Assembly: GCA_965226495.1 (NCBI GenBank)
Contig: OZ245365.1
Location: forward strand, 2,944,001 to 3,008,000
Origin: Candidatus Marinacidobacterales bacterium
Lineage (GTDB): Bacteria; Acidobacteriota; Vicinamibacteria; Marinacidobacterales; DATDRI01
Length of the DNA: 64,000 nt
Direction of reading: 5' to 3'
The notes below the pieces were generated by a model. The model did not search any database, was not told the origin of the DNA, and was given only the letters and a program-made list of their open reading frames with translations. Both the position numbers and the translations under genes were made by a program. Below are positions 1-64,000 of the stretch, one piece after another (position 1 is the stretch's first letter; every line of letters starts with the position of its first letter).

Positions 1-2
1 TG

Positions 3-425
3 GTGCACGAAGTGTTGGCGACGGCCGACTTGGATGCTGGTCGGGAACGACTCGAAGCGTTGGCGCGGAGCCTCGGACGCGTACTCGGTAACACCGAAGA
101 AGAAGTTGACGCCGCCGCTGAAGCCGCCGAGCGAGCCCTCGCCCATCCTCTACTTCGCCAGGCCGAGGCCGCGTCCCGGCAGGAGGCGTCGCTCTTGCGC
201 GAAAGCCCGGTGGTGCTCAAGAGAGAAGACGGCTCGCTGGTCGAGGGAGTGGTCGATCTCGCGTTTCGTGATCGACCCGGCGCCCCTTGGACGGTCGTCG
301 ACTTCAAGACCGATGTGCGGGTCGACATCCGACAGGAAGAGTACCAACGCCAAGTGGCGCTCTATGCGGAAGCCCTCGGTCAGGCGACCGGATCGGAAGC
401 GGAAGGTGTTTTGTTGTACGTGTGA
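3..425 (+). CDS. C-terminal PD-(D/E)XK nuclease domain of an AddA/RecB/UvrD-type helicase-nuclease (5' part outside window)
   Basis: EGVVDL...WTVVDFKTD...YQRQVALYA motifs of RecB-family nuclease domain; ORF open at window edge. Confidence 0.8.
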   Translation: MHEVLATADLDAGRERLEALARSLGRVLGNTEEEVDAAAEAAERALAHPLLRQAEAASRQEASLLRESPVVLKREDGSLVEGVVDLAFRDRPGAPWTVVDFKTDVRVDIRQEEYQRQVALYAEALGQATGSEAEGVLLYV

Positions 426-616
426 TCGGTTCCCAACGCCAGAAGGCGACGTTACTACTCGTTCGGGCACGCGGCGGTCAAAACGCAGAGTTGCTACCAA
501 CCCTGCCTTACAGACGACTTAGCCTCCTAGCACTTGCGCTCGTGCGTCGACACGGTTAGTCTGCGACCGGCTAGACGCAACCCAGGCCGTCAGGCCGTCA
601 GGCCGGGAGACAGGCC

Positions 617-805
617 ATGAGTGCAAAACTGCGAGTCGTGAGCTAGATCCTGATTACACTCATCGGAGGGTTGACGCTTCTCGGATCCGTGACCTAGGTC
701 GCAGACGCGGAGCAAGATCAAATCGGTCCGATGAAACTGAGTGAGCTCGACGACTATCTCGAGCGGATCCTTACGGCGAGGTCGCTCCAAGAAATGGGGC
801 TGTAG
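617..805 (+). pseudogene. Decayed copy of the membrane-protein gene at 10396-10833
   Basis: Translates MSAKLRVVS*ILITLIGGLTLLGSVT*VADAEQDQIGPMKLSEL versus MGNKLRVVSWVLLTLIGALTLLGSV...VADAGQDQIGPMTLSEL; two in-frame TAG; upstream 529-565 also matches 10323-10359. Confidence 0.8.
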
Positions 806-1062
806 CCCTACGAGATTGAAGCGCCGCTAACCGCCACAAAGCGTTTGAGGGTCGGCGGGAGGTCCCTTTTTCGCGACAGCTGGGTTAGCTACCAACAAAA
901 GTACCTGTCCTACGTGTTCCCCTTTCCAATTCGCGGGTTTGAGATCGAGATGCACCATCAAGAACGGCGTCGTTTTCGACAAGGACCCTTTGATGAAGGA
1001 CGTCGTCGATATGGTTGCCGGGGGAAGAACAACTGCACCAACCCCGTGGAGGCGCTTTTCCA

Positions 1063-4041
1063 ATGAGCCCGGTCCGAATCGCTCTTTGTCTAACCGTCGG
1101 ACTCGTCTCGATGGGCCACGCCCAGACCCGCGTCGAGTTCCATCTGCTCCCTGCTATCTCCACCGGCCCGCTCGATCCGGACTGGAGCCCGGACGGACAA
1201 ACGATTGCTTTCGCCATGCGCGGCGATATCTGGACGATCCCCGCCGTTGGCGGAGAAGCCGTGGCGCTCACCGAAGGACCTGCCTACCACTCGGAGCCGA
1301 GCTTCAGCCCCGATGGAACGAAGGTCGCCTTCACGATGGACTTCGACGGCAATCTGGAGATCGGCCTCGTCGAGATAGCCAGCGGAACCATGGAACGGCT
1401 CACGAACGACCCGGAGGTCGATATCGAGCCCGATTGGAGTCCGGACGGAACGAGCTTGTACTTCGCGAGCCGAAGAAACGGCAACCTCGACATCTTTCGG
1501 ATCGATCTTACAACGAAGCGGGTGACGCCCGTCATCACGGGACCGCGCAACGACTTTCAGCCCGCCGTGTCACCCGATGGACGGAAGCTGGCCTATGTCT
1601 CACCGGTGACCGGCCGGAGGGGCTCGGGCGGTATCTGGATGATGCCGCTGCCGTCGGGCGAGCCTCGGCTCGTGCACTACGAAGAGACGAGCTATCGGCC
1701 GAAGCCCCAATGGTCGCCTTATGGCGCCACGCTCACGTACTCCACGGATGCCGCGGGCTCCAACGATATCGCCGTCGTTCTATCCAAGGGTGGAAACCCT
1801 GTGCGTCTCACGGAAGACCCTCTCGATGAGATCGACCCGGCTGTGAGCCCGGACGGTTCGACCATCGCGTTCGTCTCCAATCACCGGGGACCGACGACGC
1901 TCTATACGCTCTCGTCAGCAGGCGGCGCGAGAAGTGCGTGGAGGCCCGTCCGCATCGAGTCACGGCGGCCGCGGTTTGAAACGGGGCGCGTTCGCGGCAC
2001 GGTAAGAGGTCCGGACGGAAGCGTCGTTCCCGCGCGCGTGATGCTCGTCGCGAGTGACGATCGCAGCTATACCGAAAACGGCGGCTTCCATCGGATGGTG
2101 CCGTCCACCCGGACCCATTTCCAGCACACGAGCGGATCCTTCGAGATCGAGGTGCCGGCCGGAACGACGAACATCGAAGCGATGCGCGGCTTCGAGTTCA
2201 TGCCTGCGAAGGCTATCGTCGAGGTGCCCGCGGGCGGTGTCGCGGAAGTCGAGCTCCAACTGACGCGCATCGTCGATCCACGTACCGGCGGCTGGTACTC
2301 GGGCGACATGCATACCCACGATCTTCATGAAGGCCGCTTCGGCCTGACTCAGGAAGGCTTCTTCCATCAGGCCGTGGCCGATGATCTGCACGTGACGAAC
2401 GCGCTCATTCACATGGACGGGACGAAGCTTATGGGCCGGTGGAGCGATCTGACCGGAGAGTCCCATAGCCTTTCGAATAGCGACTACATTCTTCGCTATT
2501 CGCAAGAGTTCCGCGGCTCTTTCGGCCATGTAGCGCTTATCGGTGTCGACGAGTTCATCATGCCGCTCATCGGCGGTGCTGCCAATACACCTTACGCTCC
2601 CGACGTGCTGAAGATCCGTCACATCGACGGTGTTCACGCCATGGGCGGGATCGCGGGCTTCGTTCACCCGTACAACCAGACCGTCGAGACCCCCGAGGAT
2701 GCGGCCGCCGCCGACATCCCCGTGCACGTGGCGCTCGGCAAAGGCGACTTCTACGACGTCGTCTCGATCGCGTCGCTCGATATGGAATCGGCTCGTGTGT
2801 ACAACAAGTTGCTCAACAGCGGGTTCCGACTCGCGGCGACAGGCGGCACTGACAACTTCTCCGACGTCTGGTACGATTCCTCGGGAGGCACCGCCCGAAC
2901 ATACGCGAAGATAGATGGCGGGCTCAGCTTCGAATCATGGATCGAAGCGGTGCGGGCGGGCCGTACGTTCGGAACCAACGGGCCGTTGCTCTTTCTCAGC
3001 GTCGACGGGAGAGAGCCGGGCGACGAACTCCGGCTCGCCAGTAGCGACCCGGCTTCGTTGAGCGTTCGTGTCGATGTTGCATCGATGTCGCCGCTCGACC
3101 AAGTCGAGATCCTCGTCAACGGCGAGGTTGCTCACACCTTTCGGCCGCAGGGTGCCGGCCCACGATGGGAGCTCGATGCGACCATCGTCGTACCGGGGAG
3201 CGGCTGGGTGGCGGCTCGCGCTATCGGCCCCCAGAGTCGCTACATCGGCGACCTGTTTGCTTTCGCACAGACGTCACCAATCTACGTCGTTCGGGACGGA
3301 GTAACCTATACCTCGGCCGCGGACGCACGCTTTCTGCTCAACTCGGTGGAAGCGCTCTGGCGCAACGTCGAAGCGCGAAACACCTGGCACACCCCAGCGC
3401 AGAAAGACGCTTACCGTGACGGCATCGAGACGGCACGTGCGGCTTATCAATCCGTTGTGCTGAGGCACCCCGAGGACGAAGTGTTCCGACAACGAGCGCC
3501 CGAAACGTTGCGCGTGCAGCTGCGGACGAGCGAGGGCGACATCCTCATCGAGCTCCATCGCGAGTGGTCTCCGAACGGCGTCGATCGCTTCTACAACCTC
3601 GTGCGCCACGGGTACTACGACGACACGAGATTCTTCCGCGTACGGGATGCGGACTTCGCCCAATTCGGCATTCACGGCACCCCGGCCGTGGCTCAGGCGT
3701 GGCGAGAACAGACCATTCCCGACGATCGCGTCGTCCAGAGCAACCGTCGCGGACGCCTGGCCTTCGCCATGGGCTACCAGCCAAACGGCCGCACCACCCA
3801 GATCTATATCAACCTAAAAGACAAGACCGAGCTCGACGACATGGGGTTCTCTCCCGTCGGCGAGGTGATTGAAGGGATGGACGTGGCCGATGCCATTTAC
3901 TCCGGCTACGGCGAATCGGCCGGCGGAGGCATCCGTGGCGGCAAGCAAGATCCGATGTTCGAAGGCGGGAACGCCTATCTCGGCGAGAACTTCCCCGAGC
4001 TCGACACCCTCATCGAAGCACGCATCATCGATCCAGACTGA
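1063..4041 (+). CDS. Secreted multidomain protein: PD40/TolB-like propeller + CehA/McbA-type PHP metallohydrolase + C-terminal cyclophilin-type PPIase
   Basis: GGAGG RBS before ATG 1063; signal peptide; repeated P.WSPDG; GDMHTH, SFGH, HP, GTDNF; C-terminal DRFYNLV...FFRV...AQFG...RTTQIYIN...GEVIEGMDV cyclophilin motifs. Confidence 0.8.
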   Translation: MSPVRIALCLTVGLVSMGHAQTRVEFHLLPAISTGPLDPDWSPDGQTIAFAMRGDIWTIPAVGGEAVALTEGPAYHSEPSFSPDGTKVAFTMDFDGNLEIGLVEIASGTMERLTNDPEVDIEPDWSPDGTSLYFASRRNGNLDIFRIDLTTKRVTPVITGPRNDFQPAVSPDGRKLAYVSPVTGRRGSGGIWMMPLPSGEPRLVHYEETSYRPKPQWSPYGATLTYSTDAAGSNDIAVVLSKGGNPVRLTEDPLDEIDPAVSPDGSTIAFVSNHRGPTTLYTLSSAGGARSAWRPVRIESRRPRFETGRVRGTVRGPDGSVVPARVMLVASDDRSYTENGGFHRMVPSTRTHFQHTSGSFEIEVPAGTTNIEAMRGFEFMPAKAIVEVPAGGVAEVELQLTRIVDPRTGGWYSGDMHTHDLHEGRFGLTQEGFFHQAVADDLHVTNALIHMDGTKLMGRWSDLTGESHSLSNSDYILRYSQEFRGSFGHVALIGVDEFIMPLIGGAANTPYAPDVLKIRHIDGVHAMGGIAGFVHPYNQTVETPEDAAAADIPVHVALGKGDFYDVVSIASLDMESARVYNKLLNSGFRLAATGGTDNFSDVWYDSSGGTARTYAKIDGGLSFESWIEAVRAGRTFGTNGPLLFLSVDGREPGDELRLASSDPASLSVRVDVASMSPLDQVEILVNGEVAHTFRPQGAGPRWELDATIVVPGSGWVAARAIGPQSRYIGDLFAFAQTSPIYVVRDGVTYTSAADARFLLNSVEALWRNVEARNTWHTPAQKDAYRDGIETARAAYQSVVLRHPEDEVFRQRAPETLRVQLRTSEGDILIELHREWSPNGVDRFYNLVRHGYYDDTRFFRVRDADFAQFGIHGTPAVAQAWREQTIPDDRVVQSNRRGRLAFAMGYQPNGRTTQIYINLKDKTELDDMGFSPVGEVIEGMDVADAIYSGYGESAGGGIRGGKQDPMFEGGNAYLGENFPELDTLIEARIIDPD

Positions 4042-4074
4042 TCTACTCTGCGTGGTGGTAGTAGACGGCCTGGT

Positions 4075-4240
4075 CGCCGCCGCTGAAGCCGCCGAGCGTG
4101 CTCTTGCCCATCCGCTACTTCGTCAGGCCGAGGCCGCGTCTCGGCAAGAGGCGTCGCTCTTGCGCGAAAGCCCGGTGGTGCTCAAGAGAGAAGACGGCTC
4201 ACTGGTCGAAGGAGTTATGGACATTTTGCTGTACGTGTAG
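4075..4240 (+). repeat. Partial duplicate of the helicase-nuclease 3' end (copy of 110-250 plus 408-425)
   Basis: 141 bp with 9 substitutions versus 110-250, then ILLYV-stop matching VLLYV-stop of the gene end. Confidence 0.9.
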
Positions 4241-4246
4241 CAAGAG

Positions 4247-5242
4247 CTAACCGTCGGTATCGACTCCCGCTAGCTCGATGTGAAGGCCGGGCTGTGGCTC
4301 GCGTGCATAGCGAACCTTCAGCCGCTCGCCAGCTCTGGGCCGCCCTCCAAGGGGAAGCTCCACGGGATGGGTAAGCCCACTCTCATAGTCGCCGAGAGTT
4401 ATGTCGCCGAAGACCTGAATGCGGGTAAAGAGCATCGGAACCAACCCATCCTGCGGGGTTGTCGGCCAGGTGATGTCGAAGCAACGATCGCCGCCGCTGT
4501 CCAAAGTGAGAGCTCGACCCACATGGATGCGGCGACGCGTCACACCGCTGCCGTTAAACTCGAATTCGCGGCCCGGATCGGTGAGCTCGAGTACGAGATC
4601 GACGCGCTCCGGTATCCATATGCCGTCATCGGCCATCTGAGGGCCCAAGTTGCGTGTGATGCCAACTTGAGGCTCCTTCGCGAGACCGCTCTGCATGGTT
4701 TCACACACCACGACGTCCGGTCGCCAATTCGTCGGACAACGATACTCTGTGGCGTCCACTCGCACGATGTCCTCGATGCGGTCGAGCACCTGGAGCTCAC
4801 GAGCTAATTGGCCAGCGTCTTCGACGGAGCGGTTGTGGTAGTCGAGCAGAATGAAGCGCACGTCTTCCGGAGACCAACGATGGGCTAACGGTAGCGCAAG
4901 CGGCGCAAATGGACCGCAACCGGCGTAGAGGACCCTCACGCTCCCGCCAGACACACGCGCTCTAACTTGCTCGATAGCCGAGAGAGTCGCCTGCATGAAC
5001 TTCCGAGAGCGTGCGAAATCGCGAAGGCAACGGGCCGCGTCGAGGGCACAAATGGCTTTTCCGGCCGGGAGGACATGTTCGTCGACGTGGGCTTCGGCAG
5101 GTGCGTTCTCGTCCAGACCCACACGTTCGGTGAATAATTGAAACAACCGATCGGCAGACGCCCTCTGGTCACCTGGGCTCGCACCGGCGGCGACGAGTAC
5201 GTCCGCAGCGCTGCGCACTTCGCTCACCCAAGCGGGCTTCAT
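4247..5242 (-). CDS. SAM-dependent methyltransferase with protein-arginine-methyltransferase (PRMT)-like motifs
   Basis: VLYAGCGP motif I; DVVVCETMQSGLAKE double-E loop; GIWIPERVDL; GLTHP THW-like loop. Confidence 0.65.
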   Translation of the reverse strand: MKPAWVSEVRSAADVLVAAGASPGDQRASADRLFQLFTERVGLDENAPAEAHVDEHVLPAGKAICALDAARCLRDFARSRKFMQATLSAIEQVRARVSGGSVRVLYAGCGPFAPLALPLAHRWSPEDVRFILLDYHNRSVEDAGQLARELQVLDRIEDIVRVDATEYRCPTNWRPDVVVCETMQSGLAKEPQVGITRNLGPQMADDGIWIPERVDLVLELTDPGREFEFNGSGVTRRRIHVGRALTLDSGGDRCFDITWPTTPQDGLVPMLFTRIQVFGDITLGDYESGLTHPVELPLGGRPRAGERLKVRYAREPQPGLHIELAGVDTDG

Positions 5243-5393
5243 CCCTGCTCCCCTCCCCCGTTGTTCGTCATTCGGGGCCTATGCTAGCAGACCAGGCTGA
5301 CACACGACCTGCGCCACGACTGCTCAAGGCGTCCTGGCATTGGTACAGACCGTGATTGGAATGGCCTACACTGGCAAAGAAAGAACTTCATAG

Positions 5394-5924
5394 ATGACGA
5401 AGCCTGGCTCGAATGATTCCGTCGGCTTGCGGCCCTCCAAAGAGGACGACCTCGAGTTCCTTTACCAAGTCTACGCGTCCTCCCGCGATCGCGAGATGGC
5501 GCTTCTCGTCGAGTGGAGTGCGGAGCAGAAGGAGAATTTTTTACGGGAGCAGTTTCGCCTTCAAGATCGCCACTACAAAACGCATTACGCGAACGCCCGA
5601 TATGACATCATCGAGATCGACGGCAAACCTGCCGGCCGTCTGTACGTCGACCGAATGAAGCACGAGATCCGGCTCATGGACATCGCGCTCTTGACCGAGT
5701 ACCGCAACCGTGGCGTGGGGCGCGCCCTCGTGCAAGATCTACTGGACGAAGCCGATCGAGACCGCATGTTCGTGAGCCTGCACGTCGAGGACAACAATCC
5801 CGCCAAGCGACTCTATGAGCGTATGGGTTTCGTCGAGGTGCGCGAGGTGAGCTTCTACAAGCTCATGCACTGGATTCCGAAGGGATTGACGCCGAAGTTC
5901 GACGAGCCGGCGGAGCTCAGTTGA
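5394..5924 (+). CDS. GNAT family N-acetyltransferase
   Basis: LMDIALLTEYRNRGVGRAL acetyl-CoA motif; NNPAKRLYERMGF. Confidence 0.9.
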   Translation: MTKPGSNDSVGLRPSKEDDLEFLYQVYASSRDREMALLVEWSAEQKENFLREQFRLQDRHYKTHYANARYDIIEIDGKPAGRLYVDRMKHEIRLMDIALLTEYRNRGVGRALVQDLLDEADRDRMFVSLHVEDNNPAKRLYERMGFVEVREVSFYKLMHWIPKGLTPKFDEPAELS

Positions 5925-6222
5925 AGATGGCTTCGTAGAGCCTTCCTGTTTCGTCCTCTGCAATGGGAACGAGAAAGAGCTTCATGCTCCCGAGCCTCTC
6001 GTTGGCCATTGCAAACGTAGACTGCTCCAGGGCCGGTGTTTGTGGACCGCGGAACACCAGGGAAAAGGCTTGGCGTCTTCCGTCGGCAGCGCCGGCGTTA
6101 GTGCGAGTCTCGACGGACACGAGCTCGAGCTCGACGGGCGACGTTTCTTCGAGCTCGATCACGAAACGATGGTTCAGGTAGGCCTTGAAGTCCTCGTGGG
6201 TCACCCTTTGCAGATCAACCAT
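5917..6222 (-). CDS. DUF6916-like small beta protein
   Basis: F...LNHRF...LELVSV...FSLVFRGP...LEQSTF...LFLVPI...YEAIFN pattern typical of tail-collar-associated proteins. Confidence 0.7.
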   Translation of the reverse strand: MVDLQRVTHEDFKAYLNHRFVIELEETSPVELELVSVETRTNAGAADGRRQAFSLVFRGPQTPALEQSTFAMANERLGSMKLFLVPIAEDETGRLYEAIFN

Positions 6223-6256
6223 GAAGCGTCCCGTACCGAGGATTCGGAGTTCGCTA

Positions 6257-6670
6257 TTAGACCAAGCGGCAGACGTTCGCGACGCAGTGAGTCCCCGACT
6301 CGTCGGCGCCAGCCGGCTGGAGGAAAAGCAGGACCTTCTTGCGGCCTACTTTGACCTTGTAGATTCCCTCCGAAACGTGATCTCCATAGGACCCGTGGAA
6401 GACGATCGTGAATTGCTCGACTCCAGGGCTTTTAACTTGGTGCACGTCCGAAATTTCAACGAGATGCCAGTTCTCACCCTGAAGCACGGCCCGAGAGCCC
6501 ACTCGCCGCTGCCACCATTGCGTGGTCAGAGTGTTGTTGCGCCGGCCTCGCCGCCTTCGCCGTCTCTTACGCTTTCGTCCCGCATCGACGGCGGGTGCGA
6601 ACATCGCGGGCAGACCCGCGGCAACAACCGTGGCGGCCGCGGCGGTTATGAATCGACGACGGTCTACCAT
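6257..6670 (-). CDS. Tat-signal DUF6916-like protein with poly-arginine segment
   Basis: GAGGAG RBS before ATG 6670; DRRRFI twin-Arg motif plus hydrophobic stretch; GRKRKRRRRRRGRR; EQFTIVFHG...EGIY...LFLQP paralogous to 5917-6222. Confidence 0.65.
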   Translation of the reverse strand: MVDRRRFITAAAATVVAAGLPAMFAPAVDAGRKRKRRRRRRGRRNNTLTTQWWQRRVGSRAVLQGENWHLVEISDVHQVKSPGVEQFTIVFHGSYGDHVSEGIYKVKVGRKKVLLFLQPAGADESGTHCVANVCRLV

Positions 6671-6746
6671 TGAACTCCTCGTTTCTGGGGGCGTCGGCTC
6701 GTGTCGCATGCCCCCAAGCATTTTACAGGTTCCAACGCGTGTGCTC

Positions 6747-7259
6747 CTAACTTCGCGACGGGTAAAGGCCGAGTAGCGCGATGATGAAGTTGAGCGCGAG
6801 GAAGGGCTGCATGTTGTTGTGGGCCTGCACGGGATCCCCGCCGACCGTCTCCCCCATATTTGCGAGGTCGTTGGCGGGACCATAGGCGTTCCCCGTCGTC
6901 GCTGCGAGTGTCACGTCCTCGGAGGGAGTACCGGTCGTGGCGGGTTGGCTGGATACGCCGAAGGAGTGATTGTGGGACGCCATCTCTTGTGTTGTGACCG
7001 TGTGCGTCTCCGCGCCCCCGCGCTCGCCCAGGCGCCGCGAGGTCAGACCCGCCCCCCTTCCGGGATGCAGGGGAGCGCGACCGAGAAGATTGGGCAGACC
7101 GAAGGTCGTCCGGCCGTCACCACCGTAGATTGTGCCGACCAAAGAGAAGAGCGCGGTATTTTGCGCGACGGACATCAGTTGGCCGTTACAGAAGGCCCAG
7201 CCCCGCGGGGCGAAGTTCCCGGCGAAGATCCGGACTTCGGCAATGAATGGCTCGGACAT
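6747..7259 (-). CDS. Phage tail-collar domain protein (microcystin-dependent protein MdpB-like), copy 3
   Basis: MSEPFIAEVRIFAGNFAPRGWAFCNGQ...ALFSLVGTIYGGDGRTTFGLPNLLGR...HNNMQPFLALNFIIAL. Confidence 0.9.
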   Translation of the reverse strand: MSEPFIAEVRIFAGNFAPRGWAFCNGQLMSVAQNTALFSLVGTIYGGDGRTTFGLPNLLGRAPLHPGRGAGLTSRRLGERGGAETHTVTTQEMASHNHSFGVSSQPATTGTPSEDVTLAATTGNAYGPANDLANMGETVGGDPVQAHNNMQPFLALNFIIALLGLYPSRS

Positions 7260-7372
7260 GCCTTACCTCCTCAGTTACGCGATGGGTAGACGCCAAACAG
7301 GGCGATGATGAAGTTAATCCCGAGGAAAGGCATTGTGTTGTTGTGCGACTGGCTGCCGCCACTGTTTTGCAT

Positions 7373-8406
7373 CGCGAATTCATAAAGTAAGTGCAACACA
7401 GCTCCCGGATGAGGTGACCTGGAATGTGCCACGATTCCTCAAACAACCAAGAATGGGGACTCGCTAATGACTTATTACCAGATCACCTCGGAAGAACGCT
7501 ACACCATCGCGGCGCTGCGACGGGAGGGATTTTGCTCGGCCGAGATCGCGCGGCGCCTGGGGCGCCACCGGAGCACCATCTCGAGAGAGGTCAGGAGGAA
7601 CAGCTCACCTAGTGATGGATGCTACCGGCCGAGCAAGGCCATCGAGAGAACGAACGGACGACGCTCGCGGTCTCGCCGGAACCAGTACTTCACAAAGGCC
7701 GACTTTGCCCTGGTGGAGAAGAAGCTTAAGGCCGACTGGAGCCCAGAGCAGATCTCCGGCCACCTGCGCCTTCACGGCGAGCTCTCGATCAGCCACGAGA
7801 CGATCTACACCCACGTTTGGCGGGACAAGGAGGCCGGAGGACATCTATACCGCCACCTTCGATGCTCGCCCAAACTTAGACGCAAGCGCCACAACAGCTA
7901 CGACAGCCGAGGCCGCCTGGCCGGGAAGCGTCACATCTCCGAGCGGCCGTCTTGTATCGACAAGCGCCGTGCCGTTGGACACTGGGAGATTGACACCGTG
8001 GTAGGAAAAGACGCGCCGGACTGCGTCACCACGCTCGTGGAATCGAAAGACGGGGGCGATCGGCAAACTGTCCGAGCAGCATGTTCGGCACTAGCCGAAG
8101 ATGTTGCTCCGGAGGGTCAAGACCATCACCGCGGACAATGGAAGTTCCACGACTACGAATCCGTCGAGGAAGCGACCGGCGTCAAGTTCTACTTTGCAAC
8201 TCCCTATCACTCATGGGAGAGAGGCAGCAACGAGAACTTTGGATTGCTACGTGCCGAAGCGCACCAGCGCAGCGCTCACGCAACGCCACTGCGATGGTAT
8301 CGCAAAGAAGCTCAACACTTTCGGCCCCGCAAGAGGCTCGGTTACCGCACACCGGAGGAACGTTTCCATGGGAACTAACGAATGGTGCTTCAAACTTGAA
8401 GTCACA
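7373..8406 (+). mobile_element. IS30-family insertion sequence (about 1034 bp) with 3-bp CAT target duplication
   Basis: Imperfect IRs GCGAATTCATAAAGTAAGTGCAACAC / ATGGTGCTTCAAACTTGAAGTCAC; CAT at 7370-7372 and 8407-8409; encloses transposase. Confidence 0.85.
7467..8378 (+). pseudogene. IS30 transposase, frameshifted in the DDE domain
   Basis: IARRLGRHRSTISREVRRN, WSPEQIS, GHWEIDTV, PYHSWERGSNEN, RPRKRLGYRTPEE; the KTITADNG motif lies in another frame (ORF 8101). Confidence 0.85.
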
Positions 8407-8844
8407 CATTGCGCTTGCGTGCATCGTGCTTTCCGTGCCGGCTCGGTAGAGCGACGTGCTACCCGTGTCGCCGGTGACATTGCCCCCCGGGTCTCCGAGC
8501 GTGGCCGCGTCCGTCGAGGCCGCCCGATGGGTGTGCGACGGCAACTGGTTGGTGGTCAGCGTCACCTTCTCGGCTCCCGTCCTCTGCCCTAGGGGTCGGC
8601 TGCTCAGGCCCGTCCCTTGTCCGGTGTGGAGGGGAACCCGACCCCGCAGGTCGGGCAGGCCGAAGGTCGTCTCGCCGTCGCCGCCGTAAATCGTCCCTAG
8701 CAGGCTGAACAAGGCATTGTTCTGCGAGATAGCCAACAGCTGGCCGTCACAGAATGCATAGTTCCGCGGCGCAAAATTTCCCGCGAACATTTTGATCTCG
8801 CCAACGAAAGGTTCAGACATAGACTCTCTCCTTCTCTGTCTGGC

Positions 8845-9375
8845 CTAGTTGCGCGACGGGAAAAGACCCGTCAGTGCGATCACAAACCGTAGCACCAGGA
8901 ACGGCTGCATGTTCTCATGCGCCTGACTGCCTCCTGCATTAGATGGTCCGCCGAGCAATCCTGTCAGGTTCGCCGGGGCGGTATAGTTCCTAGAACCGCG
9001 GCGGGGCCGCGAAGCAAGGACGTTGCCCCCCGGGCTCGTCTCGGTGGCCTGATCCCACGACCCGAACTTGTGATCGTGTTGGGGGATCTGGTTCAAGCTC
9101 AGGGTCTCGGCCTGGGTTCCGTCGCTGGAGCCGAGCGGCCGGTCGGTGAGCCCTGCCCCTTGTGAGTCGCCTGAATGGACGGGCGTCCGACCGCGAAGGT
9201 CGGGCAGGGCGAAGTCCGTCTCTCCGTCGCCGCCGTAGGTCGTCCCGAGAAGCGAGAAAAGGGATTGGTTTTGGTTGATCGGCAGGAGCTGCCCGTCACA
9301 GTTTGCCCACCCGCTCGGTGGGAAGTTGAACCCCAAGATCTTGATCTCAGCAAGGAACGGATCGGACACGCTCAC
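8845..9375 (-). CDS. Phage tail-collar domain protein (MdpB-like), copy 1
   Basis: SDPFLAEIK...GWANCDGQLL...LFSLLGTTYGGDG..FALPDLRGR...HENMQPFLVLRFVIALTGLFPSRN; start may be GTG 9369. Confidence 0.9.
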   Translation of the reverse strand: MSVSDPFLAEIKILGFNFPPSGWANCDGQLLPINQNQSLFSLLGTTYGGDGETDFALPDLRGRTPVHSGDSQGAGLTDRPLGSSDGTQAETLSLNQIPQHDHKFGSWDQATETSPGGNVLASRPRRGSRNYTAPANLTGLLGGPSNAGGSQAHENMQPFLVLRFVIALTGLFPSRN

Positions 9376-9448
9376 CCCCTTGACATCGCGCTGAGCCAGA
9401 GTCCACCGGCTCAGTCGAGAACACTTTAACCGAGCTTCTTCGCCTCCG

Positions 9449-10081
9449 CTACTGGGTCCGACGCCACCGCCTTACGGCGAGTCCGGCGAGCCCGAGCAGC
9501 GAGAGAAGCAGCGTGCTCGGCTCGGAAACCGGAGCGGTATGATCCACCGTGAGGTTCAAGGTAATCGACCCGAGATCCCTCCCGCCCGCGTCCCCGACTA
9601 CCAGCGTGTCGACAAACAGCTTGACGCTGTTCCCTGTGAAAAACACCTCCGAGCCCAGCCCGACTCCCGTGACGTTGCTCAGTACGACCGACAAACCGGT
9701 GATGATTCCGGGCACGGGCCCGCTCCAGAAGAGATTCGAAAACTCGTAGAATGAGCCTGCACCGAACCCGGTCGTTCCCCCCAGCCCGTCTCCGCGGACC
9801 ATGTACTGAATGCTCGCATCGCCGATATCGATGAACTCGCCGCCGAGAAGACCCGTGCCGCCGATGTTTGTTAGGTCGCCCTCTAGGATCTCAACTCCGA
9901 GATTCACGACGGTAACAATGTCGATCAGGTCATCCAAAGGGTCGGGGAAGAACACTGGGTCCCTAAGCCGCACCGTGACGTCCTGCCCGATGAGCGAAGC
10001 CAAAGCTTGCTCCGGCAACCCGACCGCGACAATCCCGATAACACCAACGACTAAACACCGTCTGAACCCCATGCGCGTCAT
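9449..10081 (-). CDS. PEP-CTERM sorting-domain surface protein
   Basis: Signal peptide; C-terminal VSEPSTLLLSLLGLAGLAVRRWRR (variant PEP motif, TM helix, basic tail). Confidence 0.85.
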   Translation of the reverse strand: MTRMGFRRCLVVGVIGIVAVGLPEQALASLIGQDVTVRLRDPVFFPDPLDDLIDIVTVVNLGVEILEGDLTNIGGTGLLGGEFIDIGDASIQYMVRGDGLGGTTGFGAGSFYEFSNLFWSGPVPGIITGLSVVLSNVTGVGLGSEVFFTGNSVKLFVDTLVVGDAGGRDLGSITLNLTVDHTAPVSEPSTLLLSLLGLAGLAVRRWRRTQ

Positions 10082-10111
10082 CTCCGTTCGGAAAAATGCA
10101 AGAGGAACAGG

Positions 10112-10127
10112 TGCAATCCGTGTACCA
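10112..10127 (-). promoter_or_regulatory. Sigma54 (-24/-12) promoter of PEP-CTERM gene
   Basis: Minus strand TGGTAC-ACGGA-TTGCA versus consensus TGGCAC-N5-TTGCW, about 30 bp upstream of the start. Confidence 0.7.
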
Positions 10128-10180
10128 AACGCTAACCCCTCTTCTTTGAACGGCTTGGCCTAAACTGCAAATTGCGAAGG

Positions 10181-10298
10181 TGTAAGGTTGCCGGACACGT
10201 TTCCATTTCTTTCGGCAGTGGCTGGACGAATGTCATTTATATTCAATGAAATAGATGGGAGAAGCCCGTGATGCGGAGAATTGTCAGGTTTTCTGACG
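10181..10298. promoter_or_regulatory. Two TGT-N11-ACA type enhancer boxes (PrsR/PEP-CTERM-box-like)
   Basis: TGTAAGGTTGCCGGACA at 10181-10197 and TGTCAGGTTTTCTGACG at 10282-10298, upstream of the sigma54 site. Confidence 0.55.
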
Positions 10299-10327
10299 TT
10301 CTCGACGAGCGGCGACTTCGAAAGCAC

Positions 10328-10356
10328 TTGCTCTCTTCGTTCGACACGGTTAATCT
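10328..10356 (+). promoter_or_regulatory. Putative sigma70 promoter of 10396 gene
   Basis: TTGCTC-17 bp-TAATCT; similar sequence retained upstream of the duplicate at 617. Confidence 0.45.
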
Positions 10357-10395
10357 GCGCACGACTTTGACGCCGTCGAGTCGGGGAGACGAGTT

Positions 10396-10833
10396 ATGGG
10401 CAATAAGCTGAGAGTAGTGAGTTGGGTGCTGTTAACGTTGATCGGTGCGCTGACGCTTCTCGGATCCGTGGCGTCCGTGTACGTAGCCTACGTCGCCGAC
10501 GCGGGGCAGGATCAGATCGGTCCGATGACACTGAGCGAGCTCGCCGAAGGGCGGAACGACGTCGAAACCGCCCTCCGAGCCCGGCGCGGCACCGCCGCGG
10601 CGTTCGCCACTGGTTATGCTCTGTTGTTCCTGACGATCGTCCTCGTCCCCTACCGCAAAGGGGAAGTATGGGCCTGGTGGGCCCTTCTGATCGGGACGGT
10701 CGCAACGACAGGCGTCATTTTGATGCGCGTCCCGATGATCGCGACCAATCTCGGCCTCGCCGCGGCAACGATTCCGCTCGCCGTCGGTGTCGTCGCCCTT
10801 TTGCTCGATGCCGGCCGCTTGAAGGCAACCTAG
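10396..10833 (+). CDS. Small four-TM membrane protein, function unknown
   Basis: GGGGAG RBS; four hydrophobic segments; PYRKGEVWAWW. Confidence 0.75.
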   Translation: MGNKLRVVSWVLLTLIGALTLLGSVASVYVAYVADAGQDQIGPMTLSELAEGRNDVETALRARRGTAAAFATGYALLFLTIVLVPYRKGEVWAWWALLIGTVATTGVILMRVPMIATNLGLAAATIPLAVGVVALLLDAGRLKAT

Positions 10834-10960
10834 CCCCTACATCGCCCGGCGCGGGGACCGACTGCGCCCCCGCGTTGACCTGGCAGTTGTTGTTGGAAAC
10901 ACCCTGTAAAAAGGCGTTACTATTGAGCCCCTCGGGAACCCATGCCCGAGCCCCACAAAC

Positions 10961-11731
10961 ATGTTCCGATCCGCGGAAGAGCACAACCAGTATCAGCGAG
11001 CCTATTATCAGCAGTGTGAGCGTCGGACGATCCAGCCGCGCGACACTCCTTACGTCCAGCGCCAGTTGGAGCGGGTCCAAGCCGCGGCCGACCTTCGCCC
11101 CGGCCAGGAGGTTCTCGAGGTAGGCTGCGGGATGGGCCGGCATACGCTGGCTCTTGTGCGGGAGGATATTCGTCTCGTGGCCTGTGACCTTTCGCCCGAT
11201 CTGTTGGCGCGACTGCGAAACGCCGTGCCGACTCCCAAGCTCGAAACACTCTGTTGTGACGTGGCCGAACTGCCGCGGCACACCAACCGGCGATTCGATC
11301 GGGTCGTGGGTTTCTTTACGCTCCATCATTTCTTCGACCTGCGCGCGGCGTTCCAGGGAATCGCGTCGGTGCTCCAGCCAGGAGGTCGAGTGGCGTTCTG
11401 CGAGCCGAACGGCTACAACCCGCTCTTCTATGTTCAGATTGCCGTCGTGCCGGGGATGACGTGGAAGGGCGACGGCGGCGTGCGGCACATGCGGCCCTCG
11501 ATCGTGCAAAGGGCGATGCGGGAGGCCGGTTTTGGCGACCTCCGAGTGGAACGATTCGGATTCCTGCCGGGCTTTGCTGCCGATACCAAGGTGGGGCAAT
11601 CTCTAGAGCGCGGCTTGGATCGGTTCGTTGCCCTGCCTCCCCTTCGGGCACTGCAGGCGTTTCAGGTATTCAGCGGCACCCTCGTCGGTCAGGGACGGAT
11701 CGACGAAGAAGAACGGCCGGCGCATGGCTAG
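10961..11731 (+). CDS. Class I SAM-dependent methyltransferase
   Basis: VLEVGCGMG, FDRVVGFFTLHH, VLQPGG. Confidence 0.85.
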   Translation: MFRSAEEHNQYQRAYYQQCERRTIQPRDTPYVQRQLERVQAAADLRPGQEVLEVGCGMGRHTLALVREDIRLVACDLSPDLLARLRNAVPTPKLETLCCDVAELPRHTNRRFDRVVGFFTLHHFFDLRAAFQGIASVLQPGGRVAFCEPNGYNPLFYVQIAVVPGMTWKGDGGVRHMRPSIVQRAMREAGFGDLRVERFGFLPGFAADTKVGQSLERGLDRFVALPPLRALQAFQVFSGTLVGQGRIDEEERPAHG

Positions 11732-12479
11732 GCCATCTTCCCCTTCGGTCGAAATGCGTTTCCGCGCCGATCGCCTCGAACGGCTCTCCGAAATCGAAGC
11801 ATGGCACTTCTGGTTTGCCGGACGTCGAGAGCTCATTGGCACCCTGCTCGATCGACACCTCGCTCCTCACCAACAGGTTCTGGATGTAGGTTGCGGCACC
11901 GGCCGTCAGCTGGAGAGCATCGCGCAGAAAGGTCATCGCGCCGTGGGGCTCGATCTCCGCCCCGAAGGCCTGCAAGCCATGCGAGAAGGCGGGGTCTCTG
12001 TCGTCCAAGGCCAGGTGACCGAGCTTCCACTCAAGCCTGGGTCTCTAGATGCCGTGGTCGTGATGGACGTTCTGGAGCACGTGGATGATGGAGTGGCGTT
12101 AGCCGAAGTACACGATGTCTTGCGTGATGACGGTCTGGCATTGATTAGTGTTCCTGCGTTTCCACAAGTTTGGAGCTACCGCGATCAGGACGCTGGCCAC
12201 CTGCGTCGCTACACGCGCCCCGAGCTCAGCGAACTCCTGATCGGCCATGGATTCCGAGTGCTCCAGGTGTGTTATTACCAATGTTTGTTGTTTCCGGCCT
12301 TGATTCTCAGCCGATGGCTCGGCCGGCGTGGTCCCGGCTGGCGAAACTTCGAAGAGCAGAAGCTTCCACTTCTCAACTCAGCATTGGCCTGGGTCAACCG
12401 AATGGAAGCGCGGCTCGGGGCGAGAGTACGACTGCCTTGGGGCTCGTCCCTGGTGGTGGCGTGTCGGAAGCAAAAATGA
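11724..12479 (+). CDS. Class I SAM-dependent methyltransferase (surface-glycan cluster type)
   Basis: EAWHFWFAGRR, VLDVGCGTG, DVLEH, GHLRRY; overlaps both neighbours. Confidence 0.85.
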   Translation: MARPSSPSVEMRFRADRLERLSEIEAWHFWFAGRRELIGTLLDRHLAPHQQVLDVGCGTGRQLESIAQKGHRAVGLDLRPEGLQAMREGGVSVVQGQVTELPLKPGSLDAVVVMDVLEHVDDGVALAEVHDVLRDDGLALISVPAFPQVWSYRDQDAGHLRRYTRPELSELLIGHGFRVLQVCYYQCLLFPALILSRWLGRRGPGWRNFEEQKLPLLNSALAWVNRMEARLGARVRLPWGSSLVVACRKQK

Positions 12480-13291
12480 ACGAAGACTTTCAATTACTGA
12501 TCTTCTCAACCGAGCCCGATCTCATCCATCGAGTGGTGGCGGCGGGCGTCGCCGGTGCGATCGTCGACTGGGAGACGATTGGTAAAGAGGAACGTCAGGG
12601 TGCGGTGGACACCGAGATCAACTGCGACACCCTCGCCGATCTCGAACGAGTGCGGGCCTCGACTGACGCATTGGTTGTTTGTCGAGTCAATCCGTACGGA
12701 CCAAGCACGCCGACCGAGATCGAGTGGGCGGTCGATGCTGGCGCGGACGAGATCCTGCTTCCCATGGTGCGGCGGGTCGACGAAGTAGAACGGGCTCTCG
12801 AGCACGCCCGGGATCGGATTCGAGTCGGAATCTTGGTCGAGACCATCGATGGGGTCGCCAATGCGGCGGCGCTGGCTCGCCAACCGCTGTCCCGGGTCTA
12901 CGTCGGCTTGAACGATCTGGCCATCGAGCGCCAGTCGGCATCCATCTTCGAGGCGGTGCGAGATGGAACGGTCGAGAGATTGCGAGGCATCTTCGACGTA
13001 CCCTTCGGTTTCGCAGGGCTTACGTTGCCGCATTGTGGGGCCCCCGTTCCGTGCCAGCTGTTGATGGGTGAGATGACACGGCTCCACAGCCATTTCAGTT
13101 TTCTGAGACGCTCGTTCTTCCGTGATACTCGAGGTAAGGATCCGGCCATCGCCATCCCGACAATCCAGCAAGCATTGCGAGAATCTTGTCGGCGCTCCGA
13201 CGTAGATTCAAAACGGGATCGACAAGCGCTCGAGCACGCGATCGCCGAATCGTCGCGTCGCGCTCGACATACCTGCCAGGTTTCGACGTGA
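12476..13291 (+). CDS. HpcH/HpaI aldolase / citrate-lyase family protein
   Basis: IVDWE..GKEERQ, RVNP, ILLPM, ILVET, YVGLNDL; ATGA coupling to upstream gene. Confidence 0.75.
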   Translation: MNEDFQLLIFSTEPDLIHRVVAAGVAGAIVDWETIGKEERQGAVDTEINCDTLADLERVRASTDALVVCRVNPYGPSTPTEIEWAVDAGADEILLPMVRRVDEVERALEHARDRIRVGILVETIDGVANAAALARQPLSRVYVGLNDLAIERQSASIFEAVRDGTVERLRGIFDVPFGFAGLTLPHCGAPVPCQLLMGEMTRLHSHFSFLRRSFFRDTRGKDPAIAIPTIQQALRESCRRSDVDSKRDRQALEHAIAESSRRARHTCQVST

Positions 13292-14274
13292 GCCCTTTGG
13301 GGGGACGTCGCGTACTGGTCACCGGTGCGGCGGGTTTCATCGGTGCCAACCTGACGCGAAGCCTGCTCGAACGCGGCGCCGATGTGCATGCAGTGGTGCG
13401 GTCGAGCACTGATTTGTGGCGGATGGAGGAGATCCGATCAAGGCTGAGGCTTCACCGTGCCGACTTATCCGATGCTCGCGCGGTCGATCGCACCGTGAAA
13501 GCGGTTCGACCCCAGGTCATTTTTCATCTTGCCGCTACATCGGGTCATCCTTCCAGCCAGCTCGAAAGAGCCGAAGCGCTGCAAAGCACCGTACTCGGAA
13601 CCAGGAACCTCCTGCGAGCGGTTCGGGAGATCGACTTCCATCGTTTCGTGCACCTGGGTAGTTACACCGAGTACGATCCGCAATCCCGGTCCGCAATCGA
13701 GTCGGACACTCCACGGCCTACGATCTTTCGCGGCGTGATGAAGGCGGCCGCTACCGTTTCAGTCGCGCAGTTCGCCCGCCGCCATGGCCGCCCCGTCACC
13801 ATACTCCGCGCGTCGTCGATTTATGGGTGCTGGGAGGGCGGGGAACGATTCATTCCTACTCTGACCCGAGCCGCCGTTCACGAACGGGATATTCCCCTGA
13901 CCCGGGCGGGTATTCGCCGGGATTACCTGTTCGTCGAGGATCTCGTCGACGCTTGCCTCGTAACGGTCGAGGCCAAGAACGTCGACGGCGAGATCATCAA
14001 TATCGCGTCCGGTCGAGAGTGGGCGAACGAGGAGGTGGTGGAGGCCATGCAGTCGGTGTCGAAGGGGTCGATCGCGGTCCGAGTCGGTGCCTACCCGACC
14101 CGTGACGTCGATTCGGCGAACCCTCGCCTCGACGTTCGCAAGGCGAAGTTGCTCCTTGGATGGACGCCTCGCCATGACCTGAAGCGGGGCCTCGAGAAGA
14201 CGCTCGCCTGGTATCGTGACCATGAGAGTCTCTATCCCAAAGAGATGCACCAAGAAGCCGTTCGTCATGGTTGA
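13288..14274 (+). CDS. NAD-dependent epimerase/dehydratase
   Basis: VLVTGAAGFIG, IFHLAA, RDYLFVED, LGWTP; catalytic YxxxK appears as RGVMK; GTGA coupling. Confidence 0.85.
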   Translation: MSPLGGRRVLVTGAAGFIGANLTRSLLERGADVHAVVRSSTDLWRMEEIRSRLRLHRADLSDARAVDRTVKAVRPQVIFHLAATSGHPSSQLERAEALQSTVLGTRNLLRAVREIDFHRFVHLGSYTEYDPQSRSAIESDTPRPTIFRGVMKAAATVSVAQFARRHGRPVTILRASSIYGCWEGGERFIPTLTRAAVHERDIPLTRAGIRRDYLFVEDLVDACLVTVEAKNVDGEIINIASGREWANEEVVEAMQSVSKGSIAVRVGAYPTRDVDSANPRLDVRKAKLLLGWTPRHDLKRGLEKTLAWYRDHESLYPKEMHQEAVRHG

Positions 14275-14977
14275 GCTGAGCGTCGTTGTCCCCGTGTATC
14301 GCAACGCCGAAACATTGTCTGAGCTCCATCGCCGTCTCAGCCAGGTGGTGAACGGTATGGAGATCTCGTGCGAGCTCATCTTTGTGGACGATGCGTGTCC
14401 GGACGGTTCCCGCGACGTCCTCGAGGCGTTGGCTTGCACCGATCCAAGAGTGGCAGTGCTCTCGATGGCCCGGAACGTGGGTCAGCACCGCGCGGTGCTC
14501 GCGGGTCTGGCGGCATCGCAGGGAGAGGTAGCAATCATCATGGACGCCGATCTCCAAGATCCTCCGGAGGCAATTCCGGCTCTACTCGCAACGCTCGCGC
14601 AAGGCTTCGGGGCCGTCTTCGCCGGCAGGCGTGGCCGCTACGAATCCTCGATGCGACTCCTGACCTCGCGCCTATTCAAGTACCTTTTGCATCTCTGTGC
14701 TCGTGTTCCCAGCGATGCCGGACTCTTCGTAGCCGTCAGCCGGGAAATGATGACGCGGTTGCTGGCGGTCTCCGAGCCGAACCCATTCGTAACCGGCATG
14801 ATTGGCTTTACCGGCATGACAACCACATCGATCCCGGTGCACCGTGGTGTGCGATTGCACGGCCGCTCCGCGTACAGTGGCCTGGAGCGGCTCAGGATCG
14901 GAGTCCGAACCTTGGTTTGGGCGGCGTCGTGCCGAATCTATCTTCGCAGTCGTGGGAGCGGAAGCCTAACCACATAG
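14267..14977 (+). CDS. Glycosyltransferase family 2 (GtrB/DPM-synthase-like)
   Basis: LSVVVPVYRN, FVDDACPDGS, RNVGQHRA, MDADLQDPPE. Confidence 0.9.
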   Translation: MVELSVVVPVYRNAETLSELHRRLSQVVNGMEISCELIFVDDACPDGSRDVLEALACTDPRVAVLSMARNVGQHRAVLAGLAASQGEVAIIMDADLQDPPEAIPALLATLAQGFGAVFAGRRGRYESSMRLLTSRLFKYLLHLCARVPSDAGLFVAVSREMMTRLLAVSEPNPFVTGMIGFTGMTTTSIPVHRGVRLHGRSAYSGLERLRIGVRTLVWAASCRIYLRSRGSGSLTT

Positions 14978-16515
14978 AGCCTGCACTCGTCGAAGCTTTC
15001 GGCGAGCTCCAAATTCGCCTCCACAAATTCGATCAGCTTTCCCGGCCGGAGTCGGTCTGGCCAGCTTTCCGCAACACAGACATGGCTTATCGCCCCATCC
15101 TCGAGAGCCGCCATGACCTCCTCCTGGCCCTCGCTGCCGAACTGGGAGACCAACGGGTAGTCGAACCGCGTGGGATTCTCGAAACCGGTGACGAGGTAGT
15201 AGAAACCAGCTGTCGGACTGAGAACGAACAATCGATCCCGAGGGCCCACGGTAGTTTGGAGAGCCCTGGCCGATCTCATTAACGGCGCCCACTGCTCGTT
15301 GGAAATGACGACCCCTCGAAAGTGCTGCACATTCTGTACGACTCTCCGGACGGGCACCGCTCGCAGCAACGGCGTGCCCACGACTACAAAGAGTCCGGCG
15401 ACGAGCCACATCGAGCCCAAAGCCATCAAGAGATGCTTCCAAAACGGCCGCACTCCCACGCTCAGCCGCCACAACCCGTAAGCCAAGCCAACGAGCGTCG
15501 ACGGCATGGTGAACATCACGTGAGACCAATCCGCCCGCGGGAAGATCATCGTCAGTCCGGCCAGGCAGAAGAGCGAGACCATGAACGTCTCTCTCTTTTC
15601 ATCGCCAACGGCTCGCGTGAACGCGGCCACCAGGGCGAGGAGTGCCATCGGAGGCAGGAGAAAAATCGAGAACTGAAACATCCCGAACGCTTCGAAGGCC
15701 GACCTTGGCGGTAGAAATCGAGCCAAGGTGACAAGTCCGGCGAGGTACGATACGCCGCCATGCTCGAAGTAGGCGGTCTTGTCGAAGATTTGGGCCACGT
15801 CCGGGGTGGAACCGTTCAACACCACCGGTATCATCACCAGGGCTACGACACTCAAGAACGCGCCAGCAAATACCGCTGCGTCTTTCGCAAGTTCGCTGGT
15901 TCGGTCACGCTTTATCAACGTCGCGATTGCGATGCCGGCCACCATCGCTAAGGCCGCCACTCCCGTGGTGTATTTTGCTGCCAGGCAAAGACCCGCGGCG
16001 AGGCCGGCCAGAAGAGCGCCCCGGCGAGCCCGCACGGAGCTCTTTGCCGTCGCTGGATTCGCTGCGACACCCTGACGCCAGACGAGAGTAGCCAAGAAAG
16101 TTGCGGACAGCAGAAAAATGGCGAGTGGATTGTAAAGAGCCACCGCGAACCGATTCGCGTGCACCAGAAAAGCCACCGGCAACCAGAACCGCACCCCAGA
16201 GCCAACGCCGAGCTTTGTCACCGCCAGCAGGCAGACGATCGCGGTACCCGCCCAGACCAAAGACAGGAGGGCTTTCAAAACCAAGAGCTCTACCCCCAGG
16301 ACCCTGGTGACAAGCGAAGCGAGGTAGGGGGCCAACGGCAGAACGTTGAACCGAATGTCCCGATAGAGTACCTCGTCGGCGCTCATGCGATGGACGACCT
16401 GGAGAAACCAGACCTCGTCGGCAAGATTGGGACCAAAGGCTACTGAGCTCAAGAAGGCCAAAACAAAGAGTGCGAGGCCAACGGTCGCCAGATATCGGTG
16501 GGTCATTCGGGACAC
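14938..16515 (-). CDS. Polytopic membrane protein, probable GT-C-type (lipid-linked donor) glycosyltransferase
   Basis: ADE after first TM, LYRD, about 11 TM helices, AKYTTG, C-terminal soluble domain. Confidence 0.6.
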   Translation of the reverse strand: MSRMTHRYLATVGLALFVLAFLSSVAFGPNLADEVWFLQVVHRMSADEVLYRDIRFNVLPLAPYLASLVTRVLGVELLVLKALLSLVWAGTAIVCLLAVTKLGVGSGVRFWLPVAFLVHANRFAVALYNPLAIFLLSATFLATLVWRQGVAANPATAKSSVRARRGALLAGLAAGLCLAAKYTTGVAALAMVAGIAIATLIKRDRTSELAKDAAVFAGAFLSVVALVMIPVVLNGSTPDVAQIFDKTAYFEHGGVSYLAGLVTLARFLPPRSAFEAFGMFQFSIFLLPPMALLALVAAFTRAVGDEKRETFMVSLFCLAGLTMIFPRADWSHVMFTMPSTLVGLAYGLWRLSVGVRPFWKHLLMALGSMWLVAGLFVVVGTPLLRAVPVRRVVQNVQHFRGVVISNEQWAPLMRSARALQTTVGPRDRLFVLSPTAGFYYLVTGFENPTRFDYPLVSQFGSEGQEEVMAALEDGAISHVCVAESWPDRLRPGKLIEFVEANLELAESFDECRLYVVRLPLPRLRR

Positions 16516-16620
16516 GATAACGAGTTTCCCTTCGGTGCGGCAATGGGCGTGCGCCGCGCCGCTGTGAAGTGTGCCTCGTTACATCCCCGGTGGCTGAAAC
16601 CTCCCGAGATTGCAGTCCTC

Positions 16621-19206
16621 CTAGCGGAGCATCGTATTGAAAAGCAACTTGAACGTCCCGTATGTCTGGGCACGATGCTGCGTGCGGAAGCCGATCAGAA
16701 CCACCTGGCCCTGACCGTCCTGCGCTGCAACCATGGCCGCCTTCTTTGACAAATGCTCCTCGCCGATGAGCCATCCGCTTTGCAAAATGTCGCGATCGGC
16801 GTAGGTGACGACGAGGTCGTACCGATCGTTATTTCTGTTGGGGATGATCTCGAACGCGGGGTTTTGCCAATTGAGCACCAAGCCCCGCGACGGCATGCCG
16901 TACGCGAGTGGGTGATCGTTGTCGAACGCCACTCTGAGTGTCGAGCCCGGGCAGAAGTAATCCTTCGAGTCGATGTCCTCCAGGACGTTGCGAACTTTCA
17001 GCTCAAATGTTTCGATAGCGAAGTTGCTGGCCTCCCCCAGAGCAACCACCGTGCCCCCGGATTCGACAAACTGCTTCAACGACGCCACCCCCTCGTCTCC
17101 GATACCGGTCATATACTCGGGAGGATAGACCTCGGGGGGGCGACCGGGTCTCGGCTCCTCTTCCTCGCCGGTGATCATTTCCTTGGAGTCGTGCGGCAAG
17201 AGGATTACGTCGTAATTGGCGTCAAGCCCGCCCTTCTTGATCTCCTCGTCCATGACCGATGTATAAGGGAAGGAGAATGTTTCCAATAAGAACCGAGTCC
17301 ATCCTTCGTCCATGTTTCCGCCCCGGTAGCGTTGATACATACCTACGCGCATTCGCTTCACGTCGTGGATTCCATCGCGCGGCACGGTATCGAGCGGTGT
17401 GAAGTCCACTCCCGTCTCCTCGGCTACTTTCCCGAAAGTGGATTCGGAGCCACCACTCACGATGAAGTCCCCGGGGCGGAGGTCATCGATCGCCTCGTCC
17501 ACGCGGCGAACACGTACGCCTTGGGCGAGTAAGAGGTTGGCCGCCTTGAAACTCTGATTCAGCCGGCCGTCCAGGAGGAAGCGCGACCCCGAGCCCACTT
17601 GACCTGCCATCGGAACCGGTCCAGTCAGTCTTTCGAAATTGCCCTTCACCACGCCGTCTATCGCGTCCACACGGACGCCCATGAACTCGCTCATGGTGTG
17701 GGTGGAAGTATCGTAAGGACGGAGGGGAGACCCGTCCCGGGCCCGCGTCCACTCGTTGTCGGGGTAGAGGGTACGCCCAAGAAGGTTCCGGATCAGTCCC
17801 ATCTTCGGCTGAGCGAGAGAGATAACGTAAGAGCCCTTCTGGTAGCTCATTCCGTCGACGCTGAATGGCTTTGCGGCCCTCTGGATCTCGATATCGGATT
17901 GCAGCAACGTGTTCAGCATCTTGGTCACGGTTAAGCTATCGTGCTGCGCGGCGGGGATGACGTAAGCCTTGGGTGTTCCCAGCGCACCCCGTTCCGTCTG
18001 TCTCTTCGCCTTCAGATAACTGTTCCAGAGCACCGTTTCCTTGTTGCGCGCGGCGAGATCCTGTATGGCCCAAGCGGCTATTTTCTGCTGCTCGACGATG
18101 TCGCGAAGCCTCCACCAGCCTCCCTCCCAGGGGTTCGGCATCGTCGACTGCGCTTCGTACTCGGGAAGCCCGCGGGCGCCGCCGCGAAGCTGATCGGGAT
18201 GGAGGTAGAGCGGTGTAGCGAGGCTTGCGCTCGCCGCCTCGGTGAGCATTCCCGCGATGTTGTGGACCGGCGTGATCCAATGCCACCCGAAGTGCCCCCA
18301 GCCCGGATACTGGCCCGCATTGAGCACTCCGGCCTTGCCGTTCTCCTCGAGCTTGTAAGCGATGTGTGCGCCATACCAACTGAGCTCCCTCCACATAAGG
18401 GGGTCCGCGTACGGGCGAATAGGCTCGCTGTAAGGGGGCACGTAAAACCGGGCACCGTAGGCTCCCATTTGATGATGGTCGACGTACGCCTGTGGCTTCC
18501 AGTCCCGGTAGAGCACCTTGGCCGTGTACACCGCCTCCACCATGTTGAGAAAATCCGCGTCCCGATTGTTATCGTGTCCAACGTACTTGTGGTAGAGCCA
18601 AGGAAGGCCCACCCCCTCGTACTCCGTGCCAAGGTTCTCGCGATACCAGTCGGTCACCATGATCTGACCGTCCGGGTTGAAGCAAGGAAACAGGAGCAGG
18701 ACGGTGTTGTCCAGGATGCGCGTGGTTTCCGCGTCGTCGCGTGAGAGAAGGTCGTAGGTCAGCTCGGGAGCCGTCTGAGCTCCCCCGACCTCCGTCGCGT
18801 GAAGCCCGAAAGATTGACTCACTACTGCCTTGCCCTCATCGATCAATTGCCGGATCTCTGGCTCCGCGACCCGCGGGTCCTGAAGCTTGAGGTTCACTTC
18901 CCGAATCCGCTCCAGGTTCGCTATGTTCTCCGGCGAAGAGATGATCGCCAAAAGATAGGGATGGCCCTCGGTGGAGGGTCCCATATTGATCACTCGAATC
19001 CGATCGCTCTCCTTAGCGAGAAGCTGGTAGTACTCGACGATCTTGTCCCAGCGAGCCAGCTTCCTGTCCGTGCCAAGCTGGAAACCGAAGAACTCGTCGG
19101 GCGAGGTGATGTTGGGCGCCGCTTGTGCGGCGGCGGCCAAACTGGAGCCCCATAGCAAAGCGCCAAGGGCACAAAGAGTCACGATGAAACGCGTTTTGAG
19201 CATCAT
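16621..19206 (-). CDS. Secreted M14 zinc carboxypeptidase with C-terminal GATase-like domain
   Basis: Signal peptide; HATE, NPDG, DNNRD, DHHQM; MDEGWTRFLLE. Confidence 0.85.
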   Translation of the reverse strand: MMLKTRFIVTLCALGALLWGSSLAAAAQAAPNITSPDEFFGFQLGTDRKLARWDKIVEYYQLLAKESDRIRVINMGPSTEGHPYLLAIISSPENIANLERIREVNLKLQDPRVAEPEIRQLIDEGKAVVSQSFGLHATEVGGAQTAPELTYDLLSRDDAETTRILDNTVLLLFPCFNPDGQIMVTDWYRENLGTEYEGVGLPWLYHKYVGHDNNRDADFLNMVEAVYTAKVLYRDWKPQAYVDHHQMGAYGARFYVPPYSEPIRPYADPLMWRELSWYGAHIAYKLEENGKAGVLNAGQYPGWGHFGWHWITPVHNIAGMLTEAASASLATPLYLHPDQLRGGARGLPEYEAQSTMPNPWEGGWWRLRDIVEQQKIAAWAIQDLAARNKETVLWNSYLKAKRQTERGALGTPKAYVIPAAQHDSLTVTKMLNTLLQSDIEIQRAAKPFSVDGMSYQKGSYVISLAQPKMGLIRNLLGRTLYPDNEWTRARDGSPLRPYDTSTHTMSEFMGVRVDAIDGVVKGNFERLTGPVPMAGQVGSGSRFLLDGRLNQSFKAANLLLAQGVRVRRVDEAIDDLRPGDFIVSGGSESTFGKVAEETGVDFTPLDTVPRDGIHDVKRMRVGMYQRYRGGNMDEGWTRFLLETFSFPYTSVMDEEIKKGGLDANYDVILLPHDSKEMITGEEEEPRPGRPPEVYPPEYMTGIGDEGVASLKQFVESGGTVVALGEASNFAIETFELKVRNVLEDIDSKDYFCPGSTLRVAFDNDHPLAYGMPSRGLVLNWQNPAFEIIPNRNNDRYDLVVTYADRDILQSGWLIGEEHLSKKAAMVAAQDGQGQVVLIGFRTQHRAQTYGTFKLLFNTMLR

Positions 19207-19251
19207 GGGAATATTTCCTTCCATTTCAAACGGTGCGTGACGGCTCCAAAC

Positions 19252-20046
19252 TTACATCCCGGGCGGTTGAAACCGCCCGTCCGCAGCCGTCCAACCACCA
19301 TCCACGAAGAGCACCGTTCCGCTTACGTAGCTCGCGGCGTCCGAGGCAAGAAACACCGTCGGCCCGACCATCTCCTCGACCCGTGCCCATCGATTGAAAA
19401 CGGACTTGGCCGCGTAGGCTTCATACCAATCGGGGTTCGAACGAATCGGAGCGGTTAGAGGCGTTTCGACGACTCCCGGCGCAACCGCGTTCACGCGCAG
19501 GCCCGACGGACCGAGTTCCGCCGCCAACGTCCGGACCATTTGAACAATACCCGCCTTGGTCGCCGCATAAACAGCTTGGCCGAGCTCGACCACGAGAGAT
19601 CGAATCGAAGAGAAGACCACGATACTGCCGCCTTTTTGAGCAGCCATGATTCTTCCCGCGGCCTGAAGTACGTGAAAGCTGCCTTTTAGGTTCAGCTCGA
19701 GAACGCGATCCAACTCTTCTTCCTCGTATTCCAAGATCGGTTTTCGAACGTTGATGCTGGGCGTCGATATGACGACATCGAGTCGTTGATGAGCCTTTCG
19801 GCTCTTCTCTAGTTCTGCTCGCACCGAATCACGGTCGCGGATGTCTAAATTTTCCGAGCTCGCTCGGCCTCCCGCGTCTCGAATTGTTGCTGCGACGGAC
19901 CGAGCGGCCTCGGCGTTGATATCGAGGCACGTGACGTGCGCCCCTTGTGCGGCGCAGCCCTTCGCCACGGCTTCACCGATGCCGGAGGCCGCGCCCACGA
20001 CGGCTACGGTTTTCTTGTCCAAGCGGAACAGCGTTTCGTCTGCCAT
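19252..20046 (-). CDS. SDR family oxidoreductase
   Basis: GAASGIG, YAATK, RVNAVAPG, VDGG. Confidence 0.9.
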   Translation of the reverse strand: MADETLFRLDKKTVAVVGAASGIGEAVAKGCAAQGAHVTCLDINAEAARSVAATIRDAGGRASSENLDIRDRDSVRAELEKSRKAHQRLDVVISTPSINVRKPILEYEEEELDRVLELNLKGSFHVLQAAGRIMAAQKGGSIVVFSSIRSLVVELGQAVYAATKAGIVQMVRTLAAELGPSGLRVNAVAPGVVETPLTAPIRSNPDWYEAYAAKSVFNRWARVEEMVGPTVFLASDAASYVSGTVLFVDGGWTAADGRFQPPGM

Positions 20047-20054
20047 CAAACTGT

Positions 20055-21467
20055 CTAGGCTCCCGCCGCGGGGCTCGCCCTTCCCATTCGCGCCACCGCC
20101 ACCACGGCGAATGCGAGGCCGGAGGCAATCAACCCGATGAGCGCCGGTGTCCAAGCACCGAAACCGGTGCCCCCAGTGTGCAGGTGCACGGCAAGCAGAG
20201 CCGAGACGCCAACTCCAATGGCAGCTAACGCTTCGGGTGTTCCTGCGCGGCGATAGTGCAGTCCGGCGACGATGGGAACTAACAGAGAAACCGTTAGAAG
20301 AGAATAAAAGACTTTCAAGGCTCCGATCACCGTTGGCACCACGACCGCCAACAATACACCGAGCGCCCCACCAGCTACGGCGGCAAGGCGTGCCACTTTC
20401 AAGACACGCGCGTCACCCGCGCCGGGATTCACAAAACGACGATAGAGATCTTGGGAAAGCGACGTGGACAACATGAAAAGAATGGCGTCGCACGAGCTCA
20501 GCTCGGCGGAGAAGACCGCCGCCAGCCCCAACATGCCGACAGCCAGCGGAAGCTCATGAACCAAGACCGTGGCGAGCGCGTTCTCGTGATTCAAAAGCTC
20601 TGGGTGATGGACTCTTGCGATCATGCCGAGGAGCGGGGGTACAAAGGCGAACACGAGGAGTACGAGGGCGTTCGCAGAGACTCCGATGCGAACGGTTTTC
20701 TCGTCTCGCGCGCCGAACGTCTTTTGTAATACCCCCGGAGAAATAATGAAGGCCGGAACGATCATCGCGACGTAGATCCACCCGGAGCCTCCCCCTCGCC
20801 AGAAGTTTGTATACGTTGGGTTGGTAGCTGCTTCCGTCGCCATCACCGCGCTCCAACCACCCGCGGCCGCGAGCGACATCGGCAACGCCACAGCGAATCC
20901 AACCAGCAAGACGACGAGTTGGACCGCGTTGACCCAAGCCGAGGTCAACAAGCCGCCGGCGGTGAAGTACGTGGTCATCACCACGCCACCGATGAGACAA
21001 CCGACGTACCTCGGGACTCCGGCAACAACGTTCAGGATGGTTGAAATCGCGATGAGCTGGCCGGCGAGGATGGCAAGCGTCCCGATCCAAAGAAGCGTCG
21101 CTACGAGACCCCGAACCGAACTGCTGTAGCGCAGTTCCAGGAAATCCCCGACCGTCCGGAGATCGTGACGCATCGCCAACCGCCACATTCGTGGCCCCAC
21201 CCAAAAAGCCAAGAGGATGGAACCGATGCCGGCCGAGCCGACCCACCACCATGCGCTGAGCCCGTCCCGGTATCCGAGTCCTGCCGCACCGACGGTCGAG
21301 CCGGCTCCGATGTTGGCGGCAAGCAAGGTCGAGAAGAGTAACACCGGGCCGAGCTGTCTTCCGGCGACGAAAAAGGCCCCGGTGGTTTTGACGAGCCGCC
21401 CGATAATGAGCCCGAGGAAAATTAGGAGAACAGAGTAACCGAGGAGGAAGAGGAGATGCGGACTCAC
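20055..21467 (-). CDS. Sodium:solute symporter family transporter
   Basis: FFVAGRQLG, AANIGAGSTVG, SAELSSCD, about 13 TM. Confidence 0.9.
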   Translation of the reverse strand: MSPHLLFLLGYSVLLIFLGLIIGRLVKTTGAFFVAGRQLGPVLLFSTLLAANIGAGSTVGAAGLGYRDGLSAWWWVGSAGIGSILLAFWVGPRMWRLAMRHDLRTVGDFLELRYSSSVRGLVATLLWIGTLAILAGQLIAISTILNVVAGVPRYVGCLIGGVVMTTYFTAGGLLTSAWVNAVQLVVLLVGFAVALPMSLAAAGGWSAVMATEAATNPTYTNFWRGGGSGWIYVAMIVPAFIISPGVLQKTFGARDEKTVRIGVSANALVLLVFAFVPPLLGMIARVHHPELLNHENALATVLVHELPLAVGMLGLAAVFSAELSSCDAILFMLSTSLSQDLYRRFVNPGAGDARVLKVARLAAVAGGALGVLLAVVVPTVIGALKVFYSLLTVSLLVPIVAGLHYRRAGTPEALAAIGVGVSALLAVHLHTGGTGFGAWTPALIGLIASGLAFAVVAVARMGRASPAAGA

Positions 21468-22513
21468 TTCGTCTCGCTGGATAGATCGCGCGCGGAGGGA
21501 TAGCCCGGAATGCCTTCGGCCGCCAATACCGCCCGCACAATAGCGTCCGCGACGACCTCGGCCGCCAAAGCGCCGACAAGCGTTACGTTTGGATCCCCGT
21601 TCCAGGTGCCGGTGGCCAGAGCGAAAATGGTGTCGCCGTCACCGGCAGTGTGAGCGGGAACCACTGCCCGCGCCAAGCCATCGTGCGCCATCTGCGCGAC
21701 CTTTGTAACTTGAGTCTTCGTGAGCCGAGCGTTCGTTGCAGTCACTGCGATGGTGGTGTTCTCCCCCGGACGGGCCTGCAACAGTTCCCCCGACCGCAAT
21801 AGCTTCCTAACATCGGCCAACCTCTTGCCGTCTTCGGTGCGCACGCCGGCGATCACGCGTCCGGTTGCCGGATCGATCACGTCTCCTACAGCGTTGACCG
21901 CGACAAGAGCGGCGACGGTGAGACCACCGGAAAGCGTAATGGACGCGGTCCCCAGCCCACCCTTCATGGCGCGCGCGTACCCTCCGAGTTTCCCTACGGT
22001 TGCTCCGGCTCCGGCACCGACATTCCCCTCGAGCACAGAGCCGCGTGTCGCGGCCAGCGCTGCCTTGTAGCCACACTCTGCCCCGGGTCGAACATGAGGC
22101 TTGTCGCCGACTCGGAGATCGAGAAGTATAGCGGCGGGAACAATAGGTACCCTGGCGTAGCCTAGGTCGTAGCCGATCTCTTTCTCCTCCAAGTACCGCA
22201 CCACACCGGAGGCCGAGTCGAGCCCGAAGGCACTACCACCCGAAAGCACCACCGCGTGAACCTCCTCGATGGTATCGGTGGGATCGAGTAGCTCCGTTTC
22301 GCGGGTTCCGGGGGCCGAGCCGCGCACGTCGACTCCAGCCACCGCTCCCGCCTCGGTAAGAATCACGGTACATCCGGTCGGACGCTCGGTGAGCGTGTGG
22401 TGGCCGACTTTGATGCCCTCAACAGCGGTTAAACCGGAATGAGTGGAGTCTTGGCCGAATGCCGGAAGGCCGGCGGTCAAAGCAACTAAGATGATGACCT
22501 TGGGGGATTTCAC
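21464..22513 (-). CDS. P1/S58 (DmpA-like) aminopeptidase
   Basis: GVDVRGSAPGTRETELL, LSGGSAFGL, GNVGAGAGA, NTT, DGDTIF. Confidence 0.9.
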   Translation of the reverse strand: MKSPKVIILVALTAGLPAFGQDSTHSGLTAVEGIKVGHHTLTERPTGCTVILTEAGAVAGVDVRGSAPGTRETELLDPTDTIEEVHAVVLSGGSAFGLDSASGVVRYLEEKEIGYDLGYARVPIVPAAILLDLRVGDKPHVRPGAECGYKAALAATRGSVLEGNVGAGAGATVGKLGGYARAMKGGLGTASITLSGGLTVAALVAVNAVGDVIDPATGRVIAGVRTEDGKRLADVRKLLRSGELLQARPGENTTIAVTATNARLTKTQVTKVAQMAHDGLARAVVPAHTAGDGDTIFALATGTWNGDPNVTLVGALAAEVVADAIVRAVLAAEGIPGYPSARDLSSETK

Positions 22514-22563
22514 GCTCTCGACCTAGCAAACGACTATAATGTTGCCAACTTACTTGGACCTTA

Positions 22564-23823
22564 ATGGACGCACTACTTAGAGAAGTCGAGACTGCCCGCG
22601 ACGAGATCGTGGATTTTGCGGCCGAGCTCATACGAGTCCCTACGGTGAATCCGCCTGGCGAGAATTACCGCGACTGCGCGTCGACCATCGCCAAGAAGCT
22701 CGAGGAATTCGGATTCGAAGTCGAGTATCACGTCGCCGACGACCGCCCCGAGCATACTGAGAAGCACCCACGCGTGAATGTTGTCGGAAGCCGCAGCGGC
22801 GACGAGCCCCGCCCTCTCGTTCACTTGAATGGACACATGGATGTGGTACCGACGGGCCAGGGTTGGACGGTCTATCCTTTTGCCGGGACCGTGCGTGATG
22901 GCCACCTCTATGGTCGAGGGAGCTCGGATATGAAGTCCGGCATTGCCGCCGCGGTTTTCGCCGCCGAGGCCCTCCGACGCGCCGGCATCTCACTCCGAGG
23001 GAGCGTCGAGATAAGTGGCACCGTGGACGAGGAGAGCGGAGGTCAGGCTGGAGTCCGATGGCTGGCCGAAAAAGGCCATCTCGCCTCCGACCGTACCGAC
23101 TATGTGATCATTCCGGAGCCGTTTGGTCGAGATCGCGTCTGCGTCGGCCATCGTGGCGTCTATTGGTTCAAGGTAACGGCGCGAGGCCGGATGGCTCACG
23201 GGAGCATGCCCTTCCTCGGCATCAATGCGATCGAGCGGATGGCCCCTATTTTGGAAGCCTTTCGAACGGAGCTGAGCCCAGCTCTTGCCCAACGCACGAC
23301 CGAGATGCCGGTCGTGCCTCACGAGGCACGGAGGGCGAGCATCAATATCAATGCGATCCAGGGCGGCCAAGTGGGGCAGGTTGGGCAAACACCGTGCGTA
23401 CCGGACCGCTGCGAGATAATCGTCGACCGTCGCTTCCTCATTGAAGAAGACTTCGAGCTCGTTAAGAAGGAAGTTTCGGAGCTCGTCGAGAGAGTCGCCT
23501 CGCGGACGCCGGAGGGAGGCTATGATCTCCAGGATTTAGTCCTCTTTCATCCGGTGATGACGCCCGAGGACTCACCGCTTACCGCTATACTCCAAGACGC
23601 GATAAAGAAGGTAACCGGAGAAAATGCGCAGCTGGTCGCCAGCCCCGGAACCTATGACCACAAACATGTCTCCCGTGTCGCGGGTGTCGACCATTGCGTT
23701 GCTTATGGGCCTGGCATTCTCGAGATGGCTCATCAACCCGACGAGTACTGCGACGTGGAAGCCTTAGTCGACGCCACCAAGGTTCTGTCATTGGTCCTGT
23801 TGGAGTCGGTGGGAGAACATTAG
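22564..23823 (+). CDS. M20 ArgE/DapE-family deacylase
   Basis: NGHMDVV, GRGSSDMK, DEESGG, AHQPDE. Confidence 0.9.
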   Translation: MDALLREVETARDEIVDFAAELIRVPTVNPPGENYRDCASTIAKKLEEFGFEVEYHVADDRPEHTEKHPRVNVVGSRSGDEPRPLVHLNGHMDVVPTGQGWTVYPFAGTVRDGHLYGRGSSDMKSGIAAAVFAAEALRRAGISLRGSVEISGTVDEESGGQAGVRWLAEKGHLASDRTDYVIIPEPFGRDRVCVGHRGVYWFKVTARGRMAHGSMPFLGINAIERMAPILEAFRTELSPALAQRTTEMPVVPHEARRASININAIQGGQVGQVGQTPCVPDRCEIIVDRRFLIEEDFELVKKEVSELVERVASRTPEGGYDLQDLVLFHPVMTPEDSPLTAILQDAIKKVTGENAQLVASPGTYDHKHVSRVAGVDHCVAYGPGILEMAHQPDEYCDVEALVDATKVLSLVLLESVGEH

Positions 23824-23898
23824 CAGGCGAATCGAAACGGACCGGCCTGCGCGAGGAGCCGTCAGCTGTTCCGGAGCCGCTCGCCGGCGAAGGGACGA

Positions 23899-24060
23899 CG
23901 GTGGGGGTGGGGCCCCGCCGCACTGAGGAAGGAGGGAGCCTGGCGCGCCGCCGTCCGCAGCGAGCCTGCAAACGGAGGACCGCGAGCGAACGAGGAGTGA
24001 GCGAGCAATGAACGATGCCCGCCGACGAAAGCGACAGCCGTGGGGGTGGGGCCCCACGGC
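23899..24060. repeat. Two REP-like hairpins with TGGGGGTGGGGCCCC core
   Basis: Copies at about 23899-23920 and 24037-24060; third copy at 30888-30909. Confidence 0.7.
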
Positions 24061-24082
24061 TCTAACACTCGAGGGAGAAACG

Positions 24083-24322
24083 ATGGACGTAGTCACACCA
24101 AACCAAATGCACCGCATTTTCCAAGTTACCGACGCGATGTCGATTCACCGCGAGGGGGTCATCGTCCCACTAGGACCGGAAGGCTCAGGAAGTGTTCGGC
24201 TCGTCGGCAACAAAGTGGAGGTCACCGTTCCGGCCGAGGGCGCGTTCGATGATTGGATCGCCGGCCTTCGTGACCAGATCGACACGCTCGATCTGGTCGG
24301 GGTCAGGAAAGCCGAAATGTAG
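24083..24322 (+). CDS. Small hypothetical protein (79 aa)
   Basis: GAGGGAG RBS before ATG 24083; globular-looking composition. Confidence 0.6.
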   Translation: MDVVTPNQMHRIFQVTDAMSIHREGVIVPLGPEGSGSVRLVGNKVEVTVPAEGAFDDWIAGLRDQIDTLDLVGVRKAEM

Positions 24323-24325
24323 CTG

Positions 24326-25675
24326 CTATGCGGAGGCTAGCTCGCCCAACGCGGCCCGAAACGCGCTGACCGTATGGTCGACGTCTTTGTCATCCATCGG
24401 CGTCGAAATACACATCACGCCACGGGGAGCGATCGAGACACCGCGGTTCAGCAACATCAAATGTAGAAGCTGAAGCGGCTCTAGGGCACTGCGTTTGCCG
24501 GCGCGATAGTCGGTCACTTCGGTTTCCGAGAAATGGATCTGCAGGAGAGAGCCCACCCCCGTCACCTGGCCCATCACTCCGGTATCGGCAAGCGCGCTTC
24601 TTAATCCAAGGCGCAGGTGTTCACCGAGCGAATTGATCCGCGTGATCTCCTGCCGCGTCAGGAGATCGAGCGTGGCCAAGCCCGCGACCATGGTCACGGG
24701 ATTGCCGTTGAAAGTCCCTGAATGAAAGAACTTGCCGGTACGCGGATCGTATGGGGACATGAGCTCGTCGCGACCTCCGAATGCCCCCACTGGAAATCCG
24801 CCTCCGATGACTTTGCCAAGCGTCGTGAGATCCGGCGCGATGTGATGACTCTCCTGTGCTCCGCCCCAGGCGAGTCGGAGTGTGATCACTTCGTCGAAAA
24901 TCAACAGTACGCCACGAGACTTCGTCGCTTCGCGAAGGAGCTCGAGATAACCTGCAACCGGTGGGATCATACCTGCGGCACCCATGACGGGCTCGACGAT
25001 GACGGCGGCCAACTCATCCGCGTGGCGGCCGATGATGTTTTCCGTGGCCTCCAGGTTATTGAACGGTGCCACGACGACGTCCTCCACGACGCCTTCGAAG
25101 ATCCCCTGCGTATCCGCGACGGAATGGGGAGCCTCGGGTGGTCCCCACTGACTCCACAGACTCACTTCTGCGGCATCGTGACTCCCGTGATAGCCGCCTT
25201 CCATCTTTAGAATCTTCGGCCGGCCCGTTTCTGCCTTGGCGAGTCGCATCGCGTTCATCGTCGCCTCGGTTCCGGAGTTGCAGAAACGGAGTTTCTCTAA
25301 CGAGGGGACCCGTTCGCACAGAGCCTTGGCGAGCCCGGTCTGGCTCTCTACCGGGGACCCGAATGCGCTCCCCTTTCGAATCTGACCGCTGACCGCCTCG
25401 ACGACGCGCGGGTGTGCATGGCCATGGATGAGAGCGGTGTAGTTGTTTACCAAATCCAAATAGGCATTACCGTCTACGTCGATCACAGAACAGCCTTCAC
25501 CCTTGTCGACGACAAACGGATAGGGAGAGAAAAACGCCGCCGCCCGCGTATCGCCCCCCGGTAGAAATTTCACCGCTTCGTCGAAGAGTCGCTTCGAAAC
25601 AGGGGTCCGGTTACGATATTCCGCTTCGACCTGGGTTCGAATGCCGTGGAGCTTGATTCTGTAGGGCGATTTCAC
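24326..25675 (-). CDS. Class III PLP aminotransferase (glutamate-1-semialdehyde aminomutase-like)
   Basis: FCNSGTEA, GGYHG, IFDEV, TLGKVIGGG, SGTFNGNP. Confidence 0.9.
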   Translation of the reverse strand: MKSPYRIKLHGIRTQVEAEYRNRTPVSKRLFDEAVKFLPGGDTRAAAFFSPYPFVVDKGEGCSVIDVDGNAYLDLVNNYTALIHGHAHPRVVEAVSGQIRKGSAFGSPVESQTGLAKALCERVPSLEKLRFCNSGTEATMNAMRLAKAETGRPKILKMEGGYHGSHDAAEVSLWSQWGPPEAPHSVADTQGIFEGVVEDVVVAPFNNLEATENIIGRHADELAAVIVEPVMGAAGMIPPVAGYLELLREATKSRGVLLIFDEVITLRLAWGGAQESHHIAPDLTTLGKVIGGGFPVGAFGGRDELMSPYDPRTGKFFHSGTFNGNPVTMVAGLATLDLLTRQEITRINSLGEHLRLGLRSALADTGVMGQVTGVGSLLQIHFSETEVTDYRAGKRSALEPLQLLHLMLLNRGVSIAPRGVMCISTPMDDKDVDHTVSAFRAALGELASA

Positions 25676-25978
25676 GCGTCTCCTCGACGATTCTTGAGAT
25701 ATTGCTTTCTAGAACAGGGAACCGCAACTGTCAAGCACTCGGAGAGTCCAATGGTAAACATCCAGGGCCATGACCGCGTTCTTTGGGACACCATCGAGGC
25801 GTACCCGGCGTGTCCCCCTTCTAATCCCGCCACTCGCTCCCGTCCAAGAGCCGACCGACGCGCGTCCCCTCTGGAGGACAATCTCCCTTCACATGCGGGT
25901 CTCGATTCCTCCGCGGTTCTGGGAGGAAATCCTTTGTGTTGAGTGCTTAACACCCATTTTTCGATTCTGCGACTATTC

Positions 25979-25994
25979 TGGAATCGACCTTGCA
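25979..25994 (+). promoter_or_regulatory. Putative sigma54 promoter of BON gene
   Basis: TGGAAT-CGACC-TTGCA, 40 bp upstream of ATG 26034. Confidence 0.5.
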
Positions 25995-26033
25995 CTAGCC
26001 CTAGGTAGCAGGTGCCGAAAAGGAGGACAGGAA

Positions 26034-26765
26034 ATGACTAGGATTCTCGCACTTACGTTGGTCGCAGTCCTTGGAGGGCTTTCACTAGCGGCCGCCGCCA
26101 CTTTGAATGATGCCGAAATACAGTCGGCGATCGAAACCAAGTTGGAGAACAAGAAGATCTTGAACGGAGGAGGCCCTCGGGTCGCCGTCGAAAACGGTGT
26201 AGTCACGCTCGAAGGCAAGGTGAAAAGCGTGTGGGCCAAGAACGAAGCCATCAAGCTCGCAATGAAAATCGAAGACGTGGTCGCCGTCGAAGACGAGTTG
26301 GAAATCGCTTATGGGGAGAGCGATGAGGACGTTGCCAAGGAAGTTGCGAAAAAGATTCGCACTTATTCTTTTTTCACCGTCTACGACGACGTCAACCTCG
26401 CGGTGAAAGACGGCCACGTGTTACTAAAAGGCCGCGTCACCATGCCCCACAAGGCGACGGACATTGAGGACCGGATCTCCAGGGTCCTGGGTGTGCAAAG
26501 CGTCACCAACGAGATCCAAACACTTCGAACGAGCATTTACGACAACCGGCTTCGCGTCTCACTCAGCAATCGAATCTATCGGGACCCGATGTTCGAGCGC
26601 TATGCGCATCGTGTCAATCCCCCGATCCACATCATCGTCGACGGTGGCCGCGTAACGCTGACCGGTGCCGTCAACTCCAATCTCGAGAAAATCAAGGTGG
26701 AGAGTATTGTTCGGTCCACATTTGGCGTCTTCAGCGTGGAGAACCGGCTACTGACTGACAGCTGA
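26034..26765 (+). CDS. Secreted triple-BON-domain protein
   Basis: AGGAGG RBS; signal peptide; three GVVTL.G.V ... V.N.L units. Confidence 0.9.
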   Translation: MTRILALTLVAVLGGLSLAAAATLNDAEIQSAIETKLENKKILNGGGPRVAVENGVVTLEGKVKSVWAKNEAIKLAMKIEDVVAVEDELEIAYGESDEDVAKEVAKKIRTYSFFTVYDDVNLAVKDGHVLLKGRVTMPHKATDIEDRISRVLGVQSVTNEIQTLRTSIYDNRLRVSLSNRIYRDPMFERYAHRVNPPIHIIVDGGRVTLTGAVNSNLEKIKVESIVRSTFGVFSVENRLLTDS

Positions 26766-26792
26766 GAAGTGACCACGGCCGGTTTTCGACTG

Positions 26793-26822
26793 GGAGCACC
26801 TCGTCGAGGTGCTCCTTTTTTT
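26793..26822 (+). terminator. Rho-independent terminator
   Basis: GGAGCACCTC-GTC-GAGGTGCTCC followed by T7. Confidence 0.85.
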
Positions 26823-26881
26823 CTGTCCACACCTTTTGTCATCTTGCCGACACCCTCGGCATAGAGTATTGTCCGTGACCG

Positions 26882-28087
26882 ATGGCAAACATCGCGTCCG
26901 CGCGTACTTGGTTTCCCGGGGTACGCGAAGGGGTCTACCTCGACACAGCAAACTTCGGACTATTGGCTTCACCGGTCGTCGATGCGATTTCTGAGCAGAC
27001 TCGCGAGCTTACAACGATCCCGAAAAAGGGGGCCGACCATCGATGGTTCGCGTTGGAAACCGCGTCTGCGTCTGCACGCCTAGCGGTTGGGCGACTGATC
27101 GGCGCTCAAACCCCTCGTATTGCACTGGTCGAGTCTACGAGCCATGGACTTCAGATCGCAGCAGCATCCATTCCTCTGGCCGCAGGCGACGAGGTCTTGA
27201 TCGCGGATTGGGACTTCGTTGGTCTGTCGCTCGTTTGGCGCTCGGCCGTCGAACAAAAGGGCATTTCGGTTCGCACGGTCGACCTCGGTCAGTCCTCCGA
27301 TCCGACCGCATCCTTGGTGTCCGTCTTGCGTCCGGAAACACGTGTGGTGTGTACCAGCTCCGTTTCGGAAAACCACGGCTTCCGCCTGAATCTTGCCGAG
27401 CTAGGGACGGCCTGCCAAACAAGCGGATGCTGGCTAGTCCTCGATGTCATGCAGGAAGCGGGAGCTCGGCAACTAAAATTGGAACGAACTGCGGTGGACT
27501 TCGCGTCGGCAGGTGGTCACAAATGGCTGGGCTGCCCTTTCGGATCGGGATTTCTGTACGTAGGCGAGAACCGTTTCGATGAACTGATCGCCCCGACCGT
27601 TGGTTACCTCGGAATCGAGGAACCTCTTGAAGGATGGGGAGACTATTTGAGCTCACCGCTGGCCGGACCGCTCGACAAGCTTCCACGGCGACGCCACGGA
27701 CAGGCTCTTGAGATCGGGGGAACTCCGAATTTCCCTGGTCGTTTGGCTCTCGCCACTTCGTGTGGCCTCATGAACCAAGTTGGCATCGAGGCTATCGAGC
27801 AACATGTTTTGAGTCTGTCCGGACTTCTCTGGGACGAGTTGTCGACCTCCGACCTCGGCCTGAAGATGGTGACTCCGCGTGAGGACCAGTCCCGTGCAGG
27901 CATCGTCACGTTCTCGCTGGGCCAGCACGAGCGAGATCGCGACTTGGCCAAGAACCTAGCGAGCCGCGGCGTACACGTCTCTTGTCGTTACCGTCAAAGC
28001 ATCGGTGGCGTTCGTCTCTCGGTCCATTTCTACAACAATCGGCAGGACATCGAAGATTTTCTAAACGCGTTGGCCGACGCGAGTTAG
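26882..28087 (+). CDS. Class V PLP-dependent enzyme (cysteine desulfurase/lyase-like)
   Basis: YLDTA, LDVMQEAG, GGHKWLG.P.G.GFLY, EIGGTPN, RLSVHFYN. Confidence 0.85.
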   Translation: MANIASARTWFPGVREGVYLDTANFGLLASPVVDAISEQTRELTTIPKKGADHRWFALETASASARLAVGRLIGAQTPRIALVESTSHGLQIAAASIPLAAGDEVLIADWDFVGLSLVWRSAVEQKGISVRTVDLGQSSDPTASLVSVLRPETRVVCTSSVSENHGFRLNLAELGTACQTSGCWLVLDVMQEAGARQLKLERTAVDFASAGGHKWLGCPFGSGFLYVGENRFDELIAPTVGYLGIEEPLEGWGDYLSSPLAGPLDKLPRRRHGQALEIGGTPNFPGRLALATSCGLMNQVGIEAIEQHVLSLSGLLWDELSTSDLGLKMVTPREDQSRAGIVTFSLGQHERDRDLAKNLASRGVHVSCRYRQSIGGVRLSVHFYNNRQDIEDFLNALADAS

Positions 28088-28143
28088 CGCCCACCGTTTG
28101 CGGTGACAACTATGATAGGGTCGCACGTACACTGGAGGAACAA

Positions 28144-28581
28144 ATGCTAGAGTCCGGTAGTCAAGCGCCAGATTTCGCAGTTCAGGATCACACCGGGAAG
28201 ACAGTCAAGCTTTCAGATTTTGCTGGTAAGCACGTCGCCTTGTGGTTCTACCCCAAGGCGGATACGCCTGGGTGAACTGCCGAGGGTTGCGGGTTCCGCG
28301 ACCGAATCCAACAGTACGACGACAAGGGTGTCCAGATTCTCGGAATCAGTTTCGATACGGCTGAGGCCAATGCTGCCTTCGCCAAGAAGTTCGACTTTAA
28401 CTTCCCTTTACTTTGCGATACGGACCGCGCGGTCGGCTTGGCCTATGGAGCCTGCGACAACGCCGACGCTCAGCACGCAAAACGGATCAGCTATCTCATC
28501 GACGGCGAGGGCAAGCTCGTGAAGGCGTATCCGAACGTGGACGCCGCCAAGCACCCGGAGGAGGTGCTGAAAGATCTCTAG
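28144..28581 (+). CDS. bcp: Selenocysteine-containing peroxiredoxin (BCP/PrxQ type), UGA at codon 44
   Basis: FYPKADTPG-U(TGA 28273-28275)-TAEGCGFRD continues in frame to ...HPEEVLKDL*; GGAGG RBS; hairpin immediately downstream of TGA. Confidence 0.85.
28285..28303 (+). promoter_or_regulatory. Bacterial SECIS-like stem-loop
   Basis: GGTTGCGG-GTT-CCGCGACC beginning 10 nt after the in-frame TGA. Confidence 0.7.
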
Positions 28582-28616
28582 GGAGAGCGTTCACTCCCTC
28601 TCCCCTAGGGAACTGT

Positions 28617-28737
28617 AGCCGTCAAAATAGGCCGTGCCCAAGAGGAACGTGGCCAGACGGCGGGTGAGGACCCAGCCCAAGAGGGCGTTCAGCCGTCAAA
28701 ATAGGCCGTGCCAAGGAGCAAAGTAGCCAGACGGCGG
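28617..28737. repeat. Two 47-bp imperfect direct repeats with self-complementary ends
   Basis: AGCCGTCAAAATAGGCCGTGCC...GCCAGACGGCGG at 28617-28663 and 28691-28737. Confidence 0.8.
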
Positions 28738-28744
28738 TCTTGCC

Positions 28745-29527
28745 TCACTCCTTGAGAAAAGTTACCCAGTCATCGAAATCGCCGTCCCCGACGACCGAGC
28801 CGGGGTCCGTGTCGGGGCCAGGATCGTAGATGAACCTGCCGCTGCCACTCGGCCTGTTTGTGGGACGCACCGGGCCCGCATGCGTGGAACTCGAGACCCA
28901 TCGCCTCAGAGCGGCGCGCGGGTTGACGACCCGTGCAACTGGGTCGTTGTCGAAATGCCAGCGGAAGGTTTTGACCTCTTCCAAGATATCCAGGTTGGGA
29001 AAATCGGCGAACAGTTCATCAACGAACACCCGGTCCAGCTCTCGGTCGAATGGATATTTGGGAATCTGATACTCGAGGTACTCGAGAATTTTCGCCGGCG
29101 CCGATTCCGGGAGGGAGTGGCTGTTCGATTCTACGATTCCACTCGAGGCTAGGATTTCTTTCGACCCCAAGCGATTCAGATCTAGCGGGCCGGCGAATTG
29201 CACGCCGTTCAATGCGAGACCATGTGGTCCTGCACCGGAATCATCCTTTCCCCACACCACCCGGGCCTCGGTGTCATAGCAGACCTGGGGATAGAAACAG
29301 ATTCGAAGCCGCACGTCTTGCCCCGACGGAAGGCGCTCGTCGGCAACGATCCCTGCTCCGGAATCCGAGATATCGTTCACAATCCCGTACGTGGGAACGG
29401 GCCCATCCCCCTGAACCGTCTGCATCGTCAGCACTAAGAGCTTTCTCGGCATGAGACGCCGAAGAACTCGGTGCTCACGACGACGGAGCGTTTTTCGATT
29501 GCCCTCTTCGTACGCGGCCACAGGCAA
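28745..29527 (-). CDS. PilZ-domain protein with C-terminal helical domain shared with the neighbouring gene
   Basis: RREHR and DISDSG c-di-GMP motifs, ARVVW, GVQF; C-terminal LEYLE...YPF...ADFP...ILEEVKTFRWH...ALRRW. Confidence 0.75.
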   Translation of the reverse strand: MPVAAYEEGNRKTLRRREHRVLRRLMPRKLLVLTMQTVQGDGPVPTYGIVNDISDSGAGIVADERLPSGQDVRLRICFYPQVCYDTEARVVWGKDDSGAGPHGLALNGVQFAGPLDLNRLGSKEILASSGIVESNSHSLPESAPAKILEYLEYQIPKYPFDRELDRVFVDELFADFPNLDILEEVKTFRWHFDNDPVARVVNPRAALRRWVSSSTHAGPVRPTNRPSGSGRFIYDPGPDTDPGSVVGDGDFDDWVTFLKE

Positions 29528-29530
29528 CCC

Positions 29531-30358
29531 CTACGCTTTTCGTCCGTTGCCGTTGCCGTTGCTGTCGCCGTTGTGGTGGCCGCTACCGTTACCGTTCACG
29601 CAATCGGCCAGCCAGCGCCTAAGCGCGGAGCGCGGGCTAGCGAACTGCGAGACCGCCTGGCTGTCGTAGTGCCATCGGAAGGTCTTGACTTCCTCCAGAA
29701 TGTCGACTCCTGGAAAATCAGCCATCAATTCGACGATGAACTCGCAATCGAGCTTGCGTTCGAACGGATAGCCGGGAACCTGGTGCTCGAGGTACTCGAG
29801 AGTAGCTCGGGTCGTATCGTCCCCCCAGCTTCTCTCCTCGTAGAGCTTGGCCACATATTGCTCCAGGTAAGGTTCGAGCTCCCGACGGATCTGAGCGACC
29901 CCATCGAGCTTGCGCTCGAACGGATAGCCGGGAACCTGGTGCTCGAGGTACTCGAGAGTAGCTCGGGTCGTATCGTCCCCCCAGCTTCTCTCCTCGTAGA
30001 GCTTGGCCACATATTGCTCCAAGTAAGGTTCGAGCTCCCGACGGATCTGAGCGACCCCATCGTTGTAATCGAACTTCTCAGTGGAAAAAAGATGTTCGAT
30101 GTCCGGATCGATGATAATGTACGCGAGCTCTTCCTCGTCGGGCGGGTAGTTCTTCAGGAACCCGGGATTCATGATCTCCGTGAACAGGAGACGCCGCCTC
30201 AGTTCCTCGCGGTTGAGTGGCGATAGATCCGCGAAGAGCACTCCTTGAAGCGCGCCAACGATCTCGGACCTAGGGTCGAATCCGTCCGCGCTCCAAACGA
30301 TGTGGGCTTTTGTATCTAGAATCCTGTCACGCCCTTCACTAAGCACCATCGAGTTCAC
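29531..30358 (-). CDS. Hypothetical protein with internal 52-aa tandem duplication and the same C-terminal helical domain
   Basis: Long ORF ending 3 bp before the PilZ gene start; domain highly similar to that of 28745-29527. Confidence 0.7.
   Translation of the reverse strand: MNSMVLSEGRDRILDTKAHIVWSADGFDPRSEIVGALQGVLFADLSPLNREELRRRLLFTEIMNPGFLKNYPPDEEELAYIIIDPDIEHLFSTEKFDYNDGVAQIRRELEPYLEQYVAKLYEERSWGDDTTRATLEYLEHQVPGYPFERKLDGVAQIRRELEPYLEQYVAKLYEERSWGDDTTRATLEYLEHQVPGYPFERKLDCEFIVELMADFPGVDILEEVKTFRWHYDSQAVSQFASPRSALRRWLADCVNGNGSGHHNGDSNGNGNGRKA
29747..30062. repeat. In-frame 156-bp tandem duplication
   Basis: 29747-29902 versus 29903-30058, 2 substitutions. Confidence 0.9.
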
Positions 30359-30887
30359 AGAGCAGTGCCTTGGGCCAAGGTATGGTCAGTAATAAGGAAG
30401 GCGCCGGTCTCGGAAGGACTCCTTGTTCGACCCTGGTTCTTTGGCCGCTTGGTTGTCCAACGCCGGACATGTTGGAGACGGTACCGTGTGGCGATTTTCA
30501 GGTCGATTTTCAGGTCCGTGTAGAACCGCCGCGGATAGAGACCGAGCCGGCACGATACGGGGCCAAACCCGGGAATTTTCGGAGCTACGAACTGGTTGAA
30601 CCATTGCCCCCCCCTCTTTGGACTATGGCTCGGGGTCTGTCTGCCGATGATATGATGGCAACACCTCTAAATCCTATTCGGTGGGCGAGTTAGCGCACCG
30701 AGCACCCATGGAATTATTAGTTCGTCACACCCGCCGAAACGGATAGATAACGGTTAGCCTGGGTTGGGGTAGGCTTGCCTGTAATTTTTTACTTCAAACG
30801 GCTGCTGCATGTCAAATGACGGGCCGGAGGCCCGCCGGCCGGAGAGCCTTCAGCTGTCGCGGAGGCGCGCAGCCGCCGCAACGGCGA

Positions 30888-30909
30888 GCCTGGGGGTGGG
30901 GCCCCAGGC
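30888..30909. repeat. REP-like hairpin
   Basis: GCCTGGGGGTGGGGCCCCAGGC, same core as the two copies in 23899-24060. Confidence 0.65.
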
Positions 30910-30960
30910 AACTAATAAATGCCCCGACGGCCCGTGCCCGGCGCAGGGCAACGCGCGCAT

Positions 30961-33144
30961 TCAGAACTGGGCCTCGAGGGTAACCACAGCGCTGATTCCC
31001 GGAGCTAGAACCGCCCGGCGGTCCCCGCTCACCGGATACGCCTCGTCCAAAAGGTTTCGCACCGAAAGGCGCAGAGAGCCCCACGAATTGAACTTCCAAC
31101 CCCCACCCAAATCCATGATGAAGTAAGCAGGCATTAGCCGTTCGGTCGGTCCCGGATCACTGTCGGCTGCGAACCATGCAACGCGGAGGAGGCCATACAC
31201 TTGGTCACCCATCTGCTGGCGTAGCTGCACCGTGATCCGCTCCGCAGGTATGTCGTCTAAGGGTTCGTCGTCGTCGAGCGCTACGCCGGTCTCGAGCTGA
31301 GCACCGAACTCCAGAGTCAAGTCTGGTGTTAGTTCCGCTTGCGCTTCCACTTCGAGTCCTTGCAGTCGCGCTTCGCCGCGATTGCGAAAAAAGAAGAGTC
31401 CATCCCCTTTTTCGAACCGCTCGACGAGATCGTCTATGTCGTATCGGTAGACGAAAAATGCCCAGCGGAACTTCTCTCGCCCGGAACGTAAAGCCACGTC
31501 GAACTGAAGAGAGGTCTCCGGCTCTAGATCAGGATTTCCGAAAGCGACTCCTCGCCCGGTGACTCCTTTGAAGTACCGATCAGAAAGAAACGGGTCTCGG
31601 AAGCCCCGCGAGACCTGCCCGGTCAAATGGAGTCGCGAAACGAGCTCGACTCGGAGCGAGCCGTATCCGGAGACTGCGTTGTTGCTCGTCGACTGGTCAC
31701 CAAAGAAACCGCCCCGATTGGCGCTCGTCAAATGATCGAACCTCAGCCCACCCCAAGCGCTCACTCGCCTGCCTAGCATGATCTCGGCATTCGCGTAGAC
31801 TGCGGTATCGGAGCGATTCGCATTCTCGACAGCCGTCTGCCCGGCTTGGAAACGAATTCCTTCCGAGGCATCGATGATGGCCTCCGAATCCAAGGCCTCG
31901 AGGTCGAAGCGGCCGTTCACGTCGAAGCCCAACTCGAGTCGGGATGGTCCCACGGGACGTACGGCGAGGGCTCGAAAACTGAAATCATTGGCCGACACGT
32001 CTGCTTCGCTCACGCGCCGAAACCCGGACCGCGGAACCTGCTCATCGCGTTCGGTGATCACTCGATAGCTCCCGAAAAAGCCGTTGAAGCCGAGGCGCGT
32101 GAAACCAGCCAACGGATCCATATCGTATGAGACGGTGAGCCGGTGGGAATTCTCCTCGGGGTGCGACACACGAGCCTCGTTGGGATCTTCTCTAGGGCGA
32201 CCGATGTCTCGGCCTAGATCGCTTTGCAACCCCACCGAAAAGAGACCGGCTCCAACCTCCTGGGTCACTCGTGCGAGGAATCCTCCATCGCGAGCCGAAG
32301 AGTTCGGAACCGTTCCCTCGGGACTTCGGTAGTCGGCAAAATTGCGGTAGCGAGCTTGAAACAGCAAGCCGCCCTCGCCGAAACCCTTCGAGATCTCCGC
32401 ACCCGTACTCCGCTCCGGAATTCCGGCCCCCAGACTCCCGCGCAGGCGAACTTGCAACGGCGCGCCCGATTGGGGACGTCGGGTGCGGGCGTCGATGACT
32501 CCCCCGAACGCGTCCGACCCATACGCCACCGAACCAGGGCCGCGCGATACCTCGGTGCCCTCGAGAAAAAAGGGATCTAAATACGTGGCGCTGGGACCGG
32601 CACGGCGCTCCGTCGACACGCGGGCCCCGTCGATGAGGATGAGCGTTCGACCGCGGGCGAGACCCCGGATAGCAGGAACCGCGGCGTGGAGGTCCGACAC
32701 TTGCCCCACACCCGGGATGTTCTCCAACACTTCGGTCAACCGCACCGGATGGCGCTGAGCGATGTCCTCTTTCCGCACGACGCTCATACCGCTCGCTGGG
32801 GGCGCCTCGATATGGGGGGCGGAGCCGCTGGTAACGAGCACCGTCTCCGCGACCAAAGCTGAGACCGTAACGATGACCGGCCCGGTTTCGGGGATCTCCT
32901 CGACCACGACGGGAGCCATGTACTGCCCTCCCGGCATGACCACGAGAATCTCGAAGGGAAGCGGCGGGTCGGGGCTGCGAGAGAACCAACCTTCGTGATC
33001 GGTTCGGGTCGAACCCGGAAGCCCGAGCACGGAGACCGTTGCGTCCCCGACCGGTGTTCCGTCCTGCAGAACGACCTGCCCCTTGAAAGCGAAAACCGGC
33101 GGCGCACAAACAACGACCCCCGCGACCAACCACAACAACTTCAT
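30961..33144 (-). CDS. TonB-dependent receptor
   Basis: Signal peptide MKLLWL; ETVLVTS TonB box; plug IRGL...LIDG, EVSRGPGSVAYGSDAFGGVI; GNPDLEPE; NLLDEAY; terminal Phe. Confidence 0.9.
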   Translation of the reverse strand: MKLLWLVAGVVVCAPPVFAFKGQVVLQDGTPVGDATVSVLGLPGSTRTDHEGWFSRSPDPPLPFEILVVMPGGQYMAPVVVEEIPETGPVIVTVSALVAETVLVTSGSAPHIEAPPASGMSVVRKEDIAQRHPVRLTEVLENIPGVGQVSDLHAAVPAIRGLARGRTLILIDGARVSTERRAGPSATYLDPFFLEGTEVSRGPGSVAYGSDAFGGVIDARTRRPQSGAPLQVRLRGSLGAGIPERSTGAEISKGFGEGGLLFQARYRNFADYRSPEGTVPNSSARDGGFLARVTQEVGAGLFSVGLQSDLGRDIGRPREDPNEARVSHPEENSHRLTVSYDMDPLAGFTRLGFNGFFGSYRVITERDEQVPRSGFRRVSEADVSANDFSFRALAVRPVGPSRLELGFDVNGRFDLEALDSEAIIDASEGIRFQAGQTAVENANRSDTAVYANAEIMLGRRVSAWGGLRFDHLTSANRGGFFGDQSTSNNAVSGYGSLRVELVSRLHLTGQVSRGFRDPFLSDRYFKGVTGRGVAFGNPDLEPETSLQFDVALRSGREKFRWAFFVYRYDIDDLVERFEKGDGLFFFRNRGEARLQGLEVEAQAELTPDLTLEFGAQLETGVALDDDEPLDDIPAERITVQLRQQMGDQVYGLLRVAWFAADSDPGPTERLMPAYFIMDLGGGWKFNSWGSLRLSVRNLLDEAYPVSGDRRAVLAPGISAVVTLEAQF

Positions 33145-33305
33145 TTCAGACAGTATAGCTCGTCGTAGCACCTTGACATCACAGGCGATATGGCGTTTCA
33201 TTAGGTCTGGGTAGAAATTTCTCAAACACCGAGGATGGAATGAAGGGCTGCCGCGGGTCTGGCGCAGCCGGTCGACGAGGGCCAACCAGGCGAGAGGGGG
33301 TATCG

Positions 33306-33863
33306 ATGGCAAGTTACGTCTCCGTGAAGTCTTTCGTGGATCGGCTGGAGACCATGGCTGCCGCCGGTTTCGATACCAACGAAGTGCATGCGTACCTCAC
33401 CGACACGCTGATCGAACCTTCCTCGCTCGACACCTACGTGAGATTCAATTCGGCTCGGTACTGCCGCAACCTAGTCCACAAGAGTGAGAAGTTCGAGATT
33501 CTCGTCGTTTGCTGGAAAGTCAGCCAGGGGGCGCCCGTCCACGGACATGAGGGAGAGCGCTGTTGGGCGCGCGTGGAACGAGGTAGGCTCCGTTTCGTAA
33601 ACTATCGAGAGGTATCGGAGAAACCCTTGGTGGTGGAGCAGTTGGGAGAGCCAGTGGACGGGGGCCGGGGGCACCTGGACGGTCCCGCCGATATCCACAC
33701 CGTGGAGAACCCGGACGACTCAGGGGAGGACGCCGCCAGCCTCCACGTGTACTCCTTCCCTTTCGACGAATGCGACATCTACGATCTGACGCTAGGTGAG
33801 AAAAAGCGTGTTCGCATGGAGTACGACACAATGTTCGGCAAACCCACGAGCGCGGCTTCCTGA
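33306..33863 (+). CDS. Cysteine dioxygenase family (cupin)
   Basis: YCRNLV, VVCW, PVHGH, IHTVEN, SLHVYS. Confidence 0.85.
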   Translation: MASYVSVKSFVDRLETMAAAGFDTNEVHAYLTDTLIEPSSLDTYVRFNSARYCRNLVHKSEKFEILVVCWKVSQGAPVHGHEGERCWARVERGRLRFVNYREVSEKPLVVEQLGEPVDGGRGHLDGPADIHTVENPDDSGEDAASLHVYSFPFDECDIYDLTLGEKKRVRMEYDTMFGKPTSAAS

Positions 33864-33876
33864 GAGGTTCGAGTAA

Positions 33877-36051
33877 TTGGTCGAGCTCAATCACCACGAA
33901 CACTACGTAAGGGCCAAGATCCTCTACTACGGTCCTGCTGCTGGCGGGAAGACCACCAGTCTTCAAGTGCTCCACCGCCGCGCGCATCGAAACCAGAAGA
34001 TGGAGCTGATCTCGGTCAACACCGCGCAGGATCGCACCATTCTCTTTGACCTCCTCCCGCTGCGGACAATCGCCTTTCGCAGCTACGAGCTTCGGTTCCA
34101 AGTGATCGCCGTTCCGGGACAGCGTCTCTACGCCGCAACGCGCAAAATGCTTCTCAAGGGAGCCGACACCATCGTCTTTGTCGCAAACTCTGCCGCCGAC
34201 CGCTTTCAGGAAAATCTACACAGCTTGAAGGAAATGACCGAGAACCTCCTGAGCCATGGCATCGATCCATCTGGCATGCCGGTTGTCTTTCAATACAACA
34301 AAAGGGATCTTCCGGATACGACGGAGATCAAAACCTTGGATCGTGCCCTCAACGCGCGTAGCTCGGAGAGTTTCCCTTCCATTGCTATCGAAGAAGAGGG
34401 GGTATTGGAAACGTTCGCCGCCGCACTTCGTCTCACGATGACCGAGCTCTCGACTCGATACAAGATTGGCGAGGACGTCCGCGGCCCGCGCGCCGCGCGC
34501 GAATGGGCCGAACGCGCCATGAAAGAGACCTTCGACGTGGCGAAGAAAGCCCCGCCGACTCCAAAAGAAGAGGCCCCGCCGAGCCCCGAACCTCCGCCCG
34601 CGACCGTGCTCCGCGTGCGAACGCCATCCGCGCCCCGGACGAAACTCGGGTCGCCCCCGGCGGCACCAGCATCCGCAGACTCACCGGCGCCGGCGCCCTC
34701 CGCGTCAGCCGAAGTGCAGGATCCCTTGGGAGCCCAGGCACTCGTCGAGAGCTATGCCGAGGCGACGGCCGGACTCACCGACCACTTGAGTCGACTGACA
34801 GAGGAGAAGGACGAGGCGAACCGAAGGCTCGAGGAGCTGTACGCCGTGTCTGACATAGGGCGCAGCCTGCTTCATGCCTCGCGCGACCGAGCCAAAGCGC
34901 TGTTGGAAGGCGTGGTGAAGAAGATGTCGAACATCTTCCGCACTTCGCAGGCTTCGCTCTCCCTGTTGCGACCGGACGGTGAGTTGGAGGTCATCGTTCA
35001 CCAAGGCATCGAAGATGATCCAGTTGTCTACGGAACGTCGTCCGAAGGTAACTCACTCGGACCGTCGCTGCTGGAAGCGGGAAAGCTTCGCCTCGAGCTG
35101 CGCGGAGCGGCCGGGCCTCTGGGGGAAGCGATCGAGCGAGTCGGCAAGCAATGCGCTGCGGTCTTGGTGCTTCCGCTCCAAACGCCTGCGCGCCCCATCG
35201 GGTTGCTGGTTTTCTATCTCCCCGAGGAAGCGTCCATCCCTAGCGAGTTCGAAATGGAGCACCTCGAACGCCTGGCACTCGCATTGACCTTGACGCTCGA
35301 AGTCGCCTCCGAGGCGGTTTCCACGGAGCGCCTGGAAGGAATGACCAAAGCGGCGCTCGCCGGACAGCTTGCGCAGCGCGTTTTCCGTTCCGCAGACGGC
35401 CCCATCGATCGAATCGTTTCCTCTCTTTATCGACTTCGTTCGCGCGCCGGCTCGCCGGCATGGCTCACCGACGGCCTGAGCCAGATGGAGGACACGATCT
35501 TCCAGCTCCAATTCGTGAACTCTCTTTATCGACTTCGTTTGAGTCGGGGCCGATGGAGACACGATCTTCCAGCATTCGGAGACGACGAGTTTCCTCCCGC
35601 CGACCGCGTTTCCTTGGAGGAGCTTCTCGGCGAAATCGAGGCGGACTTTCGGGTGCCGTTGGCAGAGGCTGGAGTCACCCTTCAAATCGAGAACAAGGCC
35701 AGTGGTGCTTTCCTGAGGGCAGAACCCGTCCTACTCCGTGCCCTCATCGGGGGCTTGATAGAAAACGCTCGCTGGAGCCTCGCCGGGATTACATCGGGAT
35801 GCGTGATACGCGTGATCGTGCAACCGACCGAACAAGGCATCCGGCTCGCCATTTTCCATAACGCCGGCGCGTTGGTTTCTCGAAGAGCTCCCGCCCAAGC
35901 CCTGTCGTGGCCGTTCGAACGGCGTCTCTCCGAGGTAAACCTGAAGCTCGTCGAGACCCTGGTCTCCTACTTTCAAGGCGAGTTGACGACGGAGAACCGG
36001 GAGAAGGTCGGTTCGATGACGACGCTGATCTTACAAACCGATCCGAGCTAG
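33877..36051 (+). CDS. MglA-like small GTPase fused to Pro-rich linker, GAF domain and degenerate histidine-kinase-like domain
   Basis: KILYYGPAAGGKTT, DRTILFDLLPL, VPGQ, QYNKRDL; GAF LVLPL...IGLLV; LIENA N-box. Confidence 0.75.
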   Translation: MVELNHHEHYVRAKILYYGPAAGGKTTSLQVLHRRAHRNQKMELISVNTAQDRTILFDLLPLRTIAFRSYELRFQVIAVPGQRLYAATRKMLLKGADTIVFVANSAADRFQENLHSLKEMTENLLSHGIDPSGMPVVFQYNKRDLPDTTEIKTLDRALNARSSESFPSIAIEEEGVLETFAAALRLTMTELSTRYKIGEDVRGPRAAREWAERAMKETFDVAKKAPPTPKEEAPPSPEPPPATVLRVRTPSAPRTKLGSPPAAPASADSPAPAPSASAEVQDPLGAQALVESYAEATAGLTDHLSRLTEEKDEANRRLEELYAVSDIGRSLLHASRDRAKALLEGVVKKMSNIFRTSQASLSLLRPDGELEVIVHQGIEDDPVVYGTSSEGNSLGPSLLEAGKLRLELRGAAGPLGEAIERVGKQCAAVLVLPLQTPARPIGLLVFYLPEEASIPSEFEMEHLERLALALTLTLEVASEAVSTERLEGMTKAALAGQLAQRVFRSADGPIDRIVSSLYRLRSRAGSPAWLTDGLSQMEDTIFQLQFVNSLYRLRLSRGRWRHDLPAFGDDEFPPADRVSLEELLGEIEADFRVPLAEAGVTLQIENKASGAFLRAEPVLLRALIGGLIENARWSLAGITSGCVIRVIVQPTEQGIRLAIFHNAGALVSRRAPAQALSWPFERRLSEVNLKLVETLVSYFQGELTTENREKVGSMTTLILQTDPS

Positions 36052-36052
36052 G

Positions 36053-37222
36053 CTAGCCGTCCGTGGAGGAAGTCGCGCGCGCCACCGCGTTTCGGCCCCG
36101 ATTCCACCGCAATGCCTGTACCAAGTGATTCCATCCCCACGCTATGACCTGGTGCAACCGCCGGAGATAGAACCAGCGAGTGGCGCCGCCCGGAAACACT
36201 TCACGCATGACGTTGTGACGAGGAAAAGTGAACTCGTAGAGGTAGCCTAGCTTTCCAAGAAAAGACGGGATCGAAAAAGCCACCAAGAGCTCTCCGGTTG
36301 CCTCTGCGGCCCGCCTAGCTACGACCGCATCCACGAACTTGCATTCCATTCGGTTCAAGCGCGGTAGAGAAACCCACACTCCCGGAGGAATCTTCACCGC
36401 GAGAAGTCGCTCCATAGCAGAGACTGCATAGGCGACGGGGCGCTGCGTCCGGGTTTTTTCGGCTTGGAGCAAGAGCTCTTCCCAGTCGAGTCGCCGCGAT
36501 ACCAGCGCTAGATCAATCAACCAGATGAGTCGGGAGAACGAGTGCTTCTGCGCGTGTACCGCGAGATGCAAAAATTGATGAGCGGGTGACAGAGTCAGTA
36601 GGCTGTTGTCGCCTGGATCCAAGGCCACCGCCTTCGCCCAGACTGCCTCGGCATCGAACTGGAACGCTAACGCTCGCCTGCGGATCCGAGACGCGTTGAG
36701 GAGGTCGGTATGGAGGTCGAACATCACCGGCCCCTTCGTGAAAAGCGTCCCCGATGAGCCCGGGGAACGGAAGCCCCGCTCAAAGAGCATATCCCGCACT
36801 CGGGGAAGGTCTGTCTCGTCCACCAGGAGATCCAGGTCGCTCAAAGGGCGTAACCCCAATTGGCCTCCGTAGGCGGTCGTGGTCAGCGCGCCACCTTTGA
36901 GAAGAACGACCCGAAGCCCCTCCCTCTGGAGAGCGGTACGAAGGGTAAGCAATTCTGCGAAAAGGCTTCCGTTGGAGACAAAAATGCCGTGGAGTGCCTT
37001 CGAGAAGGGCTCCAAGGGAAGCTTCAAATGGTGGGTTCTTGAGAGCTGCTCGAGCTGAAGCGCCAGCACGCCGCCCATACCTTCTTGCCCCGCCAACTCG
37101 AGCAGACCCGCCCAGTCCAAGGAGGGACCGATACATTCGAGGGCCTCGTCCTTCTCGGCATTGCCGAGGAAGAGTCGCCCCGCGGCGAGGAGCACGTCTC
37201 GTTCTGGGCTTCTAGCAACCAC
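36053..37222 (-). CDS. Uncharacterised nucleotidyltransferase (NTP_transf_5-like)
   Basis: LLKGGAL, RPLSDLDLLV, DLH, HLAVH, RLIWLIDL; GTG 37222 overlaps upstream stop. Confidence 0.8.
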   Translation of the reverse strand: MVARSPERDVLLAAGRLFLGNAEKDEALECIGPSLDWAGLLELAGQEGMGGVLALQLEQLSRTHHLKLPLEPFSKALHGIFVSNGSLFAELLTLRTALQREGLRVVLLKGGALTTTAYGGQLGLRPLSDLDLLVDETDLPRVRDMLFERGFRSPGSSGTLFTKGPVMFDLHTDLLNASRIRRRALAFQFDAEAVWAKAVALDPGDNSLLTLSPAHQFLHLAVHAQKHSFSRLIWLIDLALVSRRLDWEELLLQAEKTRTQRPVAYAVSAMERLLAVKIPPGVWVSLPRLNRMECKFVDAVVARRAAEATGELLVAFSIPSFLGKLGYLYEFTFPRHNVMREVFPGGATRWFYLRRLHQVIAWGWNHLVQALRWNRGRNAVARATSSTDG

Positions 37223-37751
37223 AATTATTCTGGGCCGAGGCCGTCCCCACGCACACCCCATTGCAGCACAGCTTGGAGCCGCATTGGCTTCCGGGATTAC
37301 CGTTGTGGCAAGGGGCACAGTCACCCGCGGCGTTGCAGTCTCCCGTAGGCACGCAGCTCATCCCGTGCGCCGGAGTCGGTGCAACGATGGAGCTCACGAC
37401 CGGCAGCATCACGGAGGCGGCGAGGCCGACTTTCTTCAACCGACGAATGAAGTCGCGCCGGGAGTACCCCTCGATGGGCGCTTTCCCTTCCAGCAAACCG
37501 ACGCGCGCGAGGCGGCCCAAGGCATAGTTCACGACCTCTCGGTCGGCAGGTTCGTCGAGCTTATCGGCGAGGATGCGCGCCAACTGAGAGATAGTCGCCT
37601 TCCCATTACTGTGGCGCCATACGATCGCGGCGGCACGGTTGAGGCGATGAGCTCGATGATTCCTCAAGTCATAGACCAGAACTTCGTCGAGGAGGTTTTG
37701 CACCGCCAAATCCTTTTTCCTCCGACGAGGTTTATCGTGTTCCCTGCTCAT
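37212..37751 (-). CDS. PqqD/RRE domain fused to internal twin-arginine motif and Cys-rich peptide (putative RiPP precursor)
   Basis: EVLVYD...AHRLNRAAAIVWRHSNG..TISQLA...L...GLL RRE; SRRDFIRR plus hydrophobic LPVVSSIVAPTPAHG; 49-aa tail with 10 Cys. Confidence 0.8.
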   Translation of the reverse strand: MSREHDKPRRRKKDLAVQNLLDEVLVYDLRNHRAHRLNRAAAIVWRHSNGKATISQLARILADKLDEPADREVVNYALGRLARVGLLEGKAPIEGYSRRDFIRRLKKVGLAASVMLPVVSSIVAPTPAHGMSCVPTGDCNAAGDCAPCHNGNPGSQCGSKLCCNGVCVGTASAQNNCGC

Positions 37752-37776
37752 GCTCGCTCCTTGCTGGACTAGTGCC

Positions 37777-38613
37777 CTACGCAGCGTTATCGAGCTCGGC
37801 CAGCATTTTCTCTAGCACTTCATCCACTTCACCCCGAGCTCCGATCAAGACCGGCGCGCGACCCACCGCGCGTTTCAACGTCTCCAGCGCGCGTTGGGGT
37901 TCTAAGCGGGCCGAGGCCGTGTTGGCCAACAACGCGAGAGCCGCTTGACCGGGAGAAAGCGTATGCGGACTCCAATTTGCCCCCGGCTTGTACTCGCTCA
38001 GAATGACTAACCCGACCGGTAGCGGTGGCCCCCCTGGGGTCACGCCCAGTTCCTCGACTAGCTCAGAGATGGAACGCCTCTCTCCTTCGAGTGTCTCGGG
38101 AGGGTGGGGAAAAGCATGGACACGGCCGCGTGAATCGAAGACCGCGTACTCGTCGGAGTAATACGTTCCCCCCGCCCTTACCAATCCGGCGACCAAAGTG
38201 CTCTTGCCGCTAAAGGTCTTGCCCGGCAAAACGATAGCCCGGCCGCGCCATCCGACCACCCCCGCGTGGATGAACACTCGCGTCTCGGAGGTTTCCGCGA
38301 CGAAGAGCCGCATGTCCGAGACGAGAACCTGAAGTAAATCGTCGAGGTCCATCGTTCTCGAGATTCGTTGCGTATTGGCATAGAGAAGGTTGTACCAGCG
38401 GATCCGACTGCTGGAGCCGGTTGGTTGGTTCGGTCCAACCCGGAGCGAATACAATCGATCCACGACGCGGGACTTCGCCGGTTTCCAACCGGGGGGGAAC
38501 AACGACTCGAGACGATCAAGTACTTCCACTTGGTTGACGCGAACTCCTACGCGAGTGCCGTAGGCTCGAAACGCAATCCCCGCTTCCCAACCGAGCCGAT
38601 CGAGCTCTTTCAT
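37777..38613 (-). CDS. HPr-kinase-like P-loop kinase
   Basis: FIHAGVV, PGKTFSGKSTL Walker A, YYSDE. Confidence 0.75.
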   Translation of the reverse strand: MKELDRLGWEAGIAFRAYGTRVGVRVNQVEVLDRLESLFPPGWKPAKSRVVDRLYSLRVGPNQPTGSSSRIRWYNLLYANTQRISRTMDLDDLLQVLVSDMRLFVAETSETRVFIHAGVVGWRGRAIVLPGKTFSGKSTLVAGLVRAGGTYYSDEYAVFDSRGRVHAFPHPPETLEGERRSISELVEELGVTPGGPPLPVGLVILSEYKPGANWSPHTLSPGQAALALLANTASARLEPQRALETLKRAVGRAPVLIGARGEVDEVLEKMLAELDNAA

Positions 38614-38903
38614 CGACGTCGAGCCTCCGTCGAGCCGTGGCAGGATCGAACGTGACAAGCGATTCTCCCTCTCTCTGCGAGTCAGACCTCGGTGTTTGGA
38701 AGACAGACGCCTCCGCCGAGATCCGACTAAAAAAGCCATCGCGATAACTACGGGTGTTTATCTGTTATTGTATCAATAGGTTACCAAAAGTACTCGATTG
38801 AGGCAAGCCACTGCCCAACCCACCTGATCTCGTTTGCGCTCGCGACCGCCGGTATATAGCCTGGGCCGCACAACAGCGGGCGTTTTAGGCGCGTTAGGGG
38901 CAG

Positions 38904-39671
38904 ATGGGGATTCTCGAGGGAAAACGGGCGCTCATCACCGGTGGAGCTTCCGGCATCGGGAAGGCCAGCGCGCTTCTCTTCGCCAAGGAGGGCGCCGCGG
39001 TCTCGGTTGCCGACCGCGATACCGTCGGAGGCGAGGAGACGGTGCGGGAGATAGAGGAACGAGAGGGCCAGGCTCTCTTCGTCGCCACCGATGTAACCCG
39101 CGCGGAAGACTGCAAGATCGCAGTCCAGCGAACCGTGACCAGGTTCGGAGGCCTGGACCTGCTCTTCAACAACGCCGGGATAATTATTCGCCGCTCGGTC
39201 GAGGAGCTCGACGAGGCCGACTGGGATCGAGTCATGGCCGTCAACGCGAAATCCGTCTTCCTGATGTCCAAATTCGCCATTCCGGCAATGCGATCCTCCG
39301 GAGGCGGCACCATTATTAATACCTCCTCCGGGTGGGGGCTGGTGGGAGGTGCCAAGGCGGCGGCCTATTGTGCAAGCAAAGGAGCCGTCGTTGTTTTGAC
39401 GAAGGCAATGGCCGTCGATTGTGGTCCGGACGGTATCAGGGTCAACTGCCTTTGCCCCGGCGATACCGATACCCCTTTGCTTCGAGACGAAGCGCGCCAA
39501 CTCGCAGCACCTGAGTCCAGCTTCCTGGCCGATGCCGCGCGACGGCCGCTCGGGCGTGTCGGTTCCCCGGAAGATATCGCACGCGCGGCACTGTTCCTGG
39601 CCAGCGATGCCTCGAGCTACATCACAGGAACCACCCTAGTCGTCGATGGCGGAGGTCTGGCCGCCGGTTAG
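38904..39671 (+). CDS. SDR family oxidoreductase
   Basis: TGGASGIG, NNAG, YCASK, RVNCLCPG. Confidence 0.9.
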   Translation: MGILEGKRALITGGASGIGKASALLFAKEGAAVSVADRDTVGGEETVREIEEREGQALFVATDVTRAEDCKIAVQRTVTRFGGLDLLFNNAGIIIRRSVEELDEADWDRVMAVNAKSVFLMSKFAIPAMRSSGGGTIINTSSGWGLVGGAKAAAYCASKGAVVVLTKAMAVDCGPDGIRVNCLCPGDTDTPLLRDEARQLAAPESSFLADAARRPLGRVGSPEDIARAALFLASDASSYITGTTLVVDGGGLAAG

Positions 39672-39703
39672 ATGAACCACCCTCACCCCGGCCCTCTCCC
39701 TGA

Positions 39704-40333
39704 GGGATCGGTGTCCCGCTGACCACCAAGTTCGAGATCAAGGTCACCGAAGAGCCTTTCTACGTTGCCGATGCCCTCATCACTTTGTTCAATCACGCAG
39801 GACCGCATCACGATCCTCCCAGTCACCTTATAAAAGGAGGAAAGTCGACCGATCAAATCCCACTCGAGCGATTCTACGGCCCGGCGAAGTTTTTCGATTT
39901 CCGCTCCAAGACGAACGACGAGCCTCTTCTTCCCTCGGACTTCGAGAACAGGGGCGTCGAGCCCGGCGACATCGTAATCGTGTTGGTCGACTAAGAGGCC
40001 CCCACCGTCGCCGGCGACCTTCCTTCCTATGCGTACTTGTCGGGAGAGGCGGCCGAGTACCTGGCCGGCATTCCCATCAAAGCCTTCGCCTCGAACATAC
40101 CGAGCCTCGGGAGCGTGAAGCGATACTTCCAGTTGATCGAAGAGGGACTCACCGGCTCGGAGAACATCTTTCCAGAGCATTACGCTTTCTTGTCCCGGGA
40201 CATCCCGAATATCGAAGGCCTGGCCAATTTGGAGAGCCTAATCGGCGAGGAAGAAATTGTCTTCGTCGGCTTTCCGTTGAAGATCAAAAACGGCAACGGC
40301 GCGCCCCTGCGCGCAGCTGCCCTCGTTTATTGA
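39704..40333 (+). pseudogene. Cyclase (kynurenine-formamidase-like) family gene, 5'-truncated with internal TAA
   Basis: HAGPHHDPPSH motif, IEGLANL, FPLKIKNGNGAPLRA; in-frame TAA 39992-39994; begins right after a CCCTCACCCCGGCCCTCTCCC REP-like element. Confidence 0.75.
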
Positions 40334-40357
40334 CGCTCGGCAACGAATTGAAGGAAT

Positions 40358-41563
40358 CTATCGGCGGCGGTTGCGGGCTTCGAATTTTTGGAACTTCTGA
40401 ACTGAAGCGATTTCGCTCAAGCCCTCGCGGATCAGCGATTCGACGTCTGGGCTCGGCTTCAAATCGAGCGCATCCATGAGATGCTGGTAGGCGGCGGTCG
40501 GCTCCCGGAAGGCGTGAAGCTGCAGGAGACCAGCATAGGCGTGCGCCTCGGCGGCACCTTGGCCCGCCGGATAGTCTCGGAGATGGCGCTGATAGACGGT
40601 GAGCGCCGCCCTGGCGTGCCCGTTCTGCGCCAGCCAATTGCCCAATGCGATCGAGTCATCTGGCTCGAGGAGTCCACGCGTTACGTTGGACGATAGCTCG
40701 AAGTAGAGTTTCGCCGCCTCATCGAACTGCTGTCCCTCAATCGCGGCGGCGACTTTTTTCCGAATGGGCGGTGCCTCCGTCTTCGGTACGCGTCGAGCGC
40801 GAAACTCTTCCGGACGCGAGCTGACCTTGCGAAGACCGGCGACCCAAGCAACCAAAACCCCCGCGAGAAAGCCGCCGATGTGCGCGCCGTGCGCCACGCC
40901 CCCGCCACCTCCTCGCGAGATCAGAAAAGGGAAAATATTGTCGAGGATGAGGTAGACCCCCAGCACCAGGCGCGAGCGCAACAGCATCGTCTGCATGATG
41001 AAAGGAAAAAAGAAAATGAAGACCCGCACTTTGTTGTGAGGAAACCATAGGAAGTAGAATCCGAGCACTCCGGAAATCGCCCCCGATGCACCCACCAAGG
41101 GAAGCGGCGACCGACCGGCGAACATCCCGTAGAACACGGTGGCAGCGACGCCGGTCGCCAAGTACCAAAATAGGTACTTGAAGGATCCCAGCCGGTGCTC
41201 CACGTTGTCTCCGTAGATCCACAGAAACAACATGTTTCCGAAGAGATGCATGAAGCCGCCGTGGAGGAACATCGCAGTGAAAAGCGTGATCAGAGAAGGG
41301 TCTACGCTTCGAAAGCCCCACGAGAAGACAACCAAGTCGTAGGCCGATATCTGTTGAATGACTTGGGTCGGCGATACGCCGGGCGGGAGGCTTTCACTCA
41401 CCGCGTTCACGTACTCCTGGACCCTCGGGTCCTGCGGGTCGGCGGCATTGAAACTGAGGGGTAGCGAGATGAGAACGTAGACAACAACGTTAACGGCGAT
41501 GAGAGCGTAGTTTACGTACGGAACGCCTTGGGGATTGGGCTCGTCTCCTAGCGGCAAAAACAT
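40358..41563 (-). CDS. Rhomboid intramembrane serine protease with C-terminal TPR-like region
   Basis: HGGFMHLFGNM, GASG, AHIGGF. Confidence 0.9.
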   Translation of the reverse strand: MFLPLGDEPNPQGVPYVNYALIAVNVVVYVLISLPLSFNAADPQDPRVQEYVNAVSESLPPGVSPTQVIQQISAYDLVVFSWGFRSVDPSLITLFTAMFLHGGFMHLFGNMLFLWIYGDNVEHRLGSFKYLFWYLATGVAATVFYGMFAGRSPLPLVGASGAISGVLGFYFLWFPHNKVRVFIFFFPFIMQTMLLRSRLVLGVYLILDNIFPFLISRGGGGGVAHGAHIGGFLAGVLVAWVAGLRKVSSRPEEFRARRVPKTEAPPIRKKVAAAIEGQQFDEAAKLYFELSSNVTRGLLEPDDSIALGNWLAQNGHARAALTVYQRHLRDYPAGQGAAEAHAYAGLLQLHAFREPTAAYQHLMDALDLKPSPDVESLIREGLSEIASVQKFQKFEARNRRR

Positions 41564-41580
41564 GGCGTGCTCTCGGCCCC

Positions 41581-43083
41581 CTACCGGTAGTAGCGTCCAA
41601 GAACGGCGCGGCCCGACTTGGCACCGGCTACCGTTTCGCTGTCTCGCACGACGAACGTGCCATTCACTAACACGTGCTCGATCCCCTTCGAAAAGCTCAA
41701 GCCCTTTTCGAAGGTGGCGGTGTCCAGTATCTTATACGGATCGAAGACGGTGATGTCGGCGTCGCCGCCCACCTTGACACGCCCTTTATTCAACATGGAA
41801 GGAGCGATCCCCTCCAACCGCCGAGCCGGCATCAGCGTCATCTTGCGGAGGCCTTCCATCAACGTCAGGACTCCTTGTTCGCGGACGTATCGGCCGAGGA
41901 CCCGAGAGAAAGTACCGGCGCCGCGCGGGTGGGCGCCGGGCGCATAGGGCATGCCATCCGAGCCCACCATCACGAAGGGAGTACTCATCGCGAGCTCGAT
42001 CCATTCCGGCTTCATCATGTGGATGATGACCACGCCCCCCTTCTCTCGGTACGTTTCGAAGGCTTCCTTGTTGAGTCGCTCTCCCGTATCTTGCCACTGA
42101 AGATCCTCGTAGGAGATCTGCAGGCGCTCTCGCCATCCCTCGTCGAAAATCGCCGATTGCAAGAAGGTGGACGCGGCGGTGTAAGGATAGGCTTCCGTGG
42201 TCACGTCCAAACCCCTCTGCTGCGCCCCCGCAATTAACTCGAGAACAGTCGGCAGCTCCCAGAGACTCATGCTGTTGACGTGGACGATGTGGAGAGACGC
42301 GCCGGTCGCAGCCGCGTTGGCAATCACCTCTTGCATCGCATCGATCCTCATGGCCCGGACGTGAGTGAAGATCGGAACCTCCCAGTCTCCGGCCATTTCA
42401 AAGACCCGATAGACCTCCTCACGCGTTGCCCCCGGGAAGTATTGATGCTCCATGCCAATTCCGAGGGCACCTTCGCGGAGCCCTAACTCCAGTTTTTCCT
42501 TCAAGCGAGAGAGCCCCTCGAGACCCAGGGGCTCATAGGCACCTTTCATGAGCGCCAAGTAGTCAGCGTCCTCGAAGAGTCGATTCCCCAACTCCCTTCG
42601 AACCTTGTTCGCCAACGCTTCGAATTCCGGCATCACGGTGGTCCGCACCATGCCGTGGCCGACGCTGGCACCAAAGTTGATGAGCGCCTTCCCCTCCCGC
42701 GAGCGGATGAAGGCGCCGACGAACGGCATCCCCCCTTCGAGCTCGAGCGCCGTGGTGACGCCGTCGTGAACCTGAAACTCATTGGCTTCGTTGGTTTGGC
42801 CGTGGGCGTGCAGGTCGATGAAACCCGGGGCGACGACCAAACCCCGGACATCGAGGACGGTTACACCCTCGAGAGGTTGGGCGGAAATCTCAGAAATCCG
42901 ATCGCCGCGGATGCCGACGTAGCGGACGGCATCCAGACCGCTCTCCGGATCCATCACCCGACCACCGGCCAGGACGATATCGAACTGTGTTGGCGGAGAT
43001 TGTGAGCAGAGGCCACGCGCGGGAAACACGCATAAGCCGACCAGAGACAAAGTGAAAAAGTAACGGCGGGTGAGTCTTCGCAT
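41581..43083 (-). CDS. Amidohydrolase, N-acyl-D-amino-acid deacylase-like
   Basis: PGFIDLHAH, THVR, HIVH, GSDG, HPRGAGTF. Confidence 0.85.
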   Translation of the reverse strand: MRRLTRRYFFTLSLVGLCVFPARGLCSQSPPTQFDIVLAGGRVMDPESGLDAVRYVGIRGDRISEISAQPLEGVTVLDVRGLVVAPGFIDLHAHGQTNEANEFQVHDGVTTALELEGGMPFVGAFIRSREGKALINFGASVGHGMVRTTVMPEFEALANKVRRELGNRLFEDADYLALMKGAYEPLGLEGLSRLKEKLELGLREGALGIGMEHQYFPGATREEVYRVFEMAGDWEVPIFTHVRAMRIDAMQEVIANAAATGASLHIVHVNSMSLWELPTVLELIAGAQQRGLDVTTEAYPYTAASTFLQSAIFDEGWRERLQISYEDLQWQDTGERLNKEAFETYREKGGVVIIHMMKPEWIELAMSTPFVMVGSDGMPYAPGAHPRGAGTFSRVLGRYVREQGVLTLMEGLRKMTLMPARRLEGIAPSMLNKGRVKVGGDADITVFDPYKILDTATFEKGLSFSKGIEHVLVNGTFVVRDSETVAGAKSGRAVLGRYYR

Positions 43084-43090
43084 CTTCTTG

Positions 43091-44659
43091 CTAGTTCAAA
43101 TCAGAGAACGTGGTCTCTGCCTTTTCGATGAAGGGACCTCGCCAATTCGGGAACCGGTCCCGAAAAATATGGTCCCGTCCGTAATGCTCCTCGAGAAGCC
43201 GTCCCTTGGCCGTCCCTCCCTTCCAGAGGTCATACTCGGGGACCGCGTACGTCTCGAAGAAGGCGGTCAATCTCTTGTCGAGCGCTTCGACGATCTCTCG
43301 GTAGGCGGGATCGCCTACTAGATTGACGGTTTCACCGGGATCGGCCTCCATGTCAAAGAGGGTATCGGGCTCCTCTCGATCGAAACGCTTCATGTACTTC
43401 CACTTGGGCGTTCGGACCACCCGCAAGGTGACGAACTCGAAAAAGACGGCATCCCCAAGGTCTAGATCCTCTCCACGTAGGAGTGGCACGTAGCTCTTCC
43501 CCGGTGTGTTCTCGACCGTCATTTCACTCATCCCGAGATAATCGAGGACGGTCGGGAAAAAGTCGTATTGCCCGACGAGTCGATCCGTCTCAGCGCCTGC
43601 AGGAATACGCCCCCGGTGTCGAAAGACCAAAGGAACCTGCATATGGACGTTCGAGACCGTAAATGGAAACGACCAGGAAGTGTTACCCCAGAAGCCATGC
43701 TGCCCGTAAGAGGCCGCCTGGTCAGACGTATAGATGACCAGCGTATTGTCATCGAAGCCGTGCTGGCCGAGCGCCTCCATCACTCTCCCCACTCCATCGT
43801 CGACCATGGTCGTCTCGGACGCAGTGTTGATGACTGCGGCTCGGTTGGTAAGCGCATCGATCGCCTTCGCCGCCGTCGTTCCTTCGTCGATCATCACGTC
43901 CGACGGTCCTCTGCCTCGCGCCCATCTCATCACATAAGGATGGGGTGTGGACTCCCGGGCGAAGTCGGGCGTGTGCGCCTCGTAATAAGCCGCGTGACGG
44001 GTTCGCGGCTCCATGTTCACGGTGGGAGGCAGCATGTACGGGCCGTTGTAAGAGAGGTACAAGAAGAAGGGCCTGTCGTCGGTCTGGCGCGAAATGAAGT
44101 CGACCGCCTTGTCGGTCCAGAAATCGGTGAGATGCTTCGCGACCGTGTACGTTTCGCCGTTGTCGATGACCGACTGGTCGTAGAAGGTCGTGGTGTGCCC
44201 GGAGGGAAACGTGACCCCATACTGGAAGCCAAGCTGCGGCTTGGCAGCCTCCCCTAGATGATACTTGCCGACGAGACCGGTGCTGTAACCGGCCTCGGAC
44301 AGGGTCTGGGGCAAGGAGCGGAATTCCTCGATGCCCGACCACCCGGAAACGTCGGTGGCGCCTGGAAGAGCTACGTGGATACCGGTCTGAGACGGGATGA
44401 GCCCGGTTAGCAGTGTCGCCCGTGTCGGAGAACACACGCCATTCACCGCGAAGGCGTAATTGAATCGGATCCCTTCCTCGGCCAAACGATCGATGTTCGG
44501 TGTCTTGATCTCGTTGTTGCCATAGGTACCGAGCAACGAATGACTCTGGTTGTCCGAGAGGATCAGAACTAGATTGGGAGGACTGGACGAGTCTTCTGTG
44601 GCGCAGCCGAACGTCCCGACCACGGCTAGAAGAGAGAGGAAGTCGCGTATTCGAGGCAA
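43091..44659 (-). CDS. Sulfatase (possible lipoprotein)
   Basis: PNLVLILSD, CSPTR formylglycine motif, GKYHLG; TTG start at 44659 with AAGGA RBS. Confidence 0.85.
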   Translation of the reverse strand: MPRIRDFLSLLAVVGTFGCATEDSSSPPNLVLILSDNQSHSLLGTYGNNEIKTPNIDRLAEEGIRFNYAFAVNGVCSPTRATLLTGLIPSQTGIHVALPGATDVSGWSGIEEFRSLPQTLSEAGYSTGLVGKYHLGEAAKPQLGFQYGVTFPSGHTTTFYDQSVIDNGETYTVAKHLTDFWTDKAVDFISRQTDDRPFFLYLSYNGPYMLPPTVNMEPRTRHAAYYEAHTPDFARESTPHPYVMRWARGRGPSDVMIDEGTTAAKAIDALTNRAAVINTASETTMVDDGVGRVMEALGQHGFDDNTLVIYTSDQAASYGQHGFWGNTSWSFPFTVSNVHMQVPLVFRHRGRIPAGAETDRLVGQYDFFPTVLDYLGMSEMTVENTPGKSYVPLLRGEDLDLGDAVFFEFVTLRVVRTPKWKYMKRFDREEPDTLFDMEADPGETVNLVGDPAYREIVEALDKRLTAFFETYAVPEYDLWKGGTAKGRLLEEHYGRDHIFRDRFPNWRGPFIEKAETTFSDLN

Positions 44660-44774
44660 TGGATTGCTTCCTTGGCATTCGTGCGCGATTATCGTAATGG
44701 CCGCGCCGAAGCGCGCAGAATACCCGTGAGCCTTCTTAGTAGCAAGAGCGTTCCCTCGACGGGGATCGAAGTGT

Positions 44775-45227
44775 CTAGCTGAGGAAATCGGCTGGATCGA
44801 CACGCTGCACTTCATTCACGGTGTCGAAATCGCTATCGGTGGACAGGAGCCGGCGCAGTCCTCCCTCCTCCATCGCGGCGATATGGATGGCATCCCGGGC
44901 GGTGATGCTGCCGTATTGGAGCAAGAGCTCGCGGGCCCGCGCGGTGGTTCGCTCCGACACCGAGAGTACCTCGTCGCACAATTGTGTCGCCGCGCTGTAG
45001 ACCTCGCGAGCGACCTCGGGCTTCTGAAGGGTGAAATAGCGGTGCAGAATCTCCTGCAGGACCTCCGAGTCCGTTACCAGGCTCACCCGTTGATCGACCG
45101 CTGCTTGTAGCGCGGCCCGACAAGACTCACGGAGAGAGTGAGGCCCACCCGCAGCGTACATCAGAACATTGGCGTCGAGGAAGTAGGCGTCAGGCTTTGT
45201 TTTTCCCGATGTCCGTCTTGAGACCAC
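44775..45227 (-). CDS. vapC: VapC PIN-domain toxin (start uncertain)
   Basis: FLDANVLMY, EVLQE, RDAIH, STDSDFD. Confidence 0.85.
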   Translation of the reverse strand: MVSRRTSGKTKPDAYFLDANVLMYAAGGPHSLRESCRAALQAAVDQRVSLVTDSEVLQEILHRYFTLQKPEVAREVYSAATQLCDEVLSVSERTTARARELLLQYGSITARDAIHIAAMEEGGLRRLLSTDSDFDTVNEVQRVDPADFLS

Positions 45228-45459
45228 CGTACTGCTGCTTCCAGTCGCCGTAGATTTCAGGAGCCGCCGTCGGTGCAAGCGAAAGGAGCTTCTGCAGCGC
45301 CCTCCGCTTGACCCGCTCCGCCTCAGGCGTGAGGCAATACTTCTGGATTGACTCGCGGACCAAACCCGCGAGCTTCTTGCCGTCCCTGCGCGCGATGCGT
45401 AACAACTCCTGATACTGCGCTTCGTCGAGTGTCACTTGGATCTTCTTGGTTTTGGACAC
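45190..45459 (-). CDS. Ribbon-helix-helix antitoxin (VapB/CopG-like)
   Basis: KKIQVTLDEAQY..L...A......LAGLVRESI; overlaps vapC start. Confidence 0.75.
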   Translation of the reverse strand: MSKTKKIQVTLDEAQYQELLRIARRDGKKLAGLVRESIQKYCLTPEAERVKRRALQKLLSLAPTAAPEIYGDWKQQYGGLKTDIGKNKA

Positions 45460-45476
45460 TTTACTCTCCTGCTAAA

Positions 45477-45505
45477 AGGGTATAAATATTTGACACATGT
45501 GTCAA
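45477..45505 (-). promoter_or_regulatory. vapBC promoter with palindromic operator
   Basis: Perfect palindrome TTGACACATGTGTCAA 45490-45505 containing -35 TTGACA, 17 bp to TACCCT. Confidence 0.65.
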
Positions 45506-45784
45506 GTCTTTTGTGTCACTTAATTTATTGAAACCCCAGGCCAATCGGGCTCGTGAACGAGAGAGAGGCCCAGGACGACCGCGCGAACTCGTGTTTTATG
45601 AAGGAATTAGGCGTATCGACGCCTGGAGCCGGCGGTGATGGAGCCAAACTAGGAAATTGCCGCCAGATACAGGTGGCCAGGCGCCGGTGTTTTGCTGGGC
45701 CTTGTGGTACGATTTAGGGTGGAAGGCCCGCCCCTAGGCCTGCGTGCCGCGAGGCTAACAAGCCGCTGAAAGCAGCTTTCGAAA

Positions 45785-46528
45785 ATGGCAGCCATACCTA
45801 GGCGGATCGATCTGCCCGTCCCCTACCCGGTACTCTTGAAATCGGCCCTCACTTCCGGCCGCGGGCAGCTCGTCAACGTCTCTTCGGATGGTGTCTACGT
45901 CGCCACGCGGATGCTTCTCCTCCCCCAGGCGCAGGTGAGCATGCTCATCATCCTGCCGGAGATGAAACATTCCATGAAGGCTGAGGCGCTCGTTACGTGG
46001 GAGAACCGAGGGGCCGTGCGTCGCGGAGGTTTACCTCCGGGCTACGGGCTGCGCTTTATCAAGCTCCCCGAGGAGACCGCGCACAAGATCCGGGAGCTTC
46101 TGGACACGGCAACGGATCCGTCGCCCACGATGCCCGTAGGACAGAAATACAGCGACTACTTTCAAGCCGAGGAAGAGCAACCCGAGGGGCCTCCCTATCC
46201 ACTCCAGGAGGAATCGCTTCTCCACCACGCTACCGACCAACCCGGAATATTCTCGCTTTCATACGACCGGACCCAGGAGGCATGGGTTGGCAGGGCGGAC
46301 CACAGTCTTCGAGGTACTCTCGCGAGCTTCGTCGGCGAGTATGCCTACTTCTACTGTGAGGTCATCGAGGACGCGACGGAGCGCTTCCATAGCGAGTGCA
46401 AGAGCTATCACCGCCTGGGAGGCGAGCGGGGGCAGCTAGACAACCTAGACCATCCCACACCACCTTCAGGTTCCGGCCTCGAGTGTCCCGTCTGTGTGCA
46501 AACCGCGCCGGCGCCGCCACGCGCTTAG
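45785..46528 (+). CDS. PilZ-like domain fused to GIY-YIG-like domain
   Basis: NVSSDGVYV, ALVTW, PPGYGLRF; C-terminal PGIFSL...WVGRAD..LR...ECKSYH..GG....LDN..HP......CPVC. Confidence 0.65.
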   Translation: MAAIPRRIDLPVPYPVLLKSALTSGRGQLVNVSSDGVYVATRMLLLPQAQVSMLIILPEMKHSMKAEALVTWENRGAVRRGGLPPGYGLRFIKLPEETAHKIRELLDTATDPSPTMPVGQKYSDYFQAEEEQPEGPPYPLQEESLLHHATDQPGIFSLSYDRTQEAWVGRADHSLRGTLASFVGEYAYFYCEVIEDATERFHSECKSYHRLGGERGQLDNLDHPTPPSGSGLECPVCVQTAPAPPRA

Positions 46529-47685
46529 CCACTCCTTCTCATCACGAACTCCGGTTTGATCTCTCGGAGGGATGGCGTGCCTGCAAGCTGCATCGCGCGG
46601 ACGAGCTCGGCACGCAGAAGATCGAGCACTTGTTCAACGCCAGACTGACCAAAGGCGGAAAGCCCCCACACGTAGGGTCGGCCGATGCAGATGGCGGCGG
46701 CGCCAAGAGCCAATGCCTTGAAGATGTCGGTTCCTCGGCGGAAGCCACCATCGATGAGAACCGGGAGCCGACCTTGAACGGCCTCCAAGACTTCCGGCAA
46801 GCATTCCATGGTCCCCCGGTTGCTCTCTTCCTGTCGGCCACCATGGTTGGAAACGATGAGCCCGTCCGCACCGTGCTCCACAGAAAGCTTGGCATCTTCG
46901 CGCGTCACGATTCCCTTGAGAAGAACCTTCATTCGAGTATTCGCCTTCAACCAGGCGACGAAGTCCCAGCTCAGACTCGGATCGCCAATGGAACTCGGGA
47001 GCGGTTTGCCCCTGAAGTTCCCCACCGGATCGGGATCAGATGACAGCAGCGCAGGAATGTAGCCGATTGCCCGCTCCCGGCTAGCGATGACCGGCAGGTC
47101 TACGGTGAGAGCAACGACCGGACAGCCCGCTGCCTCCGCTTGACGCAGCAGGTCCCGAGTCGCATCCCGATCCGTGGTTGGATAAAGCTGAAACCAGACC
47201 GGCCGGCCACTCGCTTCCGCGATCTCGCCGATCGAATAACTGGAGGCGGTGGAGGCGATCATCAAATGTTTCTTCGCGGCTGCGCCTCGAGCGGAAGCCA
47301 ACTCCCCTTCCGGATGCATGGGCCGTTGCAACCCCACCGGCGCCAGGATAATCGGCGTCTCATGAGTTTCCCCAAACAACCGCATACTCGTGTCGACCTT
47401 GCTCACATCCACGAGTCGTCGAACGCGTAGTTGCAACCGATCAAAGGCCTCGCGATTGGCACGCATCGTTTTCTCATCGTCGGCCCCACCCGCAATGAAG
47501 TTGTAGACCGGCTTGGGCAGCCTGCCTCGTGCCACGGGCTCGAACTGGAAGACATTTATGGCTTCCGCAGCGGTACCGGGAAGCTCTTCCTGGAGCGCGT
47601 TCGCGAGGCCGGTCGCGAAGTAGCCGATAAGTGGTGAGTAGGCCAAGAACCGCAAGAACTCTCTGCGAGGGTTTGCCTCCATCAC
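46525..47685 (-). CDS. FMN-dependent alpha-hydroxy-acid oxidase with Tat-like N-terminus
   Basis: WFQLY, LTVD, LKG, SNHGGRQ, DGGFRRGTD; PRREFL N-terminal motif. Confidence 0.9.
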   Translation of the reverse strand: MMEANPRREFLRFLAYSPLIGYFATGLANALQEELPGTAAEAINVFQFEPVARGRLPKPVYNFIAGGADDEKTMRANREAFDRLQLRVRRLVDVSKVDTSMRLFGETHETPIILAPVGLQRPMHPEGELASARGAAAKKHLMIASTASSYSIGEIAEASGRPVWFQLYPTTDRDATRDLLRQAEAAGCPVVALTVDLPVIASRERAIGYIPALLSSDPDPVGNFRGKPLPSSIGDPSLSWDFVAWLKANTRMKVLLKGIVTREDAKLSVEHGADGLIVSNHGGRQEESNRGTMECLPEVLEAVQGRLPVLIDGGFRRGTDIFKALALGAAAICIGRPYVWGLSAFGQSGVEQVLDLLRAELVRAMQLAGTPSLREIKPEFVMRRSG

Positions 47686-47810
47686 TCCTCCCTACCGTTG
47701 TAACTGGGATTCGACACTCGCCTCGGAAAAACCCCAGATGCTTACGTGCGGCTCGACAGCCAACCCGACTCCCACGAGAAGTACGCCCACCACGGGGAGA
47801 ATGAGTTTCA

Positions 47811-48572
47811 TTATCGGCTGGCGAGTCCGCCAGCGGTTTCTCCGCCGTCCATCGTATAAACATGTCCGGTAATAAAGGCCGCATCGTCGGAGGCGAGGAA
47901 GGCGAAGAGAGCGGCGATTTCCTCAGGCTTGGCATGGCGGCCCAGCGGTATCTTTTGATTCACCGCGCGCAGCTCCTCTTCGGAGTATTCGGCTTGCTGC
48001 ATCGGCGTCAGGACGTAGCCGGGGGCGACCGCGTTGACTCGCACCTTCGGCGCAAGCTCGAGCGCCATCGATCTCGTGAGCGCGATGACACCGGCTTTGC
48101 TCGCGTTGTAGTCGGCGTAGTACGGATAACCGAAGCGACCGTTGGTCGATGCGGTGTTCAGGATAACGCCACCTTCTCCCTCAACCCCCTCAATCATGCT
48201 GCGCGCTGCGGCCTGCGCCACGTAGAAGACTCCGGTGAGATTGACCGCAAGGACACGATCCCATTCCTCGGCGGTGATATCCAAGAAAGAGTGGCGGATA
48301 CTAATCCCCGCGTTATTGATCACGACGTCGACGCCGCCCATGACATCTTTCGCCTCGCCGAAGGCGCCCCGAACCTGGTCTAGGTTCGAAACGTCGCAAA
48401 CGATTGAGCCAGCGAGCTCCGGAACCCCGTCAGCGAACTTCCTTCCCGCCTCTTCGTCGCGATCCAGAATCACCGTCCGTGCCCCTTCCTCAAGGAAGCG
48501 ATGGGCAGTTGCCGCGCCGATGCCGCTCGCACCGCCGGTGATCAGGACCCTCTTTCCCGTCAGACCTCGCAT
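47811..48572 (-). CDS. SDR family oxidoreductase
   Basis: TGGASGIG, NNAG, YNASK. Confidence 0.9.
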   Translation of the reverse strand: MRGLTGKRVLITGGASGIGAATAHRFLEEGARTVILDRDEEAGRKFADGVPELAGSIVCDVSNLDQVRGAFGEAKDVMGGVDVVINNAGISIRHSFLDITAEEWDRVLAVNLTGVFYVAQAAARSMIEGVEGEGGVILNTASTNGRFGYPYYADYNASKAGVIALTRSMALELAPKVRVNAVAPGYVLTPMQQAEYSEEELRAVNQKIPLGRHAKPEEIAALFAFLASDDAAFITGHVYTMDGGETAGGLASR

Positions 48573-48598
48573 GTCACCCCCGCCCGCTCACTGCTCCC

Positions 48599-49930
48599 TC
48601 ACTCGCTGCGGGCTAGATCGTCCAACGACTCGCCGATTGCAACCACGGCGGCGTCGATGTCGGCGTCCTGGTGGGCCAGACAGGTTACCGAGTGGAGGGC
48701 GGCGGAGGGGCTGATGTAAACGCCTCGCCGAATCAGGCTGTGGGCGAAGCGCTTGAACTTGGCCGCATCTACATGTGCACAGTAATCGCGATAGTTTCGA
48801 ATGACAGGTTGTTCCGTGAACATCACCTGAAGCATCGGGCCGACTCCCTGAACGATCGCCTTCACCCCGCTAGCCTCGATGGCATCAGCGATTCCCTTCT
48901 GTAGCCTCACCCCCAATTCGTGAAGACGTCGAAAGCCACGATTATCGTCTCGCGTCAGCTCGTCGAGACTCGCCTGCACGATGTGCAGCCCGAGCCGAGG
49001 GGCGTTCTGCGTGCCGTAGTGAAGCACGCCGCCCCATCGAAAACCATCCATGATCTCGGCAGAGCCGCTGATCGCAGCCACCGGGTAGCCGCAACCGAGT
49101 GCTTTACCGAAGGTCGTAATGTCGGGTCGAACGTCATAGATCTCGGCGCAACCGCCCGCGGCGACGCGAAAGCCGGTCACCGTTTCGTCCATGATCATGA
49201 GGATCTTGCGATCCCGCGTCAGTTCCCGAACGTGTTTCAAGAAGCCTGGTTCCGGAGGAATGACTCCGATGTTCGCCATGATCCCTTCGGTGATCACCGC
49301 AGCAAGCTGCCCCGAGTGAGAATCGATCGCGCGCTCGAGGGCGTCGGGGTCGTTCCAAGGAACGACGATGGTGTTGGCGAACGCTTCCGAAGGCACGCCC
49401 GAGCTGTCTGGAATCGTCACCGGATCATGAGGATGCCCGAGGGAACTGATGGCATGAGGGTGAGAGCTGAGCAGAAAATCATCGTACCAACCATGGTAGT
49501 GCCCCTCGAATTTGATGAATTTGCTCCGTCCGGTGATGCCGCGCGCCAGACGAATGGCTGCCATGGCGGCTTCGGTGCCGGTGTTCGCGAATCGGATCCT
49601 CTCTGCACCGGGGACCATGCCCACGAGTTTTTCTGCAACTTCCACTTCGACCGCCGACGCAGTGGCGAAGAGGCTTCCCCCGGAGATCGTGTCGCGGACC
49701 GTCTCGACGATTCGCGGATGGGCATGCCCTAAGGGCAAGGCCCCATAAGCGAGCATGAGATCGATATACTCGTTGCCATCGACGTCATAGAGTCGGCATC
49801 CTTCGCCCCGATCCATAAAGATTGGATGGGGTTCGTAATTGATGCGTCCCCGCGATGGTGAGCTTACGCCTTCGACCAAGACATCGAGAGCTCGCGTATA
49901 CCACTCGGCCGATTTGTCCGTTGGAACCAT
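48599..49930 (-). CDS. Class III PLP aminotransferase (GSA-aminomutase-like)
   Basis: FANTGTEA, GHYHG, MDETVTGFR, FGKALG. Confidence 0.85.
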   Translation of the reverse strand: MVPTDKSAEWYTRALDVLVEGVSSPSRGRINYEPHPIFMDRGEGCRLYDVDGNEYIDLMLAYGALPLGHAHPRIVETVRDTISGGSLFATASAVEVEVAEKLVGMVPGAERIRFANTGTEAAMAAIRLARGITGRSKFIKFEGHYHGWYDDFLLSSHPHAISSLGHPHDPVTIPDSSGVPSEAFANTIVVPWNDPDALERAIDSHSGQLAAVITEGIMANIGVIPPEPGFLKHVRELTRDRKILMIMDETVTGFRVAAGGCAEIYDVRPDITTFGKALGCGYPVAAISGSAEIMDGFRWGGVLHYGTQNAPRLGLHIVQASLDELTRDDNRGFRRLHELGVRLQKGIADAIEASGVKAIVQGVGPMLQVMFTEQPVIRNYRDYCAHVDAAKFKRFAHSLIRRGVYISPSAALHSVTCLAHQDADIDAAVVAIGESLDDLARSE

Positions 49931-49947
49931 TGCACTCCCCTCGACGT

Positions 49948-51087
49948 CTACCTCGTTTGATTCACATAGGTATCGAAGCAACGATGCAAGTCGCTCGCCG
50001 CCGCCTCGACCTCCTCGAACCGCATCCGTGGCCAATCGTATCGCAAAAACTCGCGCAGTATACCCGCCGTTTTGTCGGTGAAGACAACCGTTCCATCCTC
50101 TTCAATCGATTCGATGCCGTCCCATCGATGAGACGCGCGATTCACCTCTACCGCATCCTCCTTTTGCCAGGTAGGCGGGAGATCCAAGCGCACCGTTCGG
50201 TCCTGTACAACCACCGGGTAGCCACCCGGCAAGCCCGCAGGGGCGGGAAGGTGCATGCTGGTCGTTTTCTCGGACGGCTCCAGAAAAGCGCGAATGGCGG
50301 AGATGAAGGTGCCAACGGTCAGAAACTGGAACTCCAATCCGGCCGGCAATCGGTACTCCCCCAGCAAGATCGACCGCAGATCCGAATCAGACATGACACT
50401 CCCACCATTCACTTCCGCCGCCACGAGGAACGGTGGGGGCTCGCCACCGTTCTGCGATCGAGTAAACACGTAGGGCTGGAGGGCGTGATGCGCGGCTAGC
50501 CATACCCGCACGTTGGTTGCTTCCACCGACAAACGATCGGCAATCAAACACTGGAGCTTAGGAACAAGCTCGCATACGTTCCCGACACCGCCCGTCGGCG
50601 CCAGTCCTTGCGTCGCCAGGATCGGATTGACGACGTCCGGGTAGGGAGCCGAGAGGATCGGCGTGCCCAACTCCGATTGTTTCCAGGCTTTCATGAACCG
50701 GATCATCGGTAGCAACTGGAACGGAAGCCACGCACCGAACCCCGCCGGTCGAAGTGGGTCGGCCAAGCGTGCCTCGACCTCATCCAGGACCCACCAGGAT
50801 TGAATGCTGGGGGCCGCCAGCGTCACGTCGGGTCGAAGCGTGGCGAGGGTTTCCGCGGACGCCGCGACATCGTTCAGATCGAACTCAACCACTCGAAGAG
50901 TCGGGAAGAAGCCTTCGGCGGCGGCTCCCATGCGGGCAAGGTGGACGCCGGGCATGGCGCGCTCGGGATTGCGCGTGGCGACGATGATCTCTGCGATTCG
51001 CCGCCGGCGAGCCAGGATCTGAAGGACTAGGCTGTTCAGCTTTCCGAGACTGACCAATAGGATACGGCTTGTCCGAGCGCTGGGCAC
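49948..51087 (-). CDS. Rossmann-fold protein, saccharopine-dehydrogenase/LDH-like, function unknown
   Basis: ILLVSLGKL degenerate Rossmann start, YPDVVNP, GVGN, PAGLPGGYPV, DGIESIEEDGTVVF. Confidence 0.55.
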   Translation of the reverse strand: MPSARTSRILLVSLGKLNSLVLQILARRRRIAEIIVATRNPERAMPGVHLARMGAAAEGFFPTLRVVEFDLNDVAASAETLATLRPDVTLAAPSIQSWWVLDEVEARLADPLRPAGFGAWLPFQLLPMIRFMKAWKQSELGTPILSAPYPDVVNPILATQGLAPTGGVGNVCELVPKLQCLIADRLSVEATNVRVWLAAHHALQPYVFTRSQNGGEPPPFLVAAEVNGGSVMSDSDLRSILLGEYRLPAGLEFQFLTVGTFISAIRAFLEPSEKTTSMHLPAPAGLPGGYPVVVQDRTVRLDLPPTWQKEDAVEVNRASHRWDGIESIEEDGTVVFTDKTAGILREFLRYDWPRMRFEEVEAAASDLHRCFDTYVNQTR

Positions 51088-51089
51088 GT

Positions 51090-52676
51090 CTAGCTCAAGT
51101 TGACTTTAGCCTCGGCAAAAAGCGCACCTGCACCGCGCCGCGCCGCGAACACCGCCGCGGTAAGGAGCGCGCAGGCCAGACCGAAGAGCGCGATGCCCAA
51201 CAGTTGGAGCCAACCGGCCATGCCCGACGGCTGCAATAGTGCTGCAAGCGGCGTCATAATGTCGAAAGACAACGCCTCTGCCCTCATAGTCTTGAGCGCA
51301 GCGAGGGCCACCACCACTAGGCTGGCACTTACCGCTCCGGCGATACCCCCTAGCATCCCTCTGAACGAGAGCTGTTTGGCAGATAGGGGCTCGAGCTTGG
51401 AAGGCGGTCTCACCTCGAACTTAGGCTCGCGGACGCCGAGAGGGACGAAGCGCGACAGCAACACCAGTCCGGGGATCGAGCAGGGGATCGTAAACAAGAA
51501 GAACATCCTCCAACCCATCGCATCGACGAGAAAACCGCTGATTGGGCCGGCGAGAATGCGCGGAAGGCCGAACAGACTCGTAAAGAGCGCGTATTGGGTC
51601 GCGGAGAAACGCTTCTGCGTCATGCGCAGTAGCAGAACCGAGTAGGCCCCAGTCCCCATGCCGGATGTCAGCAGCTCGAAACCGGTCGCTCCGTACATGA
51701 GTGGGCGACTGAACTCGCTCCCCGCCAGGATGAAATAGCCGATGTTCGAGAACGCCTGAAGAAGTCCGAAGGCCCACAGCGAAGGGCCCAGACCGATCAC
51801 CGTGGTCACCGCACCACCGAAGAATGCGCCCACTATCGTAGCGACGGCTCCCACTGAAGCGAGCGCCACGCCGCGATCGAAAGCGTTGTACCCCATATCG
51901 ATCAAAAACGGTCGGGTCAGAGACTGAGCCAACTGGTCGGCGAATTTGTAAAAGAAAACGAATGCGAGGATCTCGAGCGCGCGGTGGCGGCTCAGAAATC
52001 CCAGGAAGGGTAACCAGACTGCGTCGCGGAGCGTTCGCGGGGCAACCAATTTCTCCTCGGGCTCCGGGGCTTTCCACGTGATGACGAGCATCGGCAGGTA
52101 GGCCAACGCCAGACCGATGTTGACGAGCGACCAGGAGTAGGCCGCCGCCAGCGTGATGCTCAGACCGCCGGCAAAGAACATGGCGGCCCGGTAGACAGCG
52201 ATGCGGGCGCCCACCGCCACACCCTGCTCGGCCGGACGGAGGACATCCACCGCGTAGGCATCGATGGCGATGTCTTGGCTCGCTGACGCGAAAGCGATGG
52301 CCAATGCCAGAGCACCCACCACCCAAACCGAGTTCGGGTGATCGCCCACCCCGGCGAGCATCAATGTCGACACGAACAGGGCGACCTGGGCGATAGCCGT
52401 CCATCCGCGACGGCGACCGAGGAACGGGGGGACGTACCGATCCATGAAGGGCGACCAGAGAAACTTGAAGGTCCAGGGTGCTTGCGCCAGGGTGATGATG
52501 CCCACGACACGGATGTCGACGCCGATATCTCGCATCCAATCGGGGATGGCGTACCATACGAGGCCAAGGGGCATCCCGGAAGAGAAAGAGAGAAGGGAAA
52601 CGAAAAGCGTGCGTCGCGACTTTGCGGCCGCGATCAGACTGTCCCAGGTTTTAAGTCGGCGCCGGTTTTCGCTCAC
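51090..52676 (-). CDS. ampG: AmpG-family MFS permease
   Basis: FSSGMP, PWTFKFLWSPFMDR, GRRRGW, SASQDIAIDAY, SATQYALFTSL. Confidence 0.85.
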   Translation of the reverse strand: MSENRRRLKTWDSLIAAAKSRRTLFVSLLSFSSGMPLGLVWYAIPDWMRDIGVDIRVVGIITLAQAPWTFKFLWSPFMDRYVPPFLGRRRGWTAIAQVALFVSTLMLAGVGDHPNSVWVVGALALAIAFASASQDIAIDAYAVDVLRPAEQGVAVGARIAVYRAAMFFAGGLSITLAAAYSWSLVNIGLALAYLPMLVITWKAPEPEEKLVAPRTLRDAVWLPFLGFLSRHRALEILAFVFFYKFADQLAQSLTRPFLIDMGYNAFDRGVALASVGAVATIVGAFFGGAVTTVIGLGPSLWAFGLLQAFSNIGYFILAGSEFSRPLMYGATGFELLTSGMGTGAYSVLLLRMTQKRFSATQYALFTSLFGLPRILAGPISGFLVDAMGWRMFFLFTIPCSIPGLVLLSRFVPLGVREPKFEVRPPSKLEPLSAKQLSFRGMLGGIAGAVSASLVVVALAALKTMRAEALSFDIMTPLAALLQPSGMAGWLQLLGIALFGLACALLTAAVFAARRGAGALFAEAKVNLS

Positions 52677-52683
52677 TAGGGAT

Positions 52684-54354
52684 TCAACTCCGGGACCGGT
52701 AGATTTCTTCAACTTGGTCGAGCTCGGACAACTTCCTGGAGTCATCCCAATTCAACTCGCCGGCCATGATGGTGGCACACGATTTCAAACACTCGTCCCC
52801 CGGGTGCCCGGCCGAGCCAAGCTCCGTGCGCCGGAGTACGACGCTCGCGAGGTCCATAGCCTGCTCCTCCCGGATCGCATGAATCACTTCCGCTCTCAAC
52901 ACGGTCGCGCCTTCCTTCACGGGCTGGGCGCATGCGGGATCTTCATCGATGTACGCCAGAATTCGTCGGCATTCTGAGCCATAGGTGTAAACGAGGTGAC
53001 GCACGATGTCATCGTTTAGACCATGAGGTTTTCGCTTCGTCTCATGAGCCAGGAAATCCGAGAAACTCTCAACCGCCCCTCCGTAAACGGGAGTGCTGGA
53101 GGTGCGGGATGAGGGAGCCTTCCTTCCAAGCATGTGGAAGACATGTGTGACCGCCTTTTCCGCCACGTCACGCGCCGTGGTGTACTTGACGCCCACCATA
53201 CTAACGAGTCCTTCCAAACCCTCTCGGCGGTGATCGTGAATCCGATATTGTTTGACCAGATTGACTGGCGCGACGCCGTTGCTGTTGTCTTTGTTGTTCT
53301 TGTTGTCTTTGTTGTCCGGGGGCACCATCGGGAGGAGCCCGCGGTGCACGAGACGCACGTCCTCGCGACGAAGTTGGGCGGCTGGATAGCCACTATTGAC
53401 TTCGTCCAAGAGCTCTTGGACGTCCTCTTCCTTTGCCTCGAAGTCGTCGGGATCCCCGTCATAGACGGCGTGCCTCGTGCCGACCATCGAAAAGCCGCGC
53501 CAAGGAATGACGAATAGAATCTGTTTGCGCTTGCTGGTCACCCCCACCGCGACATCTTTTACGATGGGTCGGGTGACGAGGTTCATCGCCTTCGAGAAAT
53601 AGAAAAAGCGGGGTCGACTCGTGCCCTCCAAACCATCGAGCATGCGATCCACCCAGGGACCCGCGGCGTTCAGGACGACGCGTCCTTGGATCTCGAGCTC
53701 CGTTTGCCCGATACGATCTTTTGCCGTGATTCCGCGCACTCGGTTTCCATCGCGAAGGAAGCCCGTCGCTTCGACGTAATTAGCAACGCGTGCGCCGGCC
53801 TCGTCGGCCGAAAGGACAAACGATAGTGTCAAACGGTCGGAGTTATGAATCTGCGCGTCATACCAGAGTGCCGCTCCGGTCAAGCCCCGTTCCTCGACAC
53901 CGGGCACCAATCGACGGCACTCGGCGCGTGAAACGGTCCTGCCCGGAGGAAGGAATTTCCCGGGATCGAGATTCCGGTTCCGATCGAAGCTCACCACGTC
54001 ATTCAAGAAGAGGGCGGCTGACAGAATGGAACGACGACGAATCCCCTTGCGGTAGGTCGGCAGAAGAAACGGGAGCGGATGGACGAGGTGTGGGGCTATC
54101 CGCATGAGGGTGCGCCGCTCCCGGACCGACTCGCGCATGCGGGGCAGATCGGCGTGTTGAAGATAGCGGAGGCCGCCGTGAACCGTCTTTAGGTTGTTGA
54201 AGGAAGTGGCCCCGCCGAAATCCCCTTTATCCACCAGGGCAACCGAGAGCCCCCGGAGAGCAGCATCCCATGCCGCGGCCGCTCCGTAGACACCGGCCCC
54301 GACGATGACTAGATCGAACTCCTGGTTTTCGAGAGAGGAGAGGTCTCGCTGCAT
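52684..54354 (-). CDS. glpD: FAD-dependent glycerol-3-phosphate dehydrogenase/oxidase
   Basis: IVGAGVYG, DFGGATS, HGGLRYL, NAAGPW, KYTTAR, LRRT. Confidence 0.8.
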   Translation of the reverse strand: MQRDLSSLENQEFDLVIVGAGVYGAAAAWDAALRGLSVALVDKGDFGGATSFNNLKTVHGGLRYLQHADLPRMRESVRERRTLMRIAPHLVHPLPFLLPTYRKGIRRRSILSAALFLNDVVSFDRNRNLDPGKFLPPGRTVSRAECRRLVPGVEERGLTGAALWYDAQIHNSDRLTLSFVLSADEAGARVANYVEATGFLRDGNRVRGITAKDRIGQTELEIQGRVVLNAAGPWVDRMLDGLEGTSRPRFFYFSKAMNLVTRPIVKDVAVGVTSKRKQILFVIPWRGFSMVGTRHAVYDGDPDDFEAKEEDVQELLDEVNSGYPAAQLRREDVRLVHRGLLPMVPPDNKDNKNNKDNSNGVAPVNLVKQYRIHDHRREGLEGLVSMVGVKYTTARDVAEKAVTHVFHMLGRKAPSSRTSSTPVYGGAVESFSDFLAHETKRKPHGLNDDIVRHLVYTYGSECRRILAYIDEDPACAQPVKEGATVLRAEVIHAIREEQAMDLASVVLRRTELGSAGHPGDECLKSCATIMAGELNWDDSRKLSELDQVEEIYRSRS

Positions 54355-54398
54355 TCTGCTAAACAGATACTATAATAAAGTCCACGCTTGGAGGTTGA

Positions 54399-55190
54399 AT
54401 GCCGTCGGAGACCGCCACAACGATCGATCCCGCTTCGCAGCTGGGACGAGTCCAGGAATACTGGAACGAGCGGATCCACGACCTTGAGATGACGTCCCAC
54501 GAGCCCGGGACCCGAGAATTCTTCGCAGATCTCGACGAATATCGATTCGACAAACTACGGTATCTCCCCAAGCTGGTCGATTTTTCCGGCTATAAAGGGA
54601 GGCGTCTACTCGAGGTCGGTTGCGGAATCGGAACGGATTTGGTTCGCTTCGCCAAAGGAGGAGCGCAGGCCGTTGGAGTCGATTTCTCCAGTACTGCCCT
54701 CGATCTTGCCCAGAAGAACGCCGATTGCTCGGAGGCCTCGGTCGAGCTTCATCTTGCCAATGGAGAAGACCTCCCCTTCGATGACGGCTCCTTCGATGTC
54801 GTCTATGGCCACGGTGTCTTGCAGTACACCGCCGATCCCGAAAAGATGGTCGCAGAGTGCCGCAGAGTCTTGGTGCCCGGCGGTCAAGCCATCTTCATGG
54901 TCTACAATCGCATCTCTTGGTTGAACGCGCTCTCCAAGCTGATGAAGGTTCCGCTCGAGCACGAGGACGCGCCGGTACTACGAAAGTTCTCAATTGGGGA
55001 GTTCAAGCAGTTGTTGAGCGGATTCGCCAGCGCCCGCATCGTACCCGAGCGGTTTCCGGTCCGCTCGCGCCTTCATGGAGGATGGAAGGGCTTCGTCTAC
55101 AACAACCTCTTCGTTGGCCCCTTCCAACTCCTGCCACGGCCCTGGGTGCGGCCGCTAGGCTGGCACCTGATGGGTTTTTGTCAACGCTAG
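54399..55190 (+). CDS. Class I SAM-dependent methyltransferase
   Basis: LLEVGCGIG, LPFDDGSFDVV, RVLVPGG. Confidence 0.9.
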   Translation: MPSETATTIDPASQLGRVQEYWNERIHDLEMTSHEPGTREFFADLDEYRFDKLRYLPKLVDFSGYKGRRLLEVGCGIGTDLVRFAKGGAQAVGVDFSSTALDLAQKNADCSEASVELHLANGEDLPFDDGSFDVVYGHGVLQYTADPEKMVAECRRVLVPGGQAIFMVYNRISWLNALSKLMKVPLEHEDAPVLRKFSIGEFKQLLSGFASARIVPERFPVRSRLHGGWKGFVYNNLFVGPFQLLPRPWVRPLGWHLMGFCQR

Positions 55191-55201
55191 TCTGTCCGTC
55201 G

Positions 55202-55906
55202 CTATTCCTTCACCTTGAATGACGGTCCGCTCTTGATGGCGAAGGTTTGCCCGTCGAAACTCGCCTCGACCGAGTGATCCTGCTTGTAGGTTACGTCGTC
55301 ACCCCTGACCGAGAACCAGCGGCCGGCAGTGAGACGAACCGAGTCCCCATCTCGAACGAACGTACCCGATCCGGCGATCGCCTCGCCTTCCGGTGTGGCG
55401 ACAAAGATGAAATGGCCGTCGGTCAGAGCCAGATATCCACGGTCGAGATTCACGATTTGAGCGGACCCATCATCTACCCTCTTGAACTTCTGGATGGTGC
55501 TCGTGCCGAACGTGACGGTAAGCTCGTCGCCGGCTCGCTCAACAACCAAATCGTGCTGCCCCTCCCGATTTTCGGCCAGCGGCTTCTCCGCATTGGGGAA
55601 CACTACCAGACCCAAGTCGGCAAAAAGCTTGAGAGCATCCCCGTCTACCTGATAGGAGCCGGCGTGCGCTTGCCCCACTTGCTCCTCGAGTGGCCCCGCT
55701 CCACCGATCGCCTGTTGGACGAAATAGCCGTCCTGAAAAAGGAAGAAACCTACGATGGGCGTTTGATCCTGCCCCCCGGATTGAATCGTCGTATAAGCCC
55801 AAAGACCTTGTACCATCTCTTCGACCGACTCCTCTGATTCATGTGCCACCGTACTCGCCGAGGCCAGCAGCGCCGCGAGCACTACCGTGAGACGCAATCG
55901 TTTCAT
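55202..55906 (-). CDS. Secreted hypothetical protein (lipocalin-like beta repeats)
   Basis: Signal peptide; GLW, AHAGSYQVDGD, AGSGTFVRDGD. Confidence 0.65.
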   Translation of the reverse strand: MKRLRLTVVLAALLASASTVAHESEESVEEMVQGLWAYTTIQSGGQDQTPIVGFFLFQDGYFVQQAIGGAGPLEEQVGQAHAGSYQVDGDALKLFADLGLVVFPNAEKPLAENREGQHDLVVERAGDELTVTFGTSTIQKFKRVDDGSAQIVNLDRGYLALTDGHFIFVATPEGEAIAGSGTFVRDGDSVRLTAGRWFSVRGDDVTYKQDHSVEASFDGQTFAIKSGPSFKVKE

Positions 55907-56022
55907 TAGGCCTCTCCTTTCGCTGCTTTCAGCGCGGACCTTAACAGCGACGCTCGGTCGGTGTCAATCCCCTTTTAAATTGCTCGGTTCGGCTATAATA
56001 TGCCCCTCGAAGAGGAGGTGTC

Positions 56023-56436
56023 ATGAAGAAGTTGGTGCTCATCGCTGTTCTCGTTTTATTCTCCCCAGCCTTGGAAGCCTCGGAAAATAGGCTCGTCGGC
56101 GCCTGGGACACGCATTCCTATGTCATCGAAGGCAAGAGCCATGCGCTGGACGGCATTATCATTTTTACAGAGAACTACTTCGCAGGCACCGCCTACTCCA
56201 GCTTCTCGGGCGGAGAAATGGACGACTCCAACGCTAACGCTGGAACCTACACCATCGAGGGAAACAACGTCACTTTCCAGCAACAGGTGCAGATCCACAT
56301 CCGCCCCGGCGACGAGAAGGAACCTATCTTCTACGGGAAGGATGTTCCGGAGGCGGCGACCTTCGAAATCGACGGAGACGACCTAACCATCTATTTCCCG
56401 TCAGGCACTAAATACCTCGCCAAACGCCTGGAATAG
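56023..56436 (+). CDS. Secreted lipocalin-like domain protein
   Basis: GAGGAGG RBS; signal peptide; LVGAW, AGTYTIEGN, FEIDGDDLTI. Confidence 0.75.
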   Translation: MKKLVLIAVLVLFSPALEASENRLVGAWDTHSYVIEGKSHALDGIIIFTENYFAGTAYSSFSGGEMDDSNANAGTYTIEGNNVTFQQQVQIHIRPGDEKEPIFYGKDVPEAATFEIDGDDLTIYFPSGTKYLAKRLE

Positions 56437-56498
56437 CGCCGTCTGGCGAGCTTGTTGATGGCACCGTCCTATTTTGACGGCCGAACACCCTGATCTGC

Positions 56499-58324
56499 CT
56501 AATCACTGCCTTCCCTTCCACCTAGCCCGGCTAACGCTTCCCGCGCTTCGTCAATCTCCGCCACGGGTGTATCGGCGTCTCCCCAGAAGGTGAGGAATTG
56601 CTCGTACATCGCCTTGGCCTCGCTATCCCGCCCCATCTGCTCGTACAGTTTTCCGAGCTGGTAGTGGGCCTTGACGTAATGGATGGGTATATCGAGTCGG
56701 GCATCGGTGAGCTCGATGAGGCGGACCAGCTCCTTCTCGGCTTCTTCGTGTCTGCCCGATGCTGCGTAGGCGCGAGCCAGCGTCTCCCTATAGAGGGGAT
56801 GGTCGTAGGATTGAATCGCCAAGGGGAAATTGACGAGCGCGTCGTCCGCCCGCCGGCGCGCCAATAGGATTTCCCCATTGAGATGATAGAAGCGACGGAT
56901 GTGGGGCGCGAACTCTTCCTGCAGCGTGGCATCTCCGATGATCCTCAGCTGGTTCCCGGCCTTGTGCAGTCGGCCTTGCTTGATCTGCAACAGCCCCATC
57001 AAGTGTTGCAGATCGAGATTGAGGTCGCTCACCGAAGGCGCAAGCAGCAACGCCTCCCCGTAGGCTTCCGCCGCGCCGTCCAACTCCCCGATTTCGCTCA
57101 GGAAGTAGCCCACGTACAGGAGTCGGTGCGCTTCGGCCTTTGAATCTCCCCTCTTGGACGCGAGCTCCCGCCCAGCTTTCTTGCTGGCCGTAGCCTCCTT
57201 GAAGCGTCCCTGGTACAAATCGATGAGCGCCAGCTCGTCGTAGGCTTTTTCGCGAGTCTCGGACGCTTGTCGTCGGAGGAGCGGCTCCACCGTACGGCGC
57301 GCTTCGTCGAACTCGCCTTGCAACACCGCAGTTCGCGCCAGCTCGATTCGAACCTCGACACTTTGCTCCTCCAGCCTCGCATTGAAGAAGGCGCGAGCAC
57401 CGTCGAAATCCGCTTTGCGTCTCGATAGAATTCCATCCGCCAGAGCACCACGTGGCTCCGGCAGCCCACCATACGGCACATCGGTCGGGGGCGAGACTCT
57501 CCACCGCTCGCGGCCCTCCTGGACGAAGTCTGCGAGTACTGTGGCGAGGGCGTTCAGATATTCACCACCCGCCTCGGCGGTCGCGGCCCGCGGATCCCCA
57601 AAGACCCCGTTCGGCGTTACGCTCTGAGTCCCCTCTGCGCGTTTGTTCTTGCACCGACACCGTACGCGTCACCCATGAACCCAATCTCAGCCTCGCCCAT
57701 CCGTACAAGATCCGGTCTTGCCGCGAGCACGATGGAAGTCTCCGACCCTCCGGCATGAGAACCGGCAACTTCCAGATCGATGCCCAATCGCTCGCTCGTC
57801 GATGTCAATGCGCCGATGTAGCTGGCCGCATCGGAGAAAGCCATGATGTTGAGGTAAGGATAGAAATTCGAAAGCTCGTGAGCCGCACGTTCGACCGTGC
57901 TGAAGTTTCCACCATGCGTGGGAATGAGGGCAATGTGACGGAACCCGTGCCATGCCAAGCTGTGAACATATTCTCGCAGGAGTGCGACGAGAACCTCGCT
58001 GCGCGCACTGAGAGTGCCGGGGAAATAGAGATGATGCGAAGACGCCCCGATACGGATATTAGGTGCCACCACGGCTCGCCCGATCCGCTTAGCGATCCCA
58101 GGACCGAGAAAGTCGCCGGTAACCGAGTCACTCGCTAAGGCGATCTGAGGGCCATGCTGTTCTGTGGCGCCCACAGTGACGATCACAGTGTCCACACCGC
58201 TATCGATCGCGTCACGAACCTCCACCCAGGTCATTTCCTCGAGCGCGACACCCGCTGTTTGGCCGTACGCAATCGGTGATGACACCGTCAGGATCCCTAT
58301 GGCCAACGCGATAACAAATCTCAT
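56499..58324 (-). pseudogene. Secreted creatininase-family amidohydrolase fused to TPR domain, frameshifted near 57640
   Basis: EQHGP, D, SHH..FPGT, THGGN, HAGGSETS; a 2-nt shift restores NAEGTQSVTPNGVFGDPRAATAEAG and joins the TPR ORF 56499-57479. Confidence 0.75.
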
Positions 58325-59194
58325 TTCAAGCCCTCCTCTCCAAGGTTGCCGATGCCGGCGGTTAGAAACGGAATCCACCCGAAATAGCCGATCTGTACCA
58401 GGCTATAACCGCGCGCCCGCCCCAGGTACTCCGGAAGCCAAAACACGAAGAACCACCACGTCGGATCGGCACCCATTCGGGCGAGTATGGCTCCCCATAC
58501 CTTTCTCTGACGTAGGAGCAAACGCCAGGGCGGACGCTCCTGCGAAACGGGCTCGACTTCCTGAAGGATCGTCCCCTTGTCCGCCGTTGTGAGGCGAGGA
58601 TGTTCCCCAGGCGGCCAGTAGATGCTCAGCCAGGCCAAAAGCCAAACGAACCCGAGCGATCCAGTAATTAAGAATGCGGCCCGCCATCCCCATTGCAGGG
58701 TGATGAAGATCACGATCGGCGGAGCGACCATCGCGCCCACGCTGGTGCCCGATCCCCATATGCCGATCGCCGATGCTCGGTCCCGGGCCGGGAACCACTC
58801 CGTAACGGCTCGCGTCATGCAGGCCAACTGCCGGCCTCCCCCATCCCCAAGAGAAACCGGAAGACGGCGAACCCCACCGCACCACGTGCCGTGGCGTGGA
58901 GCATGCCGGCTATGGACCACCAAATAATAGAAAGCGTAAAACCGCGCCGAGTTCCCCACCGATCCATGATCCAACCGGAACCGGCCAGCATGAAGGTGTG
59001 TAGGCAAGCAAGAAGGAAAAAACGATGCGAGAGTAATCGACGTTCGAGAGCCCTAGCTCGTCACGAATGATGGGTGCGTTGACGGAAAGGACCTGCCGAT
59101 CGATGTAGCTGATGACGGTGGCCAGGAACAAGAGCCCCACGGTCACCACCCGGTTGTTGCGGATCTGGGCTCTCGTCCCGCTCATCCCCCCCAT
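58321..59194 (-). pseudogene. ACS/ExuT-like MFS transporter, frameshifted and lacking C-terminal half
   Basis: ISYIDRQ, EWFPARDRA, GWRAAF, DPTWWFFVFWLPEYL split across frames; ends abruptly at the RBS of the next gene. Confidence 0.75.
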
Positions 59195-59337
59195 CAGTGA
59201 CCGGCCAACGTATCACCGACTAGCGAGCGATTCCAGCACCTTGCATCCTATGTAGGGAATTCCGCCTCCGATCCTACCGAAGGGAGGTATCCTCCTCCAA
59301 CAACGATGAACGCGCATTGGCTGCTATAGGAGGGGAT

Positions 59338-60399
59338 ATGACCGAGGAATCAGACAAGCGAGAGGCAAACGGACTGAGTCGGCGGGACCTTTTTCGTACA
59401 CTCATCGGAGGAGCGGCAATGGCCGCCATCGAGCCGAGCCCAGCGAAGGCGAGCACACAGCTCGATCAAGGAATGCAGGTTGTGATCACGGGGTCTGGAT
59501 CCGCTCTCGCCGATCCGGAGCGCGGCAACGCCAGCGCCGCCGTCGTTGTCGATGGGACGGTCGTCCAGTTCGACTGCGGCCGCCGGACGATGGACAACTT
59601 GATGCGCGTAGGCATCAACCCGATGGACGTCGACTATCTCTTCTTCACCCATCTGCATTTCGATCACATCGCGACCTACGATTACTTCGTCGTTTCTTCA
59701 TGGATCTCGGGACGGCGTGCTCCTTTCAAGGTCTACGGCCCTCAAGGGACGACCAAAATGTCGAACGGTGCTATCTACAACATGCACGAGATGGATGTGC
59801 GATACGTCAAAGCGCTGGTGAGCAACTGGCCGGAAGCATCCATCGAACCTCCTGTCTCGGAGGCTCCGGTGGAGGTGTTGGACTGCGAGCCCGGCGTGAT
59901 CGTGGAGACCGATCTCTTCAAGGTCACCGCCACCGCCACACCCCACATCGCCTACCCCAACATGAAGAGTCTGGGATATCGGGTGGACTCCCGGCACGGC
60001 TCCGTCGTCATTTCCGGCGACACCGCGCCCTCTCCCAACATGGTGGAGTTGGCTCGGGGAGCCGATGTCCTCGTGCACGAGTGCGTGGTCCCCGATTTCG
60101 GAATGACCGAAGGCGGCAAGTTCAGCGCCGGAGAGTTCCATGATGAGGCGACCATGAATCAGAGAACCGGCCATACCTCCCCGACGGCTCTCGGCAAACT
60201 AGCCCAGGAAGCGCGTGTCAAAAAGCTCATCGCCACTCACCTGCCGCCCTACACCAGTGTCCCAGCCGCGGTGGCGATGTCGGAAAAATACTACGGCCGG
60301 ACGGGACCCGAGATTTGGGCGAAGTTCACCCGCGCTATGAAGACGCACTATTCGGGGCCCGTCATCTTGGCCGAAGACGCGATGGTGATCGAGATCTAG
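59338..60399 (+). CDS. Tat-exported metallo-beta-lactamase-fold hydrolase (RNase Z/arylsulfatase-like)
   Basis: SRRDLF Tat motif; THLHFDH; SGDT; LVHE; GHT; ATH. Confidence 0.85.
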   Translation: MTEESDKREANGLSRRDLFRTLIGGAAMAAIEPSPAKASTQLDQGMQVVITGSGSALADPERGNASAAVVVDGTVVQFDCGRRTMDNLMRVGINPMDVDYLFFTHLHFDHIATYDYFVVSSWISGRRAPFKVYGPQGTTKMSNGAIYNMHEMDVRYVKALVSNWPEASIEPPVSEAPVEVLDCEPGVIVETDLFKVTATATPHIAYPNMKSLGYRVDSRHGSVVISGDTAPSPNMVELARGADVLVHECVVPDFGMTEGGKFSAGEFHDEATMNQRTGHTSPTALGKLAQEARVKKLIATHLPPYTSVPAAVAMSEKYYGRTGPEIWAKFTRAMKTHYSGPVILAEDAMVIEI

Positions 60400-60616
60400 T
60401 GTCCTGTATCAGTAGATCGTTGCCTAAAGCTCGAGGCCATTTTGTGTGCTGGCGAGGCGTGGCGACGACGTCATATCTGGATATTTCCCGCCTTCCGCAG
60501 CGAGCCTGCCGAGCGGAGGGCTAGGCCGAAGGGCCGAACTGCACCGATGCCACAACGAAGCCAGCACGCAAAAGGGGCCGAGATTTATGTGACGAATTAC
60601 TGATACAGGGCACTAG
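60396..60616. mobile_element. MITE-like non-coding element with 25-bp terminal inverted repeats
   Basis: CTAGTGTCCTGTATCAGTAGATCGT ... ACGAATTACTGATACAGGGCACTAG (22/25 match), 221 bp, no transposase. Confidence 0.7.
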
Positions 60617-60754
60617 CAGGGACGCAGAAAAAGGAAATGCGGTTTGTACCCGGACGAATCGCCGCATATCATACCGTTCGCACCGCCCGTCAGGCTTTCA
60701 GGCTTTCAGGCTGTCAGGCGTGACAAGACGACAAGAACGAAGGAGGCAAGCGAG

Positions 60755-61480
60755 ATGGCCACTCCTCAGACGTACCTGAGGTCGACCGGAGCCACTTGGC
60801 TCGACACAATACGGGAGGAGCTCCTAGAGCCACGACTGGACGCGGTGCGCCACCACTCCGTCGTCGTGGATTCCCATTCCGGGAAGCTACCGCGTGAGGC
60901 TTTGATGCGATTGTTGGCCGACGTGCTGTGGCTGTTAGTATCGACGCCGAACCACGTAGCCGCTCTCGCCGCTCGCTGCCCTATCTACCGTCACGATCTC
61001 AAGACCGAGCTTCTACAAAACGCCTACAGCGAGCACAACCACCCCGCAGCATTATCCCGCGCCGTGACCTCTCTCGGAGGCCCCGGTGAACGCATTCTCT
61101 CGGGTCCGGAATGGGCTTGGGAGCCGTACTGGGCCACCTGGCATGTTCGTAATTGGCAAGAGCTCTGTTGCCTCTCTCGCCCCTTCGTCGACGGCGTGGC
61201 CTGTTTCAACGTAGGTGTCGAGGCGGTGGTACCCTCCATTTTCCATCCCATCGGTGAAGGGCTAGAGAAACACTACGGAGTAACCGGAGCGGCGTTCGAC
61301 TGGTTTCGATGGCACGGAGGCGAGGTCGAGGAAGAACATGGAAACGAGGGACTAAAGGTACTGGCGGAGATCGTGGATCCGAACGATGAAGAGATTCAGT
61401 CTCGTTGCCGGTACATCATCGACCGCACCAGCTCGTTCATCGCCGGCCCTTGGCTCGACGCCTATCAGCTGGCCTCTTAA
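60755..61480 (+). CDS. Heme-oxygenase-like diiron enzyme (TenA/PqqC/CADD superfamily)
   Basis: AGGAGG RBS; SEHNH, GVE, WFRWHGGEVEEEH metal-ligand pattern; GLEKHYG. Confidence 0.75.
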   Translation: MATPQTYLRSTGATWLDTIREELLEPRLDAVRHHSVVVDSHSGKLPREALMRLLADVLWLLVSTPNHVAALAARCPIYRHDLKTELLQNAYSEHNHPAALSRAVTSLGGPGERILSGPEWAWEPYWATWHVRNWQELCCLSRPFVDGVACFNVGVEAVVPSIFHPIGEGLEKHYGVTGAAFDWFRWHGGEVEEEHGNEGLKVLAEIVDPNDEEIQSRCRYIIDRTSSFIAGPWLDAYQLAS

Positions 61481-61486
61481 ACTCCG

Positions 61487-61690
61487 GTGTTCGAATTTCT
61501 CGAGTGGTACTTCCCTTGGTCGCGGGTCGATCCGATCCTGAAGATCGAGCTCATGATCTGGTTTGGCTCCGTAGTGACGGCCTTCCTGATTCCGACCTGG
61601 GCACTAGTTCTCAAGAGAACGTGGCTGCCCATGTCGCACCTCCCTCTTCCAGTGGACGAAGACAAGGCACCCGAACCAGATGCGCATTGA
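61487..61690 (+). CDS. Small single-TM protein (symporter accessory subunit-like)
   Basis: Hydrophobic segment; overlaps start of the downstream symporter. Confidence 0.55.
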   Translation: MFEFLEWYFPWSRVDPILKIELMIWFGSVVTAFLIPTWALVLKRTWLPMSHLPLPVDEDKAPEPDAH

Positions 61691-63161
61691 TGCGATCCTC
61701 TACATCTGTTTCCTAGCACTCAGCTTTGGAATCGGCGCCTTCGCCGTCCGTCGCGTCAAGACTCTCGCCGATTACTATGTCGCCGGCGGATCGATGCCAT
61801 GGTACCTTCTCGCGGGAAGTTTCATCGCCGCCAACGCCAGCGCCGCCCTCTTCCTCGGTGCGACCAACGTTGCGGGTGGCGTCGGCTACACGTTCTGGTG
61901 CGGCTATTTCACGACCGCGACCGGCATCCTGTTCGCGATTGGCGTGGTCGGTGTCCTGGTCCGTCGGCTCTCCGGCCACTACGAGATCTACAATTTCGCC
62001 GACATCCTTGCCCTTAGGTACCAGAGCCGGGAAAAAGCGGTGCGCATCATTACGGCGGTTGTAGTTCCCGTCGTGTATATCCCATACATCGCCGCTCAAT
62101 TCATCGGACTTGCTTCGATCACTGCGGCCGCGTTCGACTTCAACTACTCCGTGGTCCTCATCGGGATCATCGTGCTGATCGTCGGATACACGTTCCTAGG
62201 AGGTATGGTCGCGGTCGTCTGGACCGACGCCTTCCAATTCCTAGTGCTTTTCTTGGGAATGATCCTCGCCGTCCCCATCGGCATGAAGGTCGCCGGGAAC
62301 GGTTCGGCCGCAGCCGGTTGGGAGCGGATCGTCGCGTTGGGCCCCGAGATCTTTCAGTGGACCGGTGAGGCGTGGCCCTGGTACTTGGTCCTGGGGCAGT
62401 TTGTATGGCTCTTCGCGTTCTCCGCCGAGCCCCACCTGGTCACACGCTTTCTGACCGCCCGCGACGAGGCGACGATCCTAAAAGCACTTCCCGTCTGCCT
62501 CTTTGCGGTACTGGTACTCTATTCCTCATCGGTTCCGGTGGGGCTCCTGGGCCGGCTCGTTACCCCCGAGCTCGCGTCTGGCGAGTACTACTACATCGAG
62601 CTGGCACGTGCCGCGCTAGGAACCTGGCTCGGTGCGTTCGCCTTGGCCGGCGTTGGGGCCGCCGCACTCTCCACGTGCTCGACGGAGCTCATCGTGAGCT
62701 CGCAATCCCTGTCCCGAGATCTCTACCAAAGGTTCTTGGCACCGAACGCCCCCGAGCAGCGCGTGCTCTTGGTCGCGCGCTTTAGCGTCGTCATCATGGG
62801 CGCGTTGACGTTCGTCCTTGCCTACTTCCGCATATTGAGCATTTTCTGGTTAGTGATTCTCTCCGTCTCCTTGCTCACCAGCGCGTTCTTCGTTCCGGTG
62901 GTAGGGGGGTTCTTCTGGCCTCGCGCCACTTCGGCTGGCGCCATCGCCGCTATGATCGCGGGCCTCACCGCCGGCGTATCGGTTTACATCGTCAATCAAA
63001 TCGGCGGAACCCATTACTTCATTAGTGAGCTCTATGCGGGCCTGGGCGCGAGCCTGCTGGCCTTCTGGGGCGTCAGTCGTTTAGGAAAACCGACCGACGC
63101 CGAGTTACGGGTACTGTCGTCGCTGCGGGTCCCGTCTGGGCAGTCGGAGAAGTCGACCTAA
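61680..63161 (+). CDS. Sodium:solute symporter family transporter
   Basis: DYYVAGG, YTFLGGMVAVVWTD, AAALST, SRDLY. Confidence 0.9.
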   Translation: MRIDAILYICFLALSFGIGAFAVRRVKTLADYYVAGGSMPWYLLAGSFIAANASAALFLGATNVAGGVGYTFWCGYFTTATGILFAIGVVGVLVRRLSGHYEIYNFADILALRYQSREKAVRIITAVVVPVVYIPYIAAQFIGLASITAAAFDFNYSVVLIGIIVLIVGYTFLGGMVAVVWTDAFQFLVLFLGMILAVPIGMKVAGNGSAAAGWERIVALGPEIFQWTGEAWPWYLVLGQFVWLFAFSAEPHLVTRFLTARDEATILKALPVCLFAVLVLYSSSVPVGLLGRLVTPELASGEYYYIELARAALGTWLGAFALAGVGAAALSTCSTELIVSSQSLSRDLYQRFLAPNAPEQRVLLVARFSVVIMGALTFVLAYFRILSIFWLVILSVSLLTSAFFVPVVGGFFWPRATSAGAIAAMIAGLTAGVSVYIVNQIGGTHYFISELYAGLGASLLAFWGVSRLGKPTDAELRVLSSLRVPSGQSEKST

Positions 63162-63162
63162 G

Positions 63163-64000
63163 ATGGCCGAAAGAACCCTTCGAGTTGGCATCGTTGGCTA
63201 CGGCGAAGCGGGCGCCTTTCATGCTCGACATCTCGTTGCCGCCGGCGCCGAGGTCGTTGGGGCGGTGACGACTCGCGAGCTCGAGTCCGGACTTCGACGT
63301 TTCGGCTCGCTCGCCGAGATGCTAGCCCACGTTGACGCGGTCACCATCGCGGTGCCCAATCATCTTCATGCCGGTCTTTGCATCGAAGTACTCGAGTCGG
63401 AGAAACCGGTTTTCGTGGAAAAACCATTACTCCAAACAGCCGGTGAGCTCGAGGACCTGGAACGGGTGGTTAGAAGTACGCCACTCACGGCGGTGCACGT
63501 CGGCTTCCGTCTACATTGGAATCCCAGCCTTCGCGCCCTGCAAGAGCGGATCCAGGGAGTTCGTCGCATCCGATGCGAATATCGATTGGGCATCGATCGA
63601 TTGGCGAAGGACAAGCCCTGGACACGTCAAAAGAATACCAGTGGCGGCGCCTTCTTCACGCTCGGCGTGCACGCCTACGACCTCGTACGCTGGCTCGCCG
63701 GGGCGTGCGGCGAGCCCCTGACCGATTTGCGTGCCCAAGCGGAACACTACGAGGACGGAAACGACTTCCCTCTGGTGACATCGATGTCCGGTCGCCTTCC
63801 AAATGGGATCGAGCTAGTGTCGGCTGTGGATCTTCGCGGCAACGAGCCCTTTCGTTTGGAGCTCGAAGTGGACGCGGAGTCGGGAACGTATCCCGATCCG
63901 TCCCTACCCGGCCCGGCACCCGAAGAGGAGGGTTCTGCGGATGCTGAGTACGGCGGCTTGATGTTCGACTTCGTACGTGCCGCCACGAATAAAAAAGAAC
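63163..64000 (+). CDS. Gfo/Idh/MocA oxidoreductase (runs off window; absent from ORF track)
   Basis: ATG 63163: MAERTLRVGIVGYGEAG...AVTIAVPNHLH...VFVEKPL...GGAFFTLGVHAYD. Confidence 0.85.
   Translation, partial: MAERTLRVGIVGYGEAGAFHARHLVAAGAEVVGAVTTRELESGLRRFGSLAEMLAHVDAVTIAVPNHLHAGLCIEVLESEKPVFVEKPLLQTAGELEDLERVVRSTPLTAVHVGFRLHWNPSLRALQERIQGVRRIRCEYRLGIDRLAKDKPWTRQKNTSGGAFFTLGVHAYDLVRWLAGACGEPLTDLRAQAEHYEDGNDFPLVTSMSGRLPNGIELVSAVDLRGNEPFRLELEVDAESGTYPDPSLPGPAPEEEGSADAEYGGLMFDFVRAATNKKE

Follow-up and report, generated by a model that had tools for sequence, protein, structure and literature searches.

A compact, putative bacterial methyltransferase with a predicted PRMT fold, encoded beside a tail-collar gene cassette

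We propose that a gene in a 64,000-nucleotide stretch of DNA from a Candidatus Marinacidobacterales bacterium (the window, by which we mean the whole stretch that was analysed) encodes a compact, single-module bacterial homologue of the protein arginine methyltransferases (PRMTs), whose nearest counterpart is the N-terminal, active module of PRMT7. Judged from its sequence and its modelled structure, this protein, hereafter MT, is probably an arginine methyltransferase, a reading to which we give a probability of roughly 0.65. PRMTs are generally regarded as eukaryotic enzymes and, to our knowledge, few of the enzymes that methylate arginines of bacterial proteins have been identified. The MT family keeps the PRMT fold, together with the glutamates predicted to clamp the guanidinium group, in a minimal form of 330 aa. 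In addition, its placement beside DUF6916 and collar genes and its fusion to a hydroxylase give concrete candidate substrates, and PRMT-type protein arginine methylation in bacteria therefore becomes directly testable. A minimal PRMT devoid of the arm, as predicted here, would also inform the origin of the eukaryotic enzymes. The coordinates of the gene, of its motifs and of its surroundings are given in Table 1.

Table 1. The methyltransferase gene, its motifs and the neighbouring cassette, in window coordinates
Feature	Position	Strand	Evidence or remark
MT, PRMT-fold class I SAM-dependent methyltransferase gene (fold as predicted)	4247..5242	-	ATG-started ORF, 331 aa
C-x2-D-x2-R-T-x2-F helix block before motif I, residues 72-82	4997..5029	-	
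SAM motif I, residues 104-115, unusual form L-Y-A-G-C-G-P-F-A-x-L	4898..4933	-	G108, G110, P111 104/104
Double-E loop E181...E190-P-Q, residues 176-192	4667..4717	-	E181, E190 104/104
G-x3-P-E barrel entry, residues 207-216	4595..4624	-	P211 104/104, G207 87/104
Loop Y-[DE]-S-G-[LI]-T-x-P in barrel, residues 286-293 (contains GLTHP)	4364..4387	-	
GNAT acetyltransferase, divergent from MT, tail-collar cassette member	5394..5924	+	PF00583 E 1.2e-14
DUF6916 type a, without signal peptide	5917..6222	-	PF21880 E 1.6e-28
DUF6916 type b (Tat signal, basic tract, DUF6916)	6257..6670	-	TAT_signal, TIGR01409, PF21880 E 2.9e-7
Tail-collar gene 1, end ...YPSRS	6747..7259	-	PF07484 E 9.4e-27, PHROG tail proteins
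Tail-collar gene 2, 3' fragment, end ...YPSRN	7271..7432	-	severed from 5' part by IS; repeat family D3
Transposase ORF, putatively IS30-like, within collar gene 2	7467..8378	+	HTH_38 E 2.1e-15
Tail-collar gene 2, 5' part (inner end approximate)	8415..8820	-	PF07484 E 1.3e-28 on ORF 8182-8820; repeat D1
Tail-collar gene 3, end ...FPSRN	8845..9375	-	PF07484 E 5.9e-27
PEP-CTERM surface protein, head of minus-strand gene row	9449..10081	-	PF07589 E 7.4e-5
Repeat D2, one edge of putative ~6-kb inserted block	4075..4215	.	94%-identical copy of 110-250
Junction and 5' start of gene 10396-10833, other block edge	10323..10470	.	repeats D4, D6

Firstly, we compared the predicted structure of MT with known structures. 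The AF2 model (pLDDT 95.5, pTM 0.93) adopts the two-domain PRMT fold, in which a Rossmann domain is followed by a beta-barrel: residues 102-180 alternate strands and helices in the manner of a class I Rossmann domain, and the C-terminal barrel comprises nine strands between residues 208 and 324, so that the PRMT beta-barrel for which the original prediction asked one to look is present in the model. In a Foldseek search of the PDB, all 42 matches listed are PRMTs (E 3.6e-11 to 1.1e-9). An independent alignment of the model to 48,161 PDB chains likewise placed PRMTs at all of ranks 1-15 (Z 19.7-11.8), with 232-274 residues aligned for these 15 chains, spanning positions 38-331 of the model, and methyltransferases made of a Rossmann domain only ranked below them (Z ≤ 11.7, 135-194 residues aligned). 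The top match is the N-module of C. elegans PRMT7, with a Z of 19.7. Between the first long strands of the barrel, the model has a helix (223-226) and a loop up to residue 237, and relatives of MT carry variable insertions at this place; the dimerisation arm, as modelled, looks vestigial. Modelling of MT as a homodimer gave a score of 0.01 against a mark of 0.42, a value that is uninformative either way.

Secondly, we followed the motifs through an alignment of 104 family sequences, whose relatives are 29-48% identical to the window MT and from which all conservation counts are taken. The original prediction had described an ORF with SAM motif I, a double-E loop, a G..P motif and a late GLTHP in this order, and all four are located in the translation, as VLYAGCGP (104-111), DVVVCETMQSGLAKE (176-190), GIWIPERVDL (207-216) and GLTHP (289-293). 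The second of these holds E181 and E190, nine residues apart. Eight residues are invariant (104/104), namely R78, G108, G110, P111, D163, E181, E190 and P211, and both glutamates, whose conservation had been singled out as a test, are thus among them; D134 is kept in 99/104. The double-E loop is flanked by L187 (103/104), P191 (98/104) and Q192 (95/104). Upstream of motif I, MT has the D/E-x2-R-x2-[YF] helix block of PRMT modules, with C72 in 100, D75 in 90, R78 in 104 and F82 in 93 of the 104 sequences; position 79 is a threonine in 97/104 and a serine in the query. The proposed likeness of the barrel loop to the THW loop of PRMTs, also part of the original prediction, is a likeness in the threonine only (T291, 92/104), as the histidine (H292) is found in 11/104 and no Trp follows; as a family feature it is therefore limited to the Thr and to P293 (97/104), S288 being kept in 86/104.

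A profile built from the 104 sequences reached C. elegans PRMT7 (E 5.7e-6) and mouse PRMT7 (E 9e-4), with the D..R block, motif I, the E-x8-E and the barrel-entry proline in register. The helix block aligns with ILDFDRNDKF of C. elegans PRMT7 and the matching stretch of the mouse protein, motif I with VLDIGTG, and the barrel entry with vP..tv of PRMT7, the strands of the model running from residue 208 onward. E181 and E190 are aligned by the HMM to the E...E of DIIVAEVFDTELIGE in C. elegans PRMT7 and to those of mouse PRMT7, and the E-x8-E spacing that had been proposed as PRMT-like is identical in the double-E loops of PRMT7. A 44-sequence profile was weaker (PRMT7 E 0.0058), and PRMT1 was reached by the 104-sequence profile at an E of about 0.5 only. 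As sequence comparisons go, these motif matches are far beyond chance. MT is thus shown, in model and alignment, to combine a predicted SAM-binding Rossmann domain and a PRMT barrel with an invariant double-E that falls on that of PRMT7. The fold search, the PRMT7 profile match and the invariant glutamates therefore bear out the reading of MT as a PRMT-like enzyme. We propose that MT would bind SAM through the A-G-C-G-P of motif I, D134 and D163, hold a guanidinium group in a clamp formed by E181 and E190, and methylate one of the terminal nitrogens of the arginine.

MT belongs to a large family of bacterial proteins that is unnamed and spreads horizontally. The family amounts to 1547 cluster representatives (clusters at 50% identity), spread over at least 148 species genomes and many phyla, and the genome of the window, of 6.34 Mb, holds a single copy. 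The MT tree is at odds with taxonomy. Among 30 relatives of the window bacterium, drawn from its genus, family and order, none yielded a copy of the gene. The MT protein matched no Pfam family at E ≤ 0.1, gave no relevant match in NCBIfam and none in PHROGs or PADLOC; a protein atlas search returned unnamed or generic methyltransferase clusters only, and a single-sequence phmmer search of the PDB nothing but designer PPR-repeat artefacts. Across the family, PF13649 is matched by 48/104 members, the curated PRMT model PF05185 (PRMT5) weakly by 2/104 (best E 0.005) and PF03059 (nicotianamine synthase) weakly by 11/104 (best E 1.4e-4), the query having no match to the latter; nicotianamine synthase chains are absent from the best 50 chains listed from the structure search. 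A literature search for bacterial PRMT homologues, for DUF6916 and for collars combined with a methyltransferase, judged partly by titles and abstracts, found neither the MT family nor the cassette described.

Longer forms of 584-719 aa also belong to the family, and the relative P0156 (719 aa) consists of two modules in tandem, as in PRMT7 and PRMT9. An Asp/Asn beta-hydroxylase domain is fused to MT in two of the closest relatives of the window protein (L001 and L002) and in 4 further ones, and in one case (P0173) MT is fused to a GNAT; these partners are of protein- or peptide-tailoring types. Two candidates were rejected. P0173 does not serve as a Rosetta stone for the window GNAT, the two GNATs not being close (E 0.04). 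An apparent DUF6916-MT fusion in the locus L059 proved to be a 444-448-aa frame in which Pfam detects no DUF6916, the DUF6916 ORF lying in another frame and abutting the MT start. The long MT frames of L009 and L013 hold no extra domain. A dedicated search for further long fusions gave no match, at a low sensitivity, since it also missed the 584-719-aa forms. PF05118 gave no match in the genome of the window, nor in the control genomes, so that this negative carries no weight.

Thirdly, we analysed the surroundings of the gene. The window cassette is composed of three PF07484 collar genes, a GNAT gene, DUF6916a, a Tat-signal DUF6916b and a PEP-CTERM protein, and MT is parted from the row by the GNAT gene on the opposite strand. 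A stretch of ~5 kb contains MT, each of the 3 collar genes and the only 2 DUF6916 copies of the genome. The ORF of the type b gene extends over 6257-6883 (-), its likely true start being the Met of the Tat signal, as tabulated. The transposase ORF retains N-terminal HTH domains only and its catalytic part looks degraded; our reading of it as IS30-like comes from the HTH_38 match and the C-terminal sequence, not from a family match. Duplicated junction sequences stand on both sides of MT and the cassette: repeat D2 derives from 110-250 (the 3' end of gene 3-425) and its copy abuts the MT stop; at the other edge, the 5' start of the gene at 10396-10833 recurs at 529-691 in decayed form (72-80% identical). 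MT may have arrived together with the cassette as one block of ~6 kb. Around the cassette, PHROG tail-fibre matches were obtained for the collars only, with none for the MT, DUF6916 and PEP-CTERM genes, and PADLOC gave no match on the region. The same gene set is present without MT in another genome (G018), the cassette likewise occurs without MT in G195 and G197, and homologues of the GNAT (32-50% identity, BLASTP) lie next to MT or collars in 5/80 related loci.

We then assessed the linkage between MT and the cassette in other genomes. In 8 of the 80 related loci a DUF6916 gene adjoins MT and shares its strand, and for 5 of these 8 the DUF6916 and MT alignments are 5-33 nt apart; the identity of DUF6916 is confirmed by Pfam for 3 ORFs next to MT, and the adjacency is met across Bacteroidota, Verrucomicrobiota, Pseudomonadota and Acidobacteriota. 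Collar genes are found within 9/80 MT loci, the other 71 having none in the flank. In a sample of 48 MT-bearing genomes, biased by its inclusion of all loci whose linkage was known beforehand, MT lies at most 13 kb from a collar gene in 12 and at most 3.1 kb in 10, and no collar gene was found in 10; in 4 complete Pyrinomonadaceae chromosomes the MT-collar distance is 1.3-1.9 Mb. Within one family, collar genes occur in 13/14 MT-positive and 55/87 MT-negative genomes (54/86 without the collar-positive, MT-negative genome G091), a modest excess to which we give no weight because kinship was not controlled. A quick MT tree spreads the cassette-linked MTs over at least 4 separate branches, and on it the window MT clusters (SH-aLRT 99) with L001 and L002, both cassette-linked; most MT genes of the family stand alone, with no conserved protein partner nearby. 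The link between MT and the cassette is therefore real but facultative, MT being an optional addition to it.

Here the earlier claim that a substrate is encoded nearby finds some footing, since DUF6916 and collar genes are recurrent neighbours of MT, even though the particular tract then named does not (see below). We propose tentatively, as a weaker part of our reading that we rate a little short of even, that MT acts on the adjacent non-phage tail-collar cassette, with its 3 collar chains, 2 DUF6916 proteins and GNAT, as an accessory tailoring enzyme. The acceptor would therefore be an arginine of a cassette protein, and not specifically the poly-Arg tract. In a more precise version, which we consider a long shot, MT, free-standing in the window and fused to the Asp/Asn beta-hydroxylase in its nearest relatives, would methylate the Arg of the collar tail G-[ILV]-[FY]-P-x-R-[NS]-COOH, and the hydroxylase would act on the adjacent terminal Asn. 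A penultimate Arg is present in 23/34 intact collar tails surveyed, each complete collar triplet surveyed has at least one chain with it, and such a chain is encoded next to DUF6916-MT in Saprospiraceae loci; against this version, the collar-tail Arg is kept all the same in two MT-less genomes (L082 and L087). If true, protein arginine methylation of the PRMT type would for the first time have a defined substrate in bacteria, and the system would be part of an acetylation, hydroxylation and methylation kit for a domesticated phage-fibre tip.

The proximity to the cassette could instead reflect co-transfer on mobile DNA, in which case the arginines that MT methylates would belong to a housekeeping protein or another cellular protein unrelated to the cassette. 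Consistent with this are the majority of MT genes, which have no link with the cassette, the conflict between tree and taxonomy, the failure to find the gene in the 30 relatives, and the IS and duplicated junctions, which mark a rearranged region. However, the adjacency recurs in those at least 4 branches and in several phyla, often with gaps of 5-33 nt and on the same strand, and, out of 6.34 Mb, the sole copies of the MT, collar and DUF6916 families all fall within 5 kb; we regard this reading as unlikely.

The acceptor could also be a small molecule: free L-arginine, or else a metabolite or peptide derived from arginine, whose guanidino group MT would methylate. Bacterial enzymes of this kind exist: according to excerpts of two papers, SznE/StzE (UniProt A0A411EW25) converts free L-arginine into N-omega-methyl-L-arginine in streptozotocin biosynthesis (PMC11705231, PMC12637814). 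The stand-alone state of most MTs, with 71/80 loci lacking collars, the small barrel and vestigial-looking arm of the model, and the adjacent GNAT, whose best PDB match is a spermidine N1-acetyltransferase (E 1.6e-5), point the same way. Biosynthetic genes (NRPS/PKS, an SznF-like oxygenase or transporters) are, however, absent among the window ORFs of 1-12000 and were not seen as recurrent MT neighbours in related loci, and the partners that do recur are small proteins (DUF6916, collars) and domains of protein-tailoring type. The small-molecule acceptor is an improbable alternative by our estimate, albeit one with a known precedent.

The Tat-signal DUF6916 protein contains a poly-Arg tract, GRKRKRRRRRRGRR, whose coding sequence is at 6539-6580, ~1.3 kb from the MT start. 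The original prediction had called this tract the obvious candidate substrate, which its distribution does not support, since the tract is lineage-specific and MT is present in 0/3 of the other genomes that have an orthologue (G018, G195 and G197). PRMT7 is described in excerpts of two papers as favouring basic, arginine-rich RXR substrates (PMC8399567, PMC10202292), and DUF6916 genes are the closest recurrent neighbours of MT. The tract was seen in the window protein (near-identical entry P0267) and is kept, in a longer form, in the 80%-identical orthologue P0268, which is encoded by none of the 55 genomes from this order. In more distant orthologues it is nevertheless shrunk or absent: it is down to R-x-R-R-L-R in those of 50% and 54% identity, a short basic motif or none is left over the range of 39-54% identity, and it is absent in G195 and reads PRRRKLRARRLRR in G197. 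Moreover, the DUF6916 that abuts MT in 4 of 5 loci (L058, L060, L063 and L079; L059 is not included) is a signal-less type a without basic tract, and in L026, where the neighbour of MT is a Tat-type DUF6916, this protein lacks poly-Arg. Among ORFs of 90 aa or more in the 80 MT loci, none was poly-Arg/Lys apart from 2 GC-rich ORFs that we read as off-frame, and no conserved arginine was found in DUF6916. Methylation of this tract is thus very unlikely. Also very unlikely, in our view, is a PRMT scaffold re-used for another acceptor (lysine, N-terminus, glutamine) or another SAM reaction, such as an aminocarboxypropyl transfer of the nicotianamine synthase type, for which the weak PF03059 matches, the atypical motif I (A-G-C-G-P-F) and the missing THW His/Trp may speak, but against which stand the guanidinium-binding PRMT glutamates, which are the most conserved residues and align on PRMT7, and a best PRMT chain ~8 Z units over the non-PRMT chains.

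Among known systems, SznE is probably PRMT-like, and SznE/StzE is the sole experimentally characterised bacterial precedent that we found for guanidino methylation. MT shares with this SAM-dependent guanidino-N methyltransferase its bacterial origin, and the methylation of a guanidino nitrogen as a prediction only; SznE/StzE differs in acting on a free amino acid within a biosynthetic gene cluster, no such cluster being present at MT. The PRMTs other than PRMT7 (PRMT5, PRMT9, PRMT2, PRMT3, CARM1, PRMT6, PRMT10 and PRMT1) are found at structure ranks 3-15 (Z 18.2-11.8), without significant sequence similarity to the MT family; other eukaryotic PRMTs carry TIM-barrel, SH3, zinc-finger or TPR additions at the N-terminus and a full dimerisation arm (in part from PMC8399567). 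From PRMT7 itself, MT is set apart by ~13% identity, its bacterial origin, its single 331-aa module, the A-G-C-G-P form of motif I, the lack of the THW His/Trp, and, in the model, two extra N-terminal helices and no obvious dimerisation arm; by eye, no zinc-finger was seen in MT. PRMT7 is nevertheless the closest known system: its chains align with the model over both domains (Z 19.7, 18.9 and 18.0; 242-262 residues), it is the only significant sequence match of the family profile (E 5.7e-6 and 9e-4), and it has in common with MT the D..R helix block, the position of motif I, the E-x8-E, the barrel-entry Pro and the Rossmann-then-barrel order, as well as, in one member of the MT family, the tandem two-module form.

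The methyltransferase gene (hereafter MT) lies exactly where the original prediction had placed it, and the motif strings on which that prediction was built are all found, in the order claimed: VLYAGCGP (residues 104-111), DVVVCETMQSGLAKE (residues 176-190, with E181 and E190 nine apart), GIWIPERVDL (207-216) and GLTHP (289-293). In an alignment of 104 sequences, each 29-48% identical to MT, the invariant columns are G61, R78, G108, G110, P111, D163, E181, E190 and P211, followed by L187 (103/104), D134 (99/104), P191 (98/104), P293 (97/104), Q192 (95/104) and T291 (92/104). The motif set matches a true family signature, but its 'THW' element shrinks to a Thr, H292 being kept in just 11 of the 104 sequences (per-column counts).

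We modelled MT with AlphaFold2 from the same alignment (mean pLDDT 95.5, pTM 0.93). The predicted chain opens with two helices, continues as a Rossmann domain and, from residue 208, forms a nine-strand beta domain. Firstly, a Foldseek comparison of this model with the PDB gave PRMTs in all 42 rows listed (PRMT5, 7, 3, 1, 2, 6 and CARM1; E 3.6e-11 to 1.1e-9, query-normalised TM 0.48-0.60). Secondly, a second independent structural aligner, run on 48,161 representative chains, placed PRMTs at ranks 1-15, headed by C. elegans PRMT7 (Z 19.7, 262 residues aligned, rmsd 4.0) and including mouse PRMT7 (Z 18.9), Xenopus PRMT5 (18.2), T. brucei PRMT7 (18.0) and CARM1 (11.8, the lowest of the 15). The PRMT alignments span model residues 38-331; the best non-PRMT chain reached Z 11.7, and the non-PRMT rows listed align just 135-194 residues, the Rossmann half of the model. 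Thirdly, a profile of 44 MT sequences had C. elegans PRMT7 as its top PDB match (E 0.0058), and the 104-sequence profile brought this to E 5.7e-6 and newly reached mouse PRMT7 (E 9e-4), PRMT1 still standing at about 0.5. In both PRMT7 alignments the pre-motif-I block (LDfaRTakFlrG of the MT family on ILDFDRNDKFLAG) and motif I are in register, as are both glutamates (on DIIVAEVFDTELIGE) and the barrel-entry Pro. The PRMT-like character first proposed from the motifs is thus borne out by the modelled fold, the PRMT7 sequence match and the invariance of both glutamates.

Judged by homology searches, MT belongs to a large protein family. A word-indexed search returned 127 matches, and an exhaustive search of 1.84 billion representatives returned 1547 cluster representatives at E <= 0.001, 1239 of them at E <= 1e-10. 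The family occurs in at least 148 species genomes (confirmed via one peptide pattern) from Acidobacteriota (mostly Pyrinomonadaceae), Bacteroidota, Verrucomicrobiota, Pseudomonadota, Gemmatimonadota, Planctomycetota, Chloroflexota and other phyla; the MT profile had no match in 30 relatives from the same genus, family and order. With MT as query, Pfam gave nothing at E <= 0.1, and NCBIfam, PHROG and PADLOC held no relevant model; relatives of MT carry few source names, either 'hypothetical protein' or 'class I SAM-dependent methyltransferase'.

MT and the tail-collar cassette in the window
Feature	Coordinates	Strand	Remarks
PEP-CTERM protein	9449-10081	-	first in minus-strand order
Collar 3, then collar 2, then collar 1	between PEP-CTERM and DUF6916b genes	-	
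Collar 2, 5' part	~8415-8820		
Transposase ORF	7467-8378		between collar 2 halves
Collar 2, 3' end	7271-7432		
Tat-DUF6916b	6257-6670 (ORF 6257-6883)	-	carries poly-Arg string; Pfam TAT_signal and TIGR01409
DUF6916a	5917-6222	-	
GNAT	5394-5924	+	between DUF6916a and MT
MT	4247-5242	-	331 aa, ATG start

The 6.34-Mb genome, a single contig, holds one MT, three collar and two DUF6916 genes, all in this region. We start DUF6916b at the Met of MVDRRRF because the TAT_signal and TIGR01409 matches place it there. Repeat families D1 and D3 comprise the three collar 5' parts and the three collar 3' ends, and an IS30-like element interrupts collar 2; the transposase of this element looks degraded, the HTH part alone being recognised by Pfam. 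A segment abutting the MT stop (4075-4215) is a 141-nt direct repeat, 94% identical, of 110-250, the 3' end of gene 3-425. At the other edge, the junction with a membrane-protein gene (10396-10833), at 10323-10470, recurs decayed at 529-691 (direct repeats of 44 and 92 nt, 72-80% identity). Both pairs flank the PD40/cyclophilin gene and the block that holds MT and the cassette, and we infer a single inserted block at roughly 4216-10322; the flanking repeats suggest that an ancestral gene junction took up one or two insertions. The PD40/cyclophilin gene (1015-4041), convergent with MT, encodes 1008 aa with PD40 beta-propeller repeats and a C-terminal cyclophilin-type peptidyl-prolyl isomerase. 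Just past the block, 10961-11731 and 11628-12479 (+) are class I methyltransferase-like ORFs, recognised by GxGxG motifs alone.

The link between MT and the cassette is real but facultative. Scoring all six-frame ORFs of 80 fetched loci rather than curated gene calls, we found DUF6916 adjoining MT on the same strand in eight (L002, L026, L058, L059, L060, L063, L069, L079), with alignment gaps of 5-33 nt in L058, L059, L060, L063 and L079; Pfam confirms DUF6916 in ORFs of L058, L069 and L026. Collar genes lie inside nine of the 80 loci. Collar genes are present, mostly in 3, 6 or 9 copies, in 38 of 48 MT-bearing genomes, a sample of long-flank loci to which all previously recognised linked loci were added, which biases it upward. 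In 12 of these genomes MT and a collar gene lie no more than 13 kb apart, in 10 of them no more than 3.1 kb (hand-combined counts; G034 9.9 kb, G031 12.7 kb, the G044 match weak and partial); in 4/48 they are 1.3-1.9 Mb apart on the same chromosome, and in 22/48 they are on different contigs. On a quick maximum-likelihood tree of 80 of 81 MT rows (one below 250 aa left out), with the window and 11 clearly linked genomes labelled as linked and the weak G044/L017 unlabelled, linked MTs fall into at least four groups separated by starred branches; window MT, L001 and L002 form a trio (support 99). Within a sample of one family, 13/14 MT-positive and 55/87 MT-negative genomes have collar genes (the unpublished genome G091 counted). 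Genome G018 carries collar genes, both DUF6916 genes and a GNAT-like ORF (by eye) with no MT; at the edge of this MT-less cassette, where the window has MT, lies an IS200/IS605-type-looking transposase ORF (by eye; L082, 564-1016).

Some relatives are fusions: L001, L002, P0113, P0120, P0124 and P0128 join MT to an Asp/Asn-beta-hydroxylase (PF05118, E about 3e-18 for L001 and L002), P0173 joins it to GNAT and P0162 to DUF1801, and the L069 MT carries a Methyltransf_9 domain (PF08003, DUF1698). The window adds a recurrent coupling of a PRMT7-like family to the collar cassette and to its hydroxylase. Neither a bacterial PRMT-fold family nor DUF6916 nor a system pairing collar genes with a methyltransferase is described in the open literature surveyed, mainly titles and abstracts.

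The original prediction saw an obvious candidate substrate in the poly-Arg tract of DUF6916b. The tract also occurs in P0267 (99% identical, in essence the window's own protein) and P0268 (80%), is reduced to G-R-N-R-R-L-R in P0269 (50% identical) and to R-P-R-R-L-R-K in G018, reads P-R-R-R-K-L-R-A-R-R-L-R-R in G197 and is missing in G195. MT is found in none of the three DUF6916b-carrying genomes G018, G195 and G197; the MT-coupled DUF6916 proteins of L058, L060, L063 and L079 are short, signal-less and devoid of any basic tract. The DUF6916 family has no conserved arginine, and a Tat-DUF6916 protein occurs in just 2/30 relatives (genus, family, order) and 3/54 other genomes of the order. Shrinkage or loss of the tract in orthologues, its absence from the MT-coupled DUF6916 proteins of those four loci and the absence of MT from G018, G195 and G197 argue against this substrate, which we consider highly unlikely; it is kept alive solely by analogy with PRMT7, described as favouring basic RXR sites (PMC8399567, PMC10202292). 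The tract itself (6539-6580) places 13-14 Arg/Lys immediately after the Tat signal peptide's hydrophobic core and A-x-A-like site. This run is conserved in P0268 and uncommon among exported proteins; it might prevent targeting to Sec or serve as an anchor.

A better candidate, speculatively, is the collar tail. The C-terminus G-[ILV]-[FY]-P-x-[RPQ]-x is conserved in L002, L026, L058-L060, L063, L069, L072, L079, L082, L087 and the window; 23 of 34 intact chains end in P-x-R-x, with at least one in each complete triplet surveyed. In Saprospiraceae triplets two chains end in P-S-[PQ]-x and the third in P-P-R-x, in constant gene order. The fused hydroxylase might then act on the terminal Asn next to the tail Arg. 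This Arg is retained in MT-less genomes as well. A small guanidino compound, although unlikely, is a serious alternative, because SznE/StzE are described as methylating free L-arginine (PMC11705231, PMC12637814) and MT-family genes are mostly stand-alone. Methylation of an unrelated cellular protein seems improbable to a similar degree, and a non-arginine acceptor very improbable.

Compared with canonical PRMTs, MT is ~13% identical, has the unlike motif I A-G-C-G-P-F and lacks the THW His/Trp. In the segment that probably corresponds to the dimerisation arm described for PRMT modules (PMC8399567), the model predicts a helix of 4 residues followed by a loop, and insertions there vary among relatives. 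None of the curated PRMT models match MT, and PF05185 is touched by just 2/104 family members. Because of these differences, we call MT a predicted PRMT-fold homologue outside every named PRMT subfamily. One relative, P0156 (719 aa), comprises two tandem PRMT-fold modules with E-x8-E in both, and thereby mirrors the two-module architecture of PRMT9. The same arrangement resembles that of PRMT7, described as two tandem modules (PMC8399567).

Follow-up and report, generated by a model that had tools for sequence, protein, structure and literature searches.

Three closely packed genes, for a kinase, a fusion protein and a nucleotidyltransferase, lie on the minus strand of the window (the whole 64,000-nucleotide stretch of DNA that was analysed). 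Their positions are given in Table 1. The stop codon of the kinase gene is 25 nt from the start of the fusion gene, which has a GGAG sequence 8 nt 5' of its ATG. GTG 37222 is the likely start of the transferase, and it gives an overlap of 11 nt with the fusion gene; the same overlap is seen in a relative (locus L002). The tight coupling of the three genes, claimed in the original prediction, is borne out by this gap and this overlap. An alignment of kinase homologues (A5, n=25) begins MKELDRLGW and so supports ATG 38613 as the start of the kinase. In a sequence scan there were no promoter-like sites, and three terminator-like sites against 3.4 expected. A look for sequencing runs made from RNA brought up none.

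Table 1. Genes and protein features of the three-gene locus (positions in the window)
Feature	Position	Strand	Remarks
HprK-related P-loop kinase gene	37777..38613	-	278 aa from ATG 38613; longest ORF to 38739
Fusion precursor gene (RRE, Tat-type leader, Cys-rich core)	37212..37751	-	179 aa
PqqD/RRE domain	37482..37712	-	residues 14-90; PF05402, AF2, Foldseek
Internal twin-arginine-type signal and leader	37362..37466	-	residues 96-130: YSRRDFIRRLKKV, GLAASVMLPVVSSIVA, PTPAHG
Core peptide	37215..37361	-	residues 131-179, 49 aa, 10 Cys, C-C-C-C-C-CC-C-C-C
NTP_transf_5 nucleotidyltransferase gene	36053..37222	-	389 aa from GTG 37222; longest ORF 36053-37324

Judged by its conservation, the fusion gene is not a chance open reading frame, since 32 homologues have the same layout and related loci were found, 27 in genomes (with an alignment of closer relatives, A2) and 80 in metagenomes. 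We also considered that leader and core might be a separate gene nested within a longer frame. We rejected this reading, since no ATG occurs close to the RR motif and the fusion keeps its length of 157-200 aa throughout the family. All parts that had been read from the sequence at the outset, namely a PqqD/RRE domain, the motif SRRDFIRR, a hydrophobic stretch and a 49-aa core with 10 Cys and six Ser/Thr, are indeed there.

Residues 23-75, in the N-terminal domain, match PF05402 (PqqD) with E=2.7e-5 and a score of 24.8 bits, just over the cut-off of 23.4. AF2 models the domain with a pLDDT of about 90 or higher. Its best Foldseek matches are the lasso B1 protein TbiB1 (5v1u/5v1v, TMt 0.73-0.74) and 6jx3 (TMt 0.78), and the matches to lasso B1 proteins have probability 1.00 and E values of 1e-3 to 1e-2. 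The TIGR04353 model gives the fusion protein 17.1 bits, under its cut-off of 35 bits; at E<=0.01 this model is matched by 18 of 47 family members, and ScmD by 34 of the 47. It had been proposed that the RRE masks or recognises the leader of its own protein. Masking finds no support, because in the AF2 monomer the leader is undocked from the RRE and of low confidence (pLDDT <50 at residues 110-117 and 123-130). Recognition is partly supported, in that the RRE sheet and I122, A124 and P125 share a predicted interface with the transferase.

Behind the RRE, SRRDFIRR occupies residues 97-104, a hydrophobic stretch of 16 residues occupies 109-124, and PTPAHG occupies 125-130. R98, R99 and P117 are invariant in all 47 aligned family members, and RR is present in a further 149 of 149 top cluster representatives among those listed (144 checked by script, five by eye). 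The family consensus of the leader is [ST]RR..[RK][RK]LG.AAA.ALP.V[TS]SIVAPT.A.A. Its best-conserved segment consists of Pro at -6 (75% of 280 members), Ala at -3 (78%) and Ala at -1 (93%), and an AxA site is found in 202 of the 280. The hydrophobic region is short across the family (11-16 residues), and the distance from RR to the cleavage site is 28-34 aa. Features of a Tat substrate are thus present: the pattern [ST]-R-R-x-hydrophobic-hydrophobic (SRRDFI, residues 97-102), a moderate hydrophobic region, an AxA-type site, and TatC encoded in the genome (229 bits). The Tat-signal models PF10518 (TAT_signal) and TIGR01409 do not match the fusion protein, and curated models of this kind match its relatives only below threshold (5/26 and 1/47).

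The motif starts at residue 97, an internal position that is atypical for Tat signals. We rejected the idea that the product is a lipoprotein. In 88 of 276 members it is Thr that precedes the first Cys, position -4 is mostly charged or polar, at odds with a lipobox, and lipidation of a single Cys would make the number of remaining Cys odd.

All 10 Cys of the core are invariant among 10 close cores, and the Cys count is even in 273 of 280 family members. Of the two kinds of stabilisation originally suggested, disulfides or metal, disulfides are favoured by these even counts. Otherwise the core is much less conserved than the leader. Mean pairwise identity is 0.23 in the core (0.14 when Cys are left out) against 0.47-0.58 in the leader, and the predicted pattern of a RiPP precursor, with a conserved leader and a hypervariable core, is therefore what we see. 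Residues 1-130 of the window protein are 85-88% identical to those of its relatives at L002, L029 and L030, while the cores, which are mosaic, are only 44-50% identical; in the same comparisons dN is 0.33-0.47 for the core and 0.01-0.07 for the leader. Positive selection in the core was not detected, dN/dS being below 1 wherever it was computable, with dS saturated or inflated. In 185 of 276 members the residue directly before the first Cys is Ser or Thr.

Left to itself and unmodified, the core takes up a fold in the models: AF2 of the isolated core reaches a mean pLDDT of 85.6, although the five models span 51.6-85.6 and just two of them exceed 80. No fold match was found for the 10-Cys core: Foldseek gave E>=3.7, and the best VIA Z was 2.1, with rmsd 1.8 over 36 residues. 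The commonest framework in the family is C-C-CC-C-C (ICK), which 75 of 280 relatives have in common with the knottins of animals and plants; the core in the window, with its 10 Cys, has another framework. ICK-type relatives repeatedly gave weak matches to UPF0506, Conotoxin, Omega-toxin and Toxin_12, all below gathering scores. The mature peptide may be antagonistic or act like an inhibitor, to judge by its hypervariability, by genomes that carry several copies and by the many relatives whose Cys framework is of knottin type.

Lasso kinases target a C-terminal Ser. The core in the window ends CGC, and just 14 of 280 members end in Ser, an observation that speaks against the reading preferred below.

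Both enzymes are intact in sequence. The kinase has no match in Pfam, and its match to TIGR04352 (HprK_rel_A; E=8.7e-14, 51.3 bits) is below the cut-off of 200 bits. It retains the HPrK-type motifs H116-A-G, G131/G136-K137 (GKTFSGKST) and S153-D-E155 in an alignment of 25 homologues, and a search of PDB sequences gave it chance-level matches alone (E>=0.58). The transferase matches PF14907 with E=5.4e-43, and G51, K109-G110, R125, D129, D131, H223 and D237 are invariant among 29 homologues; a sequence search of the PDB found no solved structure matching the transferase or PF14907. Of the three protein families originally named, PqqD and NTP_transf_5 were thus confirmed with Pfam, and the kinase was placed by a sub-threshold TIGR04352 match.

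Our scan of 20 ORFs in the interval 24.3-50.0 kb found no lasso cyclase, B2 protease, radical SAM enzyme, YcaO protein or ABC transporter, and the absence of cyclase, peptidase, radical SAM and YcaO asserted beforehand holds over that range. An MNIO (DUF692) and its DUF2063 partner were likewise not seen among these neighbours.

The family is large. Representative clusters number 11,755 at E<=1e-3, 6,317 at 1e-10 and 2,237 at 1e-30, and the listed lengths are mostly 157-200 aa. The gene order at the loci is kinase, fusion, transferase on one strand. With 1500 nt or more on each side of the fusion gene, 39 loci could be evaluated; 24 of them have the kinase, 31 the transferase, 22 both and six neither. 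The expected co-occurrence of the middle gene with the two enzymes is thus found at most loci. The kinase is absent from 15 and the transferase from eight, and the six enzyme-free loci still keep the RRE. Of the 52 loci with a kinase, 46 have it immediately upstream in the same orientation, and of the 77 with a transferase, 71 have it immediately downstream, also in the same orientation. Genomes whose fusion locus lacks a kinase have one elsewhere in four of five cases. There are tandem copies at one locus (L020) and up to three matches per genome. At some loci a C25 peptidase domain is a neighbour. No candidate for a split peptide of leader plus core (30-97 aa) was found in a search that reaches close relatives, and no lasso cluster was seen among the neighbours of the 27 genome loci. 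The literature on RRE/Tat RiPPs, PqqD-HPr kinase systems, PF14907 and bacterial knottins gave no description of the fusion family. The fused design thus appears to be a very large family that has gone undescribed.

What is catalogued is the HPr-rel-A system (TIGR04352, the PqqD family peptide chaperone TIGR04353, and PF14907), in which the same three protein families occur in one operon. By its sequence families, our trio is a divergent form of this system. In the one canonical locus examined (G093, L123), a small ORF with an RR-plus-hydrophobic leader is followed by PqqD_rel_X (66.6 bits), HprK_rel_A (280 bits) and PF14907. In contrast, the PqqD domain here is fused before leader and core, the genes run kinase, fusion, transferase, the core is rich in Cys, and neither signature comes near its cut-off (51 bits where 200 are required, and 17 where 35 are). 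When the small canonical leader ORF was aligned with the family profile (hhalign), RR..GL..P fell in place, without significance (E=0.24). We found no published function for canonical HPr-rel-A in the literature.

Chemistry for such a trio can be borrowed from lasso peptides. According to the account in PMC8498205, HPr-kinase homologues phosphorylate lasso precursors, the nucleotidyltransferase of pseudomycoidin adds hexose to the phosphate, and some lasso nucleotidyltransferases are fusions with the RRE-dependent B2 protein. The phospho(glycosyl)ated lasso peptides paeninodin and pseudomycoidin share with our locus a B1-type RRE, an HPr-kinase homologue and a nucleotidyltransferase. Unlike them, the present locus has no cyclase or B2 protein among the ORFs scanned and no C-terminal Ser, its leader is an export signal, its RRE is in cis, and its product is disulfide-rich where that of a lasso system is threaded.

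Export has parallels of another kind. Bufferins are MNIO-modified RiPP metallophores with a Sec signal peptide as N-terminal extension (as described in PMC11626156). They resemble our family in the use of a general-secretion signal as precursor extension, in small folded Cys-containing cores and in very large family size; as far as that description goes they differ in having a Sec signal without twin arginine, an RRE on a separate DUF2063 partner, and MNIO thiooxazole chemistry. For a twin-arginine signal that is not N-terminal there is the actinobacterial Rieske protein, a dual Sec-Tat substrate in which such a signal directs export of the C-terminal part (PMC5449189). In the account given there, Sec-inserted helices precede an uncleaved anchor; here a soluble RRE precedes the signal, and an AxA-type site follows it.

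A predicted complex joins the fusion protein and the transferase. It scored 0.84, this being the model's own confidence, and the best of three controls scored 0.00; the runs agreed in at least 50% of contacts, and partner pLDDT was at least 74. Among solved complexes 116 of 157 attain the pass mark, and among mismatched pairs two of 215 do, counts that are only rough because our own alignments were used in the prediction. Since PF14907 has no sequence match among solved structures, it is improbable that the model passed by reproducing a complex it already knew. The interface would be formed by transferase residues 55-92 and 120-124 and fusion residues 14-36, 122 and 124-125, and in the model the catalytic DxD of the transferase is next to the RRE sheet and to residues 122-125 of the leader. 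The predicted contacts include L25, Y27 and L29 of the fusion protein and residues 81-89 and 120-124 of the transferase.

We think it somewhat probable, on balance, that an RRE-fused, Tat-exported, RiPP-like precursor encoded by the three-gene cassette gives rise to a secreted mini-protein rich in disulfides, and to that extent the original interpretation is partly supported. We infer the steps of modification and export from the lasso enzymes PadeK, PsmK and PsmN. If the RRE beta-sheet and the leader end (I122, A124, P125) dock on the transferase near its DxD, the RRE would hold the enzyme at the leader-core junction in cis. The kinase would first phosphorylate a Ser or Thr hydroxyl in the cytoplasm, and the transferase may then extend the phosphate with a nucleotide-activated group (a hexose in pseudomycoidin). 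By analogy, the likeliest acceptor would be the Ser/Thr before the first Cys (S132 here), or else S120/S121. The core would be exported post-translationally through the Tat translocase, signal peptidase I would cleave after AHG, and the Cys pairs would be oxidized in the periplasm. The RRE and the signal would remain behind after cleavage.

Several other suggestions can be made. If the core is secreted as an unmodified disulfide-rich mini-protein, the RRE, kinase and transferase might act on the leader (S120/S121 or S97), or merely gate or time export. This agrees with a core modelled as folded alone, with family-wide conserved residues that sit in the leader and not in the core, with a predicted interface that includes leader residues 122-125, adjoining S120/S121, and with the lack of both enzymes at six of the 39 evaluable loci. 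However, a charged hydrophobic region would block the signal peptide, so that such a modification is sensible only if it is reversible. Moreover, about 70% of members have Ser/Thr at core position +2, seven residues from the docked P125, and in the account of PMC8498205 the known homologous enzymes decorate the final peptide. We consider this reading unlikely, although it deserves to be kept in mind.

The precise route across the membrane could also differ from the one that we propose. With the same architecture, export may use Sec or an unrelated route, the RR pair having some other role such as recognition by the enzymes or the RRE. The Tat-signal models that stay below threshold would then be explained, cytoplasmic folding is needless for small Cys-rich peptides, and bufferins, as PMC11626156 describes them, are Sec-exported RiPPs. 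Such a route seems improbable to us, given an RR pair invariant in 47 of 47 members with [ST] ahead and a hydrophobic pair behind, a genome with TatC, and the need of any cytoplasmic tailoring for post-translational export. Lys is tolerated in the n-regions of Sec signals. Least probable of all the readings that we considered is that the protein never leaves the membrane, and is a bitopic sensor or scaffold that controls the two enzymes, its PqqD domain lying in the cytoplasm, its signal-anchor being left uncleaved and its small Cys-rich domain lying in the periplasm. Its appeal is that the export motif is internal, that the N-terminal domain would be cytoplasmic, and that loci L011, L012, L015, L016 and L019 adjoin polysaccharide-chain-length and tyrosine-kinase genes or glycosyltransferases. 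A hydrophobic region of just 11-16 residues argues against it, as do the conservation of Pro -6, Ala -3 and Ala -1, which would be needless for an anchor, and the hypervariable mosaic outer domains, tandem copies and up to three matches per genome, which are atypical for sensors.

Returning to the secreted, RRE-fused precursor, we can tentatively go one step further, to a possibility that we would not put at even chances. The cassette could represent the founding architecture of a new and very abundant class of RiPPs from soil bacteria (Acidobacteriota, Methylomirabilota, Gemmatimonadota). In it the RRE would act in cis, the Tat signal would be the leader, the kinase and the nucleotidyltransferase would attach a phospho-linked sugar or nucleotide to a Ser/Thr where the core begins, and general Tat export would replace a dedicated transporter. 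Its products would be modified, cystine-knot-like mini-proteins, and they would supply the type of substrate that has long been missing for the HPr-rel-A trio.

If this is correct, a family of thousands of sequence clusters has been overlooked by RiPP mining because none of the enzymes that define classes (cyclase, radical SAM, YcaO) goes with it. An RRE could then belong to the substrate itself, and a general export signal would be usable as a RiPP leader. The phospho-glycosylation chemistry of lasso peptides would be extended to folded disulfide-rich mini-proteins, and the HPr-rel-A system would gain a substrate hypothesis open to test. Being stable and hypervariable, the cores would also form a natural library of bacterial knottin-like scaffolds.

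All three minus-strand reading frames of the original prediction are present as it stated. Alignment with homologues sets the kinase start at ATG 38613, giving 278 aa. Its stop lies 25 nt from the ATG of the fusion gene, which is preceded by GGAG, and GTG 37222 is the likely start of the transferase, giving an 11-nt overlap with the fusion gene that is also seen in the related locus L002. The kinase gene has no Pfam match, and its match to TIGR04352 (HprK_rel_A) is weak (51 bits; cut-off 200); it has the HPrK-type motifs H-A-G, GxxxSGK[ST] and SDE, invariant across 25 homologues. The transferase matches PF14907 (E=5.4e-43) and retains the invariant K109-G110, R125, D129 and D131. The PqqD domain (PF05402, residues 23-75, E=2.7e-5), twin-arginine motif, hydrophobic stretch and Cys-rich core ascribed to the middle protein were all found.

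Features of the cassette and its neighbours, with mean pairwise identity by region of the fusion protein
Feature	Position	Mean pairwise identity
Kinase gene	37777-38613 (-)	
Fusion gene, 179 aa	37212-37751 (-)	
Transferase gene	36053-37222 (-)	
RRE		0.49
RR n-region		0.47
Twin-arginine motif SRRDFIRR	residues 97-104	
Hydrophobic stretch GLAASVMLPVVSSIVA	residues 109-124	0.51
PTPAHG	residues 125-130	
c-region		0.58
Core, 49 aa, 10 Cys, 6 Ser/Thr	after residue 130	0.23 (0.14 without Cys)
Cysteine dioxygenase type I homologue	33240-33863 (+)	
724-aa ORF	33877-36051 (+)	
Rhomboid protease	40358-41563 (-)	

Opposite-strand or unrelated genes flank the cassette: a cysteine dioxygenase, a GTPase-GAF-kinase-like protein, an SDR and a rhomboid. 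A scan of 20 ORFs between 24.3 and 50.0 kb revealed no ABC transporter, radical SAM, YcaO, lasso cyclase or B2 protease, and the absence of cyclase, peptidase, radical SAM and YcaO had already been remarked on. The 724-aa ORF, which stops 2 nt short of the opposite-strand transferase stop, has small-GTPase (Arf/small_GTP) and GAF matches and, at its C-terminus, histidine-kinase-ATPase-like ones; all are weak and none reaches the curated cut-off. The cysteine dioxygenase homologue (PF05995, E=1.6e-15) is two genes away from the Cys-rich peptide locus; this neighbour is not conserved among the related loci examined. The rhomboid protease, which has a long C-terminal extension, is on the same strand as the kinase and 1.6 kb upstream of it, with the opposite-strand SDR gene between them.

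The fusion architecture and the family that has it are well supported. A word-indexed search gave 32 homologues of the fusion protein, mostly of 172-181 aa. A profile made from 47 members and searched against 1.84 billion representatives matched 11,755 at E<=1e-3, 6,317 at 1e-10 and 2,237 at 1e-30, with lengths mostly of 157-200 aa among the 150 matches listed. By record title, the 27 genome loci come from Acidobacteriota (several classes), Methylomirabilota/Rokubacteria and Gemmatimonadota. Of 201 genomes sampled from the phylum of the window, 28 have a match at E<=1e-10, about 12 of these also spanning the leader, and no genome has more than three family matches. No NCBIfam model spans the whole protein in any of 47 members scanned (the best partial matches are ScmD in 34, PqqD in 30 and TIGR04353 in 18), and we found no published account of the fused family in the literature searched.

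As anticipated, the core is more variable than the leader (identity 0.23 versus 0.47-0.58), and this pattern of conserved leader and variable core is well supported. The Cys count is even in 273 of 280 members. Where the cleavage site was placed (280 members), the first Cys is at +3 in 124, and the residue before it is Ser or Thr in 185 of 276. The commonest framework is C-C-CC-C-C (75/280); that of the window, with ten Cys, occurs in 34/280. Residues 1-130 of the window's protein are 85-88% identical to those of L002, L029 and L030, whereas the cores are only 44-50% identical; against L034 the values are 61% for the N-terminal part and 63% for the core. For the first three loci dN is 0.33-0.47 in the core versus 0.01-0.07 in the leader. 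Core dS is likewise inflated or saturated and dN/dS is below 1 throughout, so that positive selection on the core is not demonstrated by this ratio. Such mosaic cores fit either core exchange or old divergence.

Other tails occur in the family. In L019:5989-7083 and L015:495-941, both adjoining large multi-glycosyltransferase genes, a long collagen-like Gly-x-y (GPT/GAT) repeat, not a Cys-rich core, follows the AxA site. Tandem fusion genes lie between kinase and transferase in L020 (2620-3111 and 3325-3855), with related yet different 6-Cys cores. Member P0155 (300 aa) has a 6-Cys core and then about 140 more residues ending in VWVHNKG, by eye resembling a Hint/intein-type C-terminal module.

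Linkage of the fusion gene to the enzymes is also well supported. Of 107 loci, 39 have 1500 nt or more of sequence on either side, and among these the expected co-occurrence of the middle gene with both enzymes is seen: 24 have the kinase, 31 the transferase, 22 both and 6 neither. Scored with local HMMs, the 27 genome loci gave 19, 19, 16 and 5, respectively; four of five genomes without a kinase at the fusion locus have a homologue elsewhere. Of 52 kinase-bearing loci, 46 have the kinase directly upstream of the fusion gene, and of 77 transferase-bearing loci, 71 have the transferase directly downstream, in both cases on the strand of the fusion gene. In 13 of the 107 loci, among them four of the six evaluable ones with neither enzyme, a giant protein with a terminal Peptidase_C25 domain adjoins the fusion gene, and five loci are flanked by polysaccharide chain-length and tyrosine-kinase genes or by glycosyltransferases.

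Beyond the window, its genome has 11 Peptidase_C25 matches (L110-L117; at about 600-668 kb, 222-238 kb and 5.50 Mb of the contig), none near the fusion locus. Most are the C-terminal ends of giant open frames (951 to 6,188 aa); six cluster in ~70 kb. One metagenome-assembled genome has three fusion loci (L014, L023, L026), each directly after a C25-domain gene and without adjacent kinase or transferase. Frame changes interrupt two of these three fusion genes, and the kinase elsewhere in that genome is also in two pieces, which may be assembly error.

An AF2 model of the fusion protein (47 sequences; mean pLDDT 81) is confident for the RRE (~90 or above) and core (76-92), less so for the leader (45-67), which is not docked in the monomer. 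The top Foldseek matches of the RRE are the leader-bound lasso B1 proteins 5v1u/5v1v (TMt 0.73-0.74) and 6jx3 (TMt 0.78), with E of 1e-3 to 1e-2. Modelled alone (10 sequences), the core reached pLDDT 85.6, the five models spanning 51.6-85.6; a fold search gave no credible match (Foldseek E>=3.7; VIA-align best Z 2.1, rmsd 1.8 over 36 residues). Six-Cys relatives have repeated knottin-family matches (UPF0506, Conotoxin, Omega-toxin, Toxin_12), all sub-threshold.

The transferase (alignment A6) and fusion protein (A3) were also modelled as a complex, which scored 0.84, the best of three controls scoring 0.00. The score mark is attained by 116 of 157 solved complexes versus 2 of 215 mismatched pairs, a guide that is only rough here because our own alignments were used. 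Contact agreement between runs was at least 50% and partner pLDDT at least 74. In the confidently predicted interface, transferase residues 55-92 and 120-124, the latter immediately preceding R125, D129 and D131, contact the RRE strands (14-36) and leader residues I122, A124 and P125. No solved PF14907-like complex was found by sequence. The score supports binding of the two proteins, and on this model the RRE is predicted to recruit the transferase.

The leader sequence strongly suggests export of Tat type and cleavage by signal peptidase. Its consensus in 280 members is [ST]RR[ED][LMVF][IVML][RK][RK]LG.AAA.ALP.V[TS]SIVAPT.A.A. Ala occupies position -1 of the putative site in 93% of members and position -3 in 78%, and this site is 28-34 residues beyond the RR; it was assigned in 280 of 283 distinct members by our own script, which demanded an RR. 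A main rival is that the fusion protein is an uncleaved membrane protein. The hydrophobic region, 11-16 residues across the family, is short for a membrane anchor, and this, with the conserved Pro and the AxA (202/280), argues for a cleavable signal. Another is export by Sec, not Tat. R98, R99 and P117 are invariant in 47/47 aligned members and TatC is encoded in the window's genome; a TAT_signal match is sub-threshold, in 5 of 26 proteins scanned. Sec is the route of the bufferins, which show that a general signal peptide can serve a RiPP precursor (PMC11626156).

From homology we infer both what would be added to a Ser/Thr, a phosphate and then a sugar or nucleotide, and where. PMC8498205 describes HPr-kinase homologues that phosphorylate the C-terminal Ser of lasso precursors, a pseudomycoidin nucleotidyltransferase that extends that phosphate by one or two hexoses, and lasso nucleotidyltransferases sometimes fused to B2. 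A C-terminal Ser is present in only 14 of 280 cores. In the predicted complex the leader-core junction would lie near the transferase active site, with S120/S121 adjacent and S132 seven residues downstream; the remaining main rival is that modification is leader-directed or regulatory.

At the one canonical HPr-rel-A locus compared (L123, from genome G093 of the phylum sample), a small ORF with an RR-plus-hydrophobic leader is followed by PqqD_rel_X (66.6 bits), HprK_rel_A (280 bits) and PF14907; its leader aligns with that of the family at RR..GL..P, not significantly (E=0.24). From this comparison, the window's cassette is a divergent, fused relative of the HPr-rel-A trio (TIGR04352, TIGR04353 and PF14907) that stands outside its equivalog families.
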